Source: a virus
Strand: one strand, 5' to 3'
Length of the DNA: 64,000 nucleotides
Virus record (IMG/VR): IMGVR_UViG_3300030060_007988
Shown here: positions 1 through 64,000 of the stretch, piece by piece
Position numbering within the stretch: position 1 is the stretch's first letter
How the letters are laid out: the number at the start of each line of letters is the position of its first letter
The notes under the pieces: generated by a model
Seen by the model: only the letters and a program-made list of their open reading frames with translations
Database searches by the model: none
What the model was told of the DNA's origin: nothing
Position numbers and translations under genes: made by a program

Positions 1-1
1 A

Positions 2-1081
2 AATTTAAGAAGTGGGTTTAGATCTTTAAGAGGTACACCAAAACCAACTAAACTTCCACCAACCAAAGTTCCTCTAACAAAATCCGGTAAACCTGACATG
101 AGATTTAAAGTTAACAAAGTACCTCCACCAAAAGGACCAAATGTTAACATTAAAACTCCACCAAAAGGACCAACAAGTGGTTCACCTTTCAAAATGCCAG
201 GGGCTCCACCAGGTGCACCAACTCCAGGGGCTCCACCTAAACCAAGTGGTGGCGGAAATATTTTTTCTCGTGGATTTAATAAAGTAATGAATTTTGGAAG
301 TAATGTTGCATCATCTGTAAAGGCTAAGGTGGCTCCGTATACGCCGTCACAACTATTTAAAAAAATGGGACCTGGCGTATTTAAGTTTCTTAAAGGAATA
401 CCAGTTCTTGCAGCTGCAATAGAAACTATATTTGCTGGAATGCAAATAGGTCAGCTTGTTGCTTCAGGAGCAGAACCTAATTCCATTGCACAAGGAATAG
501 GAAAAATAGTCATGCAAAGTATTGGAGGTTTAGCTGGTGGTGCAATAGCGTCAACAATGACTACAACAATAATGCAAGCTGTTGGATCATTAATTCCTGG
601 AATTGGAAATGTTGGAATGGGACTATTAAATGCAGCTGTAGGTACGGCAGTATACTTGGCAGGTGATGCTGCTGGTAGATGGTTGGCAGGAATGGTTGCT
701 GATAATGTAGATCTAACTGGTGTTGGTAAGTTTGTTACAAAAACATTTGCACCAGATACATACGGAAAAATATTTGGAGATGGAGGTGATACGGCAGATG
801 ACTTTATATGGAGAGGTGGTCCAGGTGGTGGAATACAAAAATTCAATAAAGACGATTTAATAATTGGAGGAACAAAATTAAGAAGTGAAAGTGGAACTGA
901 AACAGCACCAACCAGTGGACCAATGCTAGATGAAGGAACAATAAATAAAATAAATGGAACAATGACAGCAATTGCTTCATGGTTATCGCAACCACTAGGT
1001 CCTAAAGTCGCAATAACAAATGCAAATGGACAAATTCTAGGTGAAATGATATTTAAAGATGATACAGGGCAAGTACAATAA
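2..1081 (+). CDS. Tape-measure-like tail protein, C-terminal part (5'-truncated by window edge)
   Basis: Frame is open from nt 2 (NLRSGFRS...LTKSGKPDMRFK). Pro/Gly-rich repeats, long Gly/Ala hydrophobic helices and a DDFIWR...KFNKDD motif; lies immediately upstream of baseplate genes. Confidence 0.6.
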   Translation, partial: NLRSGFRSLRGTPKPTKLPPTKVPLTKSGKPDMRFKVNKVPPPKGPNVNIKTPPKGPTSGSPFKMPGAPPGAPTPGAPPKPSGGGNIFSRGFNKVMNFGSNVASSVKAKVAPYTPSQLFKKMGPGVFKFLKGIPVLAAAIETIFAGMQIGQLVASGAEPNSIAQGIGKIVMQSIGGLAGGAIASTMTTTIMQAVGSLIPGIGNVGMGLLNAAVGTAVYLAGDAAGRWLAGMVADNVDLTGVGKFVTKTFAPDTYGKIFGDGGDTADDFIWRGGPGGGIQKFNKDDLIIGGTKLRSESGTETAPTSGPMLDEGTINKINGTMTAIASWLSQPLGPKVAITNANGQILGEMIFKDDTGQVQ

Positions 1082-3165
1082 TGGCAATAGTTTCTAACAA
1101 TACAGACTTAAAAACCTTCTTTGAACAACAAGGTACCCAGATGCATAATGTGTCATCACCTCAGTTTGAACAAAAGTTTGATATTGAATCACAATATCGT
1201 GATGTAAATGGTGAATTAGGTGATAGCAATGTAGGTGTTGGGGTTGAAGAGGTAAACTATACAAATACTATCACAAACATTACAACACCTGAATTTGGAA
1301 ACACATATGTAATAGATAGTACTTATGGCGATGTAAATGGTACTTTTATAGATACAACTCCAAAGGAAGGAATACAACTACAAACAACAGATTCACCTGA
1401 AGGATTTGGTAGCTTTGGAACAAATGTAATAGTTCCTGGTCCACCAACATCAACTAAATTTACAAATGGACCTTTTTCAATTGATAGGACATATAGTGAT
1501 GTACATGGTCAACGTGGAGACCAATCAGTTAAAGAAGGAATACAGTTACAAACTATAGAATCAACAGCAGGTATAGGTACTTTTGGTACAAATGTTGCTC
1601 CAAATGGAAACCTATTTAACATAGGTACCCCATACACTGCAATTGAAGTAAACGGAACATTTGGAAGATATACAGATGGGGCTGACTTTTTAATTAGTTC
1701 AAATATTGACACGGTTGGCCAATCTGCATTTGCAACTAATCCGGCCAGTGATATCAACAACTTTGATTTTACAAAATATAGTAACCTAAATAAGTATAGT
1801 GATCAGGTCGAGGTAAATGATGCAGATGAATCTTTAAGTCCACTTGCAAATCTTTCACTAAAAGATGATAAAGCAAAATTAAAAGAACAGTATAAAAAAT
1901 TCAACTTAAGAAAGGATTCGCCACAAAGTGCAAATTTTGGAGGTCCTTTAGCTGAACCGTTTATTCTTAGAGGTATACAGAATCCTAATATACTAAGACC
2001 TCAAACTTATGGTCCTGGATTAGGTGTAGACATAATAGATAACTTCATAACTTATGGCGTTAGAAAAGTAGTTGATTTATTACGTCTAGGAAAATATTAC
2101 TTATCAGCTGAAGGTGTAGCATTCATTTTGAAAAATTTATCATTTGGAAGTATCTTTGCTTCTAAAGGGCCACTTAAGTTATACATATCAGGAAAAACAG
2201 GAATTGGTGTTAAGCATTCATATGCAACAACTGATTTTCTAGGAATGAAAGTTGCAAAAGCAAGTAGGCTTGGAGGAATAAGAGATGTTGATTTTAGAAG
2301 ATACTTAGGACCTGCAGGTGGACCTCCTCTTGGACCACCAATTCCATATGAACCCCAATTTACTAGAAACTGGGAATCAGGAGATCAAGAAGGAAAAAGA
2401 TTAGTTGCAGATAAAGGCTTTGCAAGGCCGTGGTCAGGACTACTTGATGGTGCTGAAGAAGTTGATGGGGATGAAACTCTTTTATCATTTAGAAAAGCAC
2501 TTTTCATGGATAAAATAAATGGTCTTAAAACACAAAAGGCAAAATCAACTGCTGATGAAGGAAATCAATTAATTGCATTCTATTTAACTGGAATTGGTGA
2601 TAGTGGTGATTTAGAAAACTATATGTACTTCAGGGCAACAATTACAGGAATTTCTGATAACTTCTCCCCTAATTGGAATCCAGTTGAATATATAGGAAGA
2701 CCTTCCGGAACAGCCGTATATCAAAACACTCAAAGATCATTATCATTTAGTTTTAAAGTATATGCACAAATGCAAGCTGAAATGGCTGGGATGTGGAATA
2801 AGATTAATAAATTAGCAACATATTGTTATCCAAAGTATGTAGGAGTTGATGGTGATAGAATGCAAGGTCCTATGATGTCTTTAACTATAGGTGACTTATA
2901 TGTAGATCTAAAAGGATATATGACAAGCTTATCGTATTCTTTTCCAGATGATTTATATTGGGATGTAAACCAAGTAAGTGCAACATTAAGCCCAGACAAC
3001 TCACAATATCAACTACCTAGAGCAATTGATGTAACATTACAATTTGTACCTCTAAATCACCAATTAGAAGATAGAGGAAAACAACTTAATTTATATGGCC
3101 CAGCAATAGACACTGATAAGCCATTAATTGCTCAAGGAAATAGAATAAAATATTATGATGATTAG
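1081..3165 (+). CDS. Baseplate/tail-tube-initiator-like structural protein with N-terminal internal repeats
   Basis: C-terminal FRATITGISDNFSPNWNPVEYIGR...RSLSFSFKVYA...LTIGDLY segment is typical of contractile-tail tube-initiator proteins; precedes a LysM baseplate gene. Confidence 0.55.
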   Translation: MAIVSNNTDLKTFFEQQGTQMHNVSSPQFEQKFDIESQYRDVNGELGDSNVGVGVEEVNYTNTITNITTPEFGNTYVIDSTYGDVNGTFIDTTPKEGIQLQTTDSPEGFGSFGTNVIVPGPPTSTKFTNGPFSIDRTYSDVHGQRGDQSVKEGIQLQTIESTAGIGTFGTNVAPNGNLFNIGTPYTAIEVNGTFGRYTDGADFLISSNIDTVGQSAFATNPASDINNFDFTKYSNLNKYSDQVEVNDADESLSPLANLSLKDDKAKLKEQYKKFNLRKDSPQSANFGGPLAEPFILRGIQNPNILRPQTYGPGLGVDIIDNFITYGVRKVVDLLRLGKYYLSAEGVAFILKNLSFGSIFASKGPLKLYISGKTGIGVKHSYATTDFLGMKVAKASRLGGIRDVDFRRYLGPAGGPPLGPPIPYEPQFTRNWESGDQEGKRLVADKGFARPWSGLLDGAEEVDGDETLLSFRKALFMDKINGLKTQKAKSTADEGNQLIAFYLTGIGDSGDLENYMYFRATITGISDNFSPNWNPVEYIGRPSGTAVYQNTQRSLSFSFKVYAQMQAEMAGMWNKINKLATYCYPKYVGVDGDRMQGPMMSLTIGDLYVDLKGYMTSLSYSFPDDLYWDVNQVSATLSPDNSQYQLPRAIDVTLQFVPLNHQLEDRGKQLNLYGPAIDTDKPLIAQGNRIKYYDD
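1190..1600 (+). repeat. Degenerate intragenic repeats (YxDVNG; KEGIQLQT..S..G.G.FGTNV)
   Basis: YRDVNG/YGDVNG/YSDVHG, and KEGIQLQTTDSPEGFGSFGTNV vs KEGIQLQTIESTAGIGTFGTNV. Confidence 0.75.
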
Positions 3166-3176
3166 GAGGTATGTAA

Positions 3177-3482
3177 ATGTCAAGCAGATATTCAAATACA
3201 AAAATTAAAAAGGATGATAAAGGTAAACTTCAATATGGTACAACTATTTATCCAACACTTCCTCCACAATCAAGTGATGTATTTGTTATGACCCAACCTG
3301 GTGATAGATTAGATCTATTAGCAAATCAATATTATGGTGACCAGGATCTTTGGTGGATAATTGCAAATGCAAATGATGATTGCGGAAAAGGATCAACAGC
3401 CGTACCACCTAATAAACAACTAAGAATACCTATGAATCCTACTGCATATAAACAGGCCTTAAAGCAAGCACAAGGAGAATAG
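3177..3482 (+). CDS. LysM-domain baseplate protein (T4 gp53 / P2 gpX-like)
   Basis: GDRLDLLANQYYGDQDLWWIIANAN...LRIP signature; AGGAGG SD upstream. Confidence 0.85.
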   Translation: MSSRYSNTKIKKDDKGKLQYGTTIYPTLPPQSSDVFVMTQPGDRLDLLANQYYGDQDLWWIIANANDDCGKGSTAVPPNKQLRIPMNPTAYKQALKQAQGE

Positions 3483-3485
3483 TTT

Positions 3486-5957
3486 ATGAGAGGGTTATTT
3501 CTAGAACCTATTGACAATGTAATACAGCAAGAGCTTGTTCGTAGGAGAAAAATACTATCGGCTGCAAACAGAAGTAAATCAGCAACAACAGGTACAAGTT
3601 TTGAATGGGAAGAATACTTTGGTAAAACTCCTTGGATAAAAATAGTATCTAATGCAATGATTAAAAAGGCTGATGGAAGTTATGATGATCAAATAAGATT
3701 AAATCATATTCTTCAATCAGGTGTTGTTGATCCAAATGCACTAATACCTGGTACATTGGCACAAACAGCCGACCTATTTAGGCCAGATATGAGAATGACT
3801 CCTCTCCCTGCTCTAACAAGATTAACTGTTGAAACAAAGGGAAAATTAGGATCAATCAAGGAAGCAAAATTTACATTCACAGTTTATCACGAAGATGACC
3901 TTGACCTATATGAACAATTATATATGGTACCTGGGGTAACATTATGTGTTGAATATGGATGGAGTATTTACCAAGGAGTTACTATAGGTCAAGATCCAAG
4001 CTTGGTATCAAAGGATGATTATGCAAAAGCAATAATTGACGGAGTATTTAATTCGGACGGACCAGGTAGATATGATGGTTTATTAGGAATAGTTAAAAAC
4101 TTTAATTATAGTGTACAGCCAGATGGTTCATATGAATGTAGTGTAGAAGCAACAAGTCCTAATTCAATATTAATGGGTCTCACCAATCAGGATAGTGACA
4201 GATATCCTAAGTATGAAATGGTAATGGAAAACCAAGATGGTGAACCAGGACAAGTTAGACCTGTAAGACCAACGTCAATGATATATAGAATTTTAAGAAA
4301 GGGTGGATTAACAAAGGATGATTTAGATGGTACAGGAATATTAAAATATAATATATATGATACAGCTGCCGCTTCACCTAAAGAGGCTACTGGAAAAACA
4401 ATACTTGCCAACGCAGGCATAAAGGCTGACGGGGATTCACTACCCCACTGGATGAAAGTAAAAAGAGGTGATGAAAAATATAAGTACTATCATATAGTTG
4501 AACGTGAAGAAAATAAATATAAAGTAAATGGAACAGATTATGGTGCAGTAACTGGAGAAGAATCTGCCGTTATTGGATTTGAAACTTTATTTTCAGGTGA
4601 ATCAAAATCAACTACATATGTATCATACGGGTTTGTAGAAGACATAATAGTAAATAAATTTATGACACCTTTAGCTGTAAATGATAATGGTGATAATAAA
4701 GGAATAGCCACATTTGCAAGTATAGTTCCAGAATCAGATGGAAGTGGAGGAATAGCTAGCCTAGAAGGTGTTAAAATTGCAAATCCTAAAGGATTAATAT
4801 CATGTGATCCAAAAATATGTATACTACCAGGACAACAAAATATATTCACTAATGACAATGATGCAAAAGCATTAGCTGAAGAAGAATTCAATAAAACATA
4901 TTTGTCTGAAAAACAAAAGAAGGCATATAAAAAGGCCAAACAAAAGGCGCCAAAATTTAAAGATGAAGCACACTATAGGCATATAAATACTCCAGGTGAT
5001 TTTGCAAGATTCCAAGAAAAGGATGTAAAATCTAGACTTCAACAAGATGGAAAAGGTGAAACTCTAAATGCCTTTGATGCAGGTGATAACAAAGGATATC
5101 TTAGAAACATAATGATAAATTTAGATGTTGTAGAGCGTGCACTTCAATCCGTAAGAGACGATGAAAAAGTAAATGCAGTACAGTCATTTTTAATATCAAT
5201 TTTAAACAATGTAAATAGTGCATGCGGAGGTGTATGGGATTTTGTTGTTAGAACAGTTGATGAAGGAATATGGCCAAGATGTACAGTAATGGATGCATCT
5301 GAATCTGAAGATGTAGAGGTTAGTGATGGACCATCTGAACAATTTCAAGATGTTTTTGATTTAGGAGGCCTTTCAAAGTTTACACTATTACAGTCAATGA
5401 CAATGCAATCAAAGATACCTAATGGAATGAAGGCTATGGCGTATTTAGGTGCTGTGTCTAAATTATCCGATGGAGGTCAAGCAAAAAAGACCTTTGGCCA
5501 AAGTGCATATTCAAATAGCGTTGTTGATAGACTAACACAGAGTAGTGATATAGCATCAGACATTGAAGAACAAGAAAAGAGTGTAGAGACAGACCCTCAA
5601 GGAAACCCAACCGGAGATGCAGAGTCAGCAAAGACAAGAATGATTTTGTCACACTGGGTTCATACAGGTGGAGACGAAACTGCAATATCTGATACTAAGG
5701 AAGCATTAAAGGAATATGTGTTACAGGAAGAGTCAACAGGAAATGGTCACTATAAGGCACCAATACTTGCAATGGAAGGAGACTTTACACTTGAGGGTAT
5801 AAGTGGAATATTTATAGGTGCAGCCGTTACATCAAAACATGGACTTCCTAAAAGGAACCAAGATAGGGTTGCATTTCAGGTAATGGGTGTTTCACATAAC
5901 ATTGATGGAAAAACATGGACAACACAACTTAGAGGTATGATGAGAATAGTTTCATAA
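3486..5957 (+). CDS. Baseplate hub-like protein
   Basis: Follows the LysM gene; has VEYGW, GIVKNFNYS and a C-terminal FQVMGVSHNIDGKTWTTQL hub-type strand. Confidence 0.55.
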   Translation: MRGLFLEPIDNVIQQELVRRRKILSAANRSKSATTGTSFEWEEYFGKTPWIKIVSNAMIKKADGSYDDQIRLNHILQSGVVDPNALIPGTLAQTADLFRPDMRMTPLPALTRLTVETKGKLGSIKEAKFTFTVYHEDDLDLYEQLYMVPGVTLCVEYGWSIYQGVTIGQDPSLVSKDDYAKAIIDGVFNSDGPGRYDGLLGIVKNFNYSVQPDGSYECSVEATSPNSILMGLTNQDSDRYPKYEMVMENQDGEPGQVRPVRPTSMIYRILRKGGLTKDDLDGTGILKYNIYDTAAASPKEATGKTILANAGIKADGDSLPHWMKVKRGDEKYKYYHIVEREENKYKVNGTDYGAVTGEESAVIGFETLFSGESKSTTYVSYGFVEDIIVNKFMTPLAVNDNGDNKGIATFASIVPESDGSGGIASLEGVKIANPKGLISCDPKICILPGQQNIFTNDNDAKALAEEEFNKTYLSEKQKKAYKKAKQKAPKFKDEAHYRHINTPGDFARFQEKDVKSRLQQDGKGETLNAFDAGDNKGYLRNIMINLDVVERALQSVRDDEKVNAVQSFLISILNNVNSACGGVWDFVVRTVDEGIWPRCTVMDASESEDVEVSDGPSEQFQDVFDLGGLSKFTLLQSMTMQSKIPNGMKAMAYLGAVSKLSDGGQAKKTFGQSAYSNSVVDRLTQSSDIASDIEEQEKSVETDPQGNPTGDAESAKTRMILSHWVHTGGDETAISDTKEALKEYVLQEESTGNGHYKAPILAMEGDFTLEGISGIFIGAAVTSKHGLPKRNQDRVAFQVMGVSHNIDGKTWTTQLRGMMRIVS

Positions 5958-7204
5958 TGGCAAAGACATCATCAAAATACGGAGCAAATATAATACCACA
6001 ATCACCTGGTAGTTTTCTTACACCTGCATCAAAGCAAGTAAGAATAGGTGTTTCTGGAACATATCCCAATAGGAGATATCCTGATAATAAACCTGTTCCT
6101 GCAAAATTACCTGCAAACTACAATTTACCTCAAGTTCTAAAACAGAGATGTGGTGCTTGCGGATTGTTTCTTTCAGCGGCAGATCCTAGAGATGGAGGAT
6201 ATTGCCTTAAGTGGCAAGCATTGGTTAGACAAAAGTATTGGTGTAAAAGTTGGAAATCAAAAATTACTGATATAAATCAATCTGGAAACTATAAGCATTT
6301 ATATACTGCAGGATTTGAATTTGTTGATGAACAAGGACAGCTATATGAAGGATGGTATCATATACATCCAGACAAAGGTGCAATGGAAGGAAAGGTTCAT
6401 CAACCACAGCCACATAGAAGATTAACTGCATTAACTGTTGATGCAAAAGAATACCTTCTGTCTGTCCAAGGAGAATTATTACAACCAGGATCTGTTCCAC
6501 CTGTTGGACAGTACCTACCTTGGCCAACTTTAAAGGATTTTGAAAAAGGAACAATAAAAAGGGCATTTATTGAAAAAAGAAATGAACCTTTTATATTTGA
6601 AGTCAATCCTAAACTTGCAGGAAAAATCCATACTAAAATGGGACTAAATTTATATAAGTTAATAAAAATAGATTGGTACATATCAGGTCCAACTGAATTT
6701 TTAGAAAAAAAGAATTCTGAAGTTTTAGCCGAAGCTGAAGAAAATACTTTACTTTTAAAAGGAATGCTACAAAATTTAACACAACTATCCGATTTAAGAG
6801 AAACTGCCGCAAGACCAACCGAGGTTTCAAACTTGTATCATCCATCACCTATATCTAAAGGTGCACTAAATGCAGCTGGAAATCCAGTTAATGAAAATGC
6901 AACATTCAATCTTGATATGAAAACAGGTCCTGCATTTACAAAAACATATCAGCCTGCTAAACAACCTATTAATGAACCACCTCCTTCAAAGATAGTAAAT
7001 ATTCCAACAGCACCTTTTACTAGAGGAACATCAGGTAAATCTGGAAAAACAGGAACTCTGGTAGATGTAGCTGGTGTAACTGTATCTGCTAAAAAATCAG
7101 GACTATTACCAAAAGGTGAACCTATTGCAAAAGTATCAGTTGCTAAGAATAGACCTGTAAAAATGGTTAAGGTTTCAAAAGGTGGAGGAGGATCATCATA
7201 TTAG
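5957..7204 (+). CDS. Putative virion protein with HiPIP-like 4-Cys domain and His-rich motif
   Basis: QRCGACGLF...GGYC...V...YWCKSW; YEGWYHIHPDKGAMEGKVHQPQPH; GGGGSSY C-terminus. Confidence 0.5.
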   Translation: MAKTSSKYGANIIPQSPGSFLTPASKQVRIGVSGTYPNRRYPDNKPVPAKLPANYNLPQVLKQRCGACGLFLSAADPRDGGYCLKWQALVRQKYWCKSWKSKITDINQSGNYKHLYTAGFEFVDEQGQLYEGWYHIHPDKGAMEGKVHQPQPHRRLTALTVDAKEYLLSVQGELLQPGSVPPVGQYLPWPTLKDFEKGTIKRAFIEKRNEPFIFEVNPKLAGKIHTKMGLNLYKLIKIDWYISGPTEFLEKKNSEVLAEAEENTLLLKGMLQNLTQLSDLRETAARPTEVSNLYHPSPISKGALNAAGNPVNENATFNLDMKTGPAFTKTYQPAKQPINEPPPSKIVNIPTAPFTRGTSGKSGKTGTLVDVAGVTVSAKKSGLLPKGEPIAKVSVAKNRPVKMVKVSKGGGGSSY

Positions 7205-7237
7205 CGTCACCGCTGTTGTGCTTCCCTTGTTTTTTTA
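7202..7237 (+). terminator. Possible weak intrinsic terminator ending the structural module
   Basis: TAGCG-TCAC-CGCTG hairpin, followed about 15 nt later by a T-run. Confidence 0.3.
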
Positions 7238-7249
7238 TCATTAAAATAT

Positions 7250-7278
7250 TTTTTTATTTCAATTATTTTTGTTATATT
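7250..7278 (+). promoter_or_regulatory. Phage promoter motif TTTTTTAT-N13-GTTATATT, copy 1
   Basis: Exact bipartite motif with 13-nt spacer, upstream of the polA-like gene; 7 copies in the window. Confidence 0.75.
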
Positions 7279-7292
7279 ATAGACAATAAGTT

Positions 7293-8624
7293 ATGTTTAC
7301 AGAAAAAGAAAAATTACCAATTTTATTAGATATAGTTAATAAAGAACCTATAGTTGCATTACCAATAATGTCTGATTATAGCAAACACTATATGAATAGT
7401 GATATTAGTTTTCTATACATATTTACAGTAAAATCAAATAAGGAATTTATTATTTCATATAATCATTATGATATAGAAAGTAACATAACATATTCTAAAG
7501 ACCTACTAAAAAACTGCCCACAAATACATGTTTGGGATAGTAAAATATTTAGAAACCTATATATAAATGATAATGTAATTGATCATGGATTGATTAATTA
7601 TTTAGATATTAACTCCCAGCTAGACGCACAAAATTATGAAACACATACTCATAAATTTTATCAAAATGAATATTGGAAATATGGAAATATAAATAACATA
7701 ATACCAATAATGAAACATCTAGAAACATGTAGGCACATGACTAAATTGATCACCAATAAAATATCAATAGATTTACCAGAATCGTTTACACCATACAATG
7801 ATGATGTTATTAGAGTATATTCTCAAATTGAAAAATCAGGTTTATGTATTAATACTAATGAATTTTTAGAATCATTTGGTAAATATTCAAAAAAACATAT
7901 AAAAAACAATACTGTATTTACTCAATATAATATGTATACAACTACAGGCCGACCAAGTAATAGTCATGGTGGAGTAAACTATGCTGCACTTAATAAAGAT
8001 GATGGTTCACGTAAATGTTTTATTAGTAGACATGAAAATGGACGTTTAGTTGAATTTGATTTTGATTCATATCACTTAAGATTGATAGCAACAATAATAA
8101 ATGAAAAATTACCTGATTCTTCCATTCATAAATACTTTGGAAAAATGTATTTCAATAAAGAAAATCTATCGGCAGCTGAATATGTAAAGTCTAAAGAAAT
8201 ATCATTCAAAATATTGTATGGCGGTGTACCTGATGAATATAAACATATACCATTTTTTTCAAAAATAGATAGATTTATTAATGATTTATATAATGATATG
8301 CTAACATTTGGTTATGTAAAAACAGCATTGCTAAATAGAAAAATGATTGGTAAAAATTATGAATCATTAACCAGAACTAAACTATTTAATTATTACATAC
8401 AGGCAATGGAAACTGAAAGTAATGTAATAATGTTCGATAAAATACTAAACCTATTAAATGGTAAAAACACCAACCTAGTTTTAACCACATATGATTCTTT
8501 ACTTTTTGATTTTGATATTAATGAAGGAAAAAAATTACTAAATGATATAGAGTTATGTTTTGACTATCCTGTTAAAATGTCCGTTGGCAAAAATTATGAT
8601 TCAATGAAAATAGTGAATAAATAA
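7293..8624 (+). CDS. Short family-A DNA polymerase-like protein (no recognisable exonuclease motifs)
   Basis: TTTGRPSN, motif A EFDFDSYHLR, motif B KEISFKILYG, motif C TTYDSLLFD. Confidence 0.8.
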   Translation: MFTEKEKLPILLDIVNKEPIVALPIMSDYSKHYMNSDISFLYIFTVKSNKEFIISYNHYDIESNITYSKDLLKNCPQIHVWDSKIFRNLYINDNVIDHGLINYLDINSQLDAQNYETHTHKFYQNEYWKYGNINNIIPIMKHLETCRHMTKLITNKISIDLPESFTPYNDDVIRVYSQIEKSGLCINTNEFLESFGKYSKKHIKNNTVFTQYNMYTTTGRPSNSHGGVNYAALNKDDGSRKCFISRHENGRLVEFDFDSYHLRLIATIINEKLPDSSIHKYFGKMYFNKENLSAAEYVKSKEISFKILYGGVPDEYKHIPFFSKIDRFINDLYNDMLTFGYVKTALLNRKMIGKNYESLTRTKLFNYYIQAMETESNVIMFDKILNLLNGKNTNLVLTTYDSLLFDFDINEGKKLLNDIELCFDYPVKMSVGKNYDSMKIVNK

Positions 8625-8635
8625 AGTCCGGCTTT

Positions 8636-8643
8636 ATATTTAT
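8636..8643 (+). promoter_or_regulatory. Putative late-promoter-like element ATATTTAT
   Basis: Recurs upstream of genes at 11014, 16394, 22423 (GTATTTAT), 31537, 35653, 57790, 58233 and 58909; short and AT-rich, so partly expected by chance. Confidence 0.45.
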
Positions 8644-8663
8644 TATTTGTAAAGGATAATAAT

Positions 8664-10613
8664 ATGAAGAAAATTGACAGACTAATACGTGAGTGGTTCT
8701 ACTTACATCCTGCAGGATATGCAAATAAGCCATATTCACAAAATGACTTAAAAATACTTGAGTCAGCAATGGTCGCTCTTGACTTCAATTATAATGAAAT
8801 AGAATCAGTACTAAAAAAATTATTTGAAAAAATTGATCCAGATAAAACTATAAAATATAAAGATAGTGATGGTCAATCTAAAGAAATGCCTTTTAGTTCA
8901 GCTGTTAAATTAAAAAAGGATCACCCTGCAAGAATAGAGGCTGAAAAACTCAAATCAAAGGAAACGCCAGGACAAGACTCAGGTCAAGAACCTGTAAAAG
9001 GCGCTAGTTTATTCAAAACGGCAGAACCTGGTTCATCGGCAGCAAAGGATGTTGATAAGAAGAAAAAGTCACAACCTCCATCGCCTGAACAATTAAGTAA
9101 AAATTTAAAACAGACACTTAGTCCTGAGGTAAGAATTACTAACCCTGAGGTACAGGCTGAAATAAAGGCTGATGATAGTGAAGAACAACAAAGGTTAAAT
9201 GAACTTTCTAAATTAAAGAATCAAATTAAAATGGAAGGTGACTTTAAACAAAAATCATCAACATTAGTTGCAATAGGTCATCTATATGGAAAGAGAAGCA
9301 ATTCAGGGTTTGGAAAAAATTTAATTGGAGAAGTTGATAGGGATCAATTAAATTTAAATAAAGACAATCTTATTGAAGGATATGATGATGCAAAACCTGA
9401 GCTTGTTGAAAAATATGTTAGAGGCGTTAGAAAACATAAGGTAACAGAAGATTTTGTAAACAAGTCATATGACTCTTTGCCATCATCGTTAAAATCTGCA
9501 CTTAATGGAAAAGGAAAGGTTGGCGATAGGGAAATAGGTCCTGTTGGTGGCCACTTTCTAGGATATAGAAAAAATGATGGATCCACAACTACTGATTTTA
9601 ATGATTCAGATATTGCTAAAGATAGTGATGGAAATCCAGTAATCATAAGAGGAAATGTTGGTAACACCTCAAGAGGTAAACTTGTTTGGAGAATATATCT
9701 AGAACAAGGAGGAATAGATGCATATACAGGACTTCCTCTAAATTTAGAATCAATGGACCTTGAACATGTTGTAGGCTTTAAAAACTCAGATAAAGGTGAA
9801 CCAACAACTAAAGATTATAGTGATAGGGAACATGAGGCAAATCATGTACTAACATCATCAAAAGCAAATCAAAATAAATCAGACATGTCAATGAAAGAGT
9901 TTTTTGAAAAGCAAGTGGATCCTTTAGCCGATAAAACTCCTGAAGAATTTGGAAAGCTTAAGAAAGGAATAGAAAAAGCAAATCAAATAACACCAAGAAC
10001 TGAACAAACTGCATTAAGATTAATGGATGACCCTGAGTTTAAATTAAAAGGTGGTGGAACAACAAAAGATCCAAATGATCCAAACATACAAACTACAGAC
10101 CTTGGAACCCCAAGAGTAGAAGATGCAAACTTATCTAAAAATATTACGCCAAATGGCTTACAACAGGAATTTGACTATGAAGAAGAAGAGTATGATACAT
10201 TAAGGGCCAGCTTACTAAAGGATATCACAGATCCTGCAGATGTTAAAAAAATAAAAAGATTAAATACTAAAATAGGTAAAAGAACTATAAATGCACTTGG
10301 ATTACCAGCTGGTATACCTGATCCTAGTGGTAGAAGAACAAATGCAATATCAGGCTCTGATAACTTTTATAGGGGATTTTTATTATCTATGGCCGAAGCT
10401 AAACCTAAAGATCGTGGTAAATTTAAAGAATGTTGGAGACTTGCAACTAAAATTGCAAGTTCACAAGAGGTAAGATCACAAGGTAGGACATCACAATCAC
10501 AAAAATTTTTAAAACATTTAAGGGATAATAAATGTATTAGTGAAAGTGTACTAAATGATAAAAGGTACTCAAAATTGTTTAGATATAAAAATGAAAAAGG
10601 TGAAATTATATAA
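8664..10613 (+). CDS. Large protein with an internal HNH endonuclease domain and a putative head-packaging leader
   Basis: IYLEQGGIDAYTGLPL...DLEHVV...NHVLTSSKANQNKSD; N-terminal helical leader ending KKLFE, followed by a low-complexity linker. Confidence 0.7.
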   Translation: MKKIDRLIREWFYLHPAGYANKPYSQNDLKILESAMVALDFNYNEIESVLKKLFEKIDPDKTIKYKDSDGQSKEMPFSSAVKLKKDHPARIEAEKLKSKETPGQDSGQEPVKGASLFKTAEPGSSAAKDVDKKKKSQPPSPEQLSKNLKQTLSPEVRITNPEVQAEIKADDSEEQQRLNELSKLKNQIKMEGDFKQKSSTLVAIGHLYGKRSNSGFGKNLIGEVDRDQLNLNKDNLIEGYDDAKPELVEKYVRGVRKHKVTEDFVNKSYDSLPSSLKSALNGKGKVGDREIGPVGGHFLGYRKNDGSTTTDFNDSDIAKDSDGNPVIIRGNVGNTSRGKLVWRIYLEQGGIDAYTGLPLNLESMDLEHVVGFKNSDKGEPTTKDYSDREHEANHVLTSSKANQNKSDMSMKEFFEKQVDPLADKTPEEFGKLKKGIEKANQITPRTEQTALRLMDDPEFKLKGGGTTKDPNDPNIQTTDLGTPRVEDANLSKNITPNGLQQEFDYEEEEYDTLRASLLKDITDPADVKKIKRLNTKIGKRTINALGLPAGIPDPSGRRTNAISGSDNFYRGFLLSMAEAKPKDRGKFKECWRLATKIASSQEVRSQGRTSQSQKFLKHLRDNKCISESVLNDKRYSKLFRYKNEKGEII

Positions 10614-11014
10614 TGAATACTCAACTACTATGTACATTTACAGCTCAAAATAATTTACAACAAACTGTTGATGTAATAGTTGATACTTATGATGTTTTAT
10701 ATAATAAAATATTTATTCTATGTAATGTTGAAGATAATCGTGAATTGATGTGTACATATAATATCCAAAAAACACAAAATTTTGAAATATTAAATAATAC
10801 CATAAGTTTACACAGAAAAAAACAAACAAATACACTATATACTATTAATGCATTAAATAGATTAATTGAATCCTTAAATAATGGTGTATTAGATACCTCA
10901 TATAAAATAATATGGGAAAATTATAGAAACTGCTTATTAACAACTAATGAATTAGGTCTTAAACAAATAAATACAAATATTCACGAAATAGTGCGCATAA
11001 AGATTAAAGATTGA
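10613..11014 (+). CDS. Hypothetical phage protein
   Basis: Coupled ORF (TAATG overlap); QLLCTF...LHRKKQTNTLYTINALN. Confidence 0.75.
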   Translation: MNTQLLCTFTAQNNLQQTVDVIVDTYDVLYNKIFILCNVEDNRELMCTYNIQKTQNFEILNNTISLHRKKQTNTLYTINALNRLIESLNNGVLDTSYKIIWENYRNCLLTTNELGLKQINTNIHEIVRIKIKD

Positions 11015-11050
11015 TATTTATATCGGATTGGAAAATAAAACATAAATAAT

Positions 11051-11079
11051 TTTTTTATATGACAAATTTTTGTTATATT
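11051..11079 (+). promoter_or_regulatory. Promoter motif TTTTTTAT-N13-GTTATATT, copy 2
   Basis: Exact match. Confidence 0.75.
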
Positions 11080-11110
11080 ATATAAAAAATAAAAAAATAC
11101 AAAATAGCAA

Positions 11111-11455
11111 ATGAAAGACTTATTATTAGCCTTAGCCTTTTATACTATAGGGCATACATTAATCTGGTTTCAAACCAACGGACAATTTCTTTGGAAATGG
11201 TTTGAAAAAAATCCATTTTTACTTTCAATAACTTTAGGAACAATTATATCATATACATTTATACTTGGTACAAAACACATAGTACTGTATTCAGGTGGAT
11301 TGTTATGGCCTGGAAGACTATTAGGATTTGGAATTGGAATAACCGCATTTACAATATTAACGTTAATATATTTTGGTGAAGGACTTTCATCAAAAACTAT
11401 AACATCACTAATATTGGCAATAGGTTTGGTTTGTATACAGATTTTTTGGAAATAA
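11111..11455 (+). CDS. Small 4-TM membrane protein (DMT/SMR-like topology)
   Basis: Four hydrophobic segments and a FGEGLS loop before the last helix. Confidence 0.65.
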   Translation: MKDLLLALAFYTIGHTLIWFQTNGQFLWKWFEKNPFLLSITLGTIISYTFILGTKHIVLYSGGLLWPGRLLGFGIGITAFTILTLIYFGEGLSSKTITSLILAIGLVCIQIFWK

Positions 11456-11456
11456 T

Positions 11457-11485
11457 TTTTTTATATGCGAAAATTTTGTTATATT
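11457..11485 (+). promoter_or_regulatory. Promoter motif TTTTTTAT-N13-GTTATATT, copy 3
   Basis: Exact match; positioned to drive Hc1-SSB-recA-ncRNA. Confidence 0.75.
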
Positions 11486-11515
11486 GAGTATTAATAAATA
11501 ATAAAGGAGAAAAAC

Positions 11516-11689
11516 ATGGATAGTGTTGAAAAAATTCAAGAAGTATTGGATAACATACAACCTGATGTTACCAAGTTTAGCGGAGGTAATAAATCTGCTG
11601 GAACAAGAATTAGAAAAGCAATGCAGGAAATTAAAAAATTGGCTCAAGACGTAAGAGTTGAGGTCCAAGATAAAAAAAATAGTAAATAA
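11516..11689 (+). CDS. Histone H1-like (Hc1 family) small DNA-binding protein, 57 aa (absent from the ORF track)
   Basis: MDSVEKIQEVLDNIQPDVTKFSGGNKSAGTRIRKAMQEIKKLAQDVRVEVQDKKNSK; GNKSAGTRxRK signature; AAGGAG SD. Confidence 0.85.
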   Translation: MDSVEKIQEVLDNIQPDVTKFSGGNKSAGTRIRKAMQEIKKLAQDVRVEVQDKKNSK

Positions 11690-11708
11690 TAATTAAAAGG
11701 AGTAAATA

Positions 11709-12479
11709 ATGGCATTAGATTTAGAAGCTATAAGACAAAAGTTAAATAACTTACAAAGTCAAACTGGAAAACAGGATAACTTATGGAAACCTGAACCAGG
11801 AAAAAATCAAATTAGAATTGTACCATATCAGTATAATAAAGATAACCCGTTTATTGAATTATACTTTCATTATGATTTAGGTAAGAAAAACTACTTATCA
11901 CCTATTACATTTGGTGAAGCTGACCCAGCAGTTGAATTTGCTGAAAAGTTAAAAGCAACTGGAAATCAAGATGATTGGAAAATGGCAAGAAAACTAGAAC
12001 CAAAAATGAGATGTTATGTACCTGTATTAATTAGAGGTAAAGAATCAGAAGGTGTTAAATTTTGGGGATTTGGTAAAACTGTATATCAAGAACTGTTAAG
12101 TTTCATAGCAGACCCAGATTATGGTGACATTACTGATTTAAGATCAGGTAGAGATGTTGTAGTTGAGTATCTTACACCAGAAGAAGCAGGTAATAGTTTT
12201 GGTAAAACAACAATTAGAGTTAAGCCAAATCAAACAGCTGCAACAGAAGATAAAAATGTTGCTGAAAAAGTTGTAAGTGGTCAAAAAGATATAAACGAAA
12301 TCTTTAGAAAAGTTTCATACGATGATTTAAAAGCTGCATTGGAAACTTGGTTAGATCCAGAAAGTGAATCAGGAGAAAGTCCTTCACCAACTGGAAATGG
12401 TCAAACTACACAAGCAGATACAACAGTTAAAAAGACTGATGATATATCGGCAGCATTTGATAATTTGTTTGATAACTAG
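11709..12479 (+). CDS. Single-stranded DNA-binding protein (T4 gp32-like)
   Basis: LWKPEPGKNQIRIVP, VKFWGFGKTVYQEL, DYGDITD..GRD; acidic/aromatic tail AFDNLFDN. Confidence 0.8.
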   Translation: MALDLEAIRQKLNNLQSQTGKQDNLWKPEPGKNQIRIVPYQYNKDNPFIELYFHYDLGKKNYLSPITFGEADPAVEFAEKLKATGNQDDWKMARKLEPKMRCYVPVLIRGKESEGVKFWGFGKTVYQELLSFIADPDYGDITDLRSGRDVVVEYLTPEEAGNSFGKTTIRVKPNQTAATEDKNVAEKVVSGQKDINEIFRKVSYDDLKAALETWLDPESESGESPSPTGNGQTTQADTTVKKTDDISAAFDNLFDN

Positions 12480-12489
12480 GAGGATATAG

Positions 12490-13617
12490 ATGGCAAAGAA
12501 AGTAACAACAAATAGAGATTCTTTAGCAGACATACTTGCTGACAGTTTAAATAAAAAGTTTAAAGACTATAAGGTTGCTTATTTTCTTGACGGTACTGAA
12601 GAAACTCCAACCGACCTAACAGAATGGATAAGCACAGGGTCATCAATGTTAGACATTGCAATTTCAAACAGAAAAAATGGTGGAATACCAGTTGGTAGAA
12701 TTACCGAAATAACTGGTCTGGAAGGAAGTGGTAAAAGTCTTATGGCTGCACATATTCTTGCAAATACACAAAAGCAAGGTGGTATGGCCGTATACATTGA
12801 TACTGAAAATGCTATGAACGAAGAATTTGCTCGAGCAGTAGGTATAGACATTAAAAATATGTTATACATACAATTGGAAACAATAGAGGAAATATTCGAG
12901 GTTATGGAAAACATAGTAACAAAAGTTAGGGAAGGTGATAGTGATAGGCTAGTTACCATAGTAGTTGATTCATTGGCTGGAGCTACAACTAAAGTTGAAA
13001 GCGAAGCTGACTATAGTAAAGACGGATGGGCTACTAGTAAGGCTATCATTTTGTCAAAAGCAATGAGAAAAATTACTCAAATGATTGGAAGACAGAGAAT
13101 ATGTGCTGTATTTACAAATCAGCTTAGACAAAAAATGGGAGTAATGTTTGGTGATCCTTGGACTACTTCTGGAGGAAAGGCAGTTGCTTTTCACTCTAGT
13201 TGTAGATTAAGGTTAAAGCCAATGGGTCAGATAAAGGCCAAGGTAGATGGCCAAGACCAGGTAATAGGAATAAAAACAGTTGCACAAGTTGTAAAAAATA
13301 GAATGGGACCACCATTAAGAAAATCACAATTTGAAATATACTTTGAAAGTGGAATTGATGATTTAGGTGGATGGTTACAGGTTATGAAAGACTACAAACT
13401 TGTAAAACAAGGAGGAAGTTGGTATACATATACTGATAAATCTGGTAAAGACCATAAATTTATGTCAAAGGATTGGAATGATTTACTAACAAACAATCCA
13501 GACCTAAAGCAAGAAATTTATGATTTAATAACTGAAACTGTTATTATGAACTATAAGGTTGATAATTTTGGAATTGATGATATTGAAATTAGCAATGAAC
13601 CGGTACCTGAAAATTAA
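12490..13617 (+). CDS. recA: RecA/UvsX recombinase
   Basis: GGIPVGRITEITGLEGSGKS (Walker A), YIDTENA, IVVDSLA (Walker B), FTNQLRQK, TSGGKA. Confidence 0.95.
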   Translation: MAKKVTTNRDSLADILADSLNKKFKDYKVAYFLDGTEETPTDLTEWISTGSSMLDIAISNRKNGGIPVGRITEITGLEGSGKSLMAAHILANTQKQGGMAVYIDTENAMNEEFARAVGIDIKNMLYIQLETIEEIFEVMENIVTKVREGDSDRLVTIVVDSLAGATTKVESEADYSKDGWATSKAIILSKAMRKITQMIGRQRICAVFTNQLRQKMGVMFGDPWTTSGGKAVAFHSSCRLRLKPMGQIKAKVDGQDQVIGIKTVAQVVKNRMGPPLRKSQFEIYFESGIDDLGGWLQVMKDYKLVKQGGSWYTYTDKSGKDHKFMSKDWNDLLTNNPDLKQEIYDLITETVIMNYKVDNFGIDDIEISNEPVPEN

Positions 13618-13633
13618 TATATCCTTATATGAT

Positions 13634-13921
13634 GGGAAGCAAGTCTTCCCTGAGTCTTACGATAACGGCCACCTTCACGTGGTGTAAGACGTTACGGTCA
13701 AAAGTCCTCACGAGTATAATGACTATTTTGATCAACTAAGAGCCGTAAATTTTAGTAGTATTAGAGGTAACATTGATTGGTCCAGTGACCCCAATTAAAT
13801 GTAAATAATATGACAGAACAAATAGTTTTGATGTAAAGCTGATACCAAGTGTCTTTTAACCGTCACTGTTGAAAGAAATAGAAAATACATCTAAATATTA
13901 GCTTCTAATACTACATTTTTT
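13634..13921 (+). ncRNA. Unassigned highly structured RNA (~290 nt) with a kissing-loop pseudoknot
   Basis: About ten stems, including a 13-bp long-range helix 13755-13767/13902-13914; loop-loop complementarity AGTGAC/GTCACT; several G-U pairs work only on the + strand; ends in a U-tract. Confidence 0.75.
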
Positions 13922-13932
13922 CTCTTAAAAAT

Positions 13933-13961
13933 TTTTTTATCCCAATTGTTTTGGTTATATT
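13933..13961 (+). promoter_or_regulatory. Promoter motif TTTTTTAT-N13-GTTATATT, copy 4
   Basis: Exact match upstream of the exonuclease-helicase genes. Confidence 0.75.
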
Positions 13962-13987
13962 TAATTAAATAAATAGATTAGAAGATT

Positions 13988-15034
13988 ATGAACAAAAAGT
14001 ATTTTTCAATTTTAGAAACACTAAAAGAAAATAAAAACACAGAATCAGGACCAAATGATAGGATATTACTTATTGATGGACTAAATACTTTCATTAGAAG
14101 TTTTGCAGCAAATCCAGTTACAAATGACGATGGAATTCATGTAGGAGGAATAACAGGATTTTTAATGTCAATAGGCTATGCAATTAGAAACATAAAACCA
14201 ACAAGAGTAATTATATGCTGGGATGGAAAAGGTGGTAGCCAAAGGCGTAGAAAATTGTTTCCGGAATATAAAGGAAATAGGCGTGTAAGATCTAGGTTAA
14301 CAAGACATGTTAGTATTGGAACTATGGAAGATGAAAAAGTTGCAATGAAAAACCAATTACTAAGACTTTCACAATATATTGATACATTACCTCTTCACAT
14401 GGTATCAGTGGAGAATATTGAAGCTGATGATTCTATTGCATATATATGCGAGCAATTGTATCCAAAGAGTCAAGTATTTATTATGTCAACTGATAAAGAC
14501 TTTATGCAACTTGTAAGTAATCGTGTAACAGTATGGTCACCAACAAAAAAGAAGTACTACTTTGCAGATACAATTAAAGAAGAATATGGAATCCATCCAA
14601 ATAATTTTTTAATGTTTAGAACAATAACAGGTGATGGTTCAGATAATATACCTGGAATACGTGGTGCAGGACTAAAGACATTAATAAATAGAATGCCTAT
14701 AATTGCAGGTAAAGAAAACATAACGGTTGATCAAATTGTTGAATTCTGTAAGAAAAATACAAATATTAAAATATTAAAAACAATTTCAGAGTCGGCTGAT
14801 TTATTAAACTTAAATTATGACTTAATGCAATTAAACAATGTTGATATATCAGGCTCGGCAAAATTAAAAATAAATAATTGTGTAAAGGAAAAAATACCAA
14901 GATTAGTTAAATATGAATTTTTAAAAATGATGATAGAGGATAACATAAACAATGCAATCAAAAACCCAGAGTTTTGGTTAAGAGATACTTTTCTATCGTT
15001 AGATACTTATGCAGGAATGACACATGGCAGATAA
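13988..15034 (+). CDS. rnh: 5'-3' exonuclease/flap endonuclease (T4 RNase H-like)
   Basis: LLIDGLN, WDG, RRKLFPEYKGNR, EADD, STDKDFMQL, GDGSDNIPGIRGAG. Confidence 0.92.
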   Translation: MNKKYFSILETLKENKNTESGPNDRILLIDGLNTFIRSFAANPVTNDDGIHVGGITGFLMSIGYAIRNIKPTRVIICWDGKGGSQRRRKLFPEYKGNRRVRSRLTRHVSIGTMEDEKVAMKNQLLRLSQYIDTLPLHMVSVENIEADDSIAYICEQLYPKSQVFIMSTDKDFMQLVSNRVTVWSPTKKKYYFADTIKEEYGIHPNNFLMFRTITGDGSDNIPGIRGAGLKTLINRMPIIAGKENITVDQIVEFCKKNTNIKILKTISESADLLNLNYDLMQLNNVDISGSAKLKINNCVKEKIPRLVKYEFLKMMIEDNINNAIKNPEFWLRDTFLSLDTYAGMTHGR

Positions 15035-16373
15035 ACTATCAGAATTTGGATATAATTTTCAGATAAAATTAATAGCATCACTATTTACAGATAGGGCATA
15101 CTTACAACAAATATCTGATATTTTAGAACCTAATATGTTTGAAAGCGAAGCTAATTATTTTATAGTTGATACTATTAAAAAATATTTTCAAACATACAAA
15201 TCTCCACCTACTATGGAAGTAATGAAAGTACAGGTTGAAGAAATTGATAATGATGTACTAAAGACAACTGTAGTAGATCATCTAAAGGATTCATACAAAC
15301 AATTAGAATCAGATGACCTTGAATTTGTAAAAGAAAAAACTTTAATGTTTTGTAAAAATCAAAAACTAAAAAAGGCAATCATTAGGTCTGTTGATTTACT
15401 AAAGGACAACGATTTTGAATCAATTAAAACAGTAATTGATGAATCACTAAAGGCAGGTTCAGATAGAGATGTCGGCCATGAATATTTAGAGGAAATAGAT
15501 TTAAGATATGAAGAAAGTGTTAGAAATGTAGTAACTACAGGATGGGAAGTAATTGATGATCTTGCTGATGGTGGTTTAGGTAAAGGTGAACTTGGAGTTA
15601 TGGTCGCCCCTGCAGGTATTGGTAAGTCGTGGGCACTAGTAAATATAGGTGCAAATGCTGTTAAAGCAGGACTAAAAGTTATACATTATACACTAGAATT
15701 AAATGAACACTATGTAGGTCTAAGATATGATAGTGTATTTACAGGTATTGCTGCACAAGATTTAAAATACAATATTGATGATGTAAAGAAAAGGCTTACT
15801 AGTGTAGAAGGAAATCTTATTGTAAAGTATTATCCAACTAAAGGTGCATCTGTGAATTCAATATCTGCACATATTGAAAAATGTATGGTACAAGGATTTA
15901 AACCTGATATGGTAATAGTAGATTATGCAGATCTATTAAGAGGTTCTGGAAAATCTAGAGAACTAAGACATGAACTTGGAAATCTATATGAAGACCTTCG
16001 AGGAATTGCAGGTGAACATGAAATACCAGTTTGGACAGCATCTCAAGCAAATAGGTCAGCTTTGGAGGAAGATGTTATCGGTGCAGAAAAAATAGCAGAG
16101 TCATATGCAAAAATAATGACAGCTGACTTTGTAATATCATTAAGTAGAAAAATTGAAGATAAGATAGCAGGCACAGGAAGATGGCATGTTATTAAAAATA
16201 GATTTGGTCCTGATGGTATTACACTACCAAGTAAAATGAATGCGAGTAATGGTCAAATAGATATCTATGAATCGGATTCAATACAAGGTCAAGAAACCAG
16301 AAAAGATATGAATAATCATTCTGAGTATTTAAGAAAAATGATGGCAAATAAATATAAAGAACTTGATAGTTAA
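15024..16373 (+). CDS. DnaB-like replicative helicase (T4 gp41-like)
   Basis: APAGIGKS (Walker A), YTLE, IVDYADLL (Walker B), WTASQANR, KNRFG. Confidence 0.92.
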   Translation: MADKLSEFGYNFQIKLIASLFTDRAYLQQISDILEPNMFESEANYFIVDTIKKYFQTYKSPPTMEVMKVQVEEIDNDVLKTTVVDHLKDSYKQLESDDLEFVKEKTLMFCKNQKLKKAIIRSVDLLKDNDFESIKTVIDESLKAGSDRDVGHEYLEEIDLRYEESVRNVVTTGWEVIDDLADGGLGKGELGVMVAPAGIGKSWALVNIGANAVKAGLKVIHYTLELNEHYVGLRYDSVFTGIAAQDLKYNIDDVKKRLTSVEGNLIVKYYPTKGASVNSISAHIEKCMVQGFKPDMVIVDYADLLRGSGKSRELRHELGNLYEDLRGIAGEHEIPVWTASQANRSALEEDVIGAEKIAESYAKIMTADFVISLSRKIEDKIAGTGRWHVIKNRFGPDGITLPSKMNASNGQIDIYESDSIQGQETRKDMNNHSEYLRKMMANKYKELDS

Positions 16374-16411
16374 CTTTATATATGTATATTTTGATATTTA
16401 TAGTTACATAC

Positions 16412-16432
16412 AGGACTATAAGTCCTTTTGTT
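16412..16432 (+). terminator. Small hairpin plus T-tract between helicase and nrdB
   Basis: AGGAC-TATAA-GTCCT followed by TTTGTT. Confidence 0.35.
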
Positions 16433-16451
16433 ATCTAATAGGAGTTATTAA

Positions 16452-17447
16452 ATGAATAAATTATTTGAAGAAAGAATCCCATACAAACCGTTTGAATATC
16501 CAGTTTATTATACTGAAGGTTGGCTAAAACAGGCACAAGCATTTTGGTTACATACTGAAATATCAATGCAAGGTGATGTAAAGGATTGGAAAGAAAAATT
16601 AACACCAGCTGAAAAAAATTTAGTGGGAAATATACTTTTAGGATTTGCACAAACCGAATGTGCAGTAAGTGATTACTGGACTGGAATGGTTACAAAGTGG
16701 TTTCCTAAATATGAAATACAACAAATGGCAATGATGTTTGGAAGTCAAGAAACAATACATGCAGTTGCTTACAGCTACTTAAATGAAACATTAGGACTTG
16801 AAGATTTTGAAGCATTTTTACACGAACCTGCAACGGCAGATAAGTTTGAACTACTCATGAATACAAGTGCAGATTACACACATAAGGATTTGGCCAAAGA
16901 TGGAAAGGCAAGGCAGGAGGTTGCAAGAAGTCTAGCAATCTTTAGCGCATTTGCAGAAGGTGTAAGTCTTTATAGTTCTTTTGCTGTTTTATATAGCTTC
17001 CAAATGAGAAACTTTTTAAAAGGGATTGGTCAACAAATGAAATGGAGTGTAAGAGATGAGTCTTTACACAGTAGAATGGGATGTAAATTATTTAATCACA
17101 TGTGTGAAGAATATCCAGAACTACGTGAACAGTCAAAGGATTCAATAGTTGAAGCTGCAAAAATGATTGTTGAATTGGAAGAAAAGTTTATTGACAAAAT
17201 GTTTGAAATGGGAGACTTGGAAAATTTATCTGCATCAGATCTAAAGGAGTTCATTAAGCAAAGAACAAATGATAAATTACGGGAGTTAGGATATGAAGAA
17301 ATATTTATTGTCAATCAAGAACAAGCTGGTAATTTGGATTGGTTCTATCATCTTACTGGTGGGCACACTCACACTGACTTTTTTAGTGTTAGGCCTACTG
17401 ATTATAGCAAGGCTGGTGAAGATGATGATTGGGATGATTTGTTTTAA
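16452..17447 (+). CDS. nrdB: Ribonucleotide reductase class I beta subunit
   Basis: YKPFEYP, AQTE, ETIHAVAY, EGVSLYSSF, RDESLH, DFF...Y tail. Confidence 0.95.
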   Translation: MNKLFEERIPYKPFEYPVYYTEGWLKQAQAFWLHTEISMQGDVKDWKEKLTPAEKNLVGNILLGFAQTECAVSDYWTGMVTKWFPKYEIQQMAMMFGSQETIHAVAYSYLNETLGLEDFEAFLHEPATADKFELLMNTSADYTHKDLAKDGKARQEVARSLAIFSAFAEGVSLYSSFAVLYSFQMRNFLKGIGQQMKWSVRDESLHSRMGCKLFNHMCEEYPELREQSKDSIVEAAKMIVELEEKFIDKMFEMGDLENLSASDLKEFIKQRTNDKLRELGYEEIFIVNQEQAGNLDWFYHLTGGHTHTDFFSVRPTDYSKAGEDDDWDDLF

Positions 17448-17459
17448 GAGGTTATAATT

Positions 17460-19229
17460 ATGAAAAATCATGCAGAACATTTAGGTTGGGAAGTTGATGT
17501 AGATTTTCCAAGTTGGGCAAATAATCAAGTATATGTTGATACAATATCTAGAGGATATTTGTATAATGGTGAAAAACCTAAAGATGCTTATTGGAGGGTA
17601 TGTACCACCGTTGCAAAAAGACTAGGTAAACCAGAATTAGCAACAAAGTTTTTTGATTATATATGGAAAGGTTGGTTATGTTTAGCCAGCCCGGTACTTA
17701 GCAATACAGGATTGGAAAGAGGATTACCAATAAGTTGTTTTGGGATTGATGTTGCCGATAGTATACATGACATTGGTAGAAAGAATCTTGAAATGATGTT
17801 GTTGGCAAAACATGGCGGAGGAGTAGGTATTGGTATAAATCAAATTAGACCTGCAGGAAGTCCAATTACTGGAAATGGAACTACCGACGGTGTTGTTCCT
17901 TTTTGTAAAATCTATGATTCAACAATATTGGCAACAAATCAAGGAAGTGTTAGAAGAGGGGCTGCCAGTGTAAACTTAAATATAGAACATAATGATTTTG
18001 AGGATTGGCTAGAAATTAGGGAACCTAAAGGTGATGTAAATAGACAATCACTTAATCTCCATCAGTGTGCACTCGTTGGTGATAAGTTTATGAGAAAATT
18101 AGAGGCAGGTGACAAAGAATCTAGAAGAAAGTGGGCAAACTTATTGAAGAAGAGAAGACAAACTGGTGAACCATATATTATGTACAGAGGTAATGTTAAT
18201 AAACAAAACCCAGAGGCATATAAGAAAAATGCACTAAAATGTTATATGACTAATATATGTAGTGAAATTGTATTACATACGGATGAGAGCCATAGCTTTG
18301 TGTGTTGTCTTAGTTCATTAAATTTAGCAAAATATGATGAGTGGAAAGACACTGATTTAATTTATACATCTACTTGGTTTCTGGATGGTGTCCTTGAGGA
18401 ATTTATACAAAAGGCAAAATATAGACAAGGATTTGAAAATTCTGTAAGAAGTGCAGAAAAAGGTAGGGCATTAGGTTTAGGAGTATTGGGATGGCATACA
18501 TATTTACAACAAAGAGGTGTTTCGTTTGAAAGTTTAACTGCACAATTTGAAACACGTAGAATATTTGGTCAAATACAAACTGAAACTGAGCAAGCATCTA
18601 GGGATTTGGCAACTGAATATGGTGAACCATTATGGTGTGTAGGTACCGGAATGAGAAATACTCACTTAAGAGCAATTGCGCCTACAGTTTCTAATAGTAA
18701 ATTAGCTGGTGGTGTTAGTTCAGGCATAGAACCAATACCAGCAAATGTATATACTGAACAGAGTGCAAAAGGAACATTTATTAGAAAAAATAAAGAATTA
18801 GAAAAAGTATTAAGAAAGGCAGGAATAAATAATAAAGAAACATGGGATAAAATATTGGCAGATGGTGGAAGCATACAGGACATCAATGAATTGGATAAAT
18901 GGTGTTACTTAAAAGGAAAAGTAACATTATGTGAAAATGTACCTGAAGAAGATGAGCCAATACCGGTTAAAGAGGTTTACAAAACTTTTAAAGAAATTAA
19001 CCAATTAGAATTAGTAAGACAGGCTGGCATTAGACAACAATATGTTGACCAGGCAGTTTCACTAAATCTTGCTTTTCCTAAAGAGGCTACGCCAAAATGG
19101 ATAAACCAAGTTCACCTTGAAGCTTGGAAGCAAGGCGTAAAAACTCTTTACTACGTAAGAACCGAAAGTGTACTTAGAGGTGATATTGCTGCAAATGCTA
19201 TGAAGGAGTGTACTGTTTGTGAGGGGTAA
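17460..19229 (+). CDS. nrdA: Ribonucleotide reductase class I alpha subunit (no ATP cone)
   Basis: PISCF, GGGVG, TNICSEI, APTVS, KTLYY, C-terminal CTVCEG. Confidence 0.95.
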   Translation: MKNHAEHLGWEVDVDFPSWANNQVYVDTISRGYLYNGEKPKDAYWRVCTTVAKRLGKPELATKFFDYIWKGWLCLASPVLSNTGLERGLPISCFGIDVADSIHDIGRKNLEMMLLAKHGGGVGIGINQIRPAGSPITGNGTTDGVVPFCKIYDSTILATNQGSVRRGAASVNLNIEHNDFEDWLEIREPKGDVNRQSLNLHQCALVGDKFMRKLEAGDKESRRKWANLLKKRRQTGEPYIMYRGNVNKQNPEAYKKNALKCYMTNICSEIVLHTDESHSFVCCLSSLNLAKYDEWKDTDLIYTSTWFLDGVLEEFIQKAKYRQGFENSVRSAEKGRALGLGVLGWHTYLQQRGVSFESLTAQFETRRIFGQIQTETEQASRDLATEYGEPLWCVGTGMRNTHLRAIAPTVSNSKLAGGVSSGIEPIPANVYTEQSAKGTFIRKNKELEKVLRKAGINNKETWDKILADGGSIQDINELDKWCYLKGKVTLCENVPEEDEPIPVKEVYKTFKEINQLELVRQAGIRQQYVDQAVSLNLAFPKEATPKWINQVHLEAWKQGVKTLYYVRTESVLRGDIAANAMKECTVCEG

Positions 19230-19234
19230 CCGTC

Positions 19235-19432
19235 ATGAAAAAAGCAGACAAAATAATAGAGCAACAAAGGTTATTAAAAAAAGAATTAGAAAAAATACAA
19301 AAAAAATGTAATCACAATAGTAAAACTATAAAGTTCAATAATGATGAAAATAGGTATATGTGGACATGTGATGAATGTCAAAGCTCATTGAGTTATCCAT
19401 CACCAAATGAAATTGAAGATTATTTAAAATAA
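19235..19432 (+). CDS. Small Zn-ribbon-like protein
   Basis: CNH...WTCDEC. Confidence 0.6.
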   Translation: MKKADKIIEQQRLLKKELEKIQKKCNHNSKTIKFNNDENRYMWTCDECQSSLSYPSPNEIEDYLK

Positions 19433-19439
19433 AGGTTAT

Positions 19440-20372
19440 ATGAAAAACTATTTAATTGGGTCAAATAATTATGCACTACTTGCTTCTTATCTTTTAAGTG
19501 ACATAACAATTATACCAACAAGTAAATTTGAAGCAAACAATGTAGAACCTGAATTCTTACCTAACACTCCGGAAATAATTAATATTGTAAATTCATTAGG
19601 ACTAAAATATAAGGTAAAAATATTAAATGCATTTTTTGATGATAGAGGCAAAATATCAACAGTACCTTCAGATTCATTTAAAAATGTATATGCACTATCA
19701 ACTAGGGGAAAACTTGCAGTTGAAAATAGTTACTTTGAAAAATTTAAAGGTAGCATGGAATATGTTTCAATAAAAAATAAAGGACCATTTGAAAGTTTCT
19801 ACTTACTATTTAAAGAGATTAAGAAAAATATTGTTCTTAAGGATATGATAGATTCTGAAATAGATTCTATTGGTGTTAAAGATAGTAACATAATATTATC
19901 AGATGGAAATATACTTGAATATAAAAGACTAATATGGACTGGTGATATAAAAAATTTAGATAAAAAACTTAATTTATTTACAAAAAAAATATATGTATAT
20001 GTATGTGAATACAATAACGAGGCTGATAAAAAAATGTCAAACTTTTTTAGCTTTGGATATTCAATAGGTAAAACATACTTTAGAACTATTTATTTAAAAG
20101 ACAAAATTGAATATCATTGTATGAAGAGAACATTTAAAGATGAAATTGATGGCAATAAAATAATAAACAGTTTTAATACAGAACAAATAATTGATAATTT
20201 AAGAAAAACAAACATGTATAATGTAGATCTAATAAGTATGTACTCACAGTGGAATTTAGGTTATTCAATTAGTCAAGCATACCGTGATTGTAAAGAATTG
20301 TATGAATATTACAATTTAGATAAAAAAATAGGTGATAATATTTTTAAATCCCAACAAAATTTGTTATATTAG
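19440..20372 (+). CDS. Hypothetical protein, possibly a degenerate FAD-dependent oxidoreductase/mutase fold
   Basis: N-terminal YLIGSNNYALLASYLL resembles a decayed Rossmann motif; DGNILEYKRLIWTG segment. Confidence 0.4.
   Translation: MKNYLIGSNNYALLASYLLSDITIIPTSKFEANNVEPEFLPNTPEIINIVNSLGLKYKVKILNAFFDDRGKISTVPSDSFKNVYALSTRGKLAVENSYFEKFKGSMEYVSIKNKGPFESFYLLFKEIKKNIVLKDMIDSEIDSIGVKDSNIILSDGNILEYKRLIWTGDIKNLDKKLNLFTKKIYVYVCEYNNEADKKMSNFFSFGYSIGKTYFRTIYLKDKIEYHCMKRTFKDEIDGNKIINSFNTEQIIDNLRKTNMYNVDLISMYSQWNLGYSISQAYRDCKELYEYYNLDKKIGDNIFKSQQNLLY
20342..20370 (+). promoter_or_regulatory. Promoter motif copy 5 (TTTTAAAT-N13-GTTATATT) heading the modification operon
   Basis: Same 13-nt spacing; two substitutions in the upstream box. 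Confidence 0.65.
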
Positions 20373-20398
20373 ATAAAATAAATAATAAAGGTTATATT

Positions 20399-21241
20399 AT
20401 GAATATTTACAAAAATCTTAATGAAGCATTCTGGCATGAACTTAATAGTATATCCATAATGGGTAAAAATGTAGAAAGCCGTGGTACAAAACAAAAAGAA
20501 ATACTTTTTAGAAATTTTACCATAGAAGATCCAACAGACTTAGATATAGTTTGGCCAAGTAGAAAATTTAATACAACATATACACTTGCTGAATTTCTTT
20601 GGTATCTGTCAAGAAATCCCAACTCAGTTAACATTGGAAAATTTGCAAGAATTTGGTTAAACATAAAGGATAATGAAGATAATGTAGAATCAAATTATGG
20701 CTGTTATGTATTTGGTAGTCAATGGGACTGGGCAGTAAAAGAATTGATAGATGACAAGGATAGTCGACGTGCAACATTTGTAATTGGTCAACCATATCAC
20801 AAAACAAAAAATCCTAATGATATACCATGTACACAATATCTTCAATTTTTTATACGTGACAATAAACTTCATATGGGAACATACATGAGAAGTAATGATA
20901 TTGTATTTGGTATGTCAAATGATATTTTTATATTTTGTTTGTTTCAACAATTAATGTTTAATGAATTAAAACAACATTACACTGATTTACAAATAGGTAC
21001 ATACCATCACCATGCGGGAAGTTTACATCTATATGAAACTCATTATGATATGGCTGCACAAATATTGGAGGGTGATAGGGCATCTGAGGATTATGAATTC
21101 TCAAGCAATATATTTACTCTTAAACCAAATGTAACATTAGATTACATACAACAAAATAATCTATATTTACCAGCCAAAGATATGACTAAAGAAGAAATTG
21201 GTGAATATGCAAAAACAACTGGTGAAAAATTATTTATATGA
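20399..21241 (+). CDS. dCMP hydroxymethylase-like thymidylate-synthase-family enzyme (T4 gp42-like)
   Basis: DSRRA, catalytic PCT, MRSNDIVFGMSND with Asp at the specificity position (E. coli ThyA N177 / T4 gp42 D179), GSLHLY. Confidence 0.85.
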   Translation: MNIYKNLNEAFWHELNSISIMGKNVESRGTKQKEILFRNFTIEDPTDLDIVWPSRKFNTTYTLAEFLWYLSRNPNSVNIGKFARIWLNIKDNEDNVESNYGCYVFGSQWDWAVKELIDDKDSRRATFVIGQPYHKTKNPNDIPCTQYLQFFIRDNKLHMGTYMRSNDIVFGMSNDIFIFCLFQQLMFNELKQHYTDLQIGTYHHHAGSLHLYETHYDMAAQILEGDRASEDYEFSSNIFTLKPNVTLDYIQQNNLYLPAKDMTKEEIGEYAKTTGEKLFI

Positions 21242-21519
21242 AAAAGAAATCAATACTAAATAAGGCTGATGAAATAATTAATAATCGTTCAGAAGAAAAA
21301 GAAAGAATGTACGGTCCTTTTAGTGAAGGAATGGAAAGGGCTGCAAAAATAGCAAGTGGCATGACAGGTAAAGACTTCCAAGCTGAAGATATGTATGCTG
21401 CATTGGTTGCACTAAAACTATCAAGACATTCATATAATTATCGTGAAGATAATTTATTAGATTGTGTTGCATATTTAGGTGCATTAGATAATTACATAAA
21501 GGAGAATAAGAATGGCTAA
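21238..21519 (+). CDS. DUF6378-like protein
   Basis: IL..A.EII..R....YG, LVALKLSR, DNLLDCVAY. Confidence 0.7.
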   Translation: MKKKSILNKADEIINNRSEEKERMYGPFSEGMERAAKIASGMTGKDFQAEDMYAALVALKLSRHSYNYREDNLLDCVAYLGALDNYIKENKNG

Positions 21520-21979
21520 TTTTGATAATGAATGTAAAGATTTAAATGTAAAAGATTCATATAGTGAATCAACAACTCATTTGCACGATATAATGAGTCA
21601 CCAAAAGTATATGCAAGAATATACTTATAAGTTAGATTTTTCAGAAATGACTATTGCTGAAATTATGAAGTTTTGGCATGCAAACAATCATGCAATTATT
21701 GATGAAATACATGAAATGACAGATGCTCTAGGTGGTATCAAGGATGGCTCAGGTAGTGCAGTTTGGAAATACTGGAAACAGGATCATAAGAAATACGAGA
21801 GTATGAAAATATCAGATCTATCTGAAGGAGATAGAAAAGAGTTATATATGGAATTTGTTGATGTACTACATTTCCTAATGAACTATGCAGCATCAATAGG
21901 ATTGGATGCAAAAACAGTATATAACTATTATTTTGCAAAAGCTGAGGAAAATAAGAAAAGACAACACCGAGGATATTAA
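21512..21979 (+). CDS. dCTPase/dUTPase (T4 gp56-like all-alpha NTP pyrophosphatase)
   Basis: NEC..L, IDEIHE, SAVWKYWK, ELYMEFVDVLHF and RQHRGY parallel T4 gp56 (SAVWKKWK, FELVDIFHF, RQDNGY). Confidence 0.88.
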   Translation: MANFDNECKDLNVKDSYSESTTHLHDIMSHQKYMQEYTYKLDFSEMTIAEIMKFWHANNHAIIDEIHEMTDALGGIKDGSGSAVWKYWKQDHKKYESMKISDLSEGDRKELYMEFVDVLHFLMNYAASIGLDAKTVYNYYFAKAEENKKRQHRGY

Positions 21980-22395
21980 TGGACAAACAAAGTAGATACG
22001 ACATGGCATATATGAAAATGGCTAAAGAATGGAGTCAACTATCATTTGCAAATAGAATGAAGGTTGGTGCAATTATAGTCAAAGACCAGCAAATTATTAG
22101 TGATGGTTTCAATGGTATGCCAAGTGGTATGGATAATTGTTGTGAAGGAGATGATGGACAAACAAAAAAGGAAGTTCTACATGCAGAGGCAAATGCAATT
22201 CTTAAATGTGCAAAACATAGGGGAGGTTGTGCGGGTTCAACTTTATATATTACATTAAGTCCATGCCAAGATTGTGCAAAACTAATTCACCAAGCAGGAA
22301 TTAAAAGAGTTGTTTATAGTGATATCTATAGACATGGAAATGGATTAGAATTCCTAAATAGTTGCGGAATAAAAACTGAAAAAATTAATCTATGA
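21979..22395 (+). CDS. cd: dCMP deaminase
   Basis: VGAIIV, GFNGMPSG, HAEANA, SPCQDC. Confidence 0.93.
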   Translation: MDKQSRYDMAYMKMAKEWSQLSFANRMKVGAIIVKDQQIISDGFNGMPSGMDNCCEGDDGQTKKEVLHAEANAILKCAKHRGGCAGSTLYITLSPCQDCAKLIHQAGIKRVVYSDIYRHGNGLEFLNSCGIKTEKINL

Positions 22396-22446
22396 AAACA
22401 CCTGCTTTGAACTTTTTAACTTGTATTTATATGAGAGGTAAAAAAT

Positions 22447-22722
22447 ATGGTATATGCAAATAAAAAAATAGATTGGAAAATAAATATGGTTACGGTCGGC
22501 AATTGTGATGAATGCAAAAGAGTACATCCATTAGTTTCAAAATTCTGTGCAAAAAATAACATTAAGTTAAACATAATTCCTAATGCGGAATATGATCCAA
22601 AGAAATGGAATTTTGTAAATCAAATATGGCCATTTTTTATTTTGGAAAAAAATGGTGAAAGTGTTTTAAAAATTAATGGATATAGAGGTGAATTTAAAAA
22701 AATTGAAAGGATGATATTATGA
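22447..22722 (+). CDS. Thioredoxin/glutaredoxin-like protein
   Basis: CDEC motif and a cis-Pro-like WPFFIL segment. Confidence 0.65.
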   Translation: MVYANKKIDWKINMVTVGNCDECKRVHPLVSKFCAKNNIKLNIIPNAEYDPKKWNFVNQIWPFFILEKNGESVLKINGYRGEFKKIERMIL

Positions 22723-24014
22723 AAATAGGAATAGGTAAAATGGGGAAATCAATGTTATTTTCTCAAAGTAAATGGGGATTGATTGGTGGCGATGCTGCAC
22801 CATCAATACTTTACACATCACTGGCATCAATAAATCCAAACATTACATTTTACATTGTAGGACGTTCTGACTTTTCAAAATTAACCAATGATGAAAAATC
22901 AAGACTATTTCCAAACAATAATGTTATAGACTGTTGGTCAGAAGCTGATATGAAAAATGCACATAGCAAATTTCATGCACCACTTGAATATGTAAACCAA
23001 CACAACATAAAATTGGATGCATTTGTTATGATGTCAGGAATGTGTAGTAGTGTTAATATGAATGATATGATTTGGAGTGTAAAGAATCCAGGAAAATATT
23101 CAAAGACATTATATCAATTCCATCACTATGCAGGTCCAATAATTCACTTTCTAAACATGACGCAAGTTCCAATGTTTACAATTAGTGAAGATCCTAGACA
23201 CATAAGACTTAATGCAAAAGATTTATTCAATAGGGAAAAATTTTGTTTAAGTCAAGAAAACTCAGTACAGAAAGTAAAGCATATAGTTAATTATGATGAT
23301 CAATCAACTGTTGAGTATGATATACCTGTTAAGTATGGTCAAACTGAAAAGATATTTTTAATTGGTGAAACTAAAAGGAATACACTAAAACTAAAAAAGG
23401 ATATTCCAATAACAATGTTTATGAATAGTCACACAATGAAATCAAAAGAAACCAGAAAACCGTTTATAGATGAATACATACACAGTAACTTTCCAGATTC
23501 AAAGGTTTATGGTAAATGGCCAAAGGAACTACTAGAAAGTGATAATAGATATGAAGCTATTAGAATGGGGGATATCATGGATGAAGTATTAAGAACAAAA
23601 TATACATTAGTGGTATCAATAAAACCAGGGTTTGTAACTTGTAAACCTTGGGAAATGATAAATTTTGGAATCATACCATTTTTACATCCAACATATGACA
23701 CTAACAATCTACTAGGATTTCCAGAATGGCTACATGTAAAAGATGCAAATGATTTTAAAAATAAGGTTGAATTTTTAGAAAACAATCCTGATAGGTATAT
23801 GAAGTTACGTGGATTACTACAAGATATGTTAGAACCAGAATTTTATGATGGAACATATATGAACAATTTAATTATGAGTAATGTATGTAATATGATAGGT
23901 AAAGAATATGAAAATGCTAATCAAGGAACATCAGTAAAAATGTCATCATTTTCAGAAAAAGAAAGTGTACAGAAAAAATTAAAAAAAGATAAAAAACAAA
24001 TGGAGTTATTTTAA
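22719..24014 (+). CDS. DNA glycosyltransferase, T4 beta-glucosyltransferase-like (GT-B fold)
   Basis: MKIGIGKMG vs BGT MKIAIINMG; ISEDPR vs FTDIR (catalytic Asp); FVTCKPWEM...YDT vs FITLRVWET...FDT; C-terminal QMELF. Confidence 0.75.
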   Translation: MKIGIGKMGKSMLFSQSKWGLIGGDAAPSILYTSLASINPNITFYIVGRSDFSKLTNDEKSRLFPNNNVIDCWSEADMKNAHSKFHAPLEYVNQHNIKLDAFVMMSGMCSSVNMNDMIWSVKNPGKYSKTLYQFHHYAGPIIHFLNMTQVPMFTISEDPRHIRLNAKDLFNREKFCLSQENSVQKVKHIVNYDDQSTVEYDIPVKYGQTEKIFLIGETKRNTLKLKKDIPITMFMNSHTMKSKETRKPFIDEYIHSNFPDSKVYGKWPKELLESDNRYEAIRMGDIMDEVLRTKYTLVVSIKPGFVTCKPWEMINFGIIPFLHPTYDTNNLLGFPEWLHVKDANDFKNKVEFLENNPDRYMKLRGLLQDMLEPEFYDGTYMNNLIMSNVCNMIGKEYENANQGTSVKMSSFSEKESVQKKLKKDKKQMELF

Positions 24015-24379
24015 TGAATGATACAAGACCTAAAACAATATTTTGTGACATAGACGGAACATTGGTTGAACATATGAAACCTAGTGAAGCAACTATGCCT
24101 TTTTCATGTATGAAGCCTTTACCAGGTGCAGTTGATAAATTATTAGAATGGGAAAGAAAAGGATATAACATTATACTTACAACTGGTAGAAGAAATTGTG
24201 CAAGAAAACAAACAGAAGAACAATTAGCAAATGCAGGTATAGTTTATGATCAATTGATTATGGGATTTGGTGGTGGAAAGAGATATCTAATCAATGATAG
24301 AAAACCTAATGGTGAAGAAGACTATGCAGTTGCAATAAACATAGAAAGAAATACAGGAATTGGAAATATAGAATTATGA
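24014..24379 (+). CDS. HAD-family phosphatase
   Basis: IFCDIDGTL (DxD), LTTGR, INDR. Confidence 0.85.
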   Translation: MNDTRPKTIFCDIDGTLVEHMKPSEATMPFSCMKPLPGAVDKLLEWERKGYNIILTTGRRNCARKQTEEQLANAGIVYDQLIMGFGGGKRYLINDRKPNGEEDYAVAINIERNTGIGNIEL

Positions 24380-24927
24380 ATTACGCCGAATTAAAAACAA
24401 CAGTGATGTCAGAAATAAATGATGTATTAACATCAGTAGATGAAAAATCGTTAGACATAATGTGTGACATAATACAATCATCAAATAAAATAGTTGTGGC
24501 TGGTGCTGGTAGAATGGGGTATTCAATAAAATGCTTTGGTATGAGATTAGGTCATATGGGATACCAAGCTTGGACTTTAGGAGATTCAACTGTACCTCAA
24601 ATAGGAAAAGGTGATTTATTAATAGTTGCATCAGGAAGTGGTGAAACTGAAACCATCTACAATATAGTTTTAAAAGCAAAACAGAATCGTGCAAAGGTGA
24701 TATTAATAACAACTAAAAAGGAATCAAGAATGGCTTCTTCATCAGACCATTTAGTAATTATGAATGCCGTTTCTGCCTTTACAGGTGATAGAGGAACTAT
24801 TCAGCCTATGAAAACATATGTAGAGCAGTCATTACTTATCTTATTGGATATTATGGCACTAAAACTTATGCAAGAGTCTGGTGAGACAAATTTCACAATG
24901 TCAAAAAGGCATTCACTTTTAGAGTAG
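24376..24927 (+). CDS. SIS-domain sugar-phosphate isomerase (HxlB/PHI-like)
   Basis: VAGAGRMG...FGMRLGHMG...GDLLIVASGSGET...HSLLE. Confidence 0.85.
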   Translation: MNYAELKTTVMSEINDVLTSVDEKSLDIMCDIIQSSNKIVVAGAGRMGYSIKCFGMRLGHMGYQAWTLGDSTVPQIGKGDLLIVASGSGETETIYNIVLKAKQNRAKVILITTKKESRMASSSDHLVIMNAVSAFTGDRGTIQPMKTYVEQSLLILLDIMALKLMQESGETNFTMSKRHSLLE

Positions 24928-24932
24928 AAAAT

Positions 24933-25631
24933 ATGAAAAACAAATTTATGATAGGTGCATCTTTAATATGTGGAAATCAAGCAGATTTAAAAGGTGACGT
25001 TGAATTACTAAAAAAATCAGGTCAAGTTGACTTTTTACATGTTGATACTATGGATGGATTGTTTGTACCTAGATATGGAATGTATCCTGAACAAGTAAAA
25101 CACATTAAAGAAATATGCGACATACCTGTAAATGTACATATGATGGTATCAAATCCTGAACCATTCATTGACTGGTTTGCAGAATCAGGTGCTGATATAA
25201 TTACAATTCATGTGGAACCTAATCAGCAATTAGGAAGAACTATCGCAATGATAAAAAAGGCAGGATGTAAAGTTGGACTTGCATTTAATATACATTCACA
25301 ATATCATATCATTGAAAGTTTTATAGACGATATAAGTTTAGTTATGTTAATGGCAATAAATCCAGGAATACTAGGACAAGGTTGTTGGCCAGGAATCTAC
25401 AATAAGATTGATAGATTTAGAAAGTATTTGGACAACAACGGAAGAAGAGATGTTATAATTGAGATAGACGGAGGTGTAACACCAGAAACAGCTCCTAAAT
25501 TAATAAAGGCAGGTGCAAATATGTTAACTTGTGGAACTGGAACAATATATAGACCTAAAGAGGCACCATTAGATATTAAGATTGGTCAATTTAAAAATAA
25601 AGTAAATAGGGAATTAGAATATGCAGTATAA
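24933..25631 (+). CDS. rpe: Ribulose-phosphate 3-epimerase family (Rpe/AlsE)
   Basis: LHVDTMDGLFVP, VHMMV, IHVE, MAINPG, IEIDGGV. Confidence 0.88.
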   Translation: MKNKFMIGASLICGNQADLKGDVELLKKSGQVDFLHVDTMDGLFVPRYGMYPEQVKHIKEICDIPVNVHMMVSNPEPFIDWFAESGADIITIHVEPNQQLGRTIAMIKKAGCKVGLAFNIHSQYHIIESFIDDISLVMLMAINPGILGQGCWPGIYNKIDRFRKYLDNNGRRDVIIEIDGGVTPETAPKLIKAGANMLTCGTGTIYRPKEAPLDIKIGQFKNKVNRELEYAV

Positions 25632-27249
25632 AGTATTATTAACAACTTCAGGTATAGGTAGTAGATTAGGTGAAATAACCGACTATACAAATAAAGGATT
25701 AGTCAAGGTTGGTAAAAAACCAGCAATATCTTACATTATTGAATCATATCCAAAAACAATGGAATTTGTTGTAACCATAGGATACTTTGCAGACCATGTA
25801 AGACAATTTCTAAACATTGCATATCCTGATAGAAAATTTACGTTTGTGGAAATTGATAACTATTCAGGTGAAGGAAGTAGTTTAGGATATTCTCAATTAT
25901 GTGCAAAGGAACATTTACAATGCCCATTTATATATAATGCATGCGATACTATAGTACTTGATACAATACCTGAACCTGATAGGGATTGGGTAGGTGGATT
26001 CAAACAAAAAGGATCCAGCCAATATGACAGCTATTGTGTTACAAATGGTGATGTTAAAGAGTTTTATACTAAAGGAAATATAGATTCTGATTATGTATAT
26101 ATTGGACTAATAGGTGTTAATGATTATGAAAACTATTGGGAAACAATGGAAAAACTATATAATGAAGATCATAATATGAGATCATTATCAGATCTATATT
26201 GTGTAAAGAATCAACTAAAAGAAGGCAAAAAAATATATCACAAACAATTTATGACATGGTATGACATAGGAAATGTTGAGTCTTTAAATAAAGCAAGGAC
26301 TGATATTCCAGACTCATTTAATATTTTAGATAAGTTAGAAGAATCTATTTATTTATTTGATGACCATGTTATTAAGTTTTTTGCAAATGAAAAAATGTCA
26401 ACACAAAGAGTTGATAGAGCATCTATCCTTGATGGTATGGTACCAAAGATTGTTGCTAAATCCCCAAACTTTTATAGATATGAATATGCCGAAGGTGATT
26501 TATATTCAAAGGTTGCAAATCCAATTACATTTATTAAACTATTAGATTGGGCAAAGGAAAATTTATGGAAAGAAAATGATGTTGTTAGTGAAACAGATTT
26601 TAGAAAAGCATGTATAGATTTTTACTATGAAAAAACAATATCAAGAATAAATAAGTTTTATGATTCAACTCGTAACCTTGATAAAGTAGAAACGATTAAT
26701 GGTTTGCAAACACCAACAATAAATGAAATGCTTAAAGCCATAAATAGTGATTGGTTATGTAAGCCAAAACAAACAGGCTTTCATGGTGACTTTATATTAG
26801 ATAATATAATTTTAGGAGAAGAAGGATTTACTTTACTTGATTGGAGACAAAATTTTGGAGGTCTTATTGAGTGTGGTGATATGTATTATGACTTGGCAAA
26901 ACTTAATCACAACTTAGTAGTTAATCATGAAATAGTAAACAATAATCAATTTAAAGTTACAAAATCAAAAGATAATATTATAGTTGATATACATAGACGT
27001 CAATCTCTAATTGAATGTCAACAGGTTTATCATAAATGGATTGTTGATAACGGATATGATTTAAGTAAAGTAAAAGTTTTAACATCTTTGATTTGGTTAA
27101 ATATGTCCGCACTTCACCATCATCCATTTGATGAATTTTTATATTATTATGGAAAATACACATTATTAAAAACATTAGGAGAATTAGAAAATGAATACGT
27201 TCCAACCTACAAACTTCAGTCCTCTAACAAAGTCTCAAACATACTTTAA
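25621..27249 (+). CDS. Sugar nucleotidyltransferase fused to an APH/choline-kinase-like phosphotransferase
   Basis: N-terminal TTSGIGSRL...NKGL...WYDIG; C-terminal FHGDFILDN...LLDWR...YYDLAKL. Confidence 0.85.
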   Translation: MQYKVLLTTSGIGSRLGEITDYTNKGLVKVGKKPAISYIIESYPKTMEFVVTIGYFADHVRQFLNIAYPDRKFTFVEIDNYSGEGSSLGYSQLCAKEHLQCPFIYNACDTIVLDTIPEPDRDWVGGFKQKGSSQYDSYCVTNGDVKEFYTKGNIDSDYVYIGLIGVNDYENYWETMEKLYNEDHNMRSLSDLYCVKNQLKEGKKIYHKQFMTWYDIGNVESLNKARTDIPDSFNILDKLEESIYLFDDHVIKFFANEKMSTQRVDRASILDGMVPKIVAKSPNFYRYEYAEGDLYSKVANPITFIKLLDWAKENLWKENDVVSETDFRKACIDFYYEKTISRINKFYDSTRNLDKVETINGLQTPTINEMLKAINSDWLCKPKQTGFHGDFILDNIILGEEGFTLLDWRQNFGGLIECGDMYYDLAKLNHNLVVNHEIVNNNQFKVTKSKDNIIVDIHRRQSLIECQQVYHKWIVDNGYDLSKVKVLTSLIWLNMSALHHHPFDEFLYYYGKYTLLKTLGELENEYVPTYKLQSSNKVSNIL

Positions 27250-27553
27250 GACTTGGGGCGAGAATAAGTCTGAATTATTAAAAGATCTATTCACAGACGA
27301 TATATTATTACAAGACTGGGATAATAAAGCAACTGGTATAGATGAAGTATTAGAAGCAAATGCAGCAATATTTGCCGGTGTAACAGATATTAAAGCAGTT
27401 CCTTTAATGATAAGAGTTGTTGATAACATAGCCTATTGTGAACTAGAAGTATTAGTAAAGGCAGAAGGTACTATAAGTAAAATTTTAGTATTGGATATAA
27501 TAACTTTTGATGAGGAAGGAAAAATTAAATCAATAAGAGCATATAAAGGGTAA
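27191..27553 (+). CDS. SnoaL/NTF2-like protein
   Basis: LFTDDILLQDWD...VLDIITFDEEGKIKSIRAY. Confidence 0.75.
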   Translation: MNTFQPTNFSPLTKSQTYFKTWGENKSELLKDLFTDDILLQDWDNKATGIDEVLEANAAIFAGVTDIKAVPLMIRVVDNIAYCELEVLVKAEGTISKILVLDIITFDEEGKIKSIRAYKG

Positions 27554-27555
27554 AC

Positions 27556-28803
27556 ATGAAACACGCAACAATAATTCCTTTAATAGGTGGCATGACACTT
27601 GCAAATAAAAAGATAACTGGTAAAGATCCAGAAGTTATATTATCATACTCACCGTTTAAGGCAAACGATAGTCACATAACTAAATATCTTCCAAAAGTAC
27701 CATATAAAGTATTAGATGATATGGGAGATGATGAAAAAAATATATTAATTGAAAAACTAAAAGGAAAACTTGATTTTGTTTCAACTGTTTGTCCTTGTGC
27801 AGGATTGGCAGGTACAAATACTGCACCTAAAACAAGTAGTAAAGGTCGTGGAGCACATGCAGAACAAAATCAATGGATGTATAAAAGTGCAAAGCTAATT
27901 TTAGAAGATATAAAACCAAAAGTATTTTGGGGAGAAAATGCGCCAGGCCTATTTACTAAAATGGGTGTAGAGGTTGCAGATAATCTTAGAAAAATTGGTG
28001 AAGATGCAGGATATAGCTTTTCAATGATTAAGACAAATACAGAGCTACATGGAATACCTCAGAGAAGAATTAGAACATTTTATTTTTTCTGGGATAGTCC
28101 TTCCCCACCACTCTTTAATTGGGTTAAGAGAGATACTCCAAAACTATTAGACTATCTTGGTGAAATACCAAAAGATGCAACACAATTTGATATGAGAATA
28201 TGGATGGATCCTGTTACTGTTAAATATCCACCATATAAATTTTTATTAGATAAATTAGGTTTGACTCATGAACAAATGGTTAAAAAAGTTGGAAAGGGAA
28301 CTGTATTTAGATATATGCAAGACAATGATTTATTTGATGAGTGCCTAGACTGGCTAAAAGTACACGCACCAAATGATGGTCCTAGTGGAGGAAAACCAGG
28401 AACAAATACTTATATTGATATCATTAATCATATAAAAAATAAATTGGCTGATGGGAAAGGATATTGGGATAGTTCACCGCATTTATTTCACGAATCATTT
28501 AATGCAGTTATTGGAAGAAATATGTTTGATGGTGTACATCCAATTGAAAATAGATATATGAGTGTTAGAGAATATATTCATATGATGGGAATGCCTCATG
28601 ACTTTGAACTTGACAATATTAAAAACATAAATCATATTGCACAAAATGTTCCTGTAGGTACGGCATCAGATATGACCCAACATGTTGTTGATTATATAAA
28701 CGGAAAGTCATCATTATCAGATTCAAAGTTTTTAAAACAAGATAATGTTTCTAGAAAAACTGATGTAATTACAAATGAAAAACAACTTGAACTTTTTTCA
28801 TAA
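27556..28803 (+). CDS. C5-cytosine DNA methyltransferase-like protein with atypical motif I
   Basis: Motif I IPLIGG (normally FxGxGG), IV CPCAG, VI ENAP, VIII PQRRIRTF, X AQNVP; C-terminal QLELFS. Confidence 0.8.
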   Translation: MKHATIIPLIGGMTLANKKITGKDPEVILSYSPFKANDSHITKYLPKVPYKVLDDMGDDEKNILIEKLKGKLDFVSTVCPCAGLAGTNTAPKTSSKGRGAHAEQNQWMYKSAKLILEDIKPKVFWGENAPGLFTKMGVEVADNLRKIGEDAGYSFSMIKTNTELHGIPQRRIRTFYFFWDSPSPPLFNWVKRDTPKLLDYLGEIPKDATQFDMRIWMDPVTVKYPPYKFLLDKLGLTHEQMVKKVGKGTVFRYMQDNDLFDECLDWLKVHAPNDGPSGGKPGTNTYIDIINHIKNKLADGKGYWDSSPHLFHESFNAVIGRNMFDGVHPIENRYMSVREYIHMMGMPHDFELDNIKNINHIAQNVPVGTASDMTQHVVDYINGKSSLSDSKFLKQDNVSRKTDVITNEKQLELFS

Positions 28804-28808
28804 AATAT

Positions 28809-28837
28809 TTTTTTATATCGTGAGAAATGGTTATATT
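28809..28837 (+). promoter_or_regulatory. Promoter motif TTTTTTAT-N13-GTTATATT, copy 6
   Basis: Exact match upstream of the polB unit. Confidence 0.75.
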
Positions 28838-28843
28838 TAATAT

Positions 28844-29071
28844 ATGTCACCGGAAATACAAAAAATAATATATGAAGCAGCCATAAAGGCAGGTGATGAA
28901 CTAAAAGGTAAACTGCCTCCCCACCGCTTTCATCCTAATGGAAGAAACTCATATGCACATGTATTCGAGAGAATAAAAAGTAAAATGGGTAAAAGCTATA
29001 AGGAATGTCAAGACTGGGAGGCAGATAAAATATTGGATTTAATAGAATACTATGTTGAAAATCCATGCTAA
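28844..29071 (+). CDS. Hypothetical protein
   Basis: ORF directly after the promoter; HPNGRNSYAH. Confidence 0.65.
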   Translation: MSPEIQKIIYEAAIKAGDELKGKLPPHRFHPNGRNSYAHVFERIKSKMGKSYKECQDWEADKILDLIEYYVENPC

Positions 29072-29093
29072 CTAATAATAAAATTATTGCTAT

Positions 29094-31580
29094 ATGAAAA
29101 ACAATTTTAAACTATCAAGAATTACAAGTAAATTTGACAAAGGTTATTTTAACATATATCAATTTGGTTATGATGAAAACAATAAATTTGTAACTAAAGT
29201 TGATAAAATAAGAGACTATTTTTACTACTCCGCAAATAACATTGATGATATAATGGAAACACCTAACATGGATTTTGGGGATACACAGTTCTATGATAGC
29301 TTTAATGGTGAAAAAGTAAATAAAGTTTTCTATAATTCCATAAAGATAAAAAATAAAATTGTTAGGGAAAAAGCCCCAAGAACATATCATGGAGATGTAA
29401 GTCCAGAGTTTAAACATATACTCGATAAAGGTTTAGAATGGACTAATAATAGACATATTATTTATTATGATATTGAGACATGGGTAGACTTAGAAAATCC
29501 AACAGACAATAAACCAGAAAATGCCAAACAACCAGTAACATCAATACAGTGTTATTCAACCGATAAGAAACAATACTTTGTATTTGCATGGCACCCAGAA
29601 AAAACAAAAGACCTATCTGAGCCTTCAATGAAAACTGAAGGAAACACAACTTATGTAATGTGTAAAGATGAAGAAGATGTAATTATGGGATTCATAAATT
29701 TACTATCAATTAGTCATTGCGATATTTTAACGGGGTGGTACTGTTCAGGTTATGATATGCCATATATTATTAATAGATGTAAAAAACTAGGACTACCTTA
29801 TGAAGAGATATCTCCAATAAAAGATGTATTTATGAAAAGGCGTGGTGAATATTGGAGAATCAACATACGAGGACTAGATCATGTTGATATGATGGAGGCT
29901 TTACAAGATATGGGTTACAATCTTCCTAATTGGAAATTGGCAACGGCATCGAAGGAAATACTTGGTACAGGTGAAATGGAAAAGTTAACAGAAGTCACTT
30001 GGAGGGATTGGATTGATAACTTTGACGGATTTATTAAGTATGGTATACGTGATGTACAAATACTGAAAGAAATTTCTGAAAAGATACAGATGTTTGAATT
30101 ATACACAACATTACAGCAAATTAGTAATATAGAAATATTAACACATGCATTTTTTAAATCAGTTGTAGTTGATAACTATATACTTAAAGAATTTCATGGC
30201 CAACTTGCGTTTCCAACTAGAAGAACAGGAAAAAGACAAAATTATGCCGGAGCAATAGTGTTCAATCCAACAGAACCCGGCCGCCATAAAGATGTAACTG
30301 TAATGGACTATACTTCACTATATCCTACAAGCATTATGGCATTTAACATTAGTCCAGAAACATTTATATGTTCTAAGCAACAATGTGATTCTGCAGGATT
30401 TAAAATAGATGAAGTCATTGATAAATTAAAATCAGAAAATACTCCTTACATAGATACTGGGGAAGATAGTACTTTATTTGGTGATAGGTATCTTTTTTAT
30501 GGCCATGATGAAAAGGAAGGACTATTACCTTATGTATTAAGAAAGCTTTTTCTAAAAAGAGTTGAAATAAATAAAAACTTATCGGAAGGTAAATATAAAG
30601 GCGATGAAAAAATTGCAATGGAAAAAAGGCAATGGACCTATAAGATTATCCTAAACAGTGCTTATGGTGCAATGGGATTCCCATTCTTTAGATTATACAA
30701 ACCTGAATGTGCAGATGCAATTACATACTTTGCAAGACAGGCATTAAAGTTTGCAACCGTTAAGTTTAATAGTGATCATAAAGTTTTATATGGTGATACT
30801 GATAGTATATTTGTAAAGTCAAATGGAAAGTCTGAAAATGAAATGAAAGGTGCATTGGTTGAATTTAATCATCAATTAAGAAATGAATTCATAGCAAAAT
30901 ACAATACAGGACTACCAGATGAATATATGTTAATGGACCTTAAGTTTGAATATGATTTAGAGTACATATATTTTGGAAACTCAAAAAAGAGATACTATGG
31001 AATAGTAAGGGATACAGGTAAAAAGTATATTAGAGGTATGAATATTATTCGTAAAGATGCACCAACATTTTTAAAAAAGGCATTAAATGTTGTAACTGAA
31101 ATGGCTGTAAGAGACAAACTAACATTGGATCATTTAGTAAAGTTAAGACAGAAAATAACAACTATTGACTATAAGGATATTGGAATATCAAAAAAGTTTA
31201 CCAAAAAGTTTAATCAGTATACAAAAAATAAGCCTCAACATATAAAGGCATCAATGTGGGCCAATGATAAACTAGGAACATCAATTACACATACAGATAC
31301 TCCATATCTATTTTATATAAAAAGTAAATGTGAAGATGATCTTAAACCTAAAGAAAGACAAACTGCAATATGTTTAAACGAAGAAGATTTGCATCTAATA
31401 GATAAGCATAATGAAATATTTGAAATTGATTATGATACATACTATAAGAAGCAAGTAACTGAACAATTGAAAGAATTTAACTTAATACCAAACGTAAAAA
31501 AATTACTAGAAAATGAAAAAAATAACAATGAATTTAATATTTATTCTGGTAAAGAGGTTACAGGATCACATATAAATTAG
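29094..31580 (+). CDS. polB: Family-B DNA polymerase with 3'-5' exonuclease
   Basis: DIET, YDMPY, YGIRD; DYTSLYP, KIILNSAYG, YGDTDS, KKRY. Confidence 0.96.
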   Translation: MKNNFKLSRITSKFDKGYFNIYQFGYDENNKFVTKVDKIRDYFYYSANNIDDIMETPNMDFGDTQFYDSFNGEKVNKVFYNSIKIKNKIVREKAPRTYHGDVSPEFKHILDKGLEWTNNRHIIYYDIETWVDLENPTDNKPENAKQPVTSIQCYSTDKKQYFVFAWHPEKTKDLSEPSMKTEGNTTYVMCKDEEDVIMGFINLLSISHCDILTGWYCSGYDMPYIINRCKKLGLPYEEISPIKDVFMKRRGEYWRINIRGLDHVDMMEALQDMGYNLPNWKLATASKEILGTGEMEKLTEVTWRDWIDNFDGFIKYGIRDVQILKEISEKIQMFELYTTLQQISNIEILTHAFFKSVVVDNYILKEFHGQLAFPTRRTGKRQNYAGAIVFNPTEPGRHKDVTVMDYTSLYPTSIMAFNISPETFICSKQQCDSAGFKIDEVIDKLKSENTPYIDTGEDSTLFGDRYLFYGHDEKEGLLPYVLRKLFLKRVEINKNLSEGKYKGDEKIAMEKRQWTYKIILNSAYGAMGFPFFRLYKPECADAITYFARQALKFATVKFNSDHKVLYGDTDSIFVKSNGKSENEMKGALVEFNHQLRNEFIAKYNTGLPDEYMLMDLKFEYDLEYIYFGNSKKRYYGIVRDTGKKYIRGMNIIRKDAPTFLKKALNVVTEMAVRDKLTLDHLVKLRQKITTIDYKDIGISKKFTKKFNQYTKNKPQHIKASMWANDKLGTSITHTDTPYLFYIKSKCEDDLKPKERQTAICLNEEDLHLIDKHNEIFEIDYDTYYKKQVTEQLKEFNLIPNVKKLLENEKNNNEFNIYSGKEVTGSHIN

Positions 31581-31582
31581 TT

Positions 31583-31879
31583 ATGAAAAATTACTATCAA
31601 CAATATTTAGACAATCATTCAAATCCAAAATGTAGACTATTACATTTTATTGGACAATGGTTTACAATATTTTTTACAATTGGTGTAATTTATTTTCAGT
31701 ACTGGTTATTGGTGCCTTTTATTCCTTTAGTAGTATATCCTTTTGCAATAAGTGGCCATTACTTTTTTGGCAATAAAGGTGAAAAACCATCATTTACTAA
31801 AATGGGATTTTTACAAGCAAAGCTATCCGATTGGAAAATGTTTTTTGATATACTAAGAGGAAAGATAACAATATGGTAA
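31583..31879 (+). CDS. DUF962/Mpo1-like membrane protein
   Basis: YL..HS...CRLLHFIG...GHYFF...KP. Confidence 0.75.
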   Translation: MKNYYQQYLDNHSNPKCRLLHFIGQWFTIFFTIGVIYFQYWLLVPFIPLVVYPFAISGHYFFGNKGEKPSFTKMGFLQAKLSDWKMFFDILRGKITIW

Positions 31880-31899
31880 AATTAATCTAGGAGATAAAA

Positions 31900-33840
<1,941 letters not shown>

Positions 33841-33841
<1 letters not shown>

Positions 33842-34092
33842 TGAATATGAATAAAAATCAAGGGTTAAATCTAAATATAAATCCAAATGAATTGGATGAT
33901 GTTGTTTGTGATAGTTGTGGAAACTCTACATTTATACAGGCAGTACTACTAAAAAGAATTCCAGCATCACTATCGCCAAATGGAAAAAAGACTTTTTTAC
34001 CAATGCCTATATTTGAATGTAGTGAATGTGGAAATGTAAATGATGAATTAATACCTAAAGTAAAAGGAAGTGATGACGAAATTATCAAATAA
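33841..34092 (+). CDS. Zn-ribbon protein
   Basis: CDSCG...CSECG. Confidence 0.7.
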
Positions 34093-34279
34093 GGTAAAAC
34101 ATCCGAACCACTATAATCAAGGAATTGAAATGTGGGACTATGCAATGTCTCATAATCTTGATTTTATGGAAGGTAATATTGTAAAATATGTTACCAGGTG
34201 GCGTCATAAAAATGGAATTGAAGACCTACTCAAAGCCAAACAATACCTTGATAAGCTTGTAGAAAAAAACACTAAATAA
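34073..34279 (+). CDS. DUF3310 protein (T7 gp1.7-related)
   Basis: HPNHY...GNIVKYVTRWRHKNGIEDLLKAKQYL. Confidence 0.85.
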   Translation: MTKLSNKVKHPNHYNQGIEMWDYAMSHNLDFMEGNIVKYVTRWRHKNGIEDLLKAKQYLDKLVEKNTK

Positions 34280-34280
34280 T

Positions 34281-34309
34281 TTTTTTATCCCAATAGAAAT
34301 GGTTATATT
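34281..34309 (+). promoter_or_regulatory. Promoter motif TTTTTTAT-N13-GTTATATT, copy 7
   Basis: Exact match. Confidence 0.75.
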
Positions 34310-34314
34310 TAGTT

Positions 34315-35241
34315 ATGCAACTTAAAACACCTAGAGATTTAGCAATAAAGGCAAGAATGATGGGTAAGAAAACAATTTCTTACAGCCAATTCAATATGTA
34401 TAAAACTTGCCCCCATCAATGGAAACTAAATTATATAGATAAACATAGGGACTTTGAACCTTCTATATATCTAACATTTGGTACCTCCATGCATGAAGTT
34501 ATTCAGCATTATTTAGATGTTATGTACAATGACTCAATAAAGGCAGCTGATAATATTGATCTTCATAAAATGCTTAAAGAAAGAATGGCACATAATTACA
34601 AGGAGACTTGCAATGACTTTGGAGAACACTTTTCTAGTAAGGATGAAATGATGGAGTTTTACTGGGATGGCGTTGAGATTATAGATTATCTAAAAAGAAA
34701 GCGTGGTGGATACTTTAGTAAAAAAAATTGTGAGTTGGTTGGAATTGAAATGCCCATTTTCCATGAAATAGAATCCAATCCAAATATTATGATGACAGGA
34801 TTTATTGATCTTGTTATTAAAGAACATGATAAGATAAAAATAATAGATATAAAAACCAGTACTATGGGGTGGAAACCTGCACAGAAAAAACAAAATGGTG
34901 ACCAACTTAGAATCTATAAAGAATATTTTGCAAAACAATATTATGTTGATGTTAAAGATATAGAAGTTGAATATTTTATTGTTAAAAGAAAATTATATGA
35001 AAATTTAGATTTTCCCCAAAGAAGAATACAACAATATAAGCCTGCTGCCGGTAAACCAAGTTTATCAAAGGTAAATAAAAATTTAAATAAATTTATTAAG
35101 GAAGCATTTACAGCTGATGGAAAACATAACAAGGACGGTATATACCCAGCAATAAAGGGTGAAAAGAATAAAAATTGTAGATGGTGTCCATTTAAAACTA
35201 ATTATGAATTATGTCCTAAGGAAAATAGAGTATTGGTATGA
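34315..35241 (+). CDS. PD-(D/E)XK nuclease, Cas4/RecB-like with a 4-Cys staple
   Basis: SYSQ...CP, FGTSMHE, GFIDLV, IIDIKT, QLRIY, CRWCPF...C. Confidence 0.88.
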   Translation: MQLKTPRDLAIKARMMGKKTISYSQFNMYKTCPHQWKLNYIDKHRDFEPSIYLTFGTSMHEVIQHYLDVMYNDSIKAADNIDLHKMLKERMAHNYKETCNDFGEHFSSKDEMMEFYWDGVEIIDYLKRKRGGYFSKKNCELVGIEMPIFHEIESNPNIMMTGFIDLVIKEHDKIKIIDIKTSTMGWKPAQKKQNGDQLRIYKEYFAKQYYVDVKDIEVEYFIVKRKLYENLDFPQRRIQQYKPAAGKPSLSKVNKNLNKFIKEAFTADGKHNKDGIYPAIKGEKNKNCRWCPFKTNYELCPKENRVLV

Positions 35242-35636
35242 AGATTGGAGTTATAGGAAATTCAAGATATGAAAACAAAAGACGAATAAAAAAAGTCATA
35301 TTTGATCTTAAGAATAGGTTTGGTGATAAATTAATTGTTGCAACACTAGGAAACAGGAATGGTGCAGAAAAATATGTAAAGAAATATGTACTAGAAATGG
35401 GAATGCAATATAAAGAATTTAATCCTGCGCATACGCAAAAAACTTTATACAGTGCAATGAATGAATCATACTACAATAAACCATATCGTCCTAGAAATTT
35501 TTTTCATAGAAATACAATGTTAGTAAAATATATTGACTACATAATTGCATTTATTGATAATGCACCAGAAACTGGGATTGATGATATTTTAAAAAATGCA
35601 AAAAAATTTGAAAAAAAAGTAATGGTAATTGAATAA
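35238..35636 (+). CDS. SLOG/YspA-like nucleotide-binding protein
   Basis: KIGVIG..R, GAE, RN..LV...DYIIAF. Confidence 0.55.
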   Translation: MKIGVIGNSRYENKRRIKKVIFDLKNRFGDKLIVATLGNRNGAEKYVKKYVLEMGMQYKEFNPAHTQKTLYSAMNESYYNKPYRPRNFFHRNTMLVKYIDYIIAFIDNAPETGIDDILKNAKKFEKKVMVIE

Positions 35637-35693
35637 TATTTGTTTCATTTATATATTTATATTCAAATATATAGATATACAAGGATATGAATT

Positions 35694-35882
35694 ATGAAAA
35701 ATGGATTGATGAAATTAACTTCTGTAAAAATCAAAAATGATTTACATCGTAAGTTTAAAATTAAATGTATTGAGGATGATATAACAATTCAAAAAATACT
35801 AAACAGGTCTATACATTTATACTTAAATAATCGTGATTTTAAGCAAAAAATATTAGAAACAACAATTGGAAACAATTTATAG
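35694..35882 (+). CDS. Small ribbon-helix-helix-like protein
   Basis: LTSVKI...LHRKFKIKC......QKILNRSIHLY. Confidence 0.6.
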   Translation: MKNGLMKLTSVKIKNDLHRKFKIKCIEDDITIQKILNRSIHLYLNNRDFKQKILETTIGNNL

Positions 35883-35899
35883 ATTAAGGAATAAAGGTT

Positions 35900-37360
35900 A
35901 TGGATATAAAATTACCAAAATTAAAAAAGATTAATCTCAACAAAGTAAAAAAGAAAAAGATACTTTTAATGTCAGATGACATGAGGGTACATAGCGGTAT
36001 AGGAACAATGTCAAAAGAATGTGTAATTGGTACTGTACATAAATATGACTGGGTACAATTGGCAGGTGCAATAAAACATCCAGAGGAAGGAAAGGTTATT
36101 GATATGTCAGCTGATGTTGCAAAACTATCAGGAGTTGATGATGCATCAGTTAAACTATACCCAATAACAGGATATGGAAGTTCCGATATGTTACGCCAAA
36201 TAATTGATCTTGAAAAACCAGATGCAATACTACATTTTACAGATCCAAGATTTTGGGGATGGTTATATAATATGGAACATGAAGTAAGACAACAAATTCC
36301 AATAATGTATTACAACATCTGGGATGATCTTCCATACCCACATTGGAATGAGAATTTTTATGAATCATGCGATTTACTTATGGCAATATCAAAACAAACA
36401 TATAACATTAATGCAAATGTTTGTCAAAGAAAGCCTAGGACAGATTGGGACTTAACATATGTACCTCATGGAATAGATGAAAAATCGTACTTTCCAATAA
36501 CTCAAGATCATAAAAATTATGAAGATTATATAAAATTTAAAAATCATTCACTCAATAATAAGGAATATGATTTTGTTTTAATGTACAATAGTAGAAACAT
36601 TAGAAGAAAAAGTACCTCAGATTTAATGTTAGCATTTAGATTATTTTGTGATAGCATTCCTAAAGAAAAGGCAGATAAATGTGTAATTATACTACACACG
36701 GATCCTGTTGATGATGCAGGTACTGATTTACCAGCTGTATCTAAAAACATAATGAATGGGCACAATGTTATATTTTCAAATAAAAAACTTGATAGCAAGC
36801 ACTTAAACTATTTATATAATATGGCAGATCTAGGATGTAATATTAGTTCAGCCGAAGGGTTTGGATTAAGCTGTATGGAATCAATAATGTCAGGAACTCC
36901 AGTGTTAGTCAACTGCATAGGAGGTTTACAGGACCAACTAGGACTAACAAAGGACGATGGTACACCTGTTACATTAGAAGATTATAACACTAAGTGGCCA
37001 AGTAATAGTGATGGAAAATATAAAAATCATGGCGAATGGTCGTATGTTGTATGGCCTCAACATAATCTTCAAGGTTCTCCAATGACACCATACATTTATG
37101 ATTCAAATTGTAACATTAGAGATGTGGCATTACAAATAAAAAAGGCATATGAAAATAGAGATAAGTTAAAAAAGCAAGGTTTAGTTGGTAGGGAATGGGC
37201 AATTGAGAATGGATTCACTGCAAAAGGAATGTGTGATTCAATGATTAAATCTATTGAAGGTTGCTTTGAAAATTGGAAACCTAGAAAAAGATTTACATTA
37301 ATTGATACTAATGAACCTAAACCGATATACCCAGATGGTATAATATTGGAGGAGATATAA
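35900..37360 (+). CDS. Glycosyltransferase (GT4-like)
   Basis: YVPHGID, RNIRRK, EGFGLSCMESI..GTP. Confidence 0.88.
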   Translation: MDIKLPKLKKINLNKVKKKKILLMSDDMRVHSGIGTMSKECVIGTVHKYDWVQLAGAIKHPEEGKVIDMSADVAKLSGVDDASVKLYPITGYGSSDMLRQIIDLEKPDAILHFTDPRFWGWLYNMEHEVRQQIPIMYYNIWDDLPYPHWNENFYESCDLLMAISKQTYNINANVCQRKPRTDWDLTYVPHGIDEKSYFPITQDHKNYEDYIKFKNHSLNNKEYDFVLMYNSRNIRRKSTSDLMLAFRLFCDSIPKEKADKCVIILHTDPVDDAGTDLPAVSKNIMNGHNVIFSNKKLDSKHLNYLYNMADLGCNISSAEGFGLSCMESIMSGTPVLVNCIGGLQDQLGLTKDDGTPVTLEDYNTKWPSNSDGKYKNHGEWSYVVWPQHNLQGSPMTPYIYDSNCNIRDVALQIKKAYENRDKLKKQGLVGREWAIENGFTAKGMCDSMIKSIEGCFENWKPRKRFTLIDTNEPKPIYPDGIILEEI

Positions 37361-37363
37361 GTT

Positions 37364-38641
37364 ATGAATAAACCACTTTTAATTATGAGTGCACCAGTTG
37401 CAACCAGGTCAGGGTATGGGGATCACTCAAGGGATTTATTAAGAAGCTTAATTGCAATGGATAAATATGATATAAAGGTTATGAGCCAAAGATGGGGTGA
37501 CTGTCCATTAAATGCACTTAATGATAAAGAAGATCAAGATATAATATCCAGACTATGGTTTGGAAATCAGCTTCCTAAACAACCTGATATATGGATTCAG
37601 GTAACAGTACCTAATGAGTTTCAACCAGTTGGTAAATATAATATTGGTGTTACAGCAGGTATTGAAACAACTCATATATCCCACCAATGGATAGAAGGTT
37701 TAAATAGAATGGACTTAAACATAGTTCCATCTGTGCATTCACGAAATAGTATTCTCAATTCAGTATATGATAAAATGGATGAAAAGACTAAACAGAAAGT
37801 TGGTGAACTTAAATGTGAAAAACCAATTGAAGTTTTATTTGAAGGCCTTGATACTAATGTATTTAAAAAAGTATCTGATGCACCATTATCATTTGTAAAC
37901 GAAATGAAAAATATAAAAGAAGAATTTTGTTTTCTATTCGTTGGTCACTGGCTAAAAGGTGATTATGGTCATGATAGAAAAGATGTTGCTGGTATGATAA
38001 AAACATTCTGTGAAACTTTTAAAGGTCATAAAACTCCAAAGCCTGCACTAATACTAAAATCAAGTCATGCAACGTTTAGTGTAATAGACAGGGAACAAAC
38101 AATAAACAAAATAAATGAGATTAAACAAATGATTGGTGGATCTTTACCAAGTATATATGTACTACATGGTGATATGACTCAAGAAGAAATGAATGCATTA
38201 TATAACCATCCAAAGGTTAAGGCTCATATTAGTTTTACTCATGGTGAAGGATTTGGTAGGCCACTATTAGAAGCAAGTTCTACTCAAAAGCCTGTCATTG
38301 CAAGTAATTGGTCAGGACATATAGATTTTTTAAAACATTCAGTATTACTTCCAGGCCAATTGAATAATGTACATAAATCAGCTGCTTGGAAAGATGTTAT
38401 ATTGAAAGAATCAAAATGGTATTATGTTGATCATGCATATGCAAAAAAAGTTCTAAAAGCAGTATACAAAAAATATAAAAAGTTTTTACCTGCAGCTAGA
38501 ATACAGGCCAAGTATACAAGAGACAACTTTAGTTTAGATAAAATGACAAAGGATTTTCAAAGTATATTGGAGTCATCAGTACCAGCTGTACCGGAACAAG
38601 TTAAATTAACCTTACCTAAATTGAAAAAAGTGGGAGTATAA
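37364..38641 (+). CDS. Glycosyltransferase (GT4-like)
   Basis: SGYG, FLFVGHW, RKD, GEGFGRPLLEA. Confidence 0.88.
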   Translation: MNKPLLIMSAPVATRSGYGDHSRDLLRSLIAMDKYDIKVMSQRWGDCPLNALNDKEDQDIISRLWFGNQLPKQPDIWIQVTVPNEFQPVGKYNIGVTAGIETTHISHQWIEGLNRMDLNIVPSVHSRNSILNSVYDKMDEKTKQKVGELKCEKPIEVLFEGLDTNVFKKVSDAPLSFVNEMKNIKEEFCFLFVGHWLKGDYGHDRKDVAGMIKTFCETFKGHKTPKPALILKSSHATFSVIDREQTINKINEIKQMIGGSLPSIYVLHGDMTQEEMNALYNHPKVKAHISFTHGEGFGRPLLEASSTQKPVIASNWSGHIDFLKHSVLLPGQLNNVHKSAAWKDVILKESKWYYVDHAYAKKVLKAVYKKYKKFLPAARIQAKYTRDNFSLDKMTKDFQSILESSVPAVPEQVKLTLPKLKKVGV

Positions 38642-38642
38642 A

Positions 38643-39122
38643 ATGGATAATAAAACCATTGATAAAGAAACATTAGATATAAGTCCTTTTACAGGAAATA
38701 AAGATGTACTAGTTGAAAATGACCAAACTAATGGTGAAAGTAGATTATGTTTAGTATCAGGATATAATACTAGGCAATTATATAAAATAGACAATCCTGA
38801 TGTTGAAAAGTTTGAATCAACTTCAACGGAGTTAATAAAAAGCCTAAGGTATGAAGATAAGAAATTAGGTCAGTACTGGTATTTAACAACGGTTGTAACT
38901 GATAAGGGAATGATATATCCAGATCACCATGAAGTTGATGGATATGAATGGATATTTGCACCGCTCATAACAATTGATGAAAGTGAAAAGGAAAAATATC
39001 CTATACCAGATAAACCTGGCGAATTCTATGCACAACGTTTAGCAATAGAAGTACAAAGGAAGTTTCATAAAGATAGTTTCATGGCAGCCTGTAGAGAACT
39101 AGGAGCGCTTAGAGCACAATAA
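38643..39122 (+). CDS. Hypothetical protein
   Basis: Coupled ORF in the gene string. Confidence 0.7.
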   Translation: MDNKTIDKETLDISPFTGNKDVLVENDQTNGESRLCLVSGYNTRQLYKIDNPDVEKFESTSTELIKSLRYEDKKLGQYWYLTTVVTDKGMIYPDHHEVDGYEWIFAPLITIDESEKEKYPIPDKPGEFYAQRLAIEVQRKFHKDSFMAACRELGALRAQ

Positions 39123-39715
39123 TGCCTAGAAAATCTGACATAGCAAAAAAGTCAAAGTTTCTCTTTGCTCACTTAAGATTAGGTGGACTTAAGAAATCAA
39201 TAACAGTTAATTCTTTAGAATCTGGTATGATTGTTGAAGCCGTATATACATCTGATTCAAAATCAGGTGGAGGAGACAGATACATGCTTCTTATTTTAAA
39301 CCCTTCTAAGTCAGGAAAAGTACATGCATTATCTTTAGGTGATATTTCTGTAAATTCATTTAATGTATTGGTAAAAGAATTTGGTGTTTCACTAAATGGA
39401 TCCTTTAATGATAAGGGATTTAAGGCAAAAGGGTTACACCTCGAAGAGTCACCTCAAGCCGTGTATAATGATTTAGATTCAAAGTTCAAAAAGAATTCAC
39501 CATTTTCAGGAAGTTATAGAACACTATTTAAGGGAGGATTTAAAAAATTACTTCTATGTGATTATGAATTTGATGAAACAATTGTTAATAGAGATTTACC
39601 AAGATTGGAAATTGAAAAGAAATTAGAATCTTTAAATCCTAAAGATGACCTTGCAAAAAAGTTAACTGAAGAAATGAATCAGTTGCCAGAAAATAAAATA
39701 TTAAGACCTAATTAG
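39122..39715 (+). CDS. Hypothetical protein
   Basis: Coupled ORF (TAATG overlap). Confidence 0.7.
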   Translation: MPRKSDIAKKSKFLFAHLRLGGLKKSITVNSLESGMIVEAVYTSDSKSGGGDRYMLLILNPSKSGKVHALSLGDISVNSFNVLVKEFGVSLNGSFNDKGFKAKGLHLEESPQAVYNDLDSKFKKNSPFSGSYRTLFKGGFKKLLLCDYEFDETIVNRDLPRLEIEKKLESLNPKDDLAKKLTEEMNQLPENKILRPN

Positions 39716-39725
39716 GGAATTAGAC

Positions 39726-40355
39726 ATGAAGATAAGTTATGCAATAACAGCATGTAATGAACATAAAGAAATAGAAAGATTATTAACATTTCTATTTGAA
39801 CATAAGAGGGCTGAAGATCAAGTTGTAGTTCAAGTTGATAAAGATAATGGGACAAAAAAGGTTGTAGATATATGTGAAAAGTTTGAAAACAAACCACTAG
39901 ACGAATATAAACTACATGAATGCTCATTAAATAAAAACTTTGCAGAATATAAAAACTATCTTAATAAAAATTGTGATGGTAATTGGATATTTCAAATTGA
40001 TGCTGATGAAATACCAAATGAATATTTAATTGAAGCATTACCTTTTATATTAGAAGCAAATCAAGATACAGAAGCATTTTGGGTTCCAAGAGTAAATACA
40101 GTTGCAGGCATAACAGATTCTCACGTTGCAAAATGGGGTTGGAAATTAAACGAAGATGGTTGGGTAAACTTTCCAGATTGGCAAATGAGAATATATCAAA
40201 ACAAAGAAGAAATATATTGGATAAAGCCAGTTCATGAACAATTGAAAGGCTATACAAAATTTACTAATCTACCAGCAGAAGAAAAGTTTGCATTATATCA
40301 TCCAAAGGATATTGGAAGACAAGAAAAACAAAATGCATTTTATGAGACAATATAA
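39726..40355 (+). CDS. Glycosyltransferase family 2
   Basis: ISYAITACNE, WIFQIDADE, VHE. Confidence 0.88.
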   Translation: MKISYAITACNEHKEIERLLTFLFEHKRAEDQVVVQVDKDNGTKKVVDICEKFENKPLDEYKLHECSLNKNFAEYKNYLNKNCDGNWIFQIDADEIPNEYLIEALPFILEANQDTEAFWVPRVNTVAGITDSHVAKWGWKLNEDGWVNFPDWQMRIYQNKEEIYWIKPVHEQLKGYTKFTNLPAEEKFALYHPKDIGRQEKQNAFYETI

Positions 40356-41224
40356 TGGCTGAATTTTGGAGACTATATAATAATAAAATATACAGGCTAT
40401 ACGATACTTCTGAATTAGGTTTCCCTGAAGCAGATCCTTCATATATACCTGATGAATATTTAAGTAGCAAAAATTTTGTTCTATTTAGAACCTGTCATGC
40501 AATTGGTGATTGGGCAATCCTATCAGCCATGCCTAGATTACTAAAAAGAAAATATCCTGACTGTAAAGTATACTTACCATCTGAAAAGTTATTGGAATCA
40601 ATATTTGAAATGTATAGACATCAATGGGGATCTTGGAGTAATCCTTTTAGTAATGTTACAAAGGTATTTGAAAACAATCCCTACATAGATGACTATGTTG
40701 ATTCAGTTGAAGGTGATGTTTTTCATGATCACTATAGAATTTATCCAAAGGATAAAAATATTCCTTTAATAAAACAAATGTTAAAGTTTTGGCAATTTGA
40801 AGAAAATGAAATGAATGATTGCCAACCAGAATTATACTTTTCAGAAAAAGAAAAAGAATTAGGTGACAAAATAATAAATGAACATTCATCAGGTAAAATA
40901 GGCACAATACTTTTATCAGATAGATTTGATTATTCACCTAAAAAAATTGAAAAAATACAAAACTTAATTGATGAAAATGATTTTGAATATTTCTATTGGA
41001 CAAGTATACCTAACACTGGGTTGAATTTCAAAAAGGCTTTAGATATGAGACACATTGATATTAGAGTTCAGTGGTATATAAAAACAAAGTCAAATATAAA
41101 TATAGGTAATCAGACAGGTGTTAATGATATGATTGCAAGATACGCACCAACCTATACTATACCTCACGGAGAGGTGGAATCGAGTTTAGGAGGAAATGTT
41201 ATAGAGGATCAAAACTATATATGA
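40355..41224 (+). CDS. GT9 (heptosyltransferase)-like glycosyltransferase
   Basis: AIGD...LKRKYPDCKV, NNPYID, IGNQTG. Confidence 0.65.
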   Translation: MAEFWRLYNNKIYRLYDTSELGFPEADPSYIPDEYLSSKNFVLFRTCHAIGDWAILSAMPRLLKRKYPDCKVYLPSEKLLESIFEMYRHQWGSWSNPFSNVTKVFENNPYIDDYVDSVEGDVFHDHYRIYPKDKNIPLIKQMLKFWQFEENEMNDCQPELYFSEKEKELGDKIINEHSSGKIGTILLSDRFDYSPKKIEKIQNLIDENDFEYFYWTSIPNTGLNFKKALDMRHIDIRVQWYIKTKSNINIGNQTGVNDMIARYAPTYTIPHGEVESSLGGNVIEDQNYI

Positions 41225-41907
41225 AAAAAGTAATATACACAGCAATATTTGGCAACTATGACAACTTACATGAACCTGAAGTTATACCTCCTGGATTTGA
41301 CTTCATATGTTTTACTGATTGTGATTTTGAAAAAGAAGATACTGTTTGGGACATTAGGAAGGTAACCCCAATATATCAAGATTCAACCAGAAATGCAAGA
41401 AAGTATAAAATATTGGCACATAGGTATTTATCTGAATATGATTTTAGTTTGTGGATAGATGGAAATAAAATTATAGTTGGTGATGCAAATAATTACATAA
41501 ACATGTTAGGTGATCTATCCTTTGCAACCTTTGATCACATGAAATGTTTTGACAAAAGAAACTGTGTATATAAAGAAGCACAAGCAATATTTGATTTAGG
41601 AAGTAATGATAGTAACAACTGGAAAGATAGTCCACCAGTTATAGTTAAACAGATGGAAAAATATCAAAGAGAAGACTACCCAGGAAACAATGGTTTAGTA
41701 TTTACTTCGAATTTAGTTAGAATGCATAATGACGAAAAATGTATAAATGCAATGGAAGAATGGTGGACTGAACTTAAGTACGGATCCAAACGTGATCAAC
41801 TTAGCTTTAATTATGTTGCTTGGAAAAATAATTTTAAATTTAACTATCTACCTGGCGATGGTCGTGATGATGGTTATGTTAAGCAGGTTATTGGCCATAA
41901 GAAATGA
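41221..41907 (+). CDS. DUF616/TOD1-MUCI70-type glycosyltransferase
   Basis: YTAIFGNYD, CFTD, KILAH, SLWIDG, RDQLSFNY. Confidence 0.85.
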   Translation: MKKVIYTAIFGNYDNLHEPEVIPPGFDFICFTDCDFEKEDTVWDIRKVTPIYQDSTRNARKYKILAHRYLSEYDFSLWIDGNKIIVGDANNYINMLGDLSFATFDHMKCFDKRNCVYKEAQAIFDLGSNDSNNWKDSPPVIVKQMEKYQREDYPGNNGLVFTSNLVRMHNDEKCINAMEEWWTELKYGSKRDQLSFNYVAWKNNFKFNYLPGDGRDDGYVKQVIGHKK

Positions 41908-42938
41908 AAAAGATTCTTTTTGTGACAACTCAGTATAGAACTGGAGAAAGAATATATCCTGTTTTGCCTTGGCTGTGCAAAAATTTTAGTGTTGATCTAT
42001 TCAGGTCATATCAGATGGACTATAGTCATAAATGGGTTGGTGATATTGATATGAGAAAAATATTTGATCAAAAGTACATCAACTTATTTAAAAAAGTATA
42101 TACACTTTCAGAATTTTCATCTATAAACATATCTGATTATGACATAATATTGACTGATGACAATAGAAGTAGAAATTTATTACCTGAACTTTACAAAAAT
42201 AGAAAAGGAATAATGATAGGTTGTAGTCATGGAAATGCAACTGTGAAACATTATAATCACAATTATGGAAAGGCATTTGATAAATGTTTTGTATTTGGTG
42301 ACAAAGAAAAAGAAGACCATACAATTCCTATTGGTATTCCTGCAAATGATAACTTAAAAAAATATAGAAACATTGAAAAAGAACACATATTAATAATAGT
42401 TAACTTTCTAGGAAATCGTTCTCACCCATTTAAAGTTTCATTTGATAAAAAATTATTTTTCAATTGTAATCTCCATCATTTACAAATGTACTATAAAAAG
42501 AAAATTATTTTAAAATTAAAAAGTAGGGCCGATGAAGGTGGATATGAAAAAAACCTATCCTATTTAAATTCAATAATGCCTAGTGATTTAGATTGGTCAG
42601 TTACAATAGATAGTAAAAATGATAATGAATTAATTGCAAAATCATGTTGTGTAATATCTGCACCGTCAACACTTACATTTAAATCAATACAATTATCAAT
42701 ACCTACAGTGGTAATAAATGATTCTGGACAAATAGGACTATTTAATGATTTTTGTGGTTTAGTTGATATTAATAGTGTTGGCCAATATAGATTAAAAATA
42801 TTTGAAAATTTAATTATGCAAGAGTCAAATGGTAATTTACTTAATGATTTTATTTTAAAAACAATAAAAGGTGGAAGTAATTTTTCTTCAACTAAAATCA
42901 TGATAAAAGAATTGGAAAAAATATCAAATGAAATATAG
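41904..42938 (+). CDS. Putative GT-B glycosyltransferase (ulosonate transferase candidate)
   Basis: SHG, IGIPAND, ISAPSTL...IPTV; adjacent to neuA/neuB. Confidence 0.5.
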   Translation: MKKILFVTTQYRTGERIYPVLPWLCKNFSVDLFRSYQMDYSHKWVGDIDMRKIFDQKYINLFKKVYTLSEFSSINISDYDIILTDDNRSRNLLPELYKNRKGIMIGCSHGNATVKHYNHNYGKAFDKCFVFGDKEKEDHTIPIGIPANDNLKKYRNIEKEHILIIVNFLGNRSHPFKVSFDKKLFFNCNLHHLQMYYKKKIILKLKSRADEGGYEKNLSYLNSIMPSDLDWSVTIDSKNDNELIAKSCCVISAPSTLTFKSIQLSIPTVVINDSGQIGLFNDFCGLVDINSVGQYRLKIFENLIMQESNGNLLNDFILKTIKGGSNFSSTKIMIKELEKISNEI

Positions 42939-43860
42939 AACAATAGCACTCATAACGCCAGTAAGCCATTTAAATGGGATTGATGAACTACTAAAATCAA
43001 AAGGGTTAGTATACTATTTGGAAAATGGTAATAAATATGAAGTTAGAAATTTATTACTTAAAACTAAAGCAAATACTATACTGTGTAATCCTAATCAGCA
43101 AACATATAAAATAGATAGCCAATTATTAGATGGTACCAATGTAAAACTAATAAATACATGTTCTACAGGTATGAATCATATAGATGTAGAATATTGCAAC
43201 AAAAATAATATTGAAATATATTCATTAACTAAAGATATGGATTTAATAAATAATCTACCATCAACATCGGAATTGGCATTTGGTTTAATGATGTCTCTTT
43301 TACGAAAAATACCAGATTGTAAAAATCACGTTAGCAATTATGAATGGGACTATACTCAATTTATGGGAAGACAAGTTAAAGACTTAAATATAGGAATAAT
43401 TGGTTATGGTAGATTGGGTAAAATGATGTCTAATTATTGTAAAGCCTTCGGTGCAAAAGTTACAATATATGATCCATACGTTTTTCCTTCACAACATAAA
43501 TCAAACCTAGTTGAAATGTTTAAACAATGCGATGTAATATCACTTCATGTTCACGTAACAAATGAAACTATTGGAATAATAAACCAAGAATTATTTTCAA
43601 ATATCAAGAAAAATTGTTATATTGTAAATACAAGCAGAGGAGAGATAGTTAATGAAGTTGATGTTGTAAATGCACTCAAAAGTAGAAAGTTAACAGGTTA
43701 TGCAACTGATGTTATTGAAAATGAGTTTGATGATTTACATAAGTCAACAATAATTAAAGCAATGAATGAAGGTGAAAACATAATAGTAACTCCACACATT
43801 GGAGGTATGACTTATGAAGGACAACAAAAAGCATATGAATGGGCAATAAATAAATTATGA
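42928..43860 (+). CDS. D-isomer-specific 2-hydroxyacid dehydrogenase
   Basis: GIIGYGRLG, ISLHV, NTSRGE, TPHIGG. Confidence 0.9.
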   Translation: MKYRTIALITPVSHLNGIDELLKSKGLVYYLENGNKYEVRNLLLKTKANTILCNPNQQTYKIDSQLLDGTNVKLINTCSTGMNHIDVEYCNKNNIEIYSLTKDMDLINNLPSTSELAFGLMMSLLRKIPDCKNHVSNYEWDYTQFMGRQVKDLNIGIIGYGRLGKMMSNYCKAFGAKVTIYDPYVFPSQHKSNLVEMFKQCDVISLHVHVTNETIGIINQELFSNIKKNCYIVNTSRGEIVNEVDVVNALKSRKLTGYATDVIENEFDDLHKSTIIKAMNEGENIIVTPHIGGMTYEGQQKAYEWAINKL

Positions 43861-44396
43861 AAGTATTAGCAATTATACCAGCAAAAACAGATTCAAAAAG
43901 ATTACCAAAAAAGAACTTGCAAAAAATAAACGGTAAAACATTAATTGAACATTCTATTGATTATGCAAAAGAATGTAAATATGTAGATGATATAATTTTA
44001 TCAACTGAATCATCGGATGTTATAAGTATAGCTATTCGAAATAGCATAAGAGGTATTATTAGAGATAAAAGTTTATGTGGAGATACTGAAGTTACTGATG
44101 TATACATTGATGTATTAAATAATATTGATGAAAAATATGACTATGTTGTATGCCTTCAACCAGATCATCCTGATAGAGAACATTCTCTTAAATACTGTTT
44201 AGATTATATGATAGATAATAATTATGATGACATTATAACAATAGAACCTAATTTCAAAAGAAGTGGTTCAGTTAGAATATTTAAGTATGAACATTTATTG
44301 AATGGAAATGTAAGTAAAAGAATTGGTTGCATTAAAGATGGCGCAACTGATATACATTACCAAAAAGATTTAGAAAAAGCAAGAAAAAGATTATGA
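43857..44396 (+). CDS. neuA: Acylneuraminate cytidylyltransferase (short NeuA-like)
   Basis: IIPAKTDSKRLPKKN, LQP, DIH...DL. Confidence 0.85.
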   Translation: MKVLAIIPAKTDSKRLPKKNLQKINGKTLIEHSIDYAKECKYVDDIILSTESSDVISIAIRNSIRGIIRDKSLCGDTEVTDVYIDVLNNIDEKYDYVVCLQPDHPDREHSLKYCLDYMIDNNYDDIITIEPNFKRSGSVRIFKYEHLLNGNVSKRIGCIKDGATDIHYQKDLEKARKRL

Positions 44397-45220
44397 TACA
44401 AGTAATAGCTGAAATAGGATGGAATCATTGTGGTGATATGGAATTGGCAAAGAAAATGATTAAGGCTGCCGCCGATAATGGAGCGACATATGCAAAATTT
44501 CAAACATGGAGTGTAGACAGATTAAAGCCGGGTAGTTGGGACAATGATGGAAGACGCCAAATATATGAAAAGGCTGAACTATCCAAAAAGGATCATATTG
44601 ATTTAATAAACTACTGTAATAAAGTTGGCATTAAATTTTTATCAAGTGTATTTAGTATTGATGATGCAATGTTATTATTTCAATTAGGATGTGAAGAAGT
44701 TAAAATACCAAGCTTTGAATCTAGAAATCATTCACTTATTAAATATTGTGATAAGAATTTCAATACTGTGTTTATGTCTACAGGTACATCAACAATGGAC
44801 GAGATAACAGAGTCTTGTGATTTAATTAGTCAACGTACTAAGCTATATCTTCTTCATTGTGTTTCAACATATCCATGTAAACCTGAAATTGCAAATATTA
44901 GAAAAATTGAATCATTAAAAAGGGCGTGTCATTTACCAACTGTGGCATATGCTGATTGGATAGGATATAGTGATCATATGCAAGGAGTTGAATCAGCTAA
45001 GGTTGCAATAGGATTTGGCGCAACAGTTATTGAAAAACATTTCACTATAGATAACAATTTACCAGGCCGTGATAATAAGTTTGCAATATTACCGCACGAA
45101 TTAAAGGATTTATCTAACTTTATTGAATTAAGAGAAAAAATGATGAAGGATCATGGTGATGATTATCAAGATTGCGAATTAGATTCAAGAAAAAATTATA
45201 CAGGAAGATTTGATGGATAA
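44393..45220 (+). CDS. neuB: N-acetylneuraminate-synthase family (NeuB-like, no C-terminal SAF domain)
   Basis: IAEIGWNHCGD, KFQT, MSTG, LHCVSTYP, GYSDH, IEKHFT. Confidence 0.92.
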   Translation: MIQVIAEIGWNHCGDMELAKKMIKAAADNGATYAKFQTWSVDRLKPGSWDNDGRRQIYEKAELSKKDHIDLINYCNKVGIKFLSSVFSIDDAMLLFQLGCEEVKIPSFESRNHSLIKYCDKNFNTVFMSTGTSTMDEITESCDLISQRTKLYLLHCVSTYPCKPEIANIRKIESLKRACHLPTVAYADWIGYSDHMQGVESAKVAIGFGATVIEKHFTIDNNLPGRDNKFAILPHELKDLSNFIELREKMMKDHGDDYQDCELDSRKNYTGRFDG

Positions 45221-45851
45221 TATAAGTATAGTAATTAGGAATAGAAATGAAAAGGATTATATTGGATTTGCGATACAATCTTGTCTAGACTTTTTTAAAG
45301 ATCCTGAAATAATAATTGTTGATAATGGTACAACTGATGATTCATTAAGAATAGTTGACCTATTTAACTGGTCTAATATTAGAGTAATGAACATAAATAA
45401 TTACTCACCAGGAATTGCATTAAATACAGGGGTAAGACAAACATCAAACCCGCATGTTTTAATAATGTCAGCTCATACACAAATAACTAAACTTAATGCC
45501 GATATAAAAGGCTTATTAAATGAATACAAAGCAGTGTTTGGAAACCAAATACCCATTTATAGAGGTAAGAGAATAAATAAAAGATATATATGGTCTCACT
45601 TTATTAAAGGTGATGTAATGAACATGTTTTCTAAAATTGAAGATAGACATTTTTTACATAATGCATTTTGTTTTTATGATAGGGATTTTTTATTGGAACA
45701 TCCATTTGATGAAACTTTGGCTGGAAAAGAAGACAGGTACTGGGCCGATAATTTGGTAAATGTATTGGGTGAAAAATATTTCTATACATCACAACTTGAA
45801 TCAAATCATTATTGGACACCAAATGGTGCAACATGGAAGGGATTAGGATAA
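45213..45851 (+). CDS. Glycosyltransferase family 2
   Basis: SIVIRNRNE, IVDNGTTD, PFDE....ED. Confidence 0.85.
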   Translation: MDNISIVIRNRNEKDYIGFAIQSCLDFFKDPEIIIVDNGTTDDSLRIVDLFNWSNIRVMNINNYSPGIALNTGVRQTSNPHVLIMSAHTQITKLNADIKGLLNEYKAVFGNQIPIYRGKRINKRYIWSHFIKGDVMNMFSKIEDRHFLHNAFCFYDRDFLLEHPFDETLAGKEDRYWADNLVNVLGEKYFYTSQLESNHYWTPNGATWKGLG

Positions 45852-45852
45852 T

Positions 45853-46647
45853 ATGAAAGTAGCATTATGTTTATATGGATTGGTTGGAAGCACAGCAGGT
45901 AAATCATCTGATAAAAAGGGTGGTACAAAGGAAGTTTTAAATTTATGTTATGATGCATTTAAAAAAATGATAATTGACAAAAACGATACCGATGTTTTTT
46001 TCCATACATGGGACACTGATGTTGAAAATGAATTGGTTGAAAAATATGAACCAAAAAAATATCACTGTGAAAATCAAATTGTTTTTCCTATGGGTAAATG
46101 GGCAAATGATGTATGTACTAAATATGAAGGAAAAGTTAATTTTGATATAAGAAAACGAATTCAGTCACATTATAGTAGATGGTATAGTACACAGGAAGTT
46201 TTGGATTTAAAATCACAACATGAAAATGAAAAAGGTTTCAAATATGACATGGTTATGATATGTAGGTTTGATGTTGTATGGAATAAGCCAGTAATTTTTA
46301 AACAATTTAATAATGAACTTTTCTATATATCAAATACATATAAAAGAAACAAACCTTGGGGTTGGCCTTTTGGAAAGGAGATGGACGAAGTTGATGACCT
46401 GTGGTTCTTTTCAAATAGTGTTAACATGGATAGGTTTGGTATATTATTTGAAATGATTGACCCATATATGGAATCAGGTTGCCCAGATTACAATGGAATA
46501 TCTAATCATATGTTGGCAAAATGGCATTTAGAAAAGTTAGGTTTATTACCAGATAGTATAGGATTTGCTTTTCGCAATGATTGGTTTGGAATGACATTTT
46601 TACATACATCTCCAACGGCTAGACATTTTTATGGAGTTAAGATATGA
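45853..46647 (+). CDS. Hypothetical glycan-related protein
   Basis: MKVALCLYG, DVFFHTW, YD....RFD motif. Confidence 0.6.
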   Translation: MKVALCLYGLVGSTAGKSSDKKGGTKEVLNLCYDAFKKMIIDKNDTDVFFHTWDTDVENELVEKYEPKKYHCENQIVFPMGKWANDVCTKYEGKVNFDIRKRIQSHYSRWYSTQEVLDLKSQHENEKGFKYDMVMICRFDVVWNKPVIFKQFNNELFYISNTYKRNKPWGWPFGKEMDEVDDLWFFSNSVNMDRFGILFEMIDPYMESGCPDYNGISNHMLAKWHLEKLGLLPDSIGFAFRNDWFGMTFLHTSPTARHFYGVKI

Positions 46648-48284
46648 GAATAGTTGGTTTCCAATCTGGTGCACACGATGTAGCTTACTGCATTTTAGAG
46701 AATGGTGTACCAATTATACATGAAGAACTTGAAAGATTAATAAGAATAAAGGAACCTAGAGGTGATGGTTTAAAAATGTACTTTGATAGGGTAGGCGAAG
46801 ATTTACATGTAGATAATTTTGCATTTGGAAATCCAGGATTTGCATATCCAGGTGATAGTGAAAAGGCAAAGAAAATGAGAAAAGATTGTTATAATCAATC
46901 TTCAATTGATGCAATGGACAGGGTACTAGAAAAAAGTGGAGGTAAAATGCATGAAATAGGACATCACCAAAGTCATGCAGCAAATGCATTTTTCTCAAGT
47001 AATTTCAATGATGCTATAATATTCACTATAGATGGTGGTGGAGTTGATTTTGCAATGCCGCATCAACTAAAAGGTGGTAGTCATATTCAAACTGCAACCA
47101 CTGTTTGGTTAGGAAAAGAAAATAAGATACACCCAGTTGATATAATGGATGTAAAGTTAAGAAATATTGGATCACCTTGGAGATTATACACTAGGCAAAT
47201 ATTTGGACTATCATCAGGATATCCTAAAGGTAACCAAGTTGGAACAGTTATGGCATTGGCATGTGTAGGAAATCCTGATAAATATTTTAGTGAATTTCTT
47301 TATGGATTTGAAGCAGGTGGTGGTGGTCATACGCCTTTAACAAAAGGAATATGCGAAAAGTATAGAAAAATTGTACAGAGGTCTGAACAAGATAAGTATG
47401 ATGTAGCGGCTGCAATACAAAAGGCAACGGAAATAGCAACATTTGAATTTATGGATTTTCATATCAAACAAGGAAACTATAAAAACATATGTTTATCTGG
47501 AGGAGTGGCATTAAATTGCTTAATGGTTGGAAAAATGTTGGATTGGTGGCCTGGTGTAAATATTTATGTTGACCCTGTCCCATATGATGGAGGATTGGCT
47601 ATTGGTTGTGCAAGATATTTATGGCATCATATATTAGATAATCCTAGAATAGAGTGGAAAGATAATTCTTCACCATACCTAGGAACAAAGTATGATTTGG
47701 AAGACATAGAGACTGCAATAGATAATCATAATGTAAAGTATAGAAAAGTTACAGATGATGATATTGTAAAAATGTTATGTGATCAAAAAATAGTGTCAGT
47801 ATTTGGTGGAGGTTCAGAATCAGGAAGAAGGGCATTAGGAAATAGAAGTATACTTGCTGACCCAAGATATAAAGAAATGAAAGATACTATTAATGAAAAA
47901 GTAAAACACAGGCAGTGGTTTAGACCATTCGCACCTGCCATATTATCTGAAGAAACTAAAAATTGGTTTGAAAAAGATGTTAATAGTCCGTATATGAGTT
48001 TTGCAATTCCATTCAAAAAAGAAGTAAGGGACAAGGTGCAAGCAGTTGTACATTTTGACGGTACAGGTAGATTGCAGACAGTTAGTAAAAATGATAATAA
48101 ATGGTTTCATGGATTAATATCAAAATTTAAGAAAAAAACAGGAGTACCAGTTTTATTAAACACGAGTTTTAATGATAGAGAACCAATTGTAGAAACGCCG
48201 GAAGATGCAATAAAATGTTTTATGGGTACAGATATTGACGTCTTATACTTTTTTGATGTTGGTTTAATAGTGGAGAAAAAATAA
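46644..48284 (+). CDS. Carbamoyltransferase (NodU/CmcH family)
   Basis: HHQSHAA, IDGGG, SGGVALNC, RALGNRSILADP, KHRQWFRPFAP, LLNTSFN. Confidence 0.93.
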   Translation: MRIVGFQSGAHDVAYCILENGVPIIHEELERLIRIKEPRGDGLKMYFDRVGEDLHVDNFAFGNPGFAYPGDSEKAKKMRKDCYNQSSIDAMDRVLEKSGGKMHEIGHHQSHAANAFFSSNFNDAIIFTIDGGGVDFAMPHQLKGGSHIQTATTVWLGKENKIHPVDIMDVKLRNIGSPWRLYTRQIFGLSSGYPKGNQVGTVMALACVGNPDKYFSEFLYGFEAGGGGHTPLTKGICEKYRKIVQRSEQDKYDVAAAIQKATEIATFEFMDFHIKQGNYKNICLSGGVALNCLMVGKMLDWWPGVNIYVDPVPYDGGLAIGCARYLWHHILDNPRIEWKDNSSPYLGTKYDLEDIETAIDNHNVKYRKVTDDDIVKMLCDQKIVSVFGGGSESGRRALGNRSILADPRYKEMKDTINEKVKHRQWFRPFAPAILSEETKNWFEKDVNSPYMSFAIPFKKEVRDKVQAVVHFDGTGRLQTVSKNDNKWFHGLISKFKKKTGVPVLLNTSFNDREPIVETPEDAIKCFMGTDIDVLYFFDVGLIVEKK

Positions 48285-49051
48285 TGAAAAATATAGTATT
48301 TATACCAAATGTAAAATTTAATGGAAGAGGTGGAAACTACCACTACTCAATAAAGAGTTGGACGCATTGGTGTAAAAAAAATAATTGTGAATTGTTAGTT
48401 TGGGAAGATCCTATTCATGATCCTAACTTTATGACTATTATGTGGCAAAGATATTATTTGTTTGATATACTAAAGGCAAATGAAATAGATTATGATCAAA
48501 TACTTATGGTTGATGCAGATACAATCGTACATCCAGATTGTCCTAATTTCTTTAATGAAACTGAACATAAATATTGTGGAGTAATGAATGATGGATGTTA
48601 TGAATGGGTATTAAGAAGTTTAAATGTTTACAGCAAAAATGTATTTAATGGTGATTGGGTAAATCCTTGGGAATATATAAATGGAGGGTTTCAAATAGTT
48701 AATAAGAAACATAAAGATTTTTTTGATAGTGTTGTAAAATTTTATTTAGATAATCAGAAAAATCTCTATTCAATACAAAAAGCAAACGGATTAGGCACTG
48801 ACCAAACTCCAGTTAACTTTTTAATAAAAAATAGCGATGTTGAATTAAAGATATTACCTCAATGTTATAACTTACACCAAATGGCTACAAAAAATCTATT
48901 ATTTTTACATGAGTCACATTGGTGGGGCGATACACTAGAAAATATGTATAAATCTGGATGGGTATATCACTTTAATGCTATGCCAGGAAATCCTTTAAAT
49001 AGAAACACAAATTATTGGTTAGAGAGATGTTACAATGAACTTTACGGATAA
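48284..49051 (+). CDS. GT-A glycosyltransferase
   Basis: VDAD, YINGGF, DQT..N, YHF. Confidence 0.75.
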   Translation: MKNIVFIPNVKFNGRGGNYHYSIKSWTHWCKKNNCELLVWEDPIHDPNFMTIMWQRYYLFDILKANEIDYDQILMVDADTIVHPDCPNFFNETEHKYCGVMNDGCYEWVLRSLNVYSKNVFNGDWVNPWEYINGGFQIVNKKHKDFFDSVVKFYLDNQKNLYSIQKANGLGTDQTPVNFLIKNSDVELKILPQCYNLHQMATKNLLFLHESHWWGDTLENMYKSGWVYHFNAMPGNPLNRNTNYWLERCYNELYG

Positions 49052-50003
49052 AAAAATTGCATTCTTTACTGAAATGCCTTTTATTGGAAAGGTAGGTAGG
49101 GATCATATACATATGAGAACTGAATTTGCTCAAATGTGTGCAATGGAGGTTGATCATTATTCATATTACAATTTAGAAAGATTATTTACAAAACACACTG
49201 GGTATGATCATGTAATAATGTTGGTTAGTAAAACAACTAAGCTAAGGGATTGGATGGTAGATCATGATCTTATGCATTATGCAAGATATATGGGTAAAAA
49301 GGTTTGGTTTATGCAAGAAGCAACATGTTGGATTCATCAAACAATGAAACTCCACCACCAGATTAATCACTATAATTTATTAAATGAAGTTGATGGAATA
49401 TTGGCTGAAAATTTTACCGACTTTGAATACTATCGTGGTATAGCTCCAGAAAAGCCTGTTCATGTAATTCCAACACTTATGATTGAAAAACCTCTTTTAA
49501 ACGCAAGAAAAGTTGAAAAAGAAGACAAATCAATGATAGGTGGAAACTGTAATAGTTGGTATGGTGGATTTGATTCATATTTAGTTGCAAGTCATTTTAA
49601 AAATAAAATAAGTGTACCTAAAATGAGAAATGTTGAAAATGAAAATCAATTAGATAATCTGGAAATATTACCTCATATAAAATTTAGAGAATGGATATAT
49701 CATTTGGCATCATATAAATATGCTGTTCACTTAATGCCTTCAGTCACTGCAGGTACATTTAGTTTAAACTGTTCATTCTTAGGTATACCTTGTATAGGAT
49801 ATAAACAATCTGATACACAAAGACTATGTCAACCAGATCTATCAGTTGATCATTGGGATTTAGAAAAAGCAATGCATCTTGCAAAACGTCTTAAAGAAGA
49901 TGATAAATTCTATAAGCACTGTAGTGAAACAGCAATAGAAAATTATAACAAACACTTCAATGAAGAAGTATTTATTAAACATATGAGAAAAGTTTTATCA
50001 TGA
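49035..50003 (+). CDS. Putative glycosyltransferase
   Basis: Glycan-cluster context; C-terminal AGTFSLNCSFLGIPCIG GT-B-like segment. Confidence 0.55.
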   Translation: MNFTDKKIAFFTEMPFIGKVGRDHIHMRTEFAQMCAMEVDHYSYYNLERLFTKHTGYDHVIMLVSKTTKLRDWMVDHDLMHYARYMGKKVWFMQEATCWIHQTMKLHHQINHYNLLNEVDGILAENFTDFEYYRGIAPEKPVHVIPTLMIEKPLLNARKVEKEDKSMIGGNCNSWYGGFDSYLVASHFKNKISVPKMRNVENENQLDNLEILPHIKFREWIYHLASYKYAVHLMPSVTAGTFSLNCSFLGIPCIGYKQSDTQRLCQPDLSVDHWDLEKAMHLAKRLKEDDKFYKHCSETAIENYNKHFNEEVFIKHMRKVLS

Positions 50004-51199
50004 AAATAAGTTTTATTCAACCAAGTAGAAACAATCTTAAGTATTTAAAATGGTCTTATGATTCAATTAGAAAAAATCAAGGTGATCACACTGTAGAAAT
50101 TTGTGTGGCTGATGATTTTTCTAATGATGGTACATGGAATTGGTGTCAAGAAACAATGAAGAATGATTCTAATTTTAAAGCAATTAGAAATGAAGGACCA
50201 ACTAGATTAGGACATACAATACTATATGACAGATTAGTTAATGAAGTGGCAAGTCATGACATCTGTATGATATATCATGCCGATATGTATTTATGCCCAG
50301 ATGCATTAGATGCAATCGAAAGATATATAAAACCAAAAGAAATTGTGTCATTAACAAGAATAGAACCACCACTACACCCAGAAGGACCAGAAAAAATATT
50401 AAAAGATTTTGGAATAGAACCTGAAGAATTTAAAGAAGACGACTTATTACATTTTTTATATAGAAATGAAAAATTATTAGGAAGAGTTACTGAAGGTATA
50501 TTTGCTCCATGGGCTTTCTATAAAAAAGATTTTCAGGAGATAGGTGGCCATGATAAAATATTTGCACCTCAATCAAAAGAAGACACTGATATATTTAATA
50601 GGTTTCAATTGAATGGGGTTAAATTTACTCAAACATGGCGAGGTTGTGTTTATCATATGACTTGTAGAGGTAGTAGGTTTGCCGATGGTGCAAAAAGAAA
50701 TCCTGATGGTCAAGTATTTATGAAAAACAGGGAAACAGATGAATGGCTGAAACAAAATCAAAAAGCAACCAGGGAATTTATTAGAAAATGGGGACACTTT
50801 TGTAAACATGATGAATATATGAAACCAATTATTCCACCAAAGTATGATATAGGATTTGTTATTAATAATATCCATGAACAATTAATAGGTGCTTTAGAAC
50901 CTTGGTGCAGTACAATATATACCGATGATAGTTATATTCCAATCGGAGATTATATTGAGAATGAAGATACATCATTTGATATGAATGCTAAATTTAAACC
51001 ACTATCTAGTAAAAAGGAAAATGATATTTTAGTTGAAATAGAAGGAAGATTATTTAACCAAAACGATTTTCAGTATATACAACAACTGTCTGAAATAATC
51101 AATGATAGTGGTGAAATAGGATCTTTTAATTTAGGCAATTTAAAAATAACCATTAATAGTTTAAATACATATGAAAAGGAATTGATAGTCTGTGAATAA
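50000..51199 (+). CDS. Glycosyltransferase family 2
   Basis: ADDFSNDGT, HADM, IGGHD...ED.D. Confidence 0.85.
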   Translation: MKISFIQPSRNNLKYLKWSYDSIRKNQGDHTVEICVADDFSNDGTWNWCQETMKNDSNFKAIRNEGPTRLGHTILYDRLVNEVASHDICMIYHADMYLCPDALDAIERYIKPKEIVSLTRIEPPLHPEGPEKILKDFGIEPEEFKEDDLLHFLYRNEKLLGRVTEGIFAPWAFYKKDFQEIGGHDKIFAPQSKEDTDIFNRFQLNGVKFTQTWRGCVYHMTCRGSRFADGAKRNPDGQVFMKNRETDEWLKQNQKATREFIRKWGHFCKHDEYMKPIIPPKYDIGFVINNIHEQLIGALEPWCSTIYTDDSYIPIGDYIENEDTSFDMNAKFKPLSSKKENDILVEIEGRLFNQNDFQYIQQLSEIINDSGEIGSFNLGNLKITINSLNTYEKELIVCE

Positions 51200-52271
51200 G
51201 TTTATACATATATTAGGTGCTAGACCTCAATTTGTTAAAGCAGGTATAATTGTTAATAAGATGATTGATAAAGGATGGGACTGCAAAATAATTCATACAG
51301 GACAACACTTTGATTCAAATATGTCAGATATCTTCTTTAGTGAAATGAATTTACCAACTCCAGATTACAATTTAGGTATACATTCAATGTCACATGGTGA
51401 AATGACTGGTGAAATGATTATACAAATTGAAAGATTATTGGTTAAAGAAAAACCAGACTTTATAGTTGTTTATGGTGATACAAATTCAACTTTGGCCGGT
51501 GCAATTGCTGCAAAGAAATTAGATATAAAAATTATTCATATTGAAGGCGGAATAAGAAATTATGATTTTAAAATGCCTGAAGAAATAAATAGAATATTGG
51601 TTGATAGAATATCAAACATAGTACTTTGTCCAACAGAACATTCAATGGACAATATGATTATGGAAGCATGTGATAGACATGAACAAAAATGTTATTTTAC
51701 AGGTGATATAATGTATGACTGTTATTTACAATCAAAGAATATTTTTAAATATGATAATGTTCCTAATAATGATTATGCATTAGTAACAATCCATCGCCAA
51801 GAAAATGTTGATGATCACATAGAACAAATTGTTGATTTTCTAAATTCAGTAAATGAAAAAATACAAATTTTATTTCCTATACATCCTAGAACTAGAAATA
51901 AAATAAATAAAGAAAAACTAACTAATAGAGTTAAGTTTAAAACAATAGATCCAGTTGGTTATTTAAATATGCAAGGACTTATAGAAAAAAGTAGTTTTGT
52001 AATTACTGATAGTGGAGGTTTGATTAAAGAGGCATACTATCATAAAAAACCAAGCCTGTGTTTATTGAAAAATCCAGTTTGGCCGGAACTAGAAAAGGCT
52101 TCTATAAATTCATGGATTGGCGATTCAGAATTACTAAATAAATGTGATAGTATAATTTATGGATTGGAATATATGAATAAACATATTGATGCACAACACC
52201 AAAAAAGTCATATTTTTGGAAATGGTACAACATGTGATTTAATAATTAAAAGTATTGAAGAAAATATATAA
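51192..52271 (+). CDS. wecB: UDP-N-acetylglucosamine 2-epimerase, non-hydrolysing (WecB/WbpI-like)
   Basis: GARPQFVK, HTGQH, VYGDTNS, PEEINR, TDSGG; GTG start. Confidence 0.93.
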   Translation: MNKFIHILGARPQFVKAGIIVNKMIDKGWDCKIIHTGQHFDSNMSDIFFSEMNLPTPDYNLGIHSMSHGEMTGEMIIQIERLLVKEKPDFIVVYGDTNSTLAGAIAAKKLDIKIIHIEGGIRNYDFKMPEEINRILVDRISNIVLCPTEHSMDNMIMEACDRHEQKCYFTGDIMYDCYLQSKNIFKYDNVPNNDYALVTIHRQENVDDHIEQIVDFLNSVNEKIQILFPIHPRTRNKINKEKLTNRVKFKTIDPVGYLNMQGLIEKSSFVITDSGGLIKEAYYHKKPSLCLLKNPVWPELEKASINSWIGDSELLNKCDSIIYGLEYMNKHIDAQHQKSHIFGNGTTCDLIIKSIEENI

Positions 52272-53137
52272 TGAAAAAATTTGCATTAATAGGGGCAAGC
52301 GGCTATATAGCACCAAGACATGTTGAGGCAATAAAACATATAGGTGGTGATTTAGTTGCATTACTAGATCCATATGACGGAATAGGATACATAGATAAAT
52401 ATTTTCCTAATGCATCATACTTTAAGGAAACTGAAAGATTTGATAGACATTTAGACAGACTTAGGAGAAAGGGAAATGGGGTGGATTATGTATCAATATG
52501 TTCTCCAAATTATTTACATGATTCTCACATAAGACTAGGACTAAGAAATGGTGCAAATATAATATGTGAAAAACCTATAGTACTAAAACATGAACACATA
52601 CAGTCGCTTTTAAATATACAGAATGAAACAGGAAAAACAATAAATACTATTTTGCAATTAAGACATCATCCAACAATAGTTTCACTAAGAGAAAGATTTA
52701 AGGATACAAAAAATATTCACGACATTACCTTAAAATATATAACGCCAAGAGGGTTGTGGTATAAGTATTCATGGAAAGGTGATATAGATAAATCAGGTGG
52801 TGTAGCATCAAATATTGGTGTACATTTTTTTGATATGCTAATTTGGATTTTTGGAAATGTAAGAAATATTAGAGTATTAAATACTGAGACAAGTTCAAAA
52901 GGTACCCTTATACTTGATAATGCAAATGTAAAATTCAACCTAAGTATAAATCAAGAAGATTTACCTTGGAATGAATGGAAGGCATTTAGGTCTATAACAA
53001 TAAATGGTGAAGAACTTGAATTCTCAGATGGATTTACAGAATTACATAACGTTAGTTATGATAAGATTATTAATGGCAATGGATGGGGTTTAACCGATGT
53101 TGAAAAAACTATAGAATTAGTCGAGAAATTAATATGA
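52271..53137 (+). CDS. Gfo/Idh/MocA oxidoreductase (WbpB/WlbA-like)
   Basis: FALIGASGYIAPRH, ICSPNYLHD, CEKP, NIGVHFFD. Confidence 0.88.
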   Translation: MKKFALIGASGYIAPRHVEAIKHIGGDLVALLDPYDGIGYIDKYFPNASYFKETERFDRHLDRLRRKGNGVDYVSICSPNYLHDSHIRLGLRNGANIICEKPIVLKHEHIQSLLNIQNETGKTINTILQLRHHPTIVSLRERFKDTKNIHDITLKYITPRGLWYKYSWKGDIDKSGGVASNIGVHFFDMLIWIFGNVRNIRVLNTETSSKGTLILDNANVKFNLSINQEDLPWNEWKAFRSITINGEELEFSDGFTELHNVSYDKIINGNGWGLTDVEKTIELVEKLI

Positions 53138-54108
53138 AAGACAATATAATAATATATGTATCATCAAAAAATAACTATGATATGTTAGAACATGAAGTAC
53201 TTAAAAATATAAAACTTAGTGGATTTGAGTTTATTAATGTTGATGACAATTCATATGATATTGAAAAGGAAAATGGTATTGATCTATGTAAAGAAAAAAA
53301 CATAACATTTTTAGAAAATGAAGGCATAGGTGTACAGTGGGCAACTCAAACTTTAATTAATTTCATAAATAAAAATAGGCCTAATTGCAAATGGATATTA
53401 TGTTTTCAGCATGATAATTATCCTATAACTCCAAACTTTTTTGAAAGAATAAGTAATCTTACTAATACTGGAAAAATTGACGAGTTTGGCTTATTAGGAT
53501 TCAATGTACTTGACAGGGGCAAATATTGTAAGAACCATTATGAAAAGTGGAAAGACGGAGAATATGTACCAGGAATGTTAGGTCTTTGTCATTTAAGTGT
53601 AAAAAGTGAAAGTAAAAGATGGATATCACCTAGTCACAACTATGACCTATGTGTAGATAATTGGGATAACTGGAAAAATCCGTTTATAGTTGAAATGCCT
53701 ATGTGGGCAGCTGTTGGAATAAATGTTAAAAAGTGGAATGATAATATAGAACCTTGTAATGATTATAGGTTTCATCTTTGGTTACCAGATATTGCAATGA
53801 AATTTAATTCATTAAATATTCCAACAATTATTCTTCCTAAATTATATTGTATGAATGATCAGGACTTAAAGGAAAAATATGACATACCTAGTAAGTCAGT
53901 TACCTCAGGATTTAAACATTATTTTGGTGATGTAAGTTCAAAGGATTCTCAAAAAATATTTAATTCAAGATGGGGTTGGAAATATAACGATGCAAAAAAT
54001 ACTTTTGGTAAAGTTGAAAAAAAATATAGTAATACTTTATTAAGTGATTATTTCAATAATGATCCATATAAAGGTGCTTTAAAAACATACGACTTTGGAG
54101 AATACTAA
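53134..54108 (+). CDS. GT2-like glycosyltransferase
   Basis: INVDDNS, FQHD. Confidence 0.65.
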   Translation: MKDNIIIYVSSKNNYDMLEHEVLKNIKLSGFEFINVDDNSYDIEKENGIDLCKEKNITFLENEGIGVQWATQTLINFINKNRPNCKWILCFQHDNYPITPNFFERISNLTNTGKIDEFGLLGFNVLDRGKYCKNHYEKWKDGEYVPGMLGLCHLSVKSESKRWISPSHNYDLCVDNWDNWKNPFIVEMPMWAAVGINVKKWNDNIEPCNDYRFHLWLPDIAMKFNSLNIPTIILPKLYCMNDQDLKEKYDIPSKSVTSGFKHYFGDVSSKDSQKIFNSRWGWKYNDAKNTFGKVEKKYSNTLLSDYFNNDPYKGALKTYDFGEY

Positions 54109-55067
54109 TGAATATAATGGTAACAGGTGCAGCAGGACTTATAGGTTCGCATTTAGTTGATAAACTATTGGTTGATGGCCATAATGTAATTGGTTTAGAT
54201 AACCTATCATTTGGAACAGCTGACAATTTAAAATTTGCAAGAAAATTTAAAAATTTTATATTTCATAAAAATCAATCTAAAAATTATTCTAATATTGATT
54301 TTGTGTTTCACTTAGCATCTGGTAAAAAGGCATATCCTAATAGTTCAAAAAATATTATGAGTCAAGAAATGTCATGTTCTGATGTGCTAAAAAATAATTC
54401 ACAAATGATTATGGATATATCAAAATATTGTATGCAGAGAAACATTCCTATGATATTTACTTCAACATCAGATGTATATGGAGATCATCATGATTTTAAA
54501 GAAAGTAGTTCAGTACAAATAGGACCAACAAATATTGAGAGGTACAGTTATTCAATGACTAAATTATTTGAAGAACAATATCTTTTAAATTTATATAATG
54601 AAAATAAAATAAATGTATGCATTCCAAGAATATTTGGATGCTTTAGTGAAAGGTCAAAAAAAGGTTGGTCTGCAGGACATATTCCAATTTTTATTAATAA
54701 TGCATTAAATAATAAAGACATTGTAATTCATGGTGACGGAAAGCAAACACGTACAATGGTTTATGTAAGTGATATTGTTGAAGGACTAATTAAAATAATG
54801 GAAAACTTTGAAAAAGTAAATGGTGAAATAATCAATCTAGGTGGTGAAGAGGAAATGAGTATATATGATCATGCAAAAATGATATTGGAAATCACAAACT
54901 CAAATTCAGATATAAAATTTGTTGATGAAAAGTCTATTCATGGAAAGTACAAGGACATAAGAAGAAGAAAACCTAACTTAACAAAAATAAAAAATTTATT
55001 AGGATTTAAACAAAAATCCAATTTTAAAGAATCTCTAATAAAAGTAATAGATGATTGGAAAAATTAA
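54108..55067 (+). CDS. NAD-dependent epimerase/dehydratase
   Basis: TGAAGLIGSH, STSDVYG, YSMTK, GDGKQTR. Confidence 0.92.
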   Translation: MNIMVTGAAGLIGSHLVDKLLVDGHNVIGLDNLSFGTADNLKFARKFKNFIFHKNQSKNYSNIDFVFHLASGKKAYPNSSKNIMSQEMSCSDVLKNNSQMIMDISKYCMQRNIPMIFTSTSDVYGDHHDFKESSSVQIGPTNIERYSYSMTKLFEEQYLLNLYNENKINVCIPRIFGCFSERSKKGWSAGHIPIFINNALNNKDIVIHGDGKQTRTMVYVSDIVEGLIKIMENFEKVNGEIINLGGEEEMSIYDHAKMILEITNSNSDIKFVDEKSIHGKYKDIRRRKPNLTKIKNLLGFKQKSNFKESLIKVIDDWKN

Positions 55068-55068
55068 A

Positions 55069-55980
55069 ATGAAAAAATTACAAAGAGCAATAGTAACTGG
55101 TGGGGCTGGATTTATAGGATCACATTTAGTTGATAAATTAATTGATATGGGAGTAAGAGTTACTATTATTGATGACTTTTCAACAGGTAAACGTGAAAAC
55201 ATCAACCCAGCCGCATATTGTTGGGAACAGGATTTATCAACAGTCGAGGTAAGTACTCTAACTGAATATATGAAAAATGTAGATGTAGTATTTCATATGG
55301 CAGCACTGGCAAGAGTTCAGCCATCAATAGAAAATCCTGTAGACTATCATAATGTAAATGTTACAGGTACGCATAACTTATTAGTTGCTGCAAGGGATGG
55401 AGGAGTAAAAAGATTTATATATAGTTCATCAAGTTCAATATATGGCGATGCAAAAGTTCCAACATTAGAAGAACATCCAAAAAATCCAATGTCACCTTAT
55501 GCACTACATAAATTAATTGGAGAACAATACTGTAAATTGTTTAATACATTATATAATATTGATACAATATCATTAAGATACTTTAATGTATATGGTGACA
55601 GAATGTCATTGGATGGTGCATATAGATTGGCCATTCCAATATTTGCAACTCAAATCAAAGAAGGTAAACCTTGTACTATTAATAATGATGGTAATCAAAA
55701 AAGAGACTTTACTTATGTAGGTGACGTTGTTGAAGCAAATATATTGGCAGCAATGGATGAAGATATTAAAGGAGAAGTATTTAATATTGGTAATGGAAAT
55801 AACTATTCAGTTAATGAACTAGTTGATATGATGGGTGGAGAAAAAAGTTATGGTAATAAAGTTATCGAACCATTTGAAACTTTAGCCGATAATTCAAAAG
55901 CTTATTTTGATTTTGGTTGGAGTCCAAAAGGAAATTTAAAAAAATGGATAAAAAATTATATGGAGAAATTAAGGTTATGA
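55069..55980 (+). CDS. NAD-dependent epimerase/dehydratase
   Basis: TGGAGFIGSH, SSSSIYG, PYALHK, RYFNVYG, RDFTYV. Confidence 0.93.
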   Translation: MKKLQRAIVTGGAGFIGSHLVDKLIDMGVRVTIIDDFSTGKRENINPAAYCWEQDLSTVEVSTLTEYMKNVDVVFHMAALARVQPSIENPVDYHNVNVTGTHNLLVAARDGGVKRFIYSSSSSIYGDAKVPTLEEHPKNPMSPYALHKLIGEQYCKLFNTLYNIDTISLRYFNVYGDRMSLDGAYRLAIPIFATQIKEGKPCTINNDGNQKRDFTYVGDVVEANILAAMDEDIKGEVFNIGNGNNYSVNELVDMMGGEKSYGNKVIEPFETLADNSKAYFDFGWSPKGNLKKWIKNYMEKLRL

Positions 55981-56183
55981 AAAAATCAAAAAGAGGAAGA
56001 CCACCAAAAAAAGTAAAAAAATGGAATCCTATGTATACTAAAATTATGGTTAGAAAAATCTTGCAAGAAAAGCTTAGGGAAAATGATCATGATATAGCGG
56101 AGTTGGTTGACATAAGATCTAAATTTATAGACTCAGTATTGGAGGAACTTGATAAAACCGTTAAGGGAGAAAATGAACAATGA
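55977..56183 (+). CDS. Small basic protein with an AT-hook-like motif
   Basis: KRGRPPKK; ATGA overlap at 55977. Confidence 0.55.
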   Translation: MKKSKRGRPPKKVKKWNPMYTKIMVRKILQEKLRENDHDIAELVDIRSKFIDSVLEELDKTVKGENEQ

Positions 56184-57055
56184 AAAAAATAGGAATAGTT
56201 GGTAGAGGATTTGTTGGCTCAGCAGTTGAATATGGATTTTCACCACAAACAGGATGTGATGCACAAGTTATGATTTATGATAAAGATCCGTCAAAGAGTA
56301 TACATTCTTTGGAAGAAACTGTAAATAATTCAGACTTTATATTTATATCTGTACCAACACCTTCAAATCCAGATGGCAGTATGAATGTTGATATACTACA
56401 TTCTGCACTTTCTGAAATAGAAAAAATAAATAAAAGAAAAGGAAATATATTTTTAATAAGATCAACTGTTACCCCTGGAACTACAACTTGGTTAGCAAGA
56501 AATTTTACAAAACTTAATATAGTTTTTAATCCTGAGTTTTTAACAGAAAGATCTGCTAGATTTGACTTCATAAATCAATCAAGAATAATTCTTGGAGGTA
56601 GAAAAAGAAACACGGCAAGAGTTTCAGAACTATTTAGATGGAGATTTGGTGATTCAATGTCAATAATTGAAACAAACTTTGAAACAGCAGAAATGATAAA
56701 GTACATGAATAATTGTTATTTTGCAACAAAGGTATCCTTTATGAATGAAATGAAAATGGTTGCTGATGAGTGTAGTGTAGACTGGGACATGGCTGTTGAA
56801 GGATTTGTTCGTGATGGAAGAATAGGTCATAGTCACTTAGCAGTTCCAGGTCCTGATGGTAGAAAAGGATTTGGTGGAAGTTGCTTTCCAAAGGATGTAC
56901 AAGCAATGATACATTTTGGTGAAGAACTAGGATTAGGTATGCATACACTAAATGGTACTTGGAAAACTAATTTAACTGTAAGACCTGAAAAAGATTGGGA
57001 ACAACTAAAAGGTAGGGCAGTTGTAGAAAATAAAGGAGAAGAAAATGATTCATGA
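56180..57055 (+). CDS. ugd: UDP-glucose/GDP-mannose dehydrogenase family (lacks the C-terminal UDP-binding domain)
   Basis: GRGFVG, VPTP, RSTV.PG, NPEFL, GFGGSCFPKD. Confidence 0.88.
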   Translation: MKKIGIVGRGFVGSAVEYGFSPQTGCDAQVMIYDKDPSKSIHSLEETVNNSDFIFISVPTPSNPDGSMNVDILHSALSEIEKINKRKGNIFLIRSTVTPGTTTWLARNFTKLNIVFNPEFLTERSARFDFINQSRIILGGRKRNTARVSELFRWRFGDSMSIIETNFETAEMIKYMNNCYFATKVSFMNEMKMVADECSVDWDMAVEGFVRDGRIGHSHLAVPGPDGRKGFGGSCFPKDVQAMIHFGEELGLGMHTLNGTWKTNLTVRPEKDWEQLKGRAVVENKGEENDS

Positions 57056-57434
57056 AACAGCAAATGTTTTTGATTCTGCAATACTTGGTGAAAACGTAAA
57101 GGTTGGAGCATTTGCAGAAATAGGAAGAAACGTTGAAATAGGGGATGGTTCAAACATATCTGCAGGAGTTTACATTCCTGAAAATGTTGTGATTGGTAAG
57201 AATGTATTTATAGGACCTCATGCAGTATTTACAAATGATAAAAAACCACCATCAAATGGCGAATGGAGAAACACTGAAAAGACTTATGTAAATGATGGTG
57301 CGTCTATAGGTGCAAATTCAACAATACTTCCTTCAGTTACAATTGGAAAGAATTCATTAATAGGTGCAGGTTCAGTTGTCACTAAAAATGTTCCAGATAA
57401 TACAACAGCTTATGGAAATCCAGCAAAATGGTAG
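57045..57434 (+). CDS. Hexapeptide-repeat acetyltransferase (WbpD-like)
   Basis: FIGP..VFTND, IGANSTI, GAGSVVTK, GNPA. Confidence 0.9.
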   Translation: MIHETANVFDSAILGENVKVGAFAEIGRNVEIGDGSNISAGVYIPENVVIGKNVFIGPHAVFTNDKKPPSNGEWRNTEKTYVNDGASIGANSTILPSVTIGKNSLIGAGSVVTKNVPDNTTAYGNPAKW

Positions 57435-57655
57435 AATACTATTTAATATATAATAACGAAGATGAACCTATAACTATAGGTACTGATAATGGCTTTGGCG
57501 TTTTCTGGACAGATCAAGGAATGACAGCATTAATGAACATGGTTGATAAACATCCTGAAGAATTAGTGAATGTAATAATAAAAACAGATAAAGGAAAAAA
57601 ATTTGGAATAACAGAATTCCTAGAGAAAATAAAAAATTTAAAGGTTAGAACATAA
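57428..57655 (+). CDS. Hypothetical protein
   Basis: Coupled ORF. Confidence 0.65.
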   Translation: MVEYYLIYNNEDEPITIGTDNGFGVFWTDQGMTALMNMVDKHPEELVNVIIKTDKGKKFGITEFLEKIKNLKVRT

Positions 57656-57780
57656 TGACTCCAAAATTAGATTTGAAAAAAGTTTTTGAAATAGACGATG
57701 ATATTATCCTAAAAAAACAAAAAATAAAAAAAAGAAAGGATAAAACTGAAAAACAACAGAAAAAAAACAATAATAAGTAA
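57655..57780 (+). CDS. Small Lys-rich hypothetical protein, 41 aa (absent from the ORF track)
   Basis: TAATG-coupled start; MTPKLDLKKVFEIDDDIILKKQKIKKRK... Confidence 0.5.
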   Translation: MTPKLDLKKVFEIDDDIILKKQKIKKRKDKTEKQQKKNNNK

Positions 57781-57800
57781 TATATACATATATTTATATA

Positions 57801-58058
57801 GTGTCAGCAAAGAAAAATAAAATAAAGTACGGAAACTATTTATGTAACGTTGGATACTTTGATATTCGACAAAAAATAGTACTCTCTAAAAAAATAAAAA
57901 AGTCCGGAAAACTAGTTTCAACTAAGGGCTCAGTTGACATCTTTGTATATCATGGCAAACACCAGGTTGCTGGACCGTTTAAGGATAAAGCTTTGGCGAT
58001 TGAAAAAGCAAATAAACTATTAAGTGAAAATTTTAAATATGATAAACATAGAAAGTAA
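57801..58058 (+). CDS. Hypothetical basic protein
   Basis: GTG start just after ATATTTAT. Confidence 0.55.
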   Translation: MSAKKNKIKYGNYLCNVGYFDIRQKIVLSKKIKKSGKLVSTKGSVDIFVYHGKHQVAGPFKDKALAIEKANKLLSENFKYDKHRK

Positions 58059-58227
58059 TCTTATAGGAAAAAAGGTTAAAGCAACTGAAACTATTACAAC
58101 TCATAATGGTGCAATATATGCTGGTACTATTCTAAAAGTAAATGATATTAGGTCAGAAAAATTAATGGTTGAATGTCCTATGGGAAAGATACATTGGCTA
58201 TCTAAAAATCATATAACTCTTATGTAA
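58039..58227 (+). CDS. Small SH3-like hypothetical protein
   Basis: Beta-rich pattern GKKVKA...G....V...GKIHW. Confidence 0.5.
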   Translation: MINIESNLIGKKVKATETITTHNGAIYAGTILKVNDIRSEKLMVECPMGKIHWLSKNHITLM

Positions 58228-58275
58228 GATTGATATTTATTTAATAATTAAAAATCAAACTTTAGGAGTTTATAT

Positions 58276-58878
58276 ATGTACACAAAAGAAAAAATTGAAG
58301 CCGCTGTTAAATCTAAAGGATATGCTTGGTTTGAAACAGGCGACTATAATCTTAACATAGTAGGTGTTAGAAATTCTGAAACTGGCACTGAAGTAACAAA
58401 CAAATTTGACGATAAAATTACGCTATCATTTATGTGTGATGGACAATGGGAATTTTATTGCTATGATTGCACAACAGATCCTGGAAGATACTGGGTTGAA
58501 AACATTATGAGAAAAGAAGGTGTAGCTGTCTTAAAGGAAGGACAATACAGAGGAAGCCATATTATTAGATTGCATCAAGGTAGATATGAAGCATTAGGTC
58601 AAGATAGAAATGTAACAGTTTACAGGGATAATAATAAAGATGGTAAATATGACCTAGATCCAAACAATACTCAAACAGGACTATTTGGAATCAATATTCA
58701 CAGGGCTACTAAATGGGGTGGTAAAAAATCTAGCCAAGTAGATAAGTGGAGTGCAGGATGTCAAGTAATAGCAGCTAATGATGATTGGCATGAATTTATG
58801 GATATATGTAGAGTTGCTAGGGATAAGTGGGGTAACAGATTTACATATACTCTACTAGAAAGTAAAGATATAATATAA
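58276..58878 (+). CDS. Putative endolysin, L,D-transpeptidase (YkuD)-like
   Basis: GINIH...WSAGCQV (His plus SxGC); LNIVGVR; AGGAG SD. Confidence 0.7.
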   Translation: MYTKEKIEAAVKSKGYAWFETGDYNLNIVGVRNSETGTEVTNKFDDKITLSFMCDGQWEFYCYDCTTDPGRYWVENIMRKEGVAVLKEGQYRGSHIIRLHQGRYEALGQDRNVTVYRDNNKDGKYDLDPNNTQTGLFGINIHRATKWGGKKSSQVDKWSAGCQVIAANDDWHEFMDICRVARDKWGNRFTYTLLESKDII

Positions 58879-58965
58879 GTAAATTTCATTTTTTGAAGCC
58901 ACTATATTATATTTATATTAATAGATATATAGTGAAAAAAGCTTATAACATAGGAAAAGAAAATT

Positions 58966-60201
58966 ATGAAAAAATCCCAACTAAGAAAACTGATAAAGTC
59001 TACAATTTCTGAAGTTTTATCAGAAGCAAGAATCAAAAAAGGAAGTATTGTAATTGCCAAAACAGGTGTACACAAAGGTGATAAACATGAAGTAATACAT
59101 GATTTTGGAAATGGAAAATTCAATGTTACACCTCTTTCATTTAGAAACAAATATCGTATGGGAGCTGCCGGTGCAGATGCTAAGGACTTAATACTTGTTA
59201 AAGAAACTAGAGAACAGGTACTTAATGAAAAGTTTGCGTCACGATTAGTACAAGACATGTTTAATAAAATGACTAGGTCTAGGGGATTTGGTAGTAGAGG
59301 GGACAAAAAGTTTTTTAATGCAGCATCAAAAGCATACGGAGTTGAATGGGATAAATTATCTGATGACATGATATCAGGTCCTACTGCAAGGATGAAAAGA
59401 CAAGGCCTTGAGTTTATACTATCAAAGACAAACCAAACAGTAAAAGGTACTGGGAAGTATGATTATGAACGTGCTATTCAAGCAGGACAACTATTAGGGG
59501 TTGCAATGAATGGTAAAGCAGTATACTTTGGAAAGAGTGGATTGAAAACAGGTGCACCTAGTAGCCGTGATTATCCTGAATATGTAGGACTTAATGTAAT
59601 GGGATTTAAAAATGCAGATAGCATTATCAAAAGACTTAGTCCTAATGTTGAAGTATACCAAGTGGACATTAGTAAAGCTGGTGGTGCTAGAGAAAAACAA
59701 CAAGCTAGGAAAGATGCAAGAAGAGGAGCAACTGCACTTCTGAGCTTTAATGCAATTAAAAGGGAAAACCAAGCAAGATATGAAAAGGCACTAAGAGATA
59801 GGTTGGCAAATTCAAGTCCTGTTGATCAGGCCTATAAAATGGTTGAGGCCGCTCAAAAAATGGCAGTTGCAGTTTCAAATAAAGATATTGAAATGTTGAA
59901 AAAAGGAATGGTCAGGGATAGTTGGTCTAGCAGTGGTGGTCAAATCAATAATGCATACAATCAAATGTTTACATCAATGCAAAGATTACTAAGTTTTGAA
60001 AATCAAGCAATCAAGGCAGCCGATAAAGATAAGGCAATGAAATTGAAAAATGGTGAAAAACCTGCATGGAGTGAAGAAAAGTATTATTTAGATCAAATGA
60101 TATCCGAAGCACGTAATATACAAAGAGTGTTTAAGGAACTAAAAGCTGATTTATCTAAACTTAGTAAAGATAAAGACTATGTATCAATAAATCCAAGATA
60201 G
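58966..60201 (+). CDS. Hypothetical protein, probable internal head protein
   Basis: Leader MKKSQLRKLIKSTISEVLSE; internal VLNE. Confidence 0.6.
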   Translation: MKKSQLRKLIKSTISEVLSEARIKKGSIVIAKTGVHKGDKHEVIHDFGNGKFNVTPLSFRNKYRMGAAGADAKDLILVKETREQVLNEKFASRLVQDMFNKMTRSRGFGSRGDKKFFNAASKAYGVEWDKLSDDMISGPTARMKRQGLEFILSKTNQTVKGTGKYDYERAIQAGQLLGVAMNGKAVYFGKSGLKTGAPSSRDYPEYVGLNVMGFKNADSIIKRLSPNVEVYQVDISKAGGAREKQQARKDARRGATALLSFNAIKRENQARYEKALRDRLANSSPVDQAYKMVEAAQKMAVAVSNKDIEMLKKGMVRDSWSSSGGQINNAYNQMFTSMQRLLSFENQAIKAADKDKAMKLKNGEKPAWSEEKYYLDQMISEARNIQRVFKELKADLSKLSKDKDYVSINPR

Positions 60202-60210
60202 GAGATCCAA

Positions 60211-60510
60211 ATGAAACTAAAAAAATTAATCAATGAACATCATATCTTAGGAGATCTTCCATCATCAAAATTGAAAAAAATGAAGTGGAATCCAGTAACT
60301 GAAGAAGAAAAACTAGATGAAGCTCCAATGGATAAATCATTTGCAAAAGATTTTGAAAAAAGTACAAATGCATTTATTAATCATGTTCAATCAGAAATGA
60401 AAAATTCAGATAGTGGAGCCGACAGATTGGTGTTTAAAAAAATGTTACAAAATCTTCGAACAGTACAAGGCTACCCACAATTAATGACAAGACTGGTAGG
60501 AAGTAAATAA
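60211..60510 (+). CDS. Hypothetical protein, probable internal head protein
   Basis: Leader MKLKKLINE; LDE. Confidence 0.6.
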   Translation: MKLKKLINEHHILGDLPSSKLKKMKWNPVTEEEKLDEAPMDKSFAKDFEKSTNAFINHVQSEMKNSDSGADRLVFKKMLQNLRTVQGYPQLMTRLVGSK

Positions 60511-60767
60511 TGCAAACATTTAATGATTCAGAATGGAGAAGAAAAATTCGTGAAACATCAATGACACGAGGATTTACAGCAGCTGTTGAAAAATTAAAAA
60601 AGGTTCAACTTCAACAGCAGGAGCTTAGAAAAGATTTTGTGAAAGAACAAGATCCTAAAAAGAAAGAACAATTAAAAAACAAATTAGTGAAATTGCATAA
60701 AGATGTACAAAAGGCTGAGGCTGAATTCAATAAAGCAGTTTTAAACGAACCAATAGACTTAGAATAA
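60510..60767 (+). CDS. Hypothetical coiled-coil protein
   Basis: Coupled ORF; RKIRE leader. Confidence 0.6.
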   Translation: MQTFNDSEWRRKIRETSMTRGFTAAVEKLKKVQLQQQELRKDFVKEQDPKKKEQLKNKLVKLHKDVQKAEAEFNKAVLNEPIDLE

Positions 60768-60780
60768 AGGATATTAAATT

Positions 60781-61101
60781 ATGGCAAAACGAGCAAAAAA
60801 AGTAAAAAAAGTTGTTAAGAAAGCGGTTAAAAAGACAGTTAAAAAAGTTTTAGATAAAACAACTGTTGATGAAAAAGTGGTTAAACACGTAAATGAAAAT
60901 AGAAGTTTATACAATTTAATCTTATGTTACATTAAATGTTATGGCGGGTATGTATTGGCATTAGGAGCTGGTTGCACATTCGGCGTTAATATTTGGGTAG
61001 GATTAGGATTGATAGTTGCGGCAGGAGCTTGGGGATGGTGGTCTACATGCGGATGTAAATTATCTAAAGGTGGTAAAAAAGGAAGCTGCTGTAAGGAATA
61101 G
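60781..61101 (+). CDS. Small membrane protein (holin-like candidate)
   Basis: Basic N-terminus, two hydrophobic helices, Cys-rich tail. Confidence 0.5.
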   Translation: MAKRAKKVKKVVKKAVKKTVKKVLDKTTVDEKVVKHVNENRSLYNLILCYIKCYGGYVLALGAGCTFGVNIWVGLGLIVAAGAWGWWSTCGCKLSKGGKKGSCCKE

Positions 61102-61106
61102 CCATT

Positions 61107-61496
61107 ATGGATAAGTATGTTTATAGAGGTAAATTAGAAAGAGTTGTAGATGGTGATACTATTGATGCTCTTATTGATGTTGGCTTCGATATTTGGATCA
61201 AAAAAAGAATTAGATACAAAGGAATCGACTGTTGGGAAAGTAGAACTAGGGACTTAGAAGAAAAAAAGAAAGGCCTAGCTGCTAAAGAAAGAAATAAGGA
61301 ACTACTGAAATCAGTAAGTTCTAAACCAGGACTTTTTAGATTAAAGAGTTATGGTGTTGGAAAATATGGTAGAGTTCTTGGTGAAATATTTATAGAAGAT
61401 ATAGACGGTAAACAATACAATATAAATGAAACTTTAATAAATGAAGGCCATGCATATACATATGAAGGTGGCAAGAAAAAATTATTTAAAGGATAG
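61107..61496 (+). CDS. Thermonuclease (SNase-like)
   Basis: RVVDGDTID, RYKGIDCWE, KYGRVLG, NETLINEGHA. Confidence 0.9.
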   Translation: MDKYVYRGKLERVVDGDTIDALIDVGFDIWIKKRIRYKGIDCWESRTRDLEEKKKGLAAKERNKELLKSVSSKPGLFRLKSYGVGKYGRVLGEIFIEDIDGKQYNINETLINEGHAYTYEGGKKKLFKG

Positions 61497-61502
61497 AATA
61501 TT

Positions 61503-61865
61503 ATGAAAATGAAAAACATACTTGGTGAAAAAGGAAAAGGACTTTGGCATAATATTCATGCAAAGAAAAAGCGTGGTGAAAAATCAGATCCTAGATCTAA
61601 ATCATATAAGGCAGCAGTAAAGGCAGGTGAAAAAATAAGAAGAAGTGAAACAACTAAGGATGGAGTTAATGTACCTGCACCACCAAATGTAACGGGACTT
61701 TTAAATGCTAACATGGATGAATTACTTATGGATATTAATGATCCTAAAACATTAAAGGAGTTGGCAAAGAAACTTTATGAAAGATTAGTTTTCTATAGGG
61801 ACAAACAGGATAGAATCAGAAGATTTGATACTGAAAAGAGTAAAAACGATAAATTAAGGAAGTAG
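61503..61865 (+). CDS. Hypothetical protein
   Basis: Leader MKMKNILGE; GLWHNIHAKKKRGE. Confidence 0.65.
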   Translation: MKMKNILGEKGKGLWHNIHAKKKRGEKSDPRSKSYKAAVKAGEKIRRSETTKDGVNVPAPPNVTGLLNANMDELLMDINDPKTLKELAKKLYERLVFYRDKQDRIRRFDTEKSKNDKLRK

Positions 61866-61897
61866 TTTTTACTATACTAAATAAAGGGGAAAATGTT

Positions 61898-62050
61898 ATG
61901 AAAGTTAATTGGATAAATGGCTTTGATGCCGGAAACAAAAAAGAGAAGTACTATCTTGAATTTAGAGTTGGTACTTTTACTATTTTAGAAATAAAATGGG
62001 AAAAATCTAGATTTAGATTTATGTTATTAAATATGGGATTTGAAATATGA
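61898..62050 (+). CDS. Small hypothetical protein, 50 aa (absent from the ORF track)
   Basis: MKVNWINGFDAGNKKEKYYLEFRVGTFTILEIKWEKSRFRFMLLNMGFEI; ATGA overlap with the next gene. Confidence 0.6.
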   Translation: MKVNWINGFDAGNKKEKYYLEFRVGTFTILEIKWEKSRFRFMLLNMGFEI

Positions 62051-64000
62051 AAAAATTTCTGTTCAGTTTATTACTGTTACCGCTATTTGTAATTTCACAA
62101 GAATTTGTAGGACCAGGTGAATGTGGTGTAGAAGCCTATCTTGAACAATGTGACATGTCATATGAAGGATGTTCTGATTTATGTGCAGAAGATCCTAACT
62201 GTATGTCTTTCATGATTGATATAAATTCACTTTATCAGACAGGTGGTGGTTGTTGTATTTTATATAGTGAGTATGCAACAGAAGAAACAGTATTAGGAGA
62301 AGATTGGTTAGATGGTTGTTGTGAATGTTATAATATGCCAGGATATGAAGAACCAGAACCAGATTATGGTGATGGATCAATTATGGAACCAGTCACTTTT
62401 AGATTAGATCTAAATGATGTCATAGACGAGATACCTAATTATAATGATGCACAAGTATTTATACAAACTAGTGTTGCAAATTGGGTTGATATACCAATGG
62501 AGGATATTGGAGGAAATGGTATATGGAGAAAGAATATTAATATAAGTCATCCAGAAGATGAAAATATAGATGTATTTTATAGATTTAAAGTAACATCTTT
62601 TGGTGATAATGGTTTGCCATATACAATGTGGGAAGGAGGAAGTTATGTAGATACTACTTGCCTGATTGATCCTGGTACTCAAGGTTTAGCTCAAGGTGAT
62701 ATAAGACAAATATTATTTCCGCAAGAGTTAATTGATAATGGTACTTATGTTAATCCAACAGGTGAATATAAATTAACACACTGTTTTAATGAATGTGGTA
62801 ATGAACCATGTGAACCAGAAGTAATAACATATGATTCTTGGATTAATATAGATATTCATACAGATGATTGGCCAGAAGAAACAACATGGGAATTAGTAGA
62901 TTCAAATGAAAATGTAATAGCAGAAGGAGGTCCATATGATCAAGACCAAACTTTATTTACTGAAATGGTAGAATTGAATTCAGGAGAATATTATTATTTT
63001 CTATTTGATTCTTATGGAGATGGTTTATGGACAGGCGGATATGTTGAAATAACAAATACATGTGATACAGTATTATTTTTTCATGAAGGACCATTTACAG
63101 ATTACACAATAGAAGAAGTTCAAGAAAGTTTTGAAACAGGAGATCCAGTTGAATGGCAACAAAATGAATTAATGGAAACATTAACAATTACTCCATGTGC
63201 ATTACCAACAAATGGTTGTACAGATGAAGAAGCAAATAATTATGATGAAACAGCCTTTTATGATGATGGTTCATGTGAATACAATTATGGTTGTAATAAT
63301 GAAAATGCATCTAATTATGATTCATTAGCAGTTATGTTACCTCAAGGACCAATAATTCCAGGTGGTAGTTGTAATTTAACTGTATGGGGCCAAAATTATT
63401 TTGGAGTAGATCCTGATTGGTATTTTAATGGAAATGAAAGTACATTTGCAGTAGGTAATAAATTATATATTGGAGACAATACATTTTGGGTAGATGATGT
63501 AAGTCCAGTGCAAGGAAATTGTAATGCACCAGCTGTATTGGTATATGTAGTAACTACACCAGAAGCTGCTGATGGAAATATAGGAACATTTACTCCAGGA
63601 ACAAATGTTAATGCAGTAGTAGGTGATTATTGGTTTATGGACCCATGTACATTTATTTATGGTTGTACTCAAGAAACTGCCTTAAACTACAATCCTGAAG
63701 CAGGAGTTGATGACGGTTCATGTATTAATATTCCAGGATGTACAGATCCAGCTTCAATAAATTATAATCCAGCAGCAACATTAGATGATGGCACATGTGG
63801 CGGTGGAGATATTTTATGTACAGAAAATAAAACATTATTAACAGTAGAAATAATGGTAGATCAATATCCAGGCGAAACTAGTTGGCAAATATTTGATAAT
63901 GCAGAAAACTTAATAGATGAAGCACCTCAAGGTTTTTATAATGGCCAACCAATGGGAGCTATTGTTGAGAAACAAGTATGTGTTAATGACAATACAGAGA
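62047..64000 (+). CDS. Secreted acidic Cys-rich multidomain protein (3'-truncated; absent from the ORF track)
   Basis: Signal peptide MKKFLFSLLLLPLFVIS/Q; PAN-like Cys module; CBM-like segment; TDDWPEETTW and VDQYPGETSW modules; GCTD..A.NY...DDGSC repeats; no stop codon before 64000. Confidence 0.85.
   Translation, partial: MKKFLFSLLLLPLFVISQEFVGPGECGVEAYLEQCDMSYEGCSDLCAEDPNCMSFMIDINSLYQTGGGCCILYSEYATEETVLGEDWLDGCCECYNMPGYEEPEPDYGDGSIMEPVTFRLDLNDVIDEIPNYNDAQVFIQTSVANWVDIPMEDIGGNGIWRKNINISHPEDENIDVFYRFKVTSFGDNGLPYTMWEGGSYVDTTCLIDPGTQGLAQGDIRQILFPQELIDNGTYVNPTGEYKLTHCFNECGNEPCEPEVITYDSWINIDIHTDDWPEETTWELVDSNENVIAEGGPYDQDQTLFTEMVELNSGEYYYFLFDSYGDGLWTGGYVEITNTCDTVLFFHEGPFTDYTIEEVQESFETGDPVEWQQNELMETLTITPCALPTNGCTDEEANNYDETAFYDDGSCEYNYGCNNENASNYDSLAVMLPQGPIIPGGSCNLTVWGQNYFGVDPDWYFNGNESTFAVGNKLYIGDNTFWVDDVSPVQGNCNAPAVLVYVVTTPEAADGNIGTFTPGTNVNAVVGDYWFMDPCTFIYGCTQETALNYNPEAGVDDGSCINIPGCTDPASINYNPAATLDDGTCGGGDILCTENKTLLTVEIMVDQYPGETSWQIFDNAENLIDEAPQGFYNGQPMGAIVEKQVCVNDNTE
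63214..63800 (+). repeat. GC[T/N]xxxAxNYxxxAxxDDG[S/T]C peptide repeats
   Basis: GCTDEEANNYDETAFYDDGSC, GCNNENASNYD (interrupted), GCTQETALNYNPEAGVDDGSC, GCTDPASINYNPAATLDDGTC. Confidence 0.85.

Follow-up and report, generated by a model that had tools for sequence, protein, structure and literature searches.

We have found, in the window analysed (the whole stretch of 64,000 nucleotides), a run of genes at about 20399-28803 that by gene content and family membership forms a cytosine-hypermodification operon, with a five-gene sugar cassette inside it. We give an even chance to the reading that the cassette serves as the operon's sugar-supply arm. The window comes from a large uncultured phage and carries a set of phage-type genes on a single strand, for gp32, RecA, DnaB, RNR, a family-B polymerase and a chaperonin. 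Having its own pathway to an activated sugar beside genes for hydroxymethyl-cytosine and a DNA glycosyltransferase, the phage most likely covers its DNA with a sugar coat against host nucleases. What the sequence shows directly is which genes are present and to which families they belong, together with active-site signatures, synteny and the AfhE homology; all substrates and products named below are predicted from it. The genes are the following.

19440..20372, + strand: orf310, heading the gene run, of uncertain membership in the module
20399..21241, + strand: thymidylate-synthase (TS) homologue, predicted dCMP hydroxymethylase (5hm-dCMP synthase, T4 gp42 type; PF00303, 1.8e-16)
21238..21519, + strand: DUF6378 protein (PF19905, 1.3e-10)
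21512..21979, + strand: MazG-like nucleoside-triphosphate pyrophosphohydrolase (phrog_173, 1.5e-15; weak dUTPase_2 match)
21979..22395, + strand: dCMP deaminase (PF00383, 7e-25)
22447..22722, + strand: small CxxC protein, possibly thioredoxin/glutaredoxin-like (CDEC motif in the translation)
22719..24014, + strand: GT-B glycosyltransferase (GT) of the T4 beta-glucosyltransferase (BGT) type, predicted DNA (5hmC) glycosyltransferase (AF2 model, Foldseek)
24014..24379, + strand: small capless HAD phosphatase (121 aa), predicted sugar-1,omega-bisphosphate omega-phosphatase (HAD-superfamily Pfam matches)
24376..24927, + strand: SIS-domain sugar-phosphate isomerase, HxlB/PHI family, cassette-specific subfamily (PF01380, 1e-12; TIGR03127)
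24933..25631, + strand: ribulose-phosphate 3-epimerase (Rpe) family enzyme, cassette-specific subfamily (PF00834, 1.1e-53)
25621..27249, + strand: bifunctional nucleotidyltransferase/kinase fusion (NTK), AfhE-like, with an N-terminal sugar-1-P nucleotidyltransferase and a C-terminal APH/choline-kinase-fold kinase
27191..27553, + strand: SnoaL/NTF2-like protein, accessory (SnoaL_2, PF12680, 9e-8)
27556..28803, + strand: C5-cytosine-methyltransferase-like protein (PF00145, 5e-14)

Between 20399 and 28803 neighbouring genes overlap or lie no more than 5 nt apart, with the single exception of a 51-nt gap before 22447, and the same spacing holds for the five cassette ORFs. An earlier, sequence-only reading had placed these five genes at 24014-27553, and the HAD, SIS, Rpe, NTK and SnoaL ORFs are indeed all there on the + strand; the order given in its title has to be corrected, the phosphatase coming first, then the isomerase, the epimerase, the transferase/kinase and SnoaL. 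At the head of the run, orf310 had no Pfam, NCBIfam or PDB sequence match and was conserved in the same phage only; its language-model neighbours include FAD-oxidoreductase-like families, a weak lead.

The base to be decorated is predicted from the TS homologue, whose best PDB matches were the CMP hydroxymethylase MilA (93 bits) and T4 gp42 (67 bits). In E. coli ThyA numbering (80/94/143/146/147/165-169/173/177) its residues are W Y D C T M R S N D G D, the same as in T4 gp42 at all 12 active-site positions, while the 5hoC synthases of RB69, DLP1, Thanatos-2 and JS98 differ by A80, E143, N169 and V173. Because these residues are those of the hydroxymethylase type (D143, D169) and not of the flavin hydroxylase type (E143, N169), the predicted base is 5hmC and not 5hoC. 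An N177D TS homologue encoded near a dCMP deaminase and a pyrophosphohydrolase is a mark of modified-cytosine phages (bioRxiv 10.1101/2024.12.05.627091). The MazG-like enzyme is a candidate dCTPase, analogous to T4 gp56, and the DUF6378 gene adjoins the module also in a second phage lineage (L177). Family searches gave no match for the small CxxC protein, and no dNMP kinase, gp1-type ones included, was found in the 81-kb record, itself a fragment; this counts against our main reading.

The sole glycosyltransferase of the run is BGT-like. Foldseek comparison of its AF2 model (pLDDT 88) with the PDB returned T4 BGT as all top five matches (best E 2.6e-9), and in BFVD a match named 'DNA beta-glucosyltransferase' had a TM of 0.79; the family profile also matched BGT 1bgt (E 0.03). 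In viral loci this GT family is tied to TS homologues (53 of 80 loci), to dCMP deaminases and to the C5-methyltransferase-like gene, found after the GT homologue in 79/80. The PC, ENA, QxRxR and QNVP motifs of the C5-methyltransferase-like protein are kept in 46 members of its family, and its tail in this phage, KQLELFS, resembles a clamp-binding motif, as does the C-terminal tail of the GT (KQMELF). So steady a partner is a point against our main reading, being unexplained if all cytosines are 5hmC.

Within the cassette, the isomerase belongs to the HxlB family (TIGR03127 169.8 bits, cut-off 160, versus 27.7 bits for KdsD), with YckF/HxlB 1m3s as best PDB match (108 bits, about 40% identity to YckF), whereas the API structure 3etn reached 22 bits and identity to the RB69 API was 27%. 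The motif AGAGRMG, singled out before where B. subtilis YckF/HxlB reads AGAGRSG, is present and is part of a wider pattern. Compared with hxlA-linked HxlB, cassette members change GRSG to GR(V/M)G, VGE to LGD and QPMGSLFEQ to QPM(T/K)T..EQ, and the subfamily always adjoins NTK and never hxlA, which bears out its description as a divergent HxlB. The epimerase retains the His and Asp residues for catalysis and metal binding and scored 173 bits with NF004076 (cut-off 165), 177 bits with TIGR01163 (cut-off 212.6) and 145 bits with the AlsE model (cut-off 271); against the PDB, Rpe 1rpx gave 130 bits and AlsE 3ct7 104 bits. Cassette epimerases replace the lid motif VPN(L/I)T by VPR(Y/F)G and PGFGGQ by PGI(V/L)G(H/Q), and their CGTGT motif is nearer to VGTSG of AlsE than to AGSA of Rpe. 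They are nearly canonical (TIGR01163 207-217 bits), and in one small genome the cassette enzyme is the sole Rpe, while a Pedobacter genome has a housekeeping Rpe as well.

The NTK showed weak APH and NTP_transferase matches, and its family profile matched LicC 1jyk (6.7e-8). The catalytic motifs are invariant in the family, and the unusual TTSGIGSR noticed before lies at the N-terminus as TTSGIGSRLG, conserved across the family. In hhalign (95%, E 3.8e-8) the family aligned with AfhE-type proteins in both domains; the NTK is a distant homologue of AfhE along its full length, with about 22% identity. In RB69-like phages AfhE, a kinase/pyrophosphorylase, supplies the UDP-arabinofuranose with which cytosine is arabinosylated (2025-2026 papers), and the biochemistry of AfhE/AfhF reported for phage HY126 gives the series Ara5P, Ara-1,5-P2, Ara-1-P, UDP-Araf (PMC13326640, 2026). 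The proposal of an enzyme set dedicated to NDP-sugar synthesis is supported. The HAD family has invariant DIDGT, TTGR and LINDRK motifs, with DxDxT intact, and its profile matched the PNKP phosphatase 4xrp (1.5e-11), the heptose-1,7-bisphosphate phosphatase GmhB 3l8e (9e-4) and 1xpj (0.009); orthology to AfhF was not clear (hhalign 19.6%). Six other loci, drawn from both cassette types described below, have a SnoaL relative close to the NTK gene. SnoaL, put forward before as a speculative anomerase, is absent from the L177 phage lineage and from cellular SIS-Rpe-NTK cassettes.

Among the 157 NTK loci fetched, SIS and Rpe were directly upstream of NTK in 35, and neither was found there alone. 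Since the two always occur together (35/35 cassettes), the grouping is more than chance. It is common to phage, CPR/Patescibacteria, Bdellovibrionales, Pedobacter and others. L177 is an independent lineage with the same juxtaposition of GT and cassette, containing together GT, the C5-methyltransferase-like gene, Rpe, NTK, TS and a fusion of SIS with a KdsC-type HAD. A sister cassette has instead a GatZ/KbaZ-like putative 4-epimerase and a cupin PMI-like isomerase, and its NTKs interleave with the SIS-Rpe NTKs in the tree. The GatZ/KbaZ-like family includes F6P/tagatose-6-P 4-epimerases.

By analogy with T4, the gp42-type enzyme would make 5hm-dCMP and the MazG-like enzyme would remove dCTP, so that replication would put 5hmC into DNA. 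In the sugar arm, the epimerase would interconvert ribulose-5-P and xylulose-5-P, and the SIS enzyme would turn one of these pentulose-5-phosphates into an aldopentose-5-P. The C-terminal kinase of the NTK would phosphorylate the anomeric hydroxyl to give a pentofuranose-1,5-bisphosphate, the HAD would take off the 5-phosphate, the N-terminal domain would couple the sugar-1-P with an NTP into an NDP-pentofuranose, and the BGT-like enzyme would attach this sugar to DNA at the hydroxymethyl group of 5hmC. The general logic, from ketose-P through aldose-P, sugar-1,omega-bisphosphate, sugar-1-P and NDP-sugar to 5hmC in DNA, is likely; the sequence-only reading had missed this use of the sugar.

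That the sugar is a pentofuranose we hold to be evenly balanced. By our own reasoning, the PHI reaction from F6P to 3-hexulose-6-P is the C1-hydroxymethyl homologue of that from Ara5P to Ru5P, with equal stereochemistry and phosphate distance, and GFAT, another F6P-handling SIS enzyme, converts Ru5P to Ara5P (PMC11301363). The pentose argument draws also on the nearly canonical cassette Rpe, the only one of a small genome. The single most likely sugar, though at less than even odds on its own, is D-arabinofuranose, made through Ara5P from Ru5P that Rpe would supply; NDP-arabinose, which the sequence-only reading counted as a refuting outcome, is the closest precedent. Against our main reading, the SIS is not of the KdsD/API type used by Afh phages and the HAD showed no clear orthology to AfhF. 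Moreover, an Rpe solely feeding Ru5P should often be dispensable, and the 35/35 co-occurrence says otherwise. This obligate pairing, even beside a housekeeping Rpe, and the lid substitutions favour an on-pathway epimerase and a non-arabinose sugar. The two routes proposed before, from xylulose-5-P to lyxose- or xylose-5-P and from fructose-6-P through allulose-6-P to allose- or altrose-6-P, are still live candidates; we rate a lyxo- or xylofuranose from xylulose-5-P as rather unlikely, and a hexose equally so. In the hexose case the Rpe-like enzyme would be an allulose-6-P 3-epimerase acting on fructose-6-P, SIS would give allose-6-P or altrose-6-P, and NTK and HAD would proceed via the 1,6-bisphosphate to an NDP-hexose for the GT to place on 5hmC. 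The same pairing and the lid and phosphate-loop changes of the epimerase, with its AlsE-like CGTGT, fit this, as does the HxlB phosphate-loop Ser replaced by V/M, which could shift the substrate register. The sister cassette would follow a parallel logic (epimerise F6P, then isomerise), and with its interleaving NTKs the substrate may be a hexose. However, the epimerase scores higher on Rpe than on AlsE models, the small genome has no other Rpe, and a PHI-family enediol three to four carbons from the phosphate-bearing carbon should give, on a hexulose-6-P, a 2,3-shift and not the aldose-making 1,2-shift. We know of no characterised PHI-family allose-6-P isomerase.

It is improbable that the NDP-sugar serves a virion protein or the host surface, its closeness to DNA-modification genes being a coincidence of early-gene clustering. 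In bacteria, archaea and giant viruses the surroundings of the same NTK cassettes are indeed of glycan type, with genes for SDR enzymes and further transferases, and cyanophage S-SRM01 has SIS, NTK and HAD among fucosyltransferases; but here the only GT is BGT-like, overlaps the HAD gene by 1 nt and ends in what resembles a clamp-binding motif, its family keeps company with base-modification genes, and the juxtaposition is repeated in L177. Least credible by far is ordinary carbon metabolism, with Rpe and HxlB as auxiliary pentose-phosphate/RuMP genes raising nucleotide precursor supply and no NDP-sugar made. Pentose-phosphate genes are known in phages, and Rpe and SIS each exceed at least one curated family cut-off. 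Nevertheless, the hxlA partner is missing, the SIS subfamily keeps to NTK, in L177 SIS forms a fusion protein with a KdsC-type HAD, and the NTK and HAD genes of the same overlapping run would be left without explanation.

The enzyme combination of the phage cassette has no prior characterisation, and the cellular SIS-Rpe-NTK cassette is likewise uncharacterised. The latter has the same order of three genes, NTKs 50-58% identical and identical cassette-specific SIS and Rpe substitutions, but its phosphatase is KdsC/YrbI-type, sometimes fused to NTK, and its neighbourhoods are glycan-like, without TS homologue or BGT-like GT. The 6-phospho-3-hexuloisomerase HxlB of the RuMP pathway shares family membership with the cassette SIS, which differs in the altered GRSG, VGE and GSLFEQ motifs and in its constant partners Rpe and NTK. 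The ADP-heptose pathway (GmhA, HldE, GmhB) has in common with the cassette a SIS isomerase, an anomeric kinase producing a bisphosphate, a HAD stripping the distal phosphate (its profile weakly matches GmhB) and nucleotidyl transfer. HldE consists of ribokinase-like and cytidylyltransferase-like domains, whereas the NTK has an APH/choline-kinase-fold kinase and a LicC/RmlA-like transferase in reversed order, and the predicted cassette substrate is not a heptose. The likeness suggested before holds for the order of isomerase, anomeric kinase, omega-phosphatase and nucleotidyltransferase, the same logic that was demonstrated for phage AfhE/AfhF (PMC13326640).

Like T4 hmC glucosylation (gp42, gp56, gp1, cd, alpha- and beta-glucosyltransferases), the phage operon has identical hydroxymethylase active-site residues, a pyrophosphohydrolase, a dCMP deaminase and a BGT-like GT encoded near the hydroxymethylase, as b-gt is near gene 42. 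T4 in contrast takes host UDP-glucose without sugar-pathway genes, lacks a C5-methyltransferase-like partner and has the gp1-type kinase not found in this record fragment. The Afh pathway of RB69/HY126/DLP3-type Straboviridae comprises an A5P isomerase, AfhE, the AfhF phosphatase and arabinosyltransferases (PMC13326640; He et al. 2026; Mahler et al. 2025). It differs in its KdsD/API isomerase (PHI/HxlB here), its 5hoC base (predicted 5hmC here) and its MshA/BshA-like arabinosyltransferases (T4 BGT-like here); the two phosphatases showed no clear orthology, and the phage operon adds an obligatory Rpe and a linked C5-methyltransferase-like gene, with low NTK identity. Both systems, nevertheless, set a phage-encoded NDP-sugar supply next to genes for a base-modifying TS homologue and for GT-B DNA glycosyltransferases, in a cluster that adjoins the DNA polymerase gene, and both combine a SIS isomerase and a small HAD phosphatase with a fused N-terminal nucleotidyltransferase/C-terminal APH-fold kinase homologous over its full length.

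The window DNA belongs to an 81-kb IMG/VR record with an estimated completeness of 49%, and it is that of a large phage with its genes on one strand and about 30% G+C. Its phage genes include gp32, RecA, a 5'-3' exonuclease, DnaB, both RNR subunits, a family-B polymerase and a GroEL-like chaperonin. We have found no near cultured relative: megablast with 10 kb of the sequence matched no isolated phage, and the best identity of the family-B polymerase to cultured phages is only about 25%. The phage has two polymerases, a family-A-like ORF (window 7293-8624), with a weak PF00476 match to part of the protein only, and the full family-B enzyme (29094-31580). Just 3' of the polymerase lie a small Mpo1-like protein (PF06127, 31583-31879) and the GroEL-type chaperonin (32192-33841).

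The sequence-only reading had described a five-gene cluster at 24014-27553 and taken it for a route to a rare NDP-sugar. The cluster was borne out (five plus-strand ORFs with family matches, overlapping or at most 5 nt apart, here called the cassette), and the interpretation was supported in part.

Genes of the cassette: coordinates in the window, strand, product, length and family matches.
24014-24379, + strand, HAD phosphatase, 121 aa, several HAD models
24376-24927, + strand, SIS isomerase, 183 aa, PF01380 (1e-12) and TIGR03127 HxlB (169.8 bits, cut-off 160)
24933-25631, + strand, 3-epimerase, 232 aa, PF00834 (1e-53) and NF004076 (173 bits, cut-off 165)
25621-27249, + strand, NTK, 542 aa, signatures of an N-terminal nucleotidyltransferase and a C-terminal APH-fold kinase
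27191-27553, + strand, SnoaL-like protein, 120 aa, SnoaL_2

The cassette is the middle of a close-packed run (20399-28803) in which the sole spacing above 5 nt is a gap of 51 nt before 22447. The order is TS homologue, DUF6378 protein, MazG-like pyrophosphohydrolase, dCMP deaminase, small CxxC protein, a transferase of 431 aa, the five cassette genes and a C5-methyltransferase-like (C5-MTase-like) gene. Scanning for promoters and terminators gave counts no different from those of shuffled sequence. At the head of the run, orf310 (19440-20372, 310 aa) has no family or PDB match; a weak lead comes from its FAD-oxidoreductase-like language-model neighbours and from the N-terminal stretch YLIGSNNYA, which resembles a degenerate Rossmann motif.

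We aligned the TS homologue with database sequences of E. coli ThyA, T4 gp42 and four 5-hydroxy-dCMP synthases. In ThyA numbering the window protein has W, Y, D, C, T, M, R, S, N, D, G and D at positions 80, 94, 143, 146, 147, 165-169, 173 and 177, and the T4 dCMP hydroxymethylase matches it at every one of these 12 positions. C146, D143, D169 and D177, the residues of the gp42-type enzyme, are thus all kept, and Asp177 is the mark of cytosine specificity. MilA and gp42, the two hydroxymethylases with a characterised structure and the best PDB matches of the window protein, likewise have Asp143. The 5hoC synthases of RB69, DLP1, Thanatos-2 and JS98 carry instead A80, E143, N169 and V173, all four absent here. 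D169N has been given as the diagnostic signature of these synthases (2026 NAR paper, PMC13326640); the window protein has Asp at 169 among T4-like residues, and therefore this signature is absent. We have rejected 5hoC as in RB69 on the active-site signature, and the modified base of the phage DNA is predicted from these residues to be 5hmC. The published neighbourhood signature of modified-cytosine phages is a TS (N177D) accompanied by dCMP deaminase and pyrophosphohydrolase genes (bioRxiv 10.1101/2024.12.05.627091). There is a single TS-family gene in the 81-kb record, and TET/JBP, ThyX, thymidylate kinase and a gp45-type clamp were not found in it, at about 49% completeness and with two of the family searches also blank in control genomes.

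For the transferase (22719-24014) no more than 65 relatives could be detected, almost all of them metagenomic and without a name. Metagenomic contigs of 65.8, 116 and 161 kb have homologues of both the transferase and the NTK. A model built from 24 relatives (pLDDT 88) has a predicted GT-B fold nearest to that of T4 BGT, which took ranks 1 to 5 in the Foldseek search of the PDB (best E 2.6e-9), and a viral model in BFVD named 'DNA beta-glucosyltransferase' matches it with a TM of 0.79. The sequence profile reached BGT (1bgt) with an E of only 0.03. Of 80 viral loci with a transferase relative, 53 have a TS homologue nearby and 44 a dCMP deaminase; in the other transferase-linked TS homologues D143, C146, D169 and D177 were kept without exception (29/29). 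The most constant partner is the C5-MTase-like gene, which comes after the transferase in 79 of the 80 loci (L175-L254), although its protein would have no obvious substrate if 5hmC replaces all cytosine. The window copy (27556-28803) encodes a protein in which the PC, ENA, QxRxR and QNVP catalytic motifs are kept. Relatives of this protein are found in phages of the cyanophage S-TIM5 group and in Pseudoalteromonas phage XG4.

The transferase and the C5-MTase-like protein have similar C-terminal tails, KQMELF (23997-24014) and KQLELFS (28783-28803), and their relatives mostly have (S/T)LE(D/E)FF-like ends. These tails resemble SLDFLFG, the tail of T4 gp43 and its clamp-binding peptide. This likeness points to a tethering of the two proteins to a sliding clamp.

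The NTK, a fused nucleotidyltransferase and kinase, has Pfam APH and NTP_transferase matches and its best PDB match is LicC (1jyk). The motif TTSGIGSRLG, to which the sequence-only reading had drawn attention, is indeed present and is kept throughout the family. The catalytic motifs are intact: G11, G13, (R15), H388-G-D-F-I-x-D-N395 and D407-W-R are invariant or nearly so in 16 family members. The closest described counterpart in architecture is AfhE of the RB69-like phages. In the UDP-arabinofuranose (Afh) route of these phages an arabinose-5-P isomerase acts on Ru5P, the AfhE kinase domain forms arabinose-1,5-bisphosphate, the HAD protein AfhF takes off the 5-phosphate and the N-terminal domain of AfhE makes the UDP-sugar (2025-2026 work, PMC13326640). 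AfhE and NTK have in common an N-terminal nucleotidyltransferase, a C-terminal APH fold and homology over the full length; hhalign of the NTK family against an AfhE-type set (DLP1, Thanatos-2, CIP9, a Klebsiella phage and JS98) gave 95% and E 3.8e-8 over 465 columns that span both domains. The partners differ. AfhE works with a KdsD-type arabinose-5-P isomerase, whereas the NTK is accompanied by a SIS protein of the HxlB (6-phospho-3-hexuloisomerase, PHI) type, and the Rpe-type epimerase of the cassette is missing from Afh phages.

The HAD protein keeps the DxDxT, TTGR and ND motifs and resembles phosphatases of the PNKP and GmhB types. It shares with AfhF a capless form of about 120-130 aa and a weak match to 1xpj; orthology to AfhF was not established by BLASTP, which gave no alignment to RB69 gp51 or DLP gp81, or by hhalign (19.6%, E 1.2e-3, the DxDxT region only). 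The analogy with ADP-heptose synthesis that had been drawn for this enzyme set is apt as a logic of chemistry, because of the resemblance of the HAD protein to GmhB and the Afh-type route, but does not extend to the folds: the NTK lacks the kinase and adenylyltransferase domain types of HldE, having APH-fold and LicC/RmlA-like domains instead, and the GmhA model gives only 22-24 bits on the SIS protein. The locus also supports the view of NTK plus HAD as a general module by which an NDP-sugar can be made from any sugar-omega-phosphate with no mutase step.

We collected 2546 NTK relatives. The nearest (50-58% identity) are from Patescibacteria, Bdellovibrionales, gammaproteobacterial MAGs, Pedobacter, Chlamydiae and DPANN archaea. 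When viral contigs were scanned with a single sequence, only the same phage was matched, and alignment-based scans were required. In 35 of 157 fetched loci SIS and Rpe genes stand, in this order, directly upstream of NTK, and in none is one present without the other. Most of the remaining loci have a cupin PMI-like isomerase and a protein of 314 aa that is GatZ/KbaZ-like, with profile matches to 3txv and 2fiq (about 1e-5) and a model whose top Foldseek matches are 2fiq and 3txv. This commoner alternative cassette (L007-L084, L113-L164; L002) consists of the cupin isomerase, NTK, the 314-aa protein and a HAD, with examples from phages, giant-virus bins, CPR bacteria and DPANN archaea. The SnoaL-like protein was near an NTK in only six other loci.

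L177 represents a second phage lineage, distant from the first, with a transferase 43% identical to that of the window. It has DUF6378, C5-MTase-like and transferase genes, a KdsC-type HAD-SIS fusion, Rpe, NTK, a dUTPase-like gene and a TS homologue with D177. Cassette and DNA-modification genes are together here too, and thus the link is not confined to one genome. In the fusion (L177:11247-12230) the SIS isomerase lies behind an N-terminal KdsC-type HAD (motif DVDGILTDG), and thus the phosphatase role is filled by differing HAD subfamilies across cassette versions. Many marine transferase relatives (L178-L254) are accompanied by no more than a small HAD and an NTK-like gene that is highly divergent (30-70 bits); since the isomerase, like the epimerase, is absent, these loci may activate a host sugar-phosphate directly. 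In Synechococcus phage S-SRM01 (L260, 3769-6181) a KdsD-type SIS, an AfhE-like NTK and a HAD are surrounded by GDP-mannose dehydratase, GDP-fucose synthase and several fucosyltransferases, apparently an Afh-like sugar module in a non-DNA glycan context.

By its sequence the SIS isomerase is a member of the PHI/HxlB family and not of the KdsD family: against 169.8 bits on HxlB it has 27.7 on KdsD, and it is 27% identical to the RB69 arabinose-5-P isomerase over 118 residues. The sequence-only remark on its motif was correct, with AGAGRMG in the window and AGAGRSG in B. subtilis YckF/HxlB. Compared with three reference HxlB proteins, each encoded beside hxlA, the cassette isomerases change GRSG to GR(V/M)G, VGE to LGD and QPMGSLFEQ to QPM(T/K)T..EQ. 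None of the 35 loci has a linked hxlA; the neighbours are Rpe and NTK. In the epimerase the catalytic His and Asp are intact, as are the HxD, HMM and DGG motifs, and it scores below the Rpe equivalog cut-off (TIGR01163, 177 bits against 212.6). In cassette epimerases the loop VPN(L/I)T becomes VPR(Y/F)G and PGFGGQ becomes PGI(V/L)G(H/Q), VPRYG and PGILGQ in the window. We have rejected canonical RuMP or pentose-phosphate genes as an explanation because hxlA is missing and the linkage to NTK is fixed. Our literature search gave nothing usable on the SIS-Rpe-NTK combination or on the specificity determinants of Rpe and AlsE.

Which sugar is made can be judged from these enzymes only tentatively. 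A pentose is favoured by the cassette Rpe proteins, whose scores with the Rpe equivalog model are 207-217 bits and which include the sole Rpe of one small genome, and by the window epimerase, nearer to Rpe than to AlsE. By our own chemical reasoning the PHI reaction is the C1-hydroxymethyl homologue of Ru5P to Ara5P, an isomerisation carried out by GFAT, another F6P-handling SIS enzyme (PMC11301363). D-arabinofuranose, the likeliest single sugar in our estimate, is possible but doubtful. Against plain arabinose, Rpe is never lost, even beside a housekeeping copy as in Pedobacter, it carries its own lid substitutions, and the epimerase of the sister cupin/GatZ cassette is necessarily on-pathway. 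A lyxo- or xylofuranose derived from xylulose-5-P we think rather unlikely. The same low probability applies to a hexose of the allose/altrose type, for which speak the parallel logic of the two cassette types ('epimerise F6P, then isomerise') and the interleaving of their NTKs in the tree. In this tree (FastTree, 151 NTKs) the largest pure clade has 12 leaves and low support, and since the two kinds are not separated NTK phylogeny is no guide to pentose or hexose. Some other sugar, or a product not directed to DNA, is a possibility that we hold with about as little confidence as arabinose.

The main finding is a putative phage-encoded NDP-sugar supply for cytosine glycosylation that differs from the known ones, and it predicts a glycosyl-5hmC as yet unseen. 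A more far-reaching proposal, speculative and in our estimate improbable as a whole, is that the cassette makes a sugar new to DNA (e.g., D-lyxofuranose, D-xylofuranose or D-allose/altrose) by way of an HxlB-family isomerase put to a new use and an Rpe-type epimerase that is on-pathway, and that the clamp-tail C5-MTase-like enzyme would join a further undescribed 5hmC step at the replication fork. If true, this would be a widespread hypermodification system of marine and freshwater phages apart from both T4 and Afh. Sugars on cytosines shield phage DNA against both CRISPR nucleases and restriction enzymes, and hamper its sequencing and engineering. The phage locus also offers a practical way into the cellular cassette, since mass spectrometry of DNA nucleosides would reveal the product. 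Documented supply strategies so far are two, host UDP-glucose in T4 and the UDP-arabinofuranose route of Afh phages (2025-2026). The locus described here is a third arrangement, in which a cellular isomerase, epimerase and kinase/nucleotidyltransferase cassette of CPR bacteria has been captured by phages and coupled with a hydroxymethylase of the T4 type and a BGT-like transferase; what is new is the phage DNA-modification setting of this cassette.
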